NCBI GenBank assembly: GCA_048013815.1
Contig: CM106586.1
Location: 12,462,001 to 12,526,000, forward strand
Source: Setoptus koraiensis
Lineage: Eukaryota; Animalia; Arthropoda
Reading direction: 5' to 3'
Length of the DNA: 64,000 bases
The notes under the pieces are model-generated. The model searched no databases and was not told the DNA's origin. It was given only the letters and a program-made list of their open reading frames with translations. Below are positions 1 to 64,000 of the stretch, in pieces (position 1 is the first letter of the stretch; each line of letters opens with the position of its first letter). Position numbers and translations under genes: made by a program.

Positions 1-4
1 TAGG

Positions 5-1473
5 ATGCTCAGGCTAATAGTTACGCCAATTACAGCAGCCATTTTAGCATATCACATGTTAGTAATATCTTTCAACATTGGCTACGTGAGTAAATCGTTC
101 CGACCTAACATAGCGCCAATAATTAGCCCCGCCCTAGTAGTGAATGGTTGCAATATTTTGGTAAGTTTATCAAATCTCTGAACTATTTTGTTGTGATAAT
201 TTTGTGCCTAACAGTTTATAATAATTCGTTACCGAATGTTATCGGTCACAAATGAATCGTCCCAATCAAGTTGTTTGTACAATTGGCTTTCACTTTGCTC
301 AATTTCATAGACAAGCATCCCTTGGTTGAGACATTTCATGCCAATGCTATATTCAATGTTTCGAGAAAATATCAATATCAGTATTACTGGGTGCATTTGA
401 TTCTAGCGCTTCTTGAAGCATTATCCGATTGGTGCATATCTAGATATATGCTGGTAGATATTTTCGACAATGTTAATCTCGAAGATTCGAGTAATTTCGG
501 AATGAAAATGTCAGAGGGTTTCCAGATGAGAAACAGAAAATTCTATAGCTTCAGAATGTTTCCCCTCGCGTATATAATCTACTTTTTTGCCCATCAAGTA
601 CGATACTATGCCTTCTTCGTGTATTGCTACTCCAGCTATTGTATAGCGCACCATTTGGAGGATATCACCAATCAAGTAGACGATTACCTGATCAAATCGC
701 GCGTGAAAATTGATGCATTGTCTGACATAAAATTTGTGACATTGACGCACAATAATCAAGTCTCACTCATTAAAATAGACAAAGATGATGCGCGAAAGCA
801 TTCGGATCAGCAGCAGCAACAACAACAACAACAAGAGAAACAAGACAATAGCAACGACAAGAATGATAATAAAACTAAATATTATCTCAACTCTATGGAA
901 CAATTGGAACGTCACTTGGAACAAATAGCGCTACTGATCGCAAGCATAGACTCACTGTATACCTGGCGCGCCTACTGCATCTTTAGTTGCTCAATATTAA
1001 TAAAGGCGATTCTCATTTTAGTTGGTTTCAATTACAGAGGCGACATGCCTCATTTTAGTCTTATTTGTTCGCTCATTTGCATAGTGAAAAACACCAGAGA
1101 ATTGATCATGTTCTATCATGGAAGCTCGTTGAAATGGTCAGCAAGCAGACTATCCAATAAGCTCAATCGTATGTTTAACGGAGCAGTTAGTTATGGGCAC
1201 AATAATCAGCATCTCTGTAGCCTATTGAGAATAAAACACAATCTGATGAGCAGATTTGTGTTCACCGCAGACGGAATGCTAAAAATAGAGTTGTCAACAT
1301 TCACCAAAATGTTGATCTATGTGGTCAGTTGGGTGTTCATCGTCCTTCAAATGGGTGAGTATGCAAATAGAAGTGTCGAAATCCATCTAATACCATTGTA
1401 TTATGCAAACAGCAATTTTCACCTATGTCTCTCTCTCTGCTCTTTTGCCAACGTAGACAATGATGTACGATGA
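5..1473 (+). CDS. Gustatory receptor (7tm chemosensory GR family), probably 3 exons: 5-160, 271-1354, 1457-1473
   Basis: Multiple hydrophobic helices and the GR TM7 signature FTADGMLKIELSTFTKMLIYVVSWVFIVLQM. Donor GTAAGT at 161 joins in phase 0 to the AG at 269-270. Donor GTGAGT at 1355 and acceptor CGTAG at 1456 give ...LQMDNDVR*. The 5' end may extend upstream of the window. PolyQ in an internal loop. Confidence 0.75.
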
Positions 1474-3369
1474 TAGAAGCACAATCGACCCTCATAGAAC
1501 TCTCGCGAAATCATTCATTCCATTCGAATAGTGTATAAAGGGATGATTGCTGGAAAATGGCAAGGAACAAAACTGATTAATGTATCGATTGAACCGAAAA
1601 AAAATTATCATCTTGTAGCCACGCGAAGAATATTCAAGAGCTAAAAATCAAATCCACTCAACTGTGACTGAAAAATGATATACGGTGCTAAATGTGAAAG
1701 TAGTTGAATTTACCAGTAGATAACGAGAATAATCACGTCATCGATGGCTTCCACTCTGACTACTGTTAGTTTCAAGAAGACTAGTCTGCTGGTTGTCTTT
1801 ACGAAGAAACACCAAAAATTAGACGGGCTTGCAAGATCTATGCAAGATCTAAGCGTAAATTGAATTCGTTATTCTATTGATAGATTGTTTGCAACCGATA
1901 TAATAGAATGCATTTGCGTGCAGACAGTCACTATGACAGCCAAGCGAATTGTCAGAGGTACGAAAATTCTTACGAAGATCTAGATAATAAATGATTGTTA
2001 AACAACAAGTTAAACTCTATTGACACGCTAATATACTTGGTGTCCCACTTGTTAATGCCCGTGTCTAGAGCTCATTGTTTATAGTTCTTGATAACAGTCG
2101 ATGTATTTGATTTGAATCGAAACTATGGTTACATAATGACAACTGTACAACAACCTTCTGCTCCGATTAGCACCGCTCAACAGAGTTTACAGCTAAAACA
2201 GCGTGAAGGGAACACGTACTAATGATGAACATCTAGATGGCATTTTTCTTTTTGAGAGGTGCCTTTTTTTCATCCAGGTTACAATATACATGCAATATAT
2301 TACACAGTACGAATGAGAAGGAAAAAGGCAGATGTTCTGTATGTGGATGAGAACACAACGAGATTACAGTCGCGAGAATCCGCGAACGAAAAACGAAAAG
2401 TAAGACTTTATTTACTCTTTTAAACAAAATTTTGTAGATTTGGTAAAAAATGCTCCAATGAAGTAATGGCTAGGAAAAGATAAAACATTTAGAATTCATT
2501 CTCGCATAAAGGAAAAATGAACTTTCAACCGTTCCGAGCGCTTTTCTGAGTCTCATTCATGCATTTCTGCACTTCCGGTCACAATTGAAAAGCATAAATA
2601 TGCATTGAATGGATTTATTTATCTTTTTTTTTCTCCTAACACCCCGGATTTGATGTGGACATGACGCAACTTAACCGAAAAGCCCTCCGCCATATCTTTT
2701 ATGAAGATATTGAGGCGCCGGCGTTCTACAAGGATGTCACAAATGATAATTCAAACATTGACGATAGAGAAAAGGAGGGGGTGTGGTGAAATATAGTCAC
2801 ATTAATAGAGTCTCGGTTTGTCTATGGGATGAATCAAGAAGTTGTGTGTAGTAAATGCTAATCGAAGATATTTATACTCCTGTTATCCTAATAATGAACC
2901 TATAAAGTAGTTCAGTAAGGCACATGATAAAGTTACCGGTAAAAAAGATAAGGGTAAAACTAAGACGACCCGCGAGCTTGGCAATGAAGGCGGTTCGCTG
3001 ATAGGCTGTGATTGATGAATGTTGCACATTGAACCTGGTTTATTGCGTATTTGGTTGGGTCACTTTGTGACGAATTTTGGAGGAAAGAATTTAAGATCAT
3101 TCGGAACTATACAAGTTGAAAATCCAATCTTTACATGTTCACATGAGTAGAACTGATACATAAACTCATATATTATAATAGTAATGATAATGTTAGACGC
3201 AATACACATCCAGAGATTAGCATTGTGGGCTACTAAGTAGGGCGTGGGAGTCAAAATAAAACGCGCGTTGCATCAGTAGTGGCTCTTCTTTTTCTATAAT
3301 TAGCTAATATATATATATTCTATCATAAACCATTGCATAAGCTTGGATATCTGGAAAATGCAGATTGCA

Positions 3370-5027
3370 TTAACGTATACTAAATTGTTTCAGAACTGCC
3401 TCCAATTGAGCTATATCTCCAGAAGCGTAAGCAGCAAAAGCACTGTTGAATAGTACCAATTGTTTATGCATCACTTTGAGCTTGTTCTCATCAAGGAACT
3501 TCATTTTTATCTGGACGTCTTCACGTAACTGTTCGTAGCGACAACGAGCAGAATCAAGTTTGTCACTCGTGGCAGATACTGGGGATTGAGAGGTATGTAT
3601 CATACAATTAATGGAATTTCTTTCGGCGTCATACTCCAGTCGGGCTGTTTCGAATGCTCTGACTGTTATGAGTGTATCATCGATTGTTCTGGTGATCAAG
3701 GTAGATAAATTAGAACAAAAGAATCTTAAGGCAAGAATAAGTTTTTCACCATTCTTTGCCGAAATACTCAATGCCATAGCGTTCTTGCGAAAATCATCCC
3801 CAATATTGATTGTAGATGACATTTTGATGTGATTGAGGACTGGGGAAAAATCAGACTTCGCACCAGATTGAGATGTTGCCAACGATGTTGTAGAAGAAGA
3901 CGATGTAAGATTATTTGTTACGGCCATAGCATTCGTGTGACTGTGTTTGCTGGATCTTGCACCATTGCTATTGGAAGTAAATGAACCTCGATTGCTGCTA
4001 CTTCCTGATGAACAATACCTCATTGCCATTTCATTCATTAATTCATAGAGTTGACGCTGAGTTTGCACAAGCTGAGAGTATTGTACGTTCATTTGTTGGG
4101 CAGTTTTTAATATTACAGAATATTTTTGTTGGTTCTCCCTGAGTCTCTCGATATCGGCCTCCAATTGCACATCACTGGTTTTTGAGCATTTTCCTAATCT
4201 CTCATTGACTAGTTGTCTCGTACATTTGAATGTACTGACAGACCATTCTTTGATAGAGTCGATCGGCGATTGAGTGACAGTTCCGGAAGGCATGAGTTTT
4301 GTGACCAAGTTGACTGCATTTGTCACTACTGGAGATTTGCTGTTCAACATTCCATTACTCGTCGAGTGCATTGGTCCAGATAGTGTGGAGCTAGATGAAG
4401 TGATAGTAGTATCACCTGTTCAATATTGATGTTGCATATGATGGTGTGTAAATGATAAATAATATATAGATAATACAAAAATAAATGAAATATGTTATTC
4501 GTAGAGGCACATAGAGATTATAAGTTCATTTGGTCTTAAGGGTTACACCAATCTAGAGACAATCGTCGCGTCCATGCAAATGATATATGATATATGAAAA
4601 ATAGTATCTAGCTTGAGACAGCGACATGAGTGTCACAACGCCGATTACACAATGCACACTAGGAGAGAAATTTGATACTAATTGACGATATTCAAGATAC
4701 AAGAATAGCACTACAAAAAGGATTGTAAGTCGTCTTACCATCATGGGGATCTGGAAATGGTGATTCAGTTATTGTATTTCTGGGCATGGGCAACGAGGTT
4801 GGCCTAGACGAGTTAGATGTCGCAGATGCTGCCGTTGTTGTGGCAGTAATATTTGAGAAACCTGCTTGACTATTGGCCTGATTAGATGCGGAATTGCCAT
4901 CAATGTCGATGTCTAACATTTCATCGCCATCGTAGCTTGCATTCTCGTACGTGTGGAATGGCTTATTTGAAGTTGAAGTGACCGAGGATGAGCCGATTAC
5001 AGCTTGCCGGAAATTGGTTTCGTCCAT
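3370..5027 (-). CDS. ARFIP2: Arfaptin (ARFIP1/2-like BAR-domain protein), 2 exons: 5027-4739, 4415-3370
   Basis: Arfaptin-homology motifs KCTRQLVNERLGK, KNGEKL..ALRFF, ARLEYDA and DVQIKMKFLDENKLKVMHKQL. The GT-AG intron 4738-4416 joins the 111-aa and 333-aa ORFs in frame (PHDG-DTTITSSS...MHST). Confidence 0.9.
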
Positions 5028-5788
5028 TACGTGGATGAGTGAGTGATTCTTATTCTAGGCCAGTTGTTTACTTCTTCATAAATAGGGATACCTTCAGTGA
5101 GTAATACAGTTGTCGATGAGAGGGTAAAGATCGGTCATTTTGAAAATTGTCTGTTTTCAAGGCAAATTTATCCTGTGAGGGATTTTTTTTTGCAACTACA
5201 CACAAAATAGTTTTATACTGTCGCGATGAAAAGCCATTTTTCGTCTTCGAACGTGCAAAACAATCCTTTTGGATCAGATGGAGATTATTTTAGTTACTGG
5301 GTGAGATCTAGAGAAGAGTGCGGATATCCGCGCGGATACGGAACGGTCATATCGTGGGCCGTGTACGGATCGGTTCAGGTACGGGAATAATTGAGCTGGC
5401 ATGAATTAGAGGCAATATTCACGCATATCTTTTTATAGTTGGCATATTTTTAGGAATTGTTTCAAGTTTCGGGGCCTCTTTAATGGTAAACCAGTCGTGA
5501 TTGAGGTGTTTATGAGATAGTATTAACAGGACATCTTACAGCAAAAAGGTGTGAGCGGTGGATCGGACTAAGCGGCTGTGGAAACGCCCACCGCGACGCG
5601 GATTCGTTGCGGACCAACTGTGCTGAGATTCACTCTGTGAAATGTGCAGAGTATAGTAGCACTAGCAGTATTCACTGTGGATACGTAGCCTCCCCGGTTC
5701 AAAACAAATCTTGTTTGCGGTCCCCTAAAAACAAATCAAATTAATTGATTTACAATTGGAAACATATTCTGACCCCTAATCAAAAATC

Positions 5789-6146
5789 ATGGATTCAATT
5801 AGATGGCCGGAGAGATCAGCAGAAGGTAGGCACTTCAAAGATAATTTTTTGTTCTACTGTTATTCTAGCAACAATAATGACCTCTATCTTGATTTTTTTT
5901 CTCCTTGCAGCCAAAAGATTTGGTAGCCTCAAATTTTTCAAATGGCACCTCTATCACAATACTTCGAATTGCCTGCTGGCCGTTCTTTTCACCGTCACTA
6001 TGGGCGAACTGCTCTACAGATATAGGCAAGCTAATCGTTTGGTTCAAGATGGGAGATATCAATTAGGAGTTCTTAAAATGCGTTACACTGTTGTTAGACC
6101 TGATGATCCCATAGTAGAAAAGACCCCCGTTAGATACAGAAATTAA
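5789..6146 (+). CDS. Small single-pass membrane protein, arthropod NDUFA3 (complex I B9)-like, 2 exons: 5789-5825, 5911-6146
   Basis: The 85-nt intron GTAGGC...CTCCTTGCAG gives the ~90-aa product MDSIRWPERSAEAKRFG.... It has one TM helix. The C-terminal KMRYTVVRPDDP resembles the YVVYRHDDP tail I recall for Drosophila ND-B9 (recognition from memory, not searched). Confidence 0.5.
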
Positions 6147-6395
6147 GTCCCTGGAGATAAACAGGAAAATTTTCTGCAGTTACATTATTCTCTTCAGCAA
6201 TTGCAATAACGATGATTATTAGTAGCGACCTATGTAGAGGAGACTATTTTGCACATAATAAACTATGGATGTAACTGCAAATTATTTAAATGATTTTTAC
6301 GTGAATCACGTGGACGATATTTTATTAAGAGTTTCTGTTATCTTCCTGATGGAACACTTTTCGCTCCTCATCTCGCAACTCGGCTTATCTAGATT

Positions 6396-7537
6396 TCACC
6401 AGCTACTTTTAGGAGTGCAACGTTTTTTATAATGATGCAGCAATATATCCAAATCTCTTTTACTCAATTGAACAGGATGGCTCTCGTCTTCAATAACACG
6501 AGCCGGCTCTATCTCATCGACATTCAGATATGCACTTCTATTAGGCTCTAGTGGGCATGTTCCGCCCAAATATTTAGGCACATTTTCCCTCGGTATATAC
6601 TTAAATATTTGCTCTCCGTTTGCAAATCGAAGTCGCTTTCTGTGTTTTTTATAAGTTGGAGATTGGATTGCAACAACAATTAGTGCACAGTAATCAATAA
6701 GGATAGATAGATACATGTATAGATAGATACATGTATATGTGCTCTGTGGTCTTCGTCTATTCTGAAAATTACTCACTTGTTCGTTTTGCTCAGCCAGTTG
6801 ACTGCAAGTTCCGATGCTGCTCTCAACGCTCTGGGCAAATTGACAACTAGAAAATAAGTTAAACCTTTCGGAAAGACATCCCTGAACGTACTGATGCACC
6901 AGTAAATGATTTGAAAATCAACTGATCTGAATCCAGCATCAGTGCAATCCAGAACCCACGTGACCCCGCGTCCGCCATTTTTGGTATCGACATCTGCCGC
7001 AACGCACAATATGTATTTCTTATATAATTCAAACAATTCGGGTACACGCCGATGTTCTTTGGCTCGCATCCAGACTGTTATGTTTCCGGCTATGTCGGGC
7101 TGATAGACAAATTCATTAGCTAACGTGTAGAGTTCCTTAGGAAAATGATGATAGTTTGCTTCGCTCATTTTGTATTGTTTACGGAAAAGGGCGAATTGTT
7201 GTAATAGGTCGCAAGCTCTTCCTGGATTCAATCTGCATCTCAATAAAAATCGTGATACACACCAATCGTCACTTAAAATTAGATCGTAATCGGACTGATA
7301 TATAGAGTTCTTGGCTAACTGTTTGAAACGCTCCTTGAATATCTCTCTTGTCTCCTCGATCAGTTCGGGTGAACAATTTTTGGTATATTTATATGTCGGC
7401 ACCTCAAATAGTTCCTCTGGCAAAAGGTTGATATCTGGATCAAAGTTGCTATTATCCCGACCGGATGGACAATCTTTTGATTGATTCATGGTCTTTATTC
7501 CGATATCGTCCTCAACGACATGAGCTGATGCTGCCAT
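6396..7537 (-). CDS. CRAL-TRIO/SEC14 lipid-binding protein (MOSPD2 N-terminal-like, no MSP domain), 2 exons: 7537-6777, 6639-6396
   Basis: DDWCVSRFL, VLDCTDAG..SVD, FPKGLTYFLVVNLP and IPRENVPKYLGG motifs. The intron 6776-6640 (GTGAGT...CACAG) joins the two ORFs in frame. Confidence 0.88.
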
Positions 7538-8077
7538 TTTTCAACAATTCCGTTTCAACCTTTAAAAAACTTTTTCTCGACAGCTCGTTAAAAATAGCAG
7601 GTACAGCTAAAGCTTTCCGCAGAACAGTTCTGATTGCGTTATACTTGTAAGCAAAAATTGTCAATGACCGTAGTAAGTTTGCTGACTTGATGCTACATAG
7701 TTTCAGAGACAGAGCTGATCTGAGTAAAGCCTTTCTTAGATAAGCTGAATCTCATGCGTTGGTGGATCCATCAAATTTCACATGTGAGATCAGAGAAAAA
7801 TCATGGATAACGTCATAAGTCAGATCGAGTTACAAAACTATCTACGTTGCCGAAAACTCTTGAAACTGACCGATCTTTCAAACCTATCTGGTATCGGTGC
7901 CAACAGATTTCAGGAGTACTCATATACCAATTGACTCATGGTGCTTACTCATTTTCGTACATGGTTTCAACATTACCCAAGAAAATTAAAAATTTGAAAC
8001 ATCATGCCTACAGCGAATGGAAGAGAGCTCGAAGTGATGTAAATATGAGGACGTCAATGGCTTAGACTCTTTATAAT

Positions 8078-8377
8078 TTATAATATTGCGTGCTTCTGGA
8101 GGCGAGATTTCTGATCTTTATTTAGGACCAGGTTACCACAGGTCAGACAATTTCCTGGGCCCTCTTTAGTGCATACTATCCGGCCACAGCCCAAACAATT
8201 GGCCACAAGTTCATGCTCCTGGGCTTCACAATCACAAGACTTTCGATTCTTCACTGATATGATAGCTTCCAATTCCTTGATTGCAGCTTGTTCTTCGCTA
8301 AGAAATTTATTTTTATTCTTCTTCGTCTTGTGGACCTTTCCCTCAGTTATGGGCAACGGATGTGGAACGATTGACAT
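8078..8377 (-). CDS. TRIP4: 99-aa protein consisting mainly of the TRIP4/ASC-1 C2HC5 zinc finger
   Basis: CDCEAQEHELVANCLGCGRIVCTKEGPGNCLTCG matches the zf-C2HC5 of ASC-1/Rqt4. No ASCH domain was seen downstream in any frame. Confidence 0.75.
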   Translation of the reverse strand: MSIVPHPLPITEGKVHKTKKNKNKFLSEEQAAIKELEAIISVKNRKSCDCEAQEHELVANCLGCGRIVCTKEGPGNCLTCGNLVLNKDQKSRLQKHAIL

Positions 8378-9057
8378 GGTGATTATATCGGTTGCTTCCT
8401 CAGGAAACGACAGAATGAGATGTTGAATGCCAGAACAAACGTTGCGTGTCGCTAAATATCGTTCATCGTGGCTTTTCTCTCATGTTCACCAATAATTATT
8501 TTCACTTTTTCTATGCGCCAAATTCGATTTCACGCGGTCCCTGTTACGCTCTAATTCTTGCAAAGCTTTGCCCGAGTTGAGCAGTTGAGCAGACGAGCGA
8601 ACACGGATTTGATGATGTTTTTACGCCAAAAAATACATGGTCATGGACAGACACAGACTGACAACTGTGAATACAATTTAGTGAATCGGTTTTTGGGCCG
8701 GCTGGACATTCACAGTGATAACAGCATGTCGGTTATTAGTCAGACGGCTCTGGCTGCCTCTGGATACATATCGAGATTCTCCACCAACTGCCTCGAAGTG
8801 TAGTAGATGAGCGAATTTGGCGAGCTAGCTGGTGAGAAAAGCTTCCAAAAAGGAACAGAAACGAGAAAAGTCCCCTTTAAGTGCGTTCGCTTCTACAAGA
8901 TAGACAAAAACAATGGGACCAATTGACGACAACTGAGGCCACTTTTGCACGCACACATTCCTCTCTGTGATTTGTGATACTCTCAATCAACTAGATACCT
9001 CTGGACGATGACATGAAAGTTGATTGTCGGGCAATTTATCGAAACAAACTGTCCGGT

Positions 9058-9063
9058 TTTATT
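9058..9063 (-). terminator. Polyadenylation signal AATAAA of the YAP-like gene
   Basis: AATAAA on the minus strand, 7 nt after the TGA stop at 9071-9073. Confidence 0.6.
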
Positions 9064-9070
9064 CACATGA

Positions 9071-10009
9071 TCACAAAAATTCTTCAATTTCTTCGGGTGC
9101 CAGATTTGGCAAGATATCGCCACCGGCGGTGGCTGGGTTGACCGCTTGATCGGCCGCCGGTAGGGCCGCACAAGCTTGACTGACCGGCGCATTCGAGCTC
9201 CCACAGCAATACGCCGGCTGGCGCTGGCCGGCGAAGCTCACCAAATGCGACATCACCGTTGCCGGTGATGTAATTGCTGCAACTGGCTGATGCAACATCG
9301 AACAGCGTCTGTGTGTATTGTTTGCCTGCAATAGTGACGATAGCCAAGTGTCTTGGCGATTGCACAAATTGGCTGCTGCCACCTGTTTGTTTTGATCCGC
9401 TGCCATCTGATGATGACACTCGTCAAACATTAGGTCAGACTCCAATTGGTATTGGTGCTTGCCATGCTGATGATCCAAGCGTCTCGGCGTGTCATTGTTG
9501 TAATTGTGCAAGCTATTGCTTAGTTGGTGACAACAACAATCCAGGTGAGCCGGGCCACCGTTGCTGGCCGATACTGTTGCTCGCTTCATGTCATGCTCAC
9601 TTTTTGTTGTCATTGTTGTTGTCGTGACTAGAGTATTGTTACTCTTTGGATAATTATAATTGTTTTGTTTATTGTTGTTTATTTCACTAAACGAATACTG
9701 ATTTATTGACGACAGAGAATCACAGCTGCCCATAGGCAATCTCAGCAGCGTCGTGTTACCTGTGGCGCCCCCGCCAATCAACATACACTTCGGCGCGGTG
9801 CTTGTGGGTTGCGGTTCGAAGAACGACCTCGGCAACTGACGTTGCCGCATTGGCAAGCTAGCTCGCCGTACCGTTCCGCTCGCTCCGGGCGTCAAGATGA
9901 AAAAAAGTTCCTCTAGGTCCCTCATGGCGCCTCTGTTGGCCTGCTGTTGCGGCTGTTGTTGTTGTGGCTGGTCGTTGTTGTCGATGTTGACACAATTACT
10001 TTGTTGCAT
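9071..10009 (-). CDS. YAP/Yorkie-type TEAD(Scalloped)-binding-domain protein lacking WW domains, single exon
   Basis: RGAMRDLEELFFILTP...LPMRQRQLPRSFFEPQP aligns to the YAP alpha-helix (DLEALF) and omega-loop (PMRLRKLPDSFFKPP). The remainder is low-complexity Q/N/T/H-rich sequence with no WW domain. Confidence 0.75.
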   Translation of the reverse strand: MQQSNCVNIDNNDQPQQQQPQQQANRGAMRDLEELFFILTPGASGTVRRASLPMRQRQLPRSFFEPQPTSTAPKCMLIGGGATGNTTLLRLPMGSCDSLSSINQYSFSEINNNKQNNYNYPKSNNTLVTTTTMTTKSEHDMKRATVSASNGGPAHLDCCCHQLSNSLHNYNNDTPRRLDHQHGKHQYQLESDLMFDECHHQMAADQNKQVAAANLCNRQDTWLSSLLQANNTHRRCSMLHQPVAAITSPATVMSHLVSFAGQRQPAYCCGSSNAPVSQACAALPAADQAVNPATAGGDILPNLAPEEIEEFL

Positions 10010-10830
10010 TGTTTGCAGATATCACATGCACAATCTAACACAACTGACAGTCGACAATTGCCGCTACCCAGCAACAACAACAACAACTACTACTACATCT
10101 ACAAACGATCAACACTGTCTGTTGTGTGTTTATCTGCAACAACCGGCTGTCATTTCGCCAACAACTACTATACACTGCTGCCTCCACTCTTTTACTCCTG
10201 CAGCTAAATTTTACTGGTCGTGGTGCCATATGCTCCTGATGTATATATATTTATATATTTAGCTGTAAGTGGTTGCTAGTAACACAATTTCCACAACACG
10301 AAATAGTAAAACTAAATACAAAAATCACCTTCACACAGCTACCTCGATGACGACTAAACTTTACGATGGTACTGGTGTTGCGTTTCAGACAGTGTCAGTC
10401 ATTGTCATTGCCACTGTTACTATGCCCTAGCAAACAATATTCAATTCGTCAAGTATGGATGAGATACCAGGATACTCTGCTCTTTCAGTGAGTGCAGACG
10501 CTGATAATATTTACCAATTTTGGGAGAGCTTTACTCAAAAGAATTCCTGCTATCTACAATACTAAAATGAATACAGAATAAAAATCTTGATCTATAATAT
10601 TATTCTCAAAATCAAAGTTTTTCGGTCTCAAAGATCACGACAGCCAGATCTCACAAAATTCCGAGCTCTAGTGGTGATATACAAATAGTGATGAAAGAAT
10701 TTTAAAATGTTTTATATCTGAAATGGGCGAAAACTCGAGCCACACAAATTAACCATTTATCATAACCATTCATCACACATTTTTCATTATTTTGGGCGGC
10801 CTTTGTGATTTGCAGAAAATAAATATTATA

Positions 10831-11250
10831 TTATTCATTATCCGCGTATTCATCAGTGCAATGACAAATGGCTGGTTTTGAATGAGGATTCCCCAGTCTG
10901 AAACGTTGCACTATTGACTCCATATTAACATACACACCCCTGGTGTATTCGTTTTCTTTGCAACATTTATCGCATTCAACCTGTTTCTTGAACTTGTCCG
11001 GAAAATTGTTAGCGGGTTCTTCCTGTTCTTCGACTCTCGCATCATTGCTTGAATCGCCATCAGCTAGCTCCGCTTCGTCATGCACTGAACTATCCAGCAC
11101 TGAATGCTCGCAAATAGTATAGTCTAAGGCCAATTTTAGACCGATGCCTTCAGCTGCATTGGTATCGTCCAGTGACATAGTAATAATGGCAACAAGTGAC
11201 AAACAAGTGATCACAAACAAGTATTGTGAAGAAAATTTCGGATAAATCAT
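10831..11250 (-). CDS. Orphan secreted cysteine-rich protein (139 aa)
   Basis: ATG-initiated with a hydrophobic signal peptide (YLFVITCLSLVAIITMS), an acidic spacer, and six Cys in the mature region (C ... CxxCC ... CxC). Confidence 0.65.
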   Translation of the reverse strand: MIYPKFSSQYLFVITCLSLVAIITMSLDDTNAAEGIGLKLALDYTICEHSVLDSSVHDEAELADGDSSNDARVEEQEEPANNFPDKFKKQVECDKCCKENEYTRGVYVNMESIVQRFRLGNPHSKPAICHCTDEYADNE

Positions 11251-12370
11251 TATTTAATCTACTATGTTGGTCGGTGAGATGTTTAATTGATTGAATATCT
11301 ACGCGCTCTCATTAATTGTGTATTGATTGTGTATAGTTGATTGTAATTTAGCTCATTCAGATGAACAATGATATAAGTATAGAGCTATTATTGAATTTTC
11401 ATTATTAGAAAACAATGATGTGTGATTTGATATATCTTTTCATATGAAAATAGACTCTCTGATATTCAACCGAATGTGCGCACCTGAAAGCAAGAGGCTA
11501 TTTAAGTGTTAGAAAAGGGGATGCATTCTCTGCGAATGTGATGTTTTTATTATTTCTATATAAGTTAATGATGTAACCACCAAACAACCAACCAGTCATC
11601 TATCATCTATTTTTAACTCTATTCTATGTGCGATAAAAAATATGTGTAAGCTCTAACAATGAACCCGCAACAAAAAGATATATCTTTTATAGGCACAAAG
11701 CATCATGAGACATCCATATTTATAAAAAACCACCACAGAAAAATGGAAACATATTGGATTCAATTTTTCAGCATTGATTTCCAGCTCTCTGGTGGAATAA
11801 ATAACACTCAAACCGGTCCATCAAACAATGATGAACTCACAAATGCATGTTGACTCGTAGAATTATAGTTAAACAACAATTTATAGAACAGTAAATTTAG
11901 TATTTGAGAATAATCAAAAGGGAATCGGCCCAATCATTCACTATAATGAACATATAATGTTACGTAGTCGATTGAATGCGGTTTTAAATCCATTCAATGT
12001 GAGAGGACGGCCTCTGCGTTATCCATCATCGCGCTTGCATAGCTTGGCAAAAGCTATAGCTTCAATAGTAATAGACCACATGAACTCATAGCAGTTCATT
12101 ACATAATTACTAAAATTGTCTATTTTGCCTGTATTTGTCGTCGGCAGATCGCTCAAAGGTCCTTGTATAGGATCTATCTTGCTTTCGGTTGTAGACAAAG
12201 AAGACGATAAACCATATAAATCTACTCCATTGAGAATACTGTAAACTTATGTTTCACGGGTAAGATGTTACTCGGAAACGACTCGTCTTAGTGAGTCGAC
12301 AAAGAATCAATTTTTTATAGCACAGAAATGTATGAAAAACTGATGATTTTTTTAGAAAGAGAATAATAAT

Positions 12371-14777
12371 TTATAGGTAGGACATTAGATATAGATCTTG
12401 TGCTTTAGACTCTAAAGTGGCAAGATCACTAACGAGAGTCTTAAGCTGGTCCACATGACCTTCGTAGGTATGACTATTTTCCAGACGCTTGCCCCCGTAA
12501 GTCACTTTTCCATCATATTCATCTACTTGAATTCTAAAATTGGCATCGATTTCTTGAATTGTACTTTTGAGATGTTCTTCTATGTCGGCCAGTAATTGTA
12601 ATTCATCGTACCAAATGCAACATCCTCCTCTATCAGTAAGATTTGTGTTGTGACAATTGCGATTATTCCGACAATTACAGTGATACCAAACCTTTTCTGG
12701 AACAGTGGAGACAAAACTTAGGGCCAAACCCATCCTGTCCGCTCGGCCCACGCGGCCTATCCTATGCAAATAGTTTGCCTTCTCATCTGGCAAGGTGAGT
12801 TGCAATACAAATGGTATACCAGTAACGTCTATACCTCGGGCAGCAACATCAGTGCAAATTAAAAATTTTACTTGTGTAGCTTTGAATTTGGCCAAGTTAT
12901 TTTGACGCTCCACTGGTTTCCTATCGGCATGAAGGCAAACACAAGAATATTTATCATTGTCTCGGGCCTGTTTTCCCAATGATATGAAATAACGCTCTAA
13001 GTTGTCACAGTCTAGCTTAGTTCGACAGAAAATTATAGCTTGGTCCATTTTGAGGGCATCTATAGCCTTCACAACATGATAACACTTGAGTACTTTCAGC
13101 GCCTCACTCAGCTCCTCTTGATCATTAAGGTGCCTTTTTTGAAGATTAATCCTATCATTATAATGCACACCATCTGTCTGGATGGGTGTGCTGAGAGCAT
13201 ATTGGAGTACATCATGTTTCCTCGGATCCACCCTAAAGACAACATGATGAACTGTCTCTGGCACCGAATCCTCTCCTTTCAAATCGATCCAAATGGGAAA
13301 ATACATAAGACGCTCGGCTAGTTTTTTCACCTCGAAATTGTGTAATGTGGCCGAGCAGCAGACAGTTTGAACTCTTCTGCCATCGTATGACATCCTAGGA
13401 ACCATATCATGAAGTCGAATGATCAAAGAATTGTGACCATTCTGAAGTAGGCCATCCGCTTCATCCAAAACGAAGAACCTGATATGATCAAGTAGTATTT
13501 GTTGATTTCTAATCACCTCATCAATTTTTCCTGGCGTTGCCACAACTATGTCAACTCTCATATCGAGGTTATTTGTATGGTCGCTGTGACCTCCTGTGAG
13601 TAATACAGTTTTTATATTGAGACCCTTGGAAAATGATTCTATACATTTGTAAGTTTGTTCGGCCAATTCTCGGCTCGGTTCCAAAATAATGGCCAATGGA
13701 TCTTTTCTTGAGGCTTTGTTACTCTTAGAAGATGAATTGTATGCCTGTTCAGCTTCCGATACAACGACTTGATCCTTGTTTGCTTCACTGACCCAAAGGC
13801 AATCGGCTGGCTTGTGGTCGTTGGGACCGCCAGATTCTCGCTCGAATCTAACTTTACAGCCGGCGTTTTTGACGCATATGGAAGGAAAGATGCCATTTCT
13901 ATCAAAAGATCTCGGATCTATTCTGAAAGCAACACCAAGATTTCTGCCATTTTTTGTAAAAGTTATCTCGCCAGTGTTCATATCGATGATACAACCGACA
14001 ATATCGAACTTTTCGCCAAAAGTTAAACCATAATCCTTGAATTCTCTTGAATTGCTCTTTTTGCCAGTGCCTCCATAACCCCAGCTAAACTTGTCGGTCC
14101 CCAAGTCAAAGCTGGCCTTTTGGTATGACCAGCCAACTCTGGCTAAGCCTTGCTCGTTAAAATGAACTTCATAATAGAACTTCAGCTGTTGTCGGGGCGG
14201 GCCTGGGACCTATATAGAGAAAATATCAAATGTTTTCGAAGATGAAAATGTAAGAACGTTGCATCGCTAAAGTATACAGTTTGGATGTTCCAGCAGTACC
14301 CTTACCATTCTTAGACCGCGTGTTGCTCTACATCCTTGCCAATTACCCGATTTGCTATGGGCTGTTAGATAGTCACTGCTCAATGCTAGATCCTTCGCTC
14401 TGTCGGTGAAAGAGAGGCACCACTCTCTGCCGGTCTGAGACGAACCACTGAACTTGTCGGAGACAACCCTCTTATCATTAATAGATTCCCAAACAACTTG
14501 AATGATGGGCAGACAAAAAGCTCCCGTCTTGCCCGATCCAGTCTCAGAGGCCAAGAGTACGTCTCCGCCACCCAGAATTAATGGAATGGATTCTGCTTGT
14601 ATCTCGGTGGGGAGAAGCCATTCTAGTTGCTCTACACAATGAGCTATCTCGGGCATAATTCCTAGTTCTGTGGGACCGATGCACATAATTTGTTACTATT
14701 ACAGTCAACTTAAACATTAAACTAAAGAATCGTATCGGGAGCAGAACAGTACGCGACTTACCTTCGAATGCTGCCAT
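12371..14777 (-). CDS. DDX1: ATP-dependent RNA helicase DDX1 (DEAD box with SPRY insertion), 3 exons: 14777-14762, 14667-14306, 14209-12371
   Basis: MAAFEELG N-terminus, [26 protein letters not shown] (KFYYEV, RVGWS, LGTDKF), DEAD motif (LDEADG), [15 protein letters not shown]. Both introns are canonical GT-AG and in frame. Confidence 0.97.
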
Positions 14778-16483
14778 CTTTTCGACCCTATAAGCTCGGA
14801 CTAAAAATTCGGTGGACTGGAAGTCTTTGGCTACGTTTTTTTTAAATCAACATTCATATACTGGATATCTTTCAGGGAGGTGAGACGCTAAACGCCGAAA
14901 GTTTAATTTGTTTACCAACTTTGGACTTTGATGCTCTATATCAGCGCGAAATTTGATTCCCGAAACTCGGTTTGAGCTCGCCGACGATTACATATCGGCC
15001 CCTGTTGCTGTTATAGCACTTGTACTAACGCTGCTCGGAGATCTAAAAATCACTTCTTCAATGGTTGATACAAATTAGATAATTGAACCAGCCCCATCCC
15101 TCTATCTGATTATGACTATTCCAATGAACAATATTGTTACTATGATATCCGAATGATTTCTCGTTCATCCTCGCTTTTGAAAGGAAATAATCAATCTATT
15201 TTCACCTCTGAATTCGACTAGAATGGACAATAATAATTAACATCTGATGGGGTTCTGCGAGTATAGTGATGAGAAAAAGCCGAGTGGGTGCTTTGTATCA
15301 TGATTGTACATGATTCGATACTATGATCCCCATATGTATAGAAATTTCTTTCATGTCGAGCACTTGGTGGTCTTGAAGAAGTCTCAATTCTTTCATTTTT
15401 CCCACATTTTCACCTGATGATTTCGATAAATAAGACGCTACTTGCAATGATAGTGCGCATTTTCTCCAAACAAATGAAGCAAGTGAGTTTGTTTTCAAAT
15501 AAAATCGGAATAAAATACATAATCAGAAGTCTTGGCCGTTGATAGGATAAAACATGTAACTGGCTGATCAACGACTACACAACTTCTCTATTACACCAGA
15601 AAAATTTGATTGATGCAGCCGCTCACTCCAGCTGAACTCTGCACACTGCTCAAGGGATTCTCTCATTACATATGTACTAATATTATCGTCATCAATGCTA
15701 CTGATTCGTATCTCATAATGATGATGGTGACACATTTCCTCTGCAATCTCTACCGTTAATCTTTTGTTTGTGTGTTAGCATTTGCATTTGATCAGTTATT
15801 ATACCACCATTAAGGAAGATATGATTGATTGCGTCCTCCATAGTCATTCTCACGCATTAAACAATAAGCAAGCATATGCTTTCATTATTATTATCAACAT
15901 TCACTGTTGTTTGAAACTACGACACATCTCTCCCACTCGTTGACACCTTAATCTTACTCTCTATTCAATACCTTATGATGGCACAGAGGACATAATGCAT
16001 TTCATTTATATTACTACAATTATTATATTACAGTGAGAAACAAATACCAACATCAACAAGTTAGATAACTATCAATCAATTTTGTTAGGTTTCAATTGGA
16101 TCTTCTAACAATTAAAGTGATATTGCAAATCCGTCAAACGGTCTGTGATGTGCCAACGGGGGGGATACAATGAAATATGACTCATCGACAAGAGAGCAAC
16201 TATTTGAATATTGTACATTGTTGATGAGATCTACTTATCATTAGATAGCCCGGCGATAGCAATTCTTACATAAAATAACTAGTGCTAGATAAATACATAA
16301 TCTCTGGACAACATACTACTATTGCATATCACATCAAACCATGATATAGACACCCACTCCTCTCTATTGCTATATTCACACAAGCCTACCAGATGTTGAT
16401 TTTTATTGTCCAACCTAGTCAAATTCAGATCAAAATAGATTGATTGTTTTCTTTCAAGAAGCATTTCACACATTCACACAAGT

Positions 16484-17923
16484 ATGAGCGAAAAATCATC
16501 TGGATCTTATGACTATGATAGTGGCGATTCATCACATACCGAATTATTCAAACAAGCCAACAGTGGTAAAGATGGTAACCTTTCAGAACAGATCAACATC
16601 AATGTTGAATTCACCAGTAGTAACGAAGATAGAGTAATTAATCAAGAGAGCAACACTTGTCATCTTAGGGCCAAATGCTTGCAGTACCTTTATTGTTCAC
16701 CATGCAAAGATGTTCTACCTGAAATGGTTGATGTTACCAACGAAACTTGTGCCTTCATAGATTCTACTAATACCAGGCCCAAAGTGATGGTCGAAACTGA
16801 TAAAATTGTTGTTCTGGAACTAATTGCCGCCAAGCTATCCGATTTCAAAAATAATGTCGTTCCTAACCCACAATACTTAAGTTCTCCTACAAGATTGTCG
16901 CCCCAGCATAAACCACAAAATCACAACAATACTAACAATCATTTACTCAGTAATGGCTTAGCAACGCCAAAACCTACTACATCTCCATCAACAATCACTT
17001 CTAAACGTTACGTTAGCTATACAATATTAGTGAAGAGGGTACCCGGTTTAGATAGCCATCCAGCTGTGATAGAAAGGAGATTCTCCGATTTTTTAATTCT
17101 GTATCAATCATTGAAGAATAGTCCTTCTCACGCCGACTACTTGAAAGGAACTATAAGTTTTCCCAAGAAGATATTGATGGGCAATTTTAATGTCGTAAAT
17201 ATAGCGGACAGAAGTGTGGAGTTTGCCCGTCTGATAACATTGTGTATAAGGAATAGAGATCTTACCTGGTCTCCAGCCTTTGTATCATTTCTGTTGGACA
17301 AGGAATTGAGGGAATCGCACAGAATGGTTACATGTGAGAATTTGGATGAGGCTCAAGCTGCCATTGAGAATGTATATTATACCCTAGAGAAAGTGTATCT
17401 GAATATCATCAAGTGTCCATCTGACTCACCGGTTTTACTTACAACTAACAACGGTTTTATTATCAACGGTAATTTCTCATGCCATGATTCATCTATAAAC
17501 ACCTCATCGAACTCATTTGAAACCAATGTAACAACAAGCAATCATAATGGTATTTCAATCAAGGAGGATGATTTTCTAATATACCTATTCGTTAGGATAT
17601 TGTCTACCTATTGTATATTAGTTGTTATATATTTCAAAGGGGGCCTACTAGATGAGCTATATAGGATTTTAAATGACTTTTGTGAATTGATCTCGACTCA
17701 AATATACTTCAGACGTGTAAAAGTCTCACATGGTTCTACGGTGAGGACCTTACTCTTGTTATTATCGAGCTTCAAGAATCCTATCTATGATAAGCACAAA
17801 TCTACAGTTCAATTGTGTCTAAGTGAGTTGGGTTCAACTAACGGCATTGCTTCGGTAAGCTTTGAGACGCGATTTTCAGAGCTACTGACCATTGTCACTG
17901 GTAAAGAGTTTCTACCTTGTTAG
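16484..17923 (+). CDS. SNX21: Sorting nexin 20/21-like PX-domain protein, single exon
   Basis: PX motifs YVSYTILV, IERRFSDFLILYQSL and FPKKILMGNF...IADRSVEF, followed by a helical PXB-like region. Confidence 0.8.
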   Translation: MSEKSSGSYDYDSGDSSHTELFKQANSGKDGNLSEQININVEFTSSNEDRVINQESNTCHLRAKCLQYLYCSPCKDVLPEMVDVTNETCAFIDSTNTRPKVMVETDKIVVLELIAAKLSDFKNNVVPNPQYLSSPTRLSPQHKPQNHNNTNNHLLSNGLATPKPTTSPSTITSKRYVSYTILVKRVPGLDSHPAVIERRFSDFLILYQSLKNSPSHADYLKGTISFPKKILMGNFNVVNIADRSVEFARLITLCIRNRDLTWSPAFVSFLLDKELRESHRMVTCENLDEAQAAIENVYYTLEKVYLNIIKCPSDSPVLLTTNNGFIINGNFSCHDSSINTSSNSFETNVTTSNHNGISIKEDDFLIYLFVRILSTYCILVVIYFKGGLLDELYRILNDFCELISTQIYFRRVKVSHGSTVRTLLLLLSSFKNPIYDKHKSTVQLCLSELGSTNGIASVSFETRFSELLTIVTGKEFLPC

Positions 17924-18722
17924 GCCCCATGTGCTCGTAATGTTGAGCCACACCAACTATTAACATATCCATTTATAGAAGAGAGAGCAGAATTAATTAA
18001 TAAAGCGAAACAAGTCCGTTTCCCGGTTTTATACTTTGTTACATCATGTTGATTACTATTCAATCACGATTGTTGATGGCATCGGATAATCATTAATGAG
18101 TACTACTCATTGAGTAGCAACAGACATGATGGCGTTGTCAAAAAGTTTTTTGACTAACTCAAATTGAGTTTTTGCAATTTTAAAGCAAGCGCCAGGTTGC
18201 GGCACATGCGCAGCTGGACACAAGCGGCCAGTTGTTCATAGTTGACGTGTTGCTGCCGATCTTGCGTCCACTCGTTCGATCATTGCTCTGTGAGCATAGG
18301 CACCGACGCCGACACCGACACACACACGCACGGTACAGTTGTACTATCTATACATAGAGAAGAAACTGACACACAGGCATAGAGCGAATATGTGTTGTTT
18401 TTTACTAAAGGATGATACTCATTTGATGATGATCATTTTGCTCATTTCTGCGGAAGTTCACAATAAATCCTCATTATCTTACATTATCCACAATAATTAT
18501 TATTAGCAATTTAGCATAATTATTCTTGTTGTTATTATTATCGCCGCTAGGAGTCGACTGTATTAATAATCAATTAATGTGTTTGTATTTTTTCATGAGA
18601 ATTCATTAGTGTTCTCAGGGGAACAATCTCAACAACAACAACAACAATATTGCACCACCAATATCGTCAACAATCCTATTCTATTTACATACGCATACAT
18701 ACACACTCACAACACAACAATC

Positions 18723-19577
18723 ATGTTTACCAAACAGACATGGCGACTGCTCTTTATTGTTTTAACGGCCTCATTGGCTTGCCTATTATCCACCACTCAC
18801 GTAACATTGGCTGCAGATGATGCTGCCCCCGCCTCAGCCGACGAGCAGGCTGCTGGTGCCGGTTCCGTCAATGTGGAGCAAGACGAGCCCGCCTTGGATG
18901 TGACGCCAACGGATTTTGATCTAGCTAATGGGCCACAATCATCTGACGATGCAGATCTTAGTTTTGTTTTCACCAGGCCCGTCATCACCGGCAAACCCTA
19001 CGAAATGCCCATTGGCAAAGAGGTACACTTTTTAGTTGGATTCAAGAACAAAGGCCAAAAAGATTTCACTATTAAAACAATGGACGCATCGTTTCGTTAT
19101 GCGCTAGATTTCAGTTATCATCTGCAGAATTTCACAGCATTCCCATATAATAGACTTGTTGAACCACAACAAGAGGCTACGTTAGCCTATACGTTCTTTG
19201 TTAGCGAGGCTTACGCCGCGCGTCCATACGGTTTCACTGTCAATCTATTATACTCAGATAAGGATAATGTGCAATATCAGAGCGCTGTATTTAATGAAAC
19301 TGTCACCTTGGTTGAAATTGACGACGGACTAGACGGTGAGACATTTTTCCTATATATTTTGCTTGCCGCTTTTGTCTGCTTAATAGGAGTCGGATTAAAC
19401 CAATTATATAATTCGTTCATAAACAAAGGTGGCCGCCGTCAGTCGTCCAAGCCAAGAATAGAACAAGAAAAGACGAAACAAACTAGTGATGTCGACTATG
19501 ATTGGCTACCACCAGCAATGGTTGCTAATCTTAAAAAGACCTCAGCAGGCTCTGTACGAAAAGCAGCACCAAATTAA
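18723..19577 (+). CDS. SSR1: Translocon-associated protein alpha (TRAP-alpha), single exon
   Basis: Signal peptide from ATG 18723 and an acidic N-terminus, then FLVGFKNKGQKDF, ASFRYALDFSYHLQNFT, QEATLAYTF, DGLDGETFFLYI (TM) and VDYDWLP. Confidence 0.96.
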   Translation: MFTKQTWRLLFIVLTASLACLLSTTHVTLAADDAAPASADEQAAGAGSVNVEQDEPALDVTPTDFDLANGPQSSDDADLSFVFTRPVITGKPYEMPIGKEVHFLVGFKNKGQKDFTIKTMDASFRYALDFSYHLQNFTAFPYNRLVEPQQEATLAYTFFVSEAYAARPYGFTVNLLYSDKDNVQYQSAVFNETVTLVEIDDGLDGETFFLYILLAAFVCLIGVGLNQLYNSFINKGGRRQSSKPRIEQEKTKQTSDVDYDWLPPAMVANLKKTSAGSVRKAAPN

Positions 19578-19757
19578 TTTCTACATTAATTTAAATAAAG
19601 ATGATTTAGCTAAATTAAATTTATGCCATCGTGTGTCATCGATACATTAGTCTGTTATTGCATCCTTTAAACAACAGGCTCAAAAGAGATGACCTCTCCC
19701 AACAATATACAACTCACAAAAAAAAATATACAATATACAACTGGGGTCATTTGTGCA

Positions 19758-21245
19758 CTAATCGAAATAGTCATCGATATCTATTGTTCCATCGATTAAT
19801 TGCTCACCGTATCTGCTCACATCGATTTGATCGTTGATTAGATTTTCAAATGTTTCTTCTAAGCCAGTATCACCAACCAGCACTGCACCTTTTAAACGGC
19901 CAGCATGTAGCACCAGTTTCACATAATCTTTAGGGGGATTAACTCTCACGATAATTTCGTGATTCACTAGGTTTTGGCCATTGAAACATCCTAACAGGAC
20001 GACTTTGTAACCAAAAAATCTGGTAATATGACTGAAGCACTCAAAGTTGGAATAGATACTCGGATCTCTGCCATGCATATGATCAACTATGCATCTGGCC
20101 GAGTAATATCCCATTTGTCTTGCATGTGTCCATAATCTCATTTGTGACCAAAGGGTTTTTATTGGCCAGCGCTCACAAGAAACTACATCTCCAGCGGCGT
20201 AAATGTCTGCAACTGATGTTCTCATTTGTGTGTCTATCAGGAGGCCACCACCGTCCTTGGTACTTCGTTCGAGTGGGTTTGATAATTTAATCCAATCTGT
20301 GTTGGGCTCCACACCAATCGCGCATACTATTATATCACATTCGATGCTCGTACCATTGGTAAGCTTCACTTCGACAGGCCATTCTCCTCCTATATCCATG
20401 GCTTTAACCTCTAGTAAACAAGTAGACTTTTCTATTCTGAGATTATCTTGAATTGTTCCTGTCTGACTGCAACTACCAAAAAGTTCGAAATCTTGTATCC
20501 AATCTGGCCCGAGTGCAGAGTTAAAAGTTTTGATATTGCTGCTTAGAGATCGTTGTTGGGTGTTTGTGGAAAATTGAAAACTTTTCTTCATAGAAACTTC
20601 ATCATCTTCTATCACATCGCCTTTTCTGTTCTTCTTTAATTCCAAGCTATCAAGAAAAAACTTCGCCGCTCCTGAATCAAAGAAAGTCGACCCTATAGAA
20701 TCTTCTCTGATAACCCATACTATTTGACATTTTTTGATTATGTAGGCCAGTTCGATAGCGATGCCTCCATTACCAACTATAACTATTCGCCTTGAGGATT
20801 CCAACTTGGATTTCAATGTTTCGACAGTTTGGGTGTCGCGAATGAATAGAATTCTACTCTCCAATTTATTTGATGATAACTTAAGAGGAAATCTCTTCGG
20901 CTTGGCACCTGTGCATATACACAATTTAGAGTATTTCAGTTGACTAGACAATTTGTCTGAGCTAAAGTTCAAGAAAGTAAGCAACTTTTTTTCGATAATT
21001 AGATCTTTCACCAATCCTAATACCACTTTTACATTTTTTCCAAAGAATTCATTATGTTTATCTGTTGCATCGATCTCCTCAACAACAAAATCCTCCATAT
21101 TTATTCCGATCCTTCTGAGGTTCCTGGTAGCTTTAACTAGTTTAGATAAGGTGATAAGTACTATCTCCCCTTGATAGCTCTCTGCTAAAGTTAGTGCACA
21201 TGTCGTGCCGGCTATGCCGCCTCCAACTACCACGACCGGGTCCAT
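19758..21245 (-). CDS. PYROXD1: Pyridine nucleotide-disulfide oxidoreductase domain-containing protein 1, single exon
   Basis: GGGIAG FAD motif, GNGGIAIEL NAD motif, WSQMRLWTHARQMG, FSHITRFFGYKVVLLG and the C-terminal IDIDDYFD. Confidence 0.95.
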   Translation of the reverse strand: MDPVVVVGGGIAGTTCALTLAESYQGEIVLITLSKLVKATRNLRRIGINMEDFVVEEIDATDKHNEFFGKNVKVVLGLVKDLIIEKKLLTFLNFSSDKLSSQLKYSKLCICTGAKPKRFPLKLSSNKLESRILFIRDTQTVETLKSKLESSRRIVIVGNGGIAIELAYIIKKCQIVWVIREDSIGSTFFDSGAAKFFLDSLELKKNRKGDVIEDDEVSMKKSFQFSTNTQQRSLSSNIKTFNSALGPDWIQDFELFGSCSQTGTIQDNLRIEKSTCLLEVKAMDIGGEWPVEVKLTNGTSIECDIIVCAIGVEPNTDWIKLSNPLERSTKDGGGLLIDTQMRTSVADIYAAGDVVSCERWPIKTLWSQMRLWTHARQMGYYSARCIVDHMHGRDPSIYSNFECFSHITRFFGYKVVLLGCFNGQNLVNHEIIVRVNPPKDYVKLVLHAGRLKGAVLVGDTGLEETFENLINDQIDVSRYGEQLIDGTIDIDDYFD

Positions 21246-21494
21246 TTTCGGTTAAGTATGAAATCTTGATGAATGTGTCAGCAATGCCATGGGGCTTGGT
21301 CTCTTTTACATGATATAAATGTAAGATAAAACAAACCAATGAGCTGAGGAAATGCGTTTGACAAAAACATCTGTATCTGTCAGATGTGTGAGTGGAGTCG
21401 CCTCGAAACGATGCCGCATGGCCTTCATCAGCTGTTTGATTTCACAGAAGTGTTAGCTAACACCCGATTAATCTTTGACCCCTAATACTGCAAA
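21246..21494. promoter_or_regulatory. Short bidirectional promoter shared by PYROXD1 and IBA57
   Basis: Only 249 bp separate the two divergent ATGs. Confidence 0.6.
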
Positions 21495-22466
21495 ATGTCG
21501 CTGATAAATGCTGCCAAATTGCTTAATAGAAAAATAATCAAGATAACTGGACCCGACTCTTGCATTTATTTACAAGGACTTGTTTGCAACGATGTCAGAC
21601 TATTATATCAGCCGCCAATGGCCATTTGCATCAGTGCCTTTATGACCAATCAACTAGGAAGGGCACTCTGTGATATGTTAATCTATAGGACTCCGAAAAC
21701 AAGACTGGCGTTACAAAATAATGGATCCGATGAACTTTATATTGAATGTGATGCAAGCATAGCAAATAGCCTTGTTCGAACACTAACAGCCTACAAAGTC
21801 AAACGAAAAGTAGAATTTGCAGCAGAGGACAATCTCAATGTCTGGTCAATCTACAGACCAATCACCGATCACGTGGCACCACCCCTGACCAACGGAACCG
21901 TCAATGATAAATATATTCTCACTGGCGATCCCAGACTGACTAACCTGGGCCTCCGAATACTAACGCGCGAGCATGATCTCAAAACTATTAAAGATGAACT
22001 CAAACTACCAGATGACAACTACAAAGAAGTGTCGCATCTTAACTATGTTACCCATAGGTACAAGTTGGGAGTTGGTGAGGGCCCTCTAGATATTCTTGAA
22101 ACTAGATCATTTCCTCTAGAATGCAATGCTGATTATTTGAATTCAGTTAGTTTCACCAAAGGCTGTTACTTGGGCCAGGAACTGACAGCGCGTATTCATC
22201 ATACTGGAGTAGTTAGGAAGCGCCTAATGCCAATACTGATTGATCCAACTAATAAAGATTCATGCTTGCCACCCGGCACCGATATAGTGGATGAAGATGA
22301 TACAGTTGTTGGAAGGATCATCAGCATGCAAGGTGTTAGAGGGTTGGCTTTAATGAGAGTGGAGCAAACCCTCAAATCAAACGTTTTAAGACACAAACAA
22401 ACCGGAGCAAAGCTCACTACTCATGTACCTTTCTGGTGGCCTTCTAAAGCTAATAAAACTATATAG
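21495..22466 (+). CDS. IBA57: Iron-sulfur cluster assembly factor IBA57 (YgfZ/CAF17 family), single exon
   Basis: Signature KGCYLGQELTARIHHTGVVRKRLMP, plus ITGPDS..YLQGL and DPRL..LGLR. Confidence 0.95.
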   Translation: MSLINAAKLLNRKIIKITGPDSCIYLQGLVCNDVRLLYQPPMAICISAFMTNQLGRALCDMLIYRTPKTRLALQNNGSDELYIECDASIANSLVRTLTAYKVKRKVEFAAEDNLNVWSIYRPITDHVAPPLTNGTVNDKYILTGDPRLTNLGLRILTREHDLKTIKDELKLPDDNYKEVSHLNYVTHRYKLGVGEGPLDILETRSFPLECNADYLNSVSFTKGCYLGQELTARIHHTGVVRKRLMPILIDPTNKDSCLPPGTDIVDEDDTVVGRIISMQGVRGLALMRVEQTLKSNVLRHKQTGAKLTTHVPFWWPSKANKTI

Positions 22467-23339
22467 TCACACAATTTAACTAGACATACATAATGCCCGC
22501 GTCATTCATGAGCTATTAGCTGGGTTTTTGTTTGAGATTTTTCCCTTATCAAAGTTATTTCAACTCCATACAGTGTATCTGAGAAAAACCATAATACCAC
22601 CGCAACCAGCCAGCACTAGTATCAGCTCTTGCCGACGTGTCGATTTTGTCAGGCCTAGTGTGAGTTATTTTCTTCACGTGAATTGCTTCTTTCATTTGCT
22701 TTGTATGCTCTTTTAATCATGTTTGCACTCTGTTTGCACTGTGTTTGGACTTGTGAGATAATTATTCAAAGAAAGACGGGTCCAAAATGGAAAGTGGTGG
22801 TACTTGAATACTCTCTCCCTTTCTCACACTTGTTCGCTTGCCTAGAGAGTTGGCCTTCATTTATTTGTTGTATCTACCAGTGTCGCCGTCGCCGTCGCTG
22901 TTGCCGACAACTCGATGTGGATCCTTAATCAATGCTTGCAAGTTTCAGAGCTTTATTCTATCTCTTTGACAAGTCAGCAGCTGGTGTTATTAGCTGACTG
23001 ACTGACTTCCAGTAATCTACACCAACTCTAACCTTCTTGTCACCTGATGCCACAACCACTTTCTTCTAGTTCTTCTAAAACCACTAATACCATTAATACC
23101 TCCATGCTGATGGAACGTGTATTCACCTTTTCGAAATCATCATTATTATATATTTAGAGTAGTTTTGCGCCGTCGCCAGCACTACCCAAAAGAGACTTAG
23201 GCTGAGTTGATTACAGGCAAAGAGTTGCGTTTGAGCAACATGTATGTTTGTCTGTTTGCTACTGGTGTATTACAGAGTAAAATTGAAGAAGGGAAACAAT
23301 CTAATTGAAAGTAGTAGTGGTAGTATAATATTATTAGTT

Positions 23340-23940
23340 TGGTGGTGTTGATGGTTGGCTAGATAGAGAGACAGATAATATTGAAAGAGAAAGAGGGAAA
23401 GAACAGGAGAATTTAGGACAAGTTTCTCCCTTCTATGGCCGTTGCTGCAATTTGCTTTTTTACATTGTCCTGTTGAATAAATCATCGTCAGTCGAGAAGC
23501 AAGATAGAGAGGGAGCAACATTGTCAGCGGCCTGCTCAATCCATTCCAAACTCACCAAGTCAACGATAGCCAAGAGAGACAGAGCAATAAAATAAAGGTG
23601 ATACCTGTTGATTTGTGTAGATCGTTAACCGATTAAGTCTGATAGTTCTGATAGTTCCTTCCAATAGACATACATGCAAGCGAGCGAGCGAGCCAACTAG
23701 CTAACTGACTAACTAACTTCATAACTCACTAACTATCTAGCTAATTTTTTCCTCTCCGTTTGTTTTACTACTGGTTTGTGTCGAAACCACTATGGAAACA
23801 GAGACTGAGAGCATCTACCACGAAACTGGTTGCAAATTGACGGTTTGTCTACCTCTGCCTTACAGAAATTAAGTCCGAAATTTTCTCAGTCAGCTCCAAT
23901 CAACTTGATCTTGGCCATCACAATCTTCCCATCCGGCAAT
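23340..23940 (+). repeat. Non-coding duplicated element, copy 1
   Basis: Shares long blocks with 25205-25715, for example TGTCCTGTTGAATAAATCATCGTCAGTCGAGAA, CTGACTAACTAACTTCATAACTCACTAAC, GAAACTGGTTGCAAATTGACGGTT and AATCAACTTGATCTTGGCCA. Indels are not multiples of 3. Confidence 0.85.
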
Positions 23941-24009
23941 ATCATACACATACACACATGCCATGGTTTGTATCATGCACATGTACCATCAAATTTCTAT
24001 CGTCAACAC

Positions 24010-24640
24010 CACTAAGTGATAAGTTACAATAAAGTTTGTCAATTGATTGATGTGTCTCCAAAAACGACAATTTATCGAGGATGGCCAAAGTGCCTGGTGC
24101 TAGTCTAGCTATCTAAGATGGTACATGGTGTGTAAGAATAGTGAAGGGCTAGAATTTTCGGACACAGTATCTTCGTTTCAGAAAAAAAAGAGTGTCTGCG
24201 TTATCAGTCTACTCACAGTTTTCGGTGGGTAGCAAAAACCAGATTTGTATGTTGCAGCGGCTCAGTATGTTTGTGGACACTGATTTCCAGATATACTTTC
24301 TGTATGTATTCGTGATAAAATTCTCATTTTCCATCGGCTACCATTTTTTTGAGGATGGATGAAAAATTAGAAAATCGGAAATGCCATTTTCTGGATGTTA
24401 AGCGAAGTAGCCGCTTTCGCGGTCATAGAAATTTTCAGATAATTTATCGATCATCCTGATGATAGTATTCGCAGTGGTGTGCGGAAGAAAACTTTTGTCT
24501 GGCCCATCGAAAAGAACGGATCAAAGGAAAGAAAAACAATTCAACGGCAACAAGTGCACGCAAAAATCAAACTAGCCTCACGACACCCCCGATTTGGAGA
24601 GCTATCAACAATTGAGTACCCATTGGATCATTGAGTGTGC
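24010..24640 (+). pseudogene. Degenerate ELOVL fragment, a paralogue of exons 3-4 of the gene at 29688-31481
   Basis: Colinear nucleotide matches to the intact gene: AGTTTGTCAATT..GTCTCCAA.AACG, GAGGAT.GCCAAAGTG, AA.GG.TAGA.TT..GGACAC, GGTGGG.AG...AGATTTGTA and CGGATCAAA.GAAAGAAAAACAAT...AAAATCAAACTA. It has frameshifts and an internal deletion. Confidence 0.85.
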
Positions 24641-25204
24641 TCAAAATCTTCATCGTTCACTATTGAAAATACTCTACTGGCAGATTAGTTGCTCTCTCTC
24701 ACTCTCTCAGGATCATAATTCGGCATTCTAGCAGAACCAAACCCAATGAATACTAGTATATTTGCAGTGTTTTCATACACATATGGCTGGCTCACTGTCC
24801 TATCCATTACTAGTAGATATTGTCTTTTGCTTGGAAGTACTGTTCAGCGACACAAAAGCTTGTTAAGGCAGTAAGACATGAAGATTAATTGTTCGCAACT
24901 GCCACAAAGACTATTTCTCCAATAACCCAAATTCTACTAGCTTTCATATATTCACTTCGTGATAACAAGAAACAATAGTAATGAGCTCAGTATTTGTTTG
25001 CCGCAAGACATTTTTGTGTAGGTTCCCTCTATAGCTCTTTTATGTTCTATAGTTGTGTTGAAATAATTAGAGGTGATATCCATATGCAGAAAGGACAATT
25101 ATGTATGTATTATATAAATATAGTAGCTACCAACAATCAATTGTCAAGCAGCAAATACTTTATATATTGCCCGCTTTGTCCGAACTGTGTTAAATAGAGC
25201 ACAT

Positions 25205-25715
25205 TTTCTGGAGTTGATCGAAGAAGCTTGGCCGATGTACGAATGATATTGAAAGAGAGAAAAGGCAAAAGAATTCGAGGAAAAGGTTTGTCTCTCCTAT
25301 GGCCGCTAATTGCTCTACAGTGTCCTGTTGAATAAATCATCGTCAGTCGAGAAAGCAATACAGAGAGGGAGCTACATTGTCGGTTGCCCAATCTAGAATT
25401 TAACTCAACGATAGCCAAGTCCGTTAGTTATCCAGCTAGCTCACTGACTAACTAACTTCATAACTCACTAACCATCTCGCTAATTTTTACCTCTCCGTTT
25501 GTTTGACTACTGGTCTGTGTCGAAACCACTTTGAAAAAAAAAAAAGAAAGAGAGAGAGAGAGAGAGAGTGAGCATCAACTACGAAACTGGTTGCAAATTG
25601 ACGGTTCATCTACCTTTGCAATACAGAGTTTGAGTCAGGCACACAGAGTCTGAGATTTTTTCAGTCAACTCTAATCAACTTGATCTTGGCCAGCGTGCTC
25701 TTCCTATGGGCCTAT
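25205..25715 (+). repeat. Non-coding duplicated element, copy 2
   Basis: Direct-orientation paralogue of 23340-23940, with an (AG)n expansion at about 25545-25570. Confidence 0.85.
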
Positions 25716-26699
25716 ATAAATTATATATATATATACACATATAAATATATCAATATCTCAATGCGGCCATTACTTCGTTGTTTGCTGTGTGTCTGTCATT
25801 TCGAGAGCACCTTCCATGAACTTGTGTCCATTCTCAAAAGAAGGATAAATTGAAATTCCTTTGCTAGTTAGTATGTTTGACTTGATATCTGCCACAGCTA
25901 GCAGGAATTTCATCAACATTCGATCATTAAACTAGCCGAGAAATTAGATAGACTGGCGACATTCAAAACATTGCAGAGTCACTGGTTCACTTATTCAATT
26001 TTATCTGAGCTGATTAGAGGGCGTTTGCCAACAGAAACACGTTATGTCGCAAACGTGAGCTCCTGGCAAACTCGTCAAATGTCTAGCTGACTGGCATTCT
26101 CAGACTGGTCTACTCTAATTTTGGCAAGACGCGCGCACACAATCTAAATAAATTCACAATCTGAATTTGTCTTAATGTATAAATTCAAGATTCAAGCAGG
26201 GCAACAGTTAACTAAGGTCACGATCAACATTCATATAATATAGATTAATTGAAAACAACAACGACATTGCGATGTCAACCTGTTGAGCAAGCTCAAAGTT
26301 ATACGAGATGTAGAAGAAGGGGAGCGGGTTGGGGGATGCACTAATTTTATCTCAACTTGATTCTCGTAATCTAATCATTACAAAGTAGGCAACCGTCATG
26401 ATGGTCACATGACTCTTGCACGGGGTCTGATTTTTGCTAATTATTTGCTTGACTCTGTAACTAACTGTGTGCATAATGTTGTTAGTGAAAGCGCTTTGGA
26501 ATATTATCATCATTTTAAGTGATGGTCGCGTGCAACTAAACTCAACGTTAGTGCCGTTCCGGTAAACGACTTAAGCCAGTTCTTAGCAGTTACACGGCAG
26601 ATATACCTAGGTATAACTGTTTGTTGAGTGCCAGTGAACTGTTAGCGAGCGAAATGTCTATAATATAAGCGTTAGCTGTTAGCAATGCTGTAAGGGATA

Positions 26700-29200
26700 A
26701 TAATCAATCAGGGAGAGAGAGAGAGAGAGAGGTAACAACATCCTGCAGGTACAAGCAAATGCTAAGGATAATAGCTGGCTTATTAATTCAACTATCAGTG
26801 ATCACGGACCTACGTAACAGATTAACATTTAAAATGGCAGCTCTTGGGCATTCTAACTGGTACCAGTTGTTGTTTGTCTATTCAGTAGTATGGCGAGATG
26901 GACAAACATGAAATGATCTGGTATAGGGTTAATAATCAATGTAGCAACAGCAAGTGATACAATCACGCCATCCGTTGTAACACGTTTGGCAAGCCGGTTG
27001 GGCACAAACAGACGACGCATTGACAGTGGGCCAGCTGATATATATATATTTATATATTTATATCAGTATCAATTTGGCCGATTCGTTATTAATATTATCA
27101 GCCAGTCAGCCGGTCGGCCAGTCACTCAAGCAGCCAGTTAGCCAGTTAGCCGGCCGGCCGGCCTGCCAGCTAGCCAGCAAACCAACAGCAAACCAACAAC
27201 AACAACAGCAAAGGCACAATAATAATAATAATTAAGCTTCGTCATGTTTGCCCCGTGAGCGTTTGTTTGATCAGGTACAGCAACCACTAGGTGGTGGCTG
27301 GCTGGCAATACCTGATCTAGCCACAGCTGTTGATGATGATCAGGCTAACAGGTGATATCCTTCGACTCAGCTGGCCCACTCCTATACCTGTTGTTGTTGT
27401 TGTTATTGCTGTTATTGTTGTTATTGTTACTTTACAACAACAAACAACATTGACGTTGTTGTTGTTGTTGTTGTTGTCTCTGCTGAATATGATGGCTAAA
27501 CAGAACAAACTAATAAGGTTGATTGCGCGTTGAGGCGCGAGCATTATGCAGTGCATTAGTGGCGGTGGTGGCCACGGCTGCGACTGTACCAGTGGCTTTA
27601 GTGGCTAGATAGGATAGAAGTGAGCTAAGCAATGGAGAAAGTTGATTATCATCTTCTAATTCTCGCTGGTTCACACTACGCCACTTGCCATGCCATTTAT
27701 ACATACCTTATATAAATATATATATATATATTTATATTATAATAGTGCTATTCTTACGTAAGATTGCGAGTGTATCACACTCAAACTCGCACAACACACG
27801 GCACAATTAGTCTGACTGACTAGCTGGTTGGCTGGCTGGTTGGTTTGCTGGCTGGCTGGCTGGCAAGTCGTAGTTTCGACAAAGTGAAAGCTAACTAAAC
27901 TAAAATGTTGTTTGTTGCCAGTGAGCCTGCTTTGCATTGATTTAGATGGCTTGGCTTCGCTAGCGAGCCAGCGGTTGGATGGCTAGCTGGTCTGTTTAGG
28001 CCCGACGATGGTGACGTTTGTAGGCGCCTGCCAGATAGTACGCGCGAGCAACTCCTTACTTTTGGAAATTTCACCCAACAACTCCTTACTGGCTCAATAT
28101 TCGCTAGTCACCTGTCGACTCAACTGGCTCTGGCTCTGGCTAGAAGCCTGTAGCGAGCTTCTAGCCATCGAGCGAGCTTGTGTTTGTGTGAGCGAGCGGG
28201 AGAGAGTGCCGTCAATAATTACTATTACTGCTATTATTATTAGCTTCATTATATTATTGATCACAATCATTTGAAAGTTATAAACTAAGCCAGCAGAGCT
28301 AGTTAGTGGGGATCATGGTGATGTTATTCTGCTAAGATGTAATGCATGAGTATCGTCGTCATAACAACCAGAGCAAGTGGTGGTAGTGAAGATGACAAAG
28401 GCGAATTGTGTGTCTGTCTAGTTAGAGAGTAGTTCCAGTTGCGTGGAATGGATACAAGATAAGAGGATAGGAAAAGAACTACTACCACTTCTGCATGTTT
28501 ATCCGTTCTTCTCGTAACTTTCATCGCTTTTCGCTGGCTTGTTCGCTCATTTTCGGTCGCAGCTAGACTCAACCGCTCCCCCCCCCGCGCTTCCCAAACT
28601 GTAGCCAGCCAATAAAGTCACTTACTCACCTTGCTGTCCTACACCTGACTATTCACCTGAGTAAGTGTGTTTAACTTTGCTGCCTGACAGCCAGGAAGGC
28701 AGGCTGTTGCTTGGCCAAGTTCAAGCCGCCGATAGTCAGCTAGCCTAGATGGTGTTTGTCGATATTTCGTCGTCTTACGCGTTCTCTTGCTCTGGCAATG
28801 TCTTGTTCCAGTTGTGTTTGTCTAATCATCCAAGTTAATTGACTGCCTATATCTCTTGATGGTTGTCCTCTTCTTCTTCTTCGTTGTTGCTCCATCATCA
28901 TCATCGCCATCATCATCGCCATCACTTTCATCACCAGCACCATCATCGCTATTGCCGTCACGATCGCCACCAGTCTTCCATCTTCTTCTTAAACTCTCTA
29001 TATTTTAGCTCTCTCTCTCTCTCTAACTCACAACTTTCTCTCTGTCTGTCTCGCGCCTCGCTAATATATTGTCGCTTCAAGTTTAGTTTCTTTTACTGTT
29101 TGTGATGATGCCTCTCTCATCACAAACCCATCATCACGACAACAATAACAACAACAACAACAACAACAACCAATACAACGGCAACAACAGAATTGAGCGA
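26700..29200. repeat. Microsatellite-rich non-coding tract ((AG)n, (CAA)n, (GCCA)n, (CAT)n, (TA)n)
   Basis: Simple repeats are visible throughout. The ORFs here are translations of those repeats. Confidence 0.7.
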
Positions 29201-29687
29201 CATCCAATAACGCTATCCTAAGAACAACAACTCAATAATAGTTGCGCTATTTGTTTGTGCACAACTATTCCACAAAATTGTGTCTTTTTTGCTCAATGAA
29301 TTGAAACAAATCGAATTGTCAAATCAATTTTTTGTTTTCTTCTAAATTTTACACTTCTCAGTGTGCCTTAGTGTGCCTTCTTGTGCGACTAGACAAACAT
29401 CTAGGTTAAATATCAATTTAGTCGGCGCCAAAAACCAACCGTCGACATTTTTTGTTATTTTCACCAACTTTGCACCATTTATCAACAGGTTGACACAAAT
29501 ATATGTATATATACATATATTTATATATATATAACTATAGTTATACGAGCGATCGATACAACTACAAATAGATTATTAGTGATAATTAACAGCGAAACAA
29601 TCCAAAAAACATTGAGTGACTAGTTCTAAGTAACAGTAGTGAACAATAGAAACATCAGAACCAATAAGCCAACAATCAACACTCAAG

Positions 29688-31481
29688 ATGGATACGCTCA
29701 TCGGTGATTCCGGTGTGAGAGTTGCCGAAATCTTCACCTCGCCCGTCAAATCAGTATTTTCTATTTATAATTGGATATTCTCCCATGCAGGTGAGCTAAT
29801 GAGAACAAATGAACAAGAGAAGGCCAACACAATCAAAAGAAAACATTTGCTGTTGACTGAAATTCTTTAAGAAATTGTACACAAATGTATCGATTTGCTG
29901 TGTGGTGTTTTCAACATGGATTGATATGTTCTGTTCGTTATTAACTCGGTGAATGTTTCTTCGTTACGTTCTATTACCAACGGTTTTATATAGATCCCAG
30001 AGTCGACGACTGGCCTCTTATGGGTAGCCCTTTCCCAACTGTTGCAATATTTATGACCTACCTATTAATAACGAGACATGCTCCAGCTTACATGGCCAAC
30101 AGACAACCCTTCAAATTGAAATATCCACTAATCTTCTATAACATGGGAATTACCTTCTTCAACTTATGGATGGTATTAGAGGCAAGTGTTCAGTTTGATC
30201 ATCGCGACACAAAAATCTCTATCGCAGCCATTACTCTAGACTTAGCTACTCTCCAATCGAAAGACCCGAACGAGGTCACTAACTGAGTGTTCCAATCATG
30301 CAATTATGATTTCCACTTGGAACCTCTAGAACAAAAAATTAGTTCAAACTCTGGCGCCACGCAAATGAGCAAAGCGCCAAAAAGTTAGATCTCTGCTGCT
30401 TCGGCCGATATGAATTGAGAATACTTTTTTATTGTCTTCACTAGCTTGACACTTGAATAACTTTCAAAAAATATCCTCTCTTATGATTCCTCTTATGTGT
30501 CTATATCCACACACTTACCATCCGACTTATTTTCGTGGCCATCGATAAAATGCAAAAAAAAAATAATCGCGTGAAAAACAATTTACGAATGAAATGCAAC
30601 TTCGGATAATGGATTGATCGTAAATAATGCTCTTCATTGAATACAGTTGATGTACTGTGCCTACATGAGAAGTTATAATTTAGTTTGTCAATTAGTGGAT
30701 GTCTCCAACAACGAATACGAACTGAGGATAGCCAAAGTGGTCTGGTGGTATTACATTAGTAAAGGATTAGAGTTCATGGACACAATGTTTTTCATTCTGA
30801 GGAAGAAAGAAAATCAAATGTCCTTCCTCCATCTGTACCATCACTCTACCATGTTTTGCGTTTGGTGGGCAGGAGCTAGATTTGTACCCGGTGGTTCTGT
30901 ATTGGCAGCCGTGGCAGTTAATTGTTTTGTCCACGTACTAATGTACTCCTACTACGCATTGGCGGCCTTGGGACCTCATATACAAAAATATTTGTGGTGG
31001 AAAAAATACCTAACAATGATCCAATTGGCTCAGTTCGCTGCCGGTGTTACAGCAGGAATTTATCTCATTGTATCAGGTTGTCAATTTACAAGATGGATGC
31101 AATATGTGTTCGTGTGTTACGCTTTCTCTTTCATACTATTATTTGGCAACTTCTATCAACATGCTTACTTGCTCAAAGGCGACGGAAGAGTAAGTGCTAA
31201 ATCATCATTCATTTTACCTTTTTCATCTCTCCTCTGTCATTTTCTAGTTTCCAATGCTAACAATAAATTTGACGTTTGCACTATTTTAAAATTTTTCCTC
31301 GCAGAGACCGGATCAAAAGAAAGAAAAACAATCCATCAAACAACAAGTGAACACAAAATCAAACTACTCTAACGGTGTGAGCAACGGTTATGCTAAGACC
31401 AGCGAATTGAAGAATGGTCAACAATTGACCCATAGGACTAATGGATGTGCCCAGAATGGTCAAACCCCTAAGCTTGTTTAA
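29688..31481 (+). CDS. ELOVL4: Very-long-chain fatty acid elongase (ELOVL4-like), 4 exons: 29688-29790, 29994-30181, 30647-31189, 31305-31481
   Basis: DPRVDDWPLMGSP, KGLEFMDTMFFILRKK, His box FLHLYHH, NCFVHVLMYSYY, WWKKYLTMIQL.QF, LFGNFY and an NGVSNG tail. Intron 2 uses a GC donor. The subfamily number is tentative. Confidence 0.92.
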
Positions 31482-32547
31482 ATGTACACTATGCCTGTAG
31501 ACAGAGCGAAACTATCGAAATCATTATGAATATATAGATAAATTGTCTATATTGCATCACACAATATTAATGAGAAGAATGATATCAGAGAGAAGCAGTG
31601 GTGATGATATTGCAATGATATATCTTATTAAAGGACTCAACCTATGTTATATATATATATACATCTCTCTCTCTCTATCTATGGACACCAGCCTTGTAAG
31701 ATTTCGTACATCGAAGATAATAGCACTATATAAATATATATATATATAGACAACTAGATAAACAACAACAACATATCTTCAAACACAATTACACTAGAAA
31801 GCAATTGCACTAGACAATTAAGAGAAAACACTGACAAAAATGCAACAACCAACACCAACAAATGAACACACAAGTATAGACTATTATTACTAGTGGTAGA
31901 CTGAATAAATCAATTGGCCCACTAAGATGATAAACGTTCAAGCAAAAAAGTTACTAGAATAAACGAAAATTATCAAATATTCTTATAAAACTAATTCACC
32001 TGAAGCTCAAGTTTTGTGTAGTTGAGAATCTAGTGATATCTAATTGTAGTAAAAATGATAATAAAACAAATAAAACAACAATTATACAACTGAGATACGA
32101 TTAAAAGACATCTCTAACTTTTCCTAGAAGGTCAAGTTTCGCCTGGTTGCTGATGGATAGACGTCGATAGACATTATCTGATTACTGTTTCCGCCGAGGA
32201 AAAAAACAACATCAAATAGTCCTCTTCCGTTATAGTCGATAACTGTCAGAAATTGAAATGAATGTTCGAAGATTATCATATAGGCTCGACTGGAACCGGG
32301 GCGATGCTATGGTGCAGTTAATTCGTTTGTTACTGTGACTGGTTAGTTTTTTTATTGTCTTTCTTTGGGAACTTTCTTTCGTTAATCTCACATTACAGTT
32401 AGTTGACAATATTCAATAATAATAATTTGGCCAAGTATTAATCAATATAAGTCGTATCAATTATGTAGTTCACTGATGCTTGTTTTTCAGTTAAAGTTTC
32501 AATATTATAATATAACAAAAGTCTGTTCTCACACTATCTATGGCAAA

Positions 32548-34436
32548 CTAAACGTCAGATGAAACACTATTGGCAACGTGCTGGTTTCTCTTCTTATAGA
32601 TTTCATTGAAATCCAAACGAAATCTCAAAAATTTAAGATTTAAATCATGGTGTTTGGATAGGGAAGACAAAAAATGCTGGATGCCATTTTGATATCGTGC
32701 AGCTAAGGCTTGGAGTTTCCTCTCGAATGTCATCAGAGTATTAGCTTCAAATTCTCTCCTTCTATCCATCTCCAGTTTCATGTCAAACGTGCTATTAACA
32801 TTGGTTTTGGCATTTTTGCTTACCCTTGCTTCTAACTCTCCATCTATTTTCTTCCACAAACTGGTCATAAGATGTTTAAATTGTAATATACACTGGAATA
32901 ATTCAATTAGTTGTCTGTTCAAAGCTTGAGACTGGTGATCGCTCTGTGTGTGACACAAAGCGCCTGATTTAGTCTTACGCAGAAATGTGTCATGGGCCGC
33001 GATTAGATCATCGACATCGCGAGCATCAGCGGTAGCTTGCTCCAATTCGGCCCAGGAACACTCTATCACTTCAAACATTACGAAATGTGCGAAGTGTTGC
33101 ATGAAGTGCATCATTTCCGATAGTAATATGTTGGCCTTGTGAAATATCGGACTGACCAAAGGTAAATCATCGGCTTTCTTAGAATAGAACATTTGCGAAG
33201 ACCACAAAGACATGAGGACGTGCTCAATTCGCTTAGAGCGCCATAATTGTTGAAATAGCTCGACGTAATCGCTTATTCTGTCTGTAGTAAATATGTTACT
33301 AATTGGACCATCAACTCTGTACACCAATATGAACAGATCCCATCCACAATCATTAGATGATTGGGCGTTGAGTAATTTACAATCCAATCTGTTTGTTACA
33401 TCTGGATCGTCAAATTTGGCATTCGTCGATTGTATGGCACTTTCTAAAACGGCTGGTATAGATAGAGAATTACATTCATTTGCTGGCTTATCCAATTCCT
33501 TTTCTAACAGATCCATGAGATGTCTGATAAAATCACCTTGACCTAAGAGTAGGTATTGGCGCAATCCACGAAAATGTGACATTAACTTGTAGTTTTCAAA
33601 CAAAACTTTAAGCGCCTTCTGACTAACCTCCTTATAGGCCGTATTAAGTAGATGTTGAAATTCATTCTCTTCGCCACAACTAAGTATGCCTTGGGTCTTA
33701 AATAGGGACTCAATGCTAGTTGATTCGAATGACTTCTTGAGATCATCATATCCGGGTACTGATGAAGTCACATCCTCATCAATATCGCGTCTAAGTAAGT
33801 ATATGGCTTTCCCTGTAGCAAGTATCTTGGTTGCTTGCTGTCTAGATATAAAACCTGGCATCATGGAATCTTCAATACAATATTTCATTTCTGTTGATGC
33901 AGACATGGGATCAACTCTGATAAAGAACTCCCCGAATGGATCTTGGATTTCACCGTGAAATATCCATTGACTGAGCATCTTTTTGATAGGCAATACTACT
34001 TGTCCCATAACTCTAGTAATCATAGCCTTAATCTGTTTATCACCTTCTTGCATAAATCGGTAGACTATACTGGCCAAATGGCCCCCTTTTTGTCCTTTGC
34101 AGCATTCAAGGAGCAATGCCAGGTGTTTAAAACGAAAGAAATGATCTAATAACAAGGCCTGTATCTGGTGCAAATCAACAATAGGTAATAGATTGGACTG
34201 GGAGCCATCATCTGAGCTAGGCCTAGCCTCCATATTACCGTTATAGTTAGAATTGGCACATGTTCTCAAGCAATCGAACGTAGCCGATTGTGTGGGTCCT
34301 CTTGGAATTCCATAAACACTAGAGCTACTGCCCGTGGAACCTCCGTTAAAACCTAAACTAGTGGGTCCATCGAAATTGTTGATATTGTTGATGGCATGGA
34401 GAGCACCATTTGACTGAAAATGGTTGTTGTATGTTA

Positions 34437-34467
<31 letters not shown>

Positions 34468-34923
34468 CTGCTGTTGCTGTTGTTGGATGACATTTTTTTG
34501 TAATAAACGTTCAATTTGAGAAATAAGGGAATAATAATCGAGCAGTTCTTCATTTAAGGCGGCAGCGAGGCTATGGGCCACGCGGCCATGTATTTGATCT
34601 TTCGTGATGTAATTAATATAATTCTTGATTTTGTACACAAGCCAGCCAGTGTTGGTGAGCTTCTCTAAGAGCATTCGTTGCGTCGGGTGCACTGATTGTA
34701 CGTAACTGGGTGTAATGAGGAATCTGCCATTGTTGGTGTGATCCTGGCGAATAATTTTCCCGTTGAGGCCCTGACAGGCGAACACAACCTCTCTAAGAAG
34801 GTCATCTTCTGTGACATGAGGAGGCGGCGGTTGCTGTTGTAGATGCGGCTGTTGTTGTTGTTGTTGTTGCTGCTGCACCACAACAGTTCCATCTGGTCTG
34901 TCTCGCTTCAGCATGGTGGCCAT
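32548..34923 (-). CDS. TUBGCP3: Gamma-tubulin complex component 3, single exon, N-terminally shortened
   Basis: GRIP1 start (TEDDLLREVVFACQGLNGK), GQVVLPIKKMLSQWIFHGEIQDPFGEFFI, RQYLLLGQGDFIRHLMDLL, GWDLFILVYRVDGP and FLRFRLDFNE. Confidence 0.92.
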
Positions 34924-35819
34924 ATTGAGTGTCTGTGGCGTTGAATCTGTACTTTTATAGTGAGTTTCGACAAATTGTTAACAGGTGCTTACAATGACAT
35001 AATCTCCTAATTATCTGTCGAGACAGAATTCAAATCAGTGCAGAAGTTTCCAGAAATTAGAGCTAGGTTCGTATGTGAATATCGAGCATGAATCGATATG
35101 GACATTCATTCCGTCATGAGAGTTGGTTCAATAAGGCAATTTGTTTCCAATGTCCAATATAAAGAATACTCATGTGTTCATGAATTATGTTTGACCTACC
35201 GAACAGATCCAAAAGAGCCTTGACCAAACTAATTCTTGTTCGAGGAATAGATTAGAAACAAAAGAAAGGATTGCCAATTCTACATATAAGAAACCCTCCT
35301 AAGCCCAGTGGTCTTATTTGCGCCACCAAACTGAGCTAAGAACAGTGGCGAAACAGGATGCCTTCTAAGTTAAGTTATTTCGGTAGTTCAAGTTACCCGA
35401 CAATATTTTCATCAAAATGTGTATTGTTATAATGACAACTTTCTTGATTACATTTTGAAGTTTAATAAAGTAATAGCTAAATTTGGTCGGGCAACACCGC
35501 TCATTCTATGTATCTGTTCGATGCATACCAAAGAATCTTCGTATGAAAATGCCTCTTCATGTCCTTCTCCATGGATTGAACCAACTCATCAACAGTCCAA
35601 GTGTCTATCCCAATGTATGAAATGATCAACTTCGACTTGATGATAGTTCTTGAATTTAGATCAGGGCTTCACTGTTTACTATTGTAGAAGGATTTATGTC
35701 CGAATCATTTCTACTGGTTTTGTTTTTGGACTGGATTGATTGTTTTCGGTTGTCAGGCGTACAGGTGAGTCCCCGATAGAGCTTTCATTGTCTTCAATGT
35801 CATAATGGGTGATGATAGT

Positions 35820-56665: not shown

Positions 56666-59600
56666 CTGTTAAGGCATGTGAATCGTCCGTGCTCGATACT
56701 ATATTTATTCGATGCTGTACTTTATTTATTGTATGTTCAATTCGAGGCCAAATAAATCTAAACAAAACAGTTACAATCTTAGTCATCAAATGTCTGGTTT
56801 CGGAAGGAAGCCGCTTGCTGGCCTGCCGTACTCGTACCTGTAATGCGGTGTAGTTCTGAGGAAAAAGTTAACAGGTAAGTATTTCCTTGGTGCCGTAACG
56901 GAATGAATCGATGAATATCTATATATATTTATATATACAATAATTGATAAGTATCATTTGGTGAGTTCAATTCCTGTGTTTTGCACCTGATTACCGGAGC
57001 TTCACTTGAGAGCAGTATTCTACGATGAAGAGAATCATGTTGGTAATCTAGGATTATTTGGGGTTTAGGTCATTAGCTATGGCTGACGAGTTTATTGAAG
57101 TGCTAGATTGACAGATAAGAGTTTAGAAATAGCGGATGGTCGGAATTTTTAGTTATGCTGAGTGAGAAAAAAGAATCAATGAAAGCATCGTTTATATTGT
57201 TTGTGCATTAATCGTACTGTAGGAAAAGTACCCTAATTAATAGCGAGATGTAGCTCAATGTGGCTTTACACTAGATGGCAGTATGAGCAGAATCGTTGCG
57301 TTGTTTCTAACAACCATCCAAGTCAATTAACCTTGACTTGAGCATCCAGCTGAAAACAATTTTCTCAACAGAAATTGCATATGCGACTGCTCGTGAGGAG
57401 CTACATCCACAAGCCATAACATAACCTTGTAGCCCAATGGAAGTGTTGCTTCACAGTCATCATTACAATTTATCCTATTACAATTTTTATTCCTCTGCAA
57501 GAAATCAACTGCAGGATCCCCAGTATGCACTATTAATGAACTTTTCATTCTATGGAGAATTGATGAATGTCAGATCCTAGCCATACTTTGAGCAATTTTT
57601 GAGCTCGTATAATTTCATCGAACAACAGGTCGATTGTGATCTTCCAAACGTGCACAACTTAGGCAAGGTTAAGAATCATCTCTGTTGGCTTGAGAGTCTT
57701 TCCTGACGGAGAAAGCTAGACGCCAAGATAGAATGACTTAGGGAATTTATAACTGTAAAAAATGGGGTCACTACATGTAGTAATGCCAACGAACTGATGG
57801 CAGAGACAGAGAGCTTCACTTTCCTTGAATCACTTAGGCCTAGAGAGCTCGGAAGGGACTCTATTCAGCTCTTTTTGAAGGTTCCAGAAGTTGACTTAAC
57901 TTGGGATGAGATTAATTAATCCCAGAACGACACACACACATATCAGTACTAATAGATTAGCGTACAGAACGACAGTTCACTTGTTGGTGTAGTGATGAGT
58001 GAAAAGATATCAGTATTCTTTTGTGAATAATTGATTTCAGTGATCAAGTTTAGATTTTTTCGCATCATAACATCGCAAAAATATAGATGATCGAATAGAT
58101 AATATTTAGACGACTTCATATTGGGGTATCTATCAACAAAAACAATCAAATATTTAGCGAGCTAGCGAGCGAGAGTGGCGAAAATATTGATTGATTCAAT
58201 TGTCAAGTGTACACGAGGCGTTATTCGTTCACGTGAAATGTTTTCAATAGCAACAATACAATTTTCGCGAATTAACAATATTTGGAACCATCTCAAGGTT
58301 GTTACAATGAGGACATTGATCTTGTTGTCATTTGTGCCACTTATGGGTCTTTGTAATTTGGTTACAATTAGATGCAATGATGATAATTGTAAAACATCAG
58401 ATAAAGGAGCACAATTAGCAATAAAATGTTGAAACGCATGGGGCTTGGTTATGGTTTGATTATCTGGTAATCTCTAACTGGGTGTCCCGAAAAGTAATCT
58501 ACGCATGCTCAGTGGGGGTTTCTGGGAGTGCTAACAAAAGTCCGCAACCACCATTGAGGCCTCTCGTACGCCGGCTAACTAATGAACAAAACTGTGAAAA
58601 AATGGCTAGAAAATACTGCAAGGTGGCCAGCTTGACACAGTTCTGAGACAGAGGCTGTTGGGGCCGAGCACGCAAACACAAGCGCAAAACCAGATAGCCA
58701 AACCGGATGTTGGCTCGTTAGATCAATGAATCATCTCACTTGTTGTCTATCGCTGTTGTTGTTCACTACTCTTTGATTGAACAATTCGTTGTGTTGTTAG
58801 TGGTGCACCTCAAAGTTGCATCTTGATTAATGTGTCAGTTAACGACAATAACAACAATAACAACAACAACAACGACATCGAGAGCCTAAACTGCAGAGGG
58901 CTCGATGTTGATGATAGTGCATGGTGGAAGTGATGAGCAACCCAATAATATTTTTGCCAATCATCACTAGTTACCTCCACCATTCCGATTGGCACAACAC
59001 TAGTCACATCCATCTGTCAAGTGACTAATCCTCGTGGTGTGGTGGTAATTTGTTGGCAGTAGCTTGGCAATGGAGCGGTATCTGAAGTGATTATCTCATT
59101 GTTATCAGGGCGATTTCGCATTAATTAATAGCTTGGCCATTATCACAACAACAACAACAGCGGCGGCGGCGGCAGCACTATATCAGCTATTTGCCTGCAA
59201 GTTAATTGGTTGGCCTACAAGTTGTATAGGTGGAAGATCCATTAGTAACACTTGCAAACAATCTGTCTCACAAGCTTTGTCAGTGCTAGCGTGGCGAGAC
59301 GCACACTACATGTATAAATATATATTGTCACAGTGATAAAATGATATGGTTGGCGTATCAATGGCGAAGAAATTGAGCGTTTGCCATGCCTGATATACTT
59401 GAACCATGCTATCGCTATTATATTGCTGCTCTTGTTATTCTTCGTCTTCTTCTTATTCTCATAGTTTACATGTGGGTATTGCCGAGTTACATCTTTGTTT
59501 ATCTGATTGTTTGTTTGTGCGAACTGTGTTTGTTGGCGCAACCAGCTGAGACTGGCGCTGTTGTTTGGCGCGCATCTTGGCACAGGTTGCGCAAACGGAG

Positions 59601-60066
59601 GGGCGAGCGCGCAAATGAACTTCAACATTGGTTCAACAGTGTTGAATCAAGACAACAATAGTGATGAATATTCATCGTGAATATTGTAATTGATGGGCAA
59701 CTGGGCGACAAATGAATACCGACAGCAACAAGCTAGTCGCTCGCTTGCACGATCTGTGCTGTGTGCGCACAAACAGTGAACTAGAATGGACTAATGATGA
59801 TAATTTTTTCTTGTCTTCAGAACTTCTCCTTGTGCGTGCGTGTGTGTGTGCGTGTGTGTGTAGGTTATGCGATAATCGTTCGTGTATCTCAGCGCCTATT
59901 CCACATCTCGGCCTTTTTGTTTGTTTCTCCGTTCTGTAAGCTGCGAGTTGTTGAGATAACTGTGTGGATGTGATATATATATACAACACAACACTACACA
60001 TATATACACATATATATAGACAAATCTATTACTGTTGTTATTATTATTATTTCTGTATTTATAATA

Positions 60067-63000
60067 ATGATGATAACTCCTGACTCTATATTACTGACAG
60101 TATATATTTATATTCAATTAAGACAACTCACAACAATAGCTGCAACCAACACTAACAGCACCACACCAAACGCAACCAGCACCGCAACAACAACCGCAGC
60201 AACATCGGCAACATCGGCAGCAGCAGCAGCAGCAGTGGTGGCAGCAACATCAGTGGCGACAGCAACCAAAATTACAAATTGTAACAATGGCGAACAATCC
60301 GACTATACGACCATAGATAACGACACCATTGTTGTAGGTTACCTAACAAGCATATTTGGCATTAGTAATTCGCCACGCCAGGGTATTGTTATTAGTGGCG
60401 CTATCAATTATGCCGTTAGCAAAGTCAACGCAAATCCACAATTGCTCAATGGTAAACGTGTTGTATTTATTTGTAATGACACACAAGGTGACGTATTATT
60501 GGGCACAGCGGCCATATTACATCAGCATCGTCGAGGCGCCATTGCATTCTTTGGACCGGAGGATTCGTGCGAGGTTGAGGCCACCATAGCGGCCGCCATT
60601 AATTTGCCATTGTTGTCTTATAAGTGCAGCGATTCTAAGGTGTCCAACAAGGACTTTTACAAGACATTTGTTAGAACGCATCCGCCCGATACACAAATAG
60701 TGCGCTCTGTTATAGCTTTATTAAGGAATTACAAATGGTACAAATTCTCTATTGTTTGCGAAACATCAACACAATATCTCACTGTTGCACGCAATTTAGC
60801 TGAACGGGCCAGAAGCTCTGGTTTTATCATCAATAGTGAAATTAAATTTGAAAACACTTATACCTGTTGCGAGGAACATAGGCCCTGTTGTCAGAATGCA
60901 TTCTTCAATATTATCGAAGAAACATTCAGAAAGACGCGTATATATATTTTTCTAGGCACCATTCAGGACCTCATGAACATGATGCAAGTGATGCAAATGA
61001 AAGGCATTCTAGATAGTGGCGAATATCTCGTCATTTACATTGATCTCGATCATTACTCTACTGCTGATTCCTATAAATATTTATGGAGAGGTGATATGAA
61101 TGTTGAAACAAAAGTCACCATGAACGAAGCTGCACGATCATTGCTTGTTGTTGTTGCTAGCCCGCCCACAGGTCCAGATTATGCCGAATTTGAGGAAAAT
61201 GTTAGACTATATGAAGCAATCCCACCATTTAACTTTACACAACCATTCCAGAATTACAAGAAGCACATAACAATTTATGCATCCTATTTATATGACGCAT
61301 TCATGTTATATATTGAAGCTTTAGCTCAAGTAATTAGCATAAATGACGACATCCATGATGGCGAAGCTATAGTCAAAAGAATTATACAAAGAAAAAAATA
61401 TAAAAGTGTCACTGGAGCATGGATGAACATAGACGCCAACGGTGATGTTGAGGGTAATTACAGTGTTCTAGCCAGATTTCCAAGGCCATACAATATGACT
61501 TTCAAAGGTTTGACGCTAGATGATGGACCAAAGTACACGATGCTGCCAGTGGGCAGCTTTGATTGCGACGACAGTCAAAATAATACACTACTTCGGCTAG
61601 AGGGATCCATAGACTGGATTAATGACGGTCGACCACCTCATGCTGAACCTCCTTGCGGCTATGATGGTAGTCTCTGTAGGAATCCAGACCATACACGTGG
61701 AATCCTAACAATTTTTTTATCTTGCGTTCTGGCAGCCACCTCCGTGATAGTGTCTATGCGATATCGAAGCTGGAAGAAAGAACAAGAAATAGCCGGATTG
61801 TTGTGGCGCATGCAGTTGTCAGATGTTCAATTTTGCTCTGGTGCATTACCTAGAACTAACAGTAAAACAAGCTTAATGAGTCAAATGTCCAGCGAATCTA
61901 GACTCAGGACGGAAATATTCACTCAAGTAGCTACTTACAAGGGAGTGATTGTGGCCGTCAAGAAATTACAATTCAACAAAAAGAATATCGACATACCCAG
62001 AGAAACCAAAATCGACATGAAACTCATGAAAGAAATTCATCACGACAATATCAACCAGTTTATTGGCGCTTGTATAGAACCTAACTGTGTGTATCTAGTC
62101 ACCGAATATTGTTCTAAAGGCAGTTTGCAGGATATTTTAGAAAATTCGGATATGAAATTGGATACCATGTTTATCGCATCACTTGTGTTTGATTTAATAT
62201 CAGGGTTGAATTATCTTCACGAAAGTGAATTGAAATGTCATGGAAATCTCAAATCTTCTAACTGTTTGATCACGTCCAGATGGGTGTTGCAAATAACTGA
62301 TTTTGGGTTACATTACTTCAGGTCATGCGCTCGTTCTCTAGTGCAACCACAAGAAAACTTGAGACATGCACACAATAGAAGTCTGTTATCGAAAGCACCG
62401 GAAATGTTGAGAAATGAGAATCTCTGCGGAAATCAAAAGACTGATATTTATTCGTTTGGAGTCATTCTTCATGAAATCATTGGTCGAAAAGGTCCGTTCG
62501 GCATAGATGCGACCTCAATGAAACCAGAAGAGATCATTGAACGCGTGAAAAATCCTCAGAAATGTTCACCCAGATTTTCGCCGGAAGTGATAAAACCCGG
62601 CACCGGTAATAATATTATCGGAAACAACGGTAACAATTTTAGTAACTTGCATAATAATAGTAATCATCTCCGCTCGCATGGTTTATTGCGGAACAAAACA
62701 TGCATAGACTTTACTGATAATCACACTAGAGGCAATAATCATAATCTTGTGCAACTGGAACAATATAATCAGCAAGCAGTTCGCTCGGGCAGTCTAGGAA
62801 ATACTACCGTTGAACTCGGAGAAGCTACCAGGAATGATTACTTTGAGCCTCTCATAACATTTCGACCAGACATCTCCATACTAGATTGTCCAGATTGTAT
62901 AATAGATACGATGAAAGACTGTTGGATGGAGAGGCCAGAATCCAGACCTGACATTGGAACAATCAGGCATAGATTAAAATCCATGCGGCAAGGTAGGAAG

Positions 63001-64000
63001 GTTAACATTGTTGACAACATGATGGCAATGATGGAAAAATACGCGAACAATTTAGAAGAATTGGTCGAGGATAGGACTCGCGAGCTTGTAGAAGAAAAGA
63101 AGAAGACTGAAGTTCTTTTGCACCGAATGTTACCATCATCTGTCGCTGATCAACTGATGACGGGAGAAGAAGTTAGACCTGAATCGTTTGACGCTGTCAC
63201 TATATTCTTTAGTGATATAGTTGGTTTCACAGAGATGTCTGCGACAAGCACTCCAATGCAAGTGGTGAGATTTTTAAATGATTTATATACCATGTTTGAT
63301 GCCACGATACAGAAGTATGATGTGTACAAAGTCGAGACGATCGGTGAGTTATCCAGCAATCAAAGAATTGTGAATTATGGTTATTTCTCTAAATGTGACA
63401 CTGAATGTTCCACTGTGATTCTAACTAATTGCATCGGTTAATTGCCACTAATAGGTGATGCTTATATGGTGGTAAGTGGCTTGCCAATTCGGAATGATGA
63501 CAGTCATGCGACAGAGATAGCCTCAATGGCTCTGGAGTTGATAGAATCTGTGAAACAATTCAAAATACATCATTTGCCAGACAGGATACTTCAACTGAGA
63601 GTGGGGCTTCATACAGGTGAGTTGATAGAGTTTGGGTAACCATATTCGACGAAAAAGAATATTATAATCCCATTTCAATGAATATTCGTCTAGAAATTCA
63701 CCACAATATTGATGATTTTGTTGAACTATTTGCTTGCAGGACCCGTTGTGGCAGGCGTTGTTGGCACAACAATGCCTAGATATTGTTTGTTCGGTGATAC
63801 GGTCAACACAGCTAGCAGAATGGAGTCAACCGGACTGGCATTAAGAATTCATACTAGCGAACAAACAAAAGAATATCTTGAGAAAACTGGTGAATATATA
63901 ATTCAAAAGAGGGACCAATTAGTTAATCTCAAAGGTAAAGGCGTCCGAGAGACTTATTGGCTTTTGGGTCATGTTGATGGCACAAAACAATATCGCCATG
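60067..64000 (+). CDS. Receptor-type guanylate cyclase (Gyc76C-like); exons ~60067-63343, 63455-63616, 63740->64000; runs off the window; 5' start uncertain
   Basis: ANF-receptor ectodomain ([22 protein letters not shown]), TM helix, kinase-homology domain ([18 protein letters not shown]), coiled coil and cyclase domain ([53 protein letters not shown]). The GT-AG introns are in frame. Confidence 0.95.

What the first reader, a model, noticed from the sequence alone, without database searches (positions are those of the whole stretch)
9071..10009. WW-less, LATS-site-less Yorkie/YAP-like TEAD binder: a candidate Hippo-insensitive Scalloped cofactor
Seen: residues ~27-68 carry both the YAP alpha-helix (DLEELF) and the omega-loop (LPMRQRQLPRSFFEP). 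The other ~245 aa contain no WW domain and no HxRxxS motif. The ORF is single-exon and AATAAA follows its stop directly, so a missed downstream exon is unlikely. Established: YAP/TAZ/Yki bind TEAD through these elements and are restrained by LATS/Warts phosphorylation of HxRxxS sites and by WW-PPxY contacts; FAM181 and PERCC1 are WW-less vertebrate TEAD binders. Inference: this is either a stripped-down Yorkie uncoupled from Hippo signalling or a lineage-specific paralogue acting as a constitutive activator or competitor. In a minute or gall-forming mite this could bear on body-size control.
Basis: partly seen in the sequence, partly recalled or inferred. Interest (0 to 1): 0.8.

Follow-up and report, generated by a model that had tools for sequence, protein, structure and literature searches.

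The report
WW-less YAP-type TEAD binder, gall mite
A gall-mite gene encodes a floppy 312-residue protein that keeps the complete docking segment growth co-activators YAP/Yorkie use to grip TEAD/Scalloped but has none of the parts through which the Hippo pathway restrains them; it is a good lead, not yet a proven rewiring of growth control.

Summary
Window 9071-10009 (minus strand) is an uninterrupted 312-codon ORF. Residues 28-68 form a YAP-type TEAD-binding domain: an LxxLF helix, a YAP-length linker and an omega loop. All 12 TEAD-contact residues named in the literature are kept. There is no WW domain, HxRxxS site or PPxY motif in the protein, and no WW-like motif anywhere in the 64-kb window. 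AATAAA lies 7 nt after the stop.

The rest of the protein is predicted disordered. It has no detectable relative among 1.84 billion representative proteins.

DNA contigs from two other samples show a second copy about 88% identical. Its shown indels inside the ORF are all multiples of three; flank indels mostly are not. Shown substitutions outside the binding domain look near-neutral.

The best reading is a real, intronless Scalloped/TEAD cofactor that Warts cannot regulate, most likely derived from yorkie.

Not settled:
- whether a canonical yorkie exists elsewhere in the genome;
- expression, since no RNA run was found;
- descent from PERCC1/FAM181-type WW-less binders, which the literature reports in invertebrates, PERCC1 in chelicerates.

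An earlier scan note (s1-330802) describes a similar gene 7.36 Mb away, probably this second copy.

The parts
9071..10009 (-). Coding sequence of the 312-aa protein (ATG at 10009-10007, TGA at 9073-9071)
   Evidence: ORF listing. Best coding log-odds of the six frames, 0.039 against -0.09 to -0.28. Only 1 of 2000 shuffles stays open.
9806..9928 (-). TEAD-binding domain, residues 28-68 (helix, linker, omega loop)
   Evidence: Aligned to YAP1 TEAD-binding peptides with one gap. The helix-plus-loop pattern occurs only here in the window.
9899..9919 (-). Interface-2 helix DLEELFF (L32, L35, F36 form LxxLF), residues 31-37
   Evidence: The LxxLF requirement is described in PMC7784741.
9812..9856 (-). 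Interface-3 omega loop LPMRQRQLPRSFFEP, residues 52-66. Human YAP equivalents: P85, M86, R87, R89, L91, P92, S94, F95, F96
   Evidence: Pfam TEADIR3 at E 1e-4. PDB alignments. Residue roles from PMC7784741.
9857..9868 (-). RRAS51, a basophilic-kinase-type RRxS site directly before the omega loop. It is not a Warts HxRxxS site.
   Evidence: Motif scan. Any regulatory role is inference only.
9941..9970 (-). Gln-rich stretch, residues 14-23 (CAG/CAA repeat)
   Evidence: Unrelated contigs pile up here.
9390..9512 (-). Cys/His-rich block, about residues 166-206. It cannot be aligned between the two copies: 121 nt here correspond to 106 other nt, a 15-nt difference that keeps the frame.
   Evidence: Joint table.
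9074..9121 (-). Acidic-hydrophobic C-terminal tail GDILPNLAPEEIEEFL, residues 297-312. The last 32 residues have net charge -6. Candidate activation motif.
   Evidence: Composition. The function is inferred.
9058..9063 (-). AATAAA poly(A) signal, 7 nt after the stop
   Evidence: Alignment to the second copy stops at 9058 (record 2).
10240..10262 (-). TATA-like element (TATATAAATA on the minus strand), about 240 nt upstream of the ATG. Candidate core promoter.
   Evidence: Sequence read. It lies inside the block shared with the second copy. Not tested.
9058..10415 (.). Approximate extent of similarity to the second genomic copy (about 88% identity)
   Evidence: records 2, 3, 5 and 11, and the loose end at 10415.

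Best explanation
This is a real, intronless protein-coding gene of an eriophyoid (gall/rust) mite. Its product is an intrinsically disordered 312-aa protein. The only recognisable functional element is a complete YAP/Yorkie-type TEAD-binding domain near the N-terminus.

Inferred mechanism:
- The LxxLF helix (L32, L35, F36) docks in the interface-2 groove of Scalloped/TEAD.
- The omega loop (P53-F64) docks at interface 3. R57 and S62 would make the salt bridge and hydrogen bonds made by YAP R89 and S94.
- Without WW domains it cannot bind PPxY partners such as Warts, Expanded, Tgi, Wbp2 or NcoA6.
- Without HxRxxS sites Warts cannot phosphorylate it or park it on 14-3-3. Its occupancy of Scalloped should therefore be independent of the Hippo kinase cascade.
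- Output is more likely weak or alternative activation through the Gln-rich N-terminus and the acidic C-terminal tail. Less likely it simply competes for the Scalloped surface.

Its position in the protein, its linker length and its YAP-like residues at positions 86 (Met) and 96 (Phe) point to descent from yorkie with loss of the WW and Warts-site region. A recent duplication then gave two copies.

Shown: the ORF, the motif, the absence of WW and LATS sites, the second copy and in-frame indels among those the tool listed. Inferred: expression, Scalloped binding, activator or competitor role, and descent from yorkie.
For: Motif:
- The top nine PDB hits of the binding domain are all YAP1 peptides, E 0.003-0.014.
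- Pfam TEADIR3 matches at E 1e-4.
- All 12 contact or fold residues named in PMC7784741 are present: L65, L68, F69, P85, M86, R87, R89, L91, P92, S94, F95, F96, read from the alignment.
- 15 residues lie between F36 and L52, against 14 in human YAP. FAM181B has 54 between LxxLF and the loop.
- The charge dipole matches the description: acidic at the start of the helix, basic at the start of the loop.

Loss of regulation:
- No WW, HxRxxS or PPxY.
- In the alignment, YAP S61 faces A28.
- The YAP site HSRQAS just after the loop faces STAPKC.

Real gene:
- The open frame is significant, 1 of 2000 shuffles.
- The ORF frame has the best coding score of the six.
- A poly(A) signal follows the stop.
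- A second copy in independent samples shows ORF indels of -6, +3, +3 and -15 nt, all in frame. Only 1 of 8 shown flank indels is a multiple of three. Fisher p is about 0.01 by my arithmetic. Twelve more indels were not shown.

Context:
- 84% of genes are intronless in the eriophyoid Aculops lycopersici.
- That mite lacks fat, dachs and four-jointed (PMC7738191).
- Scan note s1-314351 reports a TEAD gene in this genome. I did not check it.
Against: - No RNA evidence was available.
- No homologue of the whole protein was found: two word-index searches, an exhaustive search of 1.84 billion representatives and a metagenome scan were all blank. Conservation of the domain across species is therefore untested.
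- Substitutions shown between the two copies outside the domain are 27 non-synonymous against 8 synonymous codons, with no codon-position bias of 10/15/15. That looks near-neutral and would also fit decay.
- The coding score is below that of housekeeping genes, 0.039 against 0.125-0.194. GC is atypical, 0.51 against 0.38-0.43.
- The Pfam hit is below the curated cut-off.
- I could not search the rest of the genome for a canonical yki or for wts and hpo.
- In Drosophila the WW domains are the main output of Yorkie and its C-terminus is dispensable (PMC3281119). A WW-less form may therefore be a poor activator.
Confidence: 0.55

Rival explanations
1. It is the eriophyoid orthologue of a family that never had WW domains, PERCC1 or FAM181, not a degenerated Yorkie. 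A canonical WW-bearing yki may or may not sit elsewhere in the genome. The mechanism would be the same (interface 2 plus 3 binding to TEAD), but there would be no story of Hippo uncoupling.
For: PMC9710580 reports that PERCC1 and FAM181B carry consecutive interface-2 and -3 motifs (LxxLF and PxxxRxLPxSFFxxP). It reports PERCC1 homologues in chelicerates and FAM181 in annelids and molluscs. FAM181A is the next PDB hit after YAP1, E 0.05. The Pfam family that matches was built on FAM181. Both families are small, low-complexity and hard to detect, like this protein.
Against: - The binding domain starts at residue 28. That leaves no room for the conserved N-terminal helix region that both families have upstream of a central interface 2-3 (sequence).
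- The helix-to-loop spacing is YAP-like, not the 54 residues of FAM181B.
- Position 96 is Phe as in YAP, where FAM181A has Trp. Position 86 is Met as in YAP.
- Pro plus Glu make up only 9.9%, and no long helix or coiled coil is predicted.
- No PERCC1 or FAM181 sequences from chelicerates could be fetched, so no direct comparison was made.
Confidence: 0.2
2. The two copies are decaying or functionless remnants. They could be duplicated relics of the 5' part of yorkie that still happen to be open and whose binding motif has not yet eroded.
For: Among the differences shown, substitutions between the copies look near-neutral, 27 non-synonymous to 8 synonymous with no third-position excess. One 121-nt block is unalignable. 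No relatives were found anywhere. The coding score is weak and the GC content odd. No RNA evidence exists.
Against: All four indels shown inside the ORF keep the frame, while flank indels mostly do not. The 939-nt frame is open at 1 of 2000 shuffles. Scan note s1-330802 describes the other copy as a 954-nt YAP-like feature lacking WW domains and Warts sites, which I did not check. All 12 key binding residues are intact. Disordered regions of real regulators commonly evolve at near-neutral rates.
Confidence: 0.12
3. The ORF is only the first coding exon of a conventional yorkie gene. Its WW exons lie elsewhere and are joined by splicing.
For: In most animals the binding domain and the WW domains are in different exons. 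No RNA data were available to rule splicing out.
Against: - The in-frame stop is followed 7 nt later by AATAAA.
- The 693 nt before the next minus-strand gene (zf-C2HC5 ORF, start 8377) are closed in all frames.
- No WW-like motif occurs in any frame of the 64 kb.
- Similarity to the second copy ends at the poly(A) signal.
- Eriophyoid genes are mostly intronless.
Confidence: 0.04

Closest known systems
YAP1 / TAZ / Drosophila Yorkie (Hippo-pathway co-activators)
   Same: N-terminal TEAD-binding domain with an LxxLF helix, a short linker and an omega loop. All key contact residues are kept. The best sequence matches are YAP1 peptides from YAP-TEAD crystal structures.
   Different: No WW domains. 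No HxRxxS Warts/LATS sites: the S61 and S109 equivalents are A28 and a non-site. No 14-3-3 site and no PPxY. No recognisable YAP C-terminal domain or PDZ-binding end. The rest of the protein is unalignable.
FAM181A/B (Pfam PF15238, TEADIR3)
   Same: WW-less, mostly disordered TEAD binders using an omega loop, with LxxLF as well in FAM181B. The Pfam model matches at E 1e-4, and the FAM181A peptide 6L9F at E 0.05.
   Different: In FAM181 the motif sits in the middle of the protein behind a conserved N-terminal helix region. LxxLF is 54 residues from the loop in FAM181B, and position 96 is Trp in FAM181A. Here the domain is N-terminal, the spacing is 15 and position 96 is Phe.
PERCC1
   Same: A small, low-complexity, WW-less protein with consecutive interface-2 and -3 motifs and a conserved Ser94 equivalent. 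It is reported beyond vertebrates, including chelicerates.
   Different: PERCC1 has a conserved N-terminal helix, a central interface 2-3, a conserved C-terminal region, Pro/Glu richness and a predicted coiled coil. None of these is evident here. No direct sequence comparison was possible.
Choanoflagellate proteins with a YAP-like TEAD-binding region but no WW domain (Salpingoeca rosetta XP_004994687.1, Monosiga brevicollis A9UXI0)
   Same: PMC7784741 describes them as having good similarity to the metazoan TEAD-binding domain without any WW domain.
   Different: They are non-metazoan. Their relation to YAP is unclear and there is no evidence of secondary WW loss. I did not compare them here.

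Membership tests
YAP/TAZ/Yorkie | Interface-2 alpha-helix with LxxLF | tested here: met
   L32-E-E-L35-F36 aligns to YAP L65-x-x-L68-F69.
YAP/TAZ/Yorkie | Interface-3 omega loop (PxxxRxLPxSFFxxP) with the R89, S94, F95 and F96 equivalents | tested here: met
   P53 M54 R55 R57 L59 P60 S62 F63 F64. Only P99 is displaced by one residue (Q67, P68).
YAP/TAZ/Yorkie | Short helix-to-loop linker (4-15 residues in animal YAPs) and N-terminal position of the domain | tested here: met
   15 residues between F36 and L52, against 14 in human YAP. The domain spans residues 28-68 of 312 (criteria).
YAP/TAZ/Yorkie | One or two WW domains (W-x21-W type) | tested here: not met
   One Trp in the protein. No Pfam WW hit at E<=10. 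No WW-like motif in six frames of 64 kb.
YAP/TAZ/Yorkie | Warts/LATS HxRxxS sites, including the 14-3-3 site | tested here: not met
   No H.R..[ST] or H.K..[ST]. YAP S61 aligns to A28, and HSRQAS aligns to STAPKC. Only RRAS51 and HRRCS237 are present, with His at -4 rather than -5.
YAP/TAZ/Yorkie | Interface-1 beta-strand upstream of the helix | tested here: inconclusive
   The upstream residues are QQQANRGAMR. An RG pair sits one residue out of register with YAP R58-G59. No significant alignment was found.
YAP/TAZ/Yorkie | Orthology by phylogeny or synteny | not testable with these tools
   No homologues were retrieved. Synteny with the closest available relative breaks at the DDX1 stop.
FAM181 | Pfam PF15238 match above the curated cut-off | tested here: inconclusive
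   22.8 bits against a cut-off of 26, E 1e-4, covering 15 of 16 profile positions.
FAM181 | Conserved N-terminal helix region upstream of a central interface 2-3, with a long I2-I3 spacer (54 aa in FAM181B) | tested here: not met
   Only 30 Gln/Asn-rich residues precede the helix, and the spacer is 15 (criteria). No family profile was available for a formal test.
PERCC1 | N-terminal conserved helix, central interface 2-3, Pro/Glu-rich composition, coiled coil | tested here: not met
   The domain is N-terminal. Pro plus Glu are 9.9%. The AlphaFold2 model has no helix longer than 7 residues and mean pLDDT 34.
PERCC1 | Conserved C-terminal region | not testable with these tools
   No PERCC1 sequence or profile could be obtained. 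The supplement holds no sequences.
Vestigial/VGLL (Tondu) | Tondu domain (Pfam Vg_Tdu) | tested here: not met
   No such hit at E<=10.

The most novel reading that the evidence does not exclude
In eriophyoid mites, among the smallest arthropods, the only Yorkie has lost both WW domains and every Warts site and has then duplicated. Published work reports that one of these mites also lacks fat, dachs and four-jointed. The Scalloped co-activator would then no longer be under Hippo kinase control. That would be a natural case of a bilaterian with the Hippo-to-Yorkie link cut, possibly tied to extreme miniaturisation and fixed low cell numbers.
Probability: 0.25. Interest if true: 0.8.

Novelty: new variant of a known kind. 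Interest (0 to 1): 0.55.

Why it matters
YAP/Yorkie activity is normally set by Warts/LATS phosphorylation and by WW-PPxY contacts. A natural protein that keeps a full YAP-type TEAD-binding domain but lacks both kinds of control would matter in two ways.

If it is the mite's only Yorkie, growth control has been rewired in a miniaturised animal.

If a canonical Yorkie also exists, this is a lineage-specific constitutive partner or competitor of Scalloped.

Either way it gives a compact natural reagent: a roughly 40-residue TEAD binder with its own linker. It also sets a clear test of how much of the Hippo pathway survives genome streamlining. The claim becomes ordinary if the gene turns out to be the mite version of PERCC1 or FAM181.

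Tried and rejected
Searches that came back empty:
- Word-index protein search with the whole protein, and with residues 22-75 only, where a single candidate shared words.
- Exhaustive phmmer against 1.84 billion representatives: 0 hits at E<=0.001.
- JGI metagenome scan: 228 pattern matches, none related.
- ESM Atlas feature search with the whole protein and with residues 22-75: no usable hit.
- Exact-sequence look-ups of this protein and of two neighbours: not on record, so this genome is not in the collection.

Synteny route to an orthologue:
- I used the last homology search on the neighbouring DDX1 gene.
- It found a close relative, L001, at 90% aa identity, and a more distant one, L002.
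- Synteny breaks exactly at the DDX1 stop, and neither locus holds a TEAD-binding motif.

Reads: the four runs laid were all DNA contigs. There is no evidence on transcript ends or splicing, and only 40 of 125 differences to the second copy were listed. I could not rebuild the second copy or test conservation of its binding domain.

Structure: single-sequence AlphaFold2 gave mean pLDDT 34, so no fold search was worth running.

Literature: supplements of PMC7738191, PMC9710580 and PMC7784741 held no usable yki, wts or sd orthogroup entries and no family sequences.

Ideas rejected:
- A zinc-binding role for the Cys/His-rich block. It is the least conserved block between the copies.
- Chance ORF or chance motif.

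Full report
WHAT IS THERE

The minus strand of window 9071-10009 holds an uninterrupted 312-codon ORF with an ATG start and a TGA stop. An in-frame stop lies five codons upstream of the ATG. The 600 nt further upstream are closed in that frame. The stop is followed after 7 nt by AATAAA at 9063-9058.

The next gene on the same strand is a 99-aa zf-C2HC5 (TRIP4-type) ORF that starts at 8377. The 693 nt in between are closed in all three frames. Upstream lie a 139-aa orphan ORF (10831-11250) and DDX1 (12371-14686).

Only 1 of 2000 dinucleotide shuffles of the 939 nt stays open over 312 codons. The ORF frame has the best codon log-odds of the six frames, 0.039 against -0.09 to -0.28. That is lower than for nine other genes of the window (0.125-0.194). 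The ORF is also unusually GC-rich, 0.51 against 0.38-0.43.

THE TEAD-BINDING DOMAIN

Residues 28-68 read AMRDLEELFFILTPGASGTVRRASLPMRQRQLPRSFFEPQP.

- Pfam's omega-loop model TEADIR3 (PF15238) matches residues 52-66 at E 1e-4 and 22.8 bits, under the 26-bit cut-off.
- Against all PDB chain sequences, the top nine hits of residues 22-70 are YAP1 TEAD-binding peptides (E 0.003-0.014). FAM181A follows at E 0.05.
- Helix and loop align together to YAP1 with one single-residue gap.

Mesrouze et al. (PMC7784741) list the residues that matter, and every one is present:

| Human YAP | Mite protein |
|---|---|
| L65, L68, F69 | L32, L35, F36 |
| P85, M86, R87, R89 | P53, M54, R55, R57 |
| L91, P92, S94 | L59, P60, S62 |
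| F95, F96 | F63, F64 |
| V84 | L52 (a common substitution) |
| P99 | displaced by one residue (Q67, P68) |

Fifteen residues separate F36 from L52, against 14 in human YAP. In FAM181B the LxxLF motif lies 54 residues from the loop. Position 86 is Met as in YAP, where TAZ and beetles have Trp. Position 96 is Phe as in YAP, where FAM181A has Trp. The acidic start of the helix and the basic start of the loop match the charge dipole described for YAP. The helix-plus-loop pattern occurs once in the six-frame translation of the window.

WHAT IS MISSING

The protein has one tryptophan and no HxRxxS/T, HxKxxS/T or PPxY motif. Pfam reports no WW domain even at E<=10. No WW-like motif (W-x21-W, or W-x19-24-W-x2-P with the central aromatic pair) occurs in any frame of the 64-kb window. 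The few W-x21-W strings found do not look like WW domains, and none lies downstream of the ORF on its strand.

In the alignment, the YAP LATS site S61 faces A28. The site HSRQAS just after the loop faces STAPKC. The only basophilic sites are RRAS51, directly before the loop, and HRRCS237, where His is at -4 rather than -5.

Single-sequence AlphaFold2 gives mean pLDDT 34 and no domain. The composition is 48% Q, N, S, T, A and G. The last 32 residues have net charge -6 and end in DILPNLAPEEIEEFL.

THE ORGANISM

Earlier scan notes call this a gall-mite genome in two pieces. The best named DDX1 matches are mites: Tetranychus urticae at 57% and Aceria tosichella at 58%.

Two pieces, about 42% GC and a plant-associated origin of the runs would fit the telomere-to-telomere assembly of an unidentified eriophyid. 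That assembly is 34.3 Mb in 2 scaffolds and was annotated by homology only (PMC11879100). I did not prove this identity.

In the eriophyoid Aculops lycopersici 84% of genes are intronless. That species lacks fat, dachs and four-jointed (PMC7738191). A single-exon gene is therefore the rule here. Erosion of the Fat branch upstream of Hippo has a precedent in this group.

A SECOND COPY

Contigs of two other samples, laid on 6500-12000, show the window's own sequence. They also show a second form about 88% identical over roughly 9058-10415. An earlier scan note (s1-330802) describes a WW-less YAP-like gene of 954 nt, 7.36 Mb further along the same piece. This is most likely that copy.

- Indels shown inside the ORF are -6, +3 and +3 nt, plus a 121-to-106-nt replaced block. 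All keep the frame.
- Of eight indels shown in the 5' flank, one is a multiple of three. My arithmetic gives Fisher p of about 0.01. Twelve more indels were not shown.
- Similarity ends at the poly(A) signal.
- The 40 substitutions the tool listed, all outside the binding domain, change 27 codons non-synonymously and 8 synonymously. Codon positions are hit 10, 15 and 15 times.

Outside the binding domain the protein therefore evolves at about the neutral rate, while the frame is preserved. I could not see the differences inside the binding domain. The tool listed only 40 of 125 differences, and the reads call is capped at one.

NO RNA EVIDENCE

No run on record as RNA holds the stretch. The four runs laid are contigs that also cover intergenic DNA. 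Expression and transcript ends remain untested.

RELATIVES

Every search for a homologue of the protein was blank:
- word-index searches with the whole protein and with residues 22-75;
- an exhaustive phmmer of 1.84 billion representatives;
- a metagenome scan;
- Atlas feature searches.

This genome is not in the protein collection. Eriophyoids are very divergent from each other: DDX1 is only 58% identical to Aceria. A 40-residue motif could not reach significance in such libraries, so the blanks say little.

A synteny attempt through DDX1 reached a close relative, L001, at 90% aa and 80-84% nt identity. Collinearity ends exactly at the DDX1 stop. Neither L001 nor L002 carries a binding motif.

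INTERPRETATION

The sequence-level case that this protein can dock on TEAD/Scalloped through interfaces 2 and 3 is strong. That it cannot be handled by Warts, 14-3-3 or PPxY partners follows from the missing motifs and from established knowledge of the pathway.

Whether it activates or merely occupies Scalloped is open. Zhang, Grusche and Harvey found that YAP can act through either its WW domains or its C-terminal activation domain. [quoted passage not shown] A WW-less protein would therefore need its own activation region. The Gln-rich N-terminus and the acidic-hydrophobic tail are candidates, and this is inference only.

FAMILY ASSIGNMENT

Sanchez-Pulido et al. (PMC9710580) define a YAP/TAZ/FAM181/PERCC1 superfamily that shares interfaces 2 and 3. 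They report PERCC1 homologues in chelicerates.

Architecture favours a yorkie origin: N-terminal domain, YAP-length linker, YAP-type residues at positions 86 and 96, no room for the N-terminal helix of PERCC1 or FAM181, no Pro/Glu richness and no coiled coil. No direct comparison with chelicerate family members was possible.

I file it as a member of the superfamily. It is a new WW-less, LATS-site-less variant of the YAP type, not a proven Yorkie orthologue.

VERDICT

My confidences are:
- 0.55 that it is a real Hippo-insensitive Scalloped cofactor of yorkie descent;
- 0.20 that it is of PERCC1/FAM181 type;
- 0.12 that the copies are decaying;
- 0.04 that it is an exon of a larger gene.

The remainder covers chance or something else. 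Interest is moderate to high. It depends on whether a canonical yki exists elsewhere in the genome.

Noticed in passing
window 12347-21386 against L001 1-5852: Compared with the closest relative available (Logan contig L001, DDX1 90% aa), the TRAP-alpha and Pyr_redox_2 block is collinear (L001 1-3179 = window 18179-21386). The DDX1 block is inverted and moved (L001 3522-5852 = window 14686-12347). L001's TTC5 gene next to DDX1 has no counterpart beside the window's DDX1. This points to a recent rearrangement with a breakpoint at the DDX1 stop.
   Followed up: partly
window 8078-8377 (-): A 99-aa ORF carries only the zf-C2HC5 finger of TRIP4/ASC-1 (Pfam E 8e-13). No ASCH-domain ORF is evident before the next gene, a CRAL_TRIO protein at 6773-7537. 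It may be a truncated or spliced TRIP4.
   Followed up: no
window 10831-11250 (-): A 139-aa ORF with a hydrophobic, signal-peptide-like N-terminus, several cysteines and no Pfam hit lies directly upstream of the YAP-like gene.
   Followed up: no
window 9071-10009: The YAP-like ORF has GC 0.51 and GC3 0.55. Nine other genes of the window have GC 0.38-0.43 and GC3 0.37-0.47. The cause is unexplained; gene conversion between the two copies, amino-acid composition or recent origin are possibilities.
   Followed up: partly
window 9941-9970: The CAG/CAA (poly-Gln) stretch attracts many unrelated contigs in the laid runs. Depth spikes about 30-fold and many loose ends appear. Differences reported there, such as the 1-nt deletion at 9973, are unreliable.
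   Followed up: partly
about 7.36 Mb beyond the window's end (scan note s1-330802): A second WW-less YAP-like gene of 954 nt was noted by the scan. The laid contigs show a copy about 88% identical, consistent with it.
   Followed up: partly
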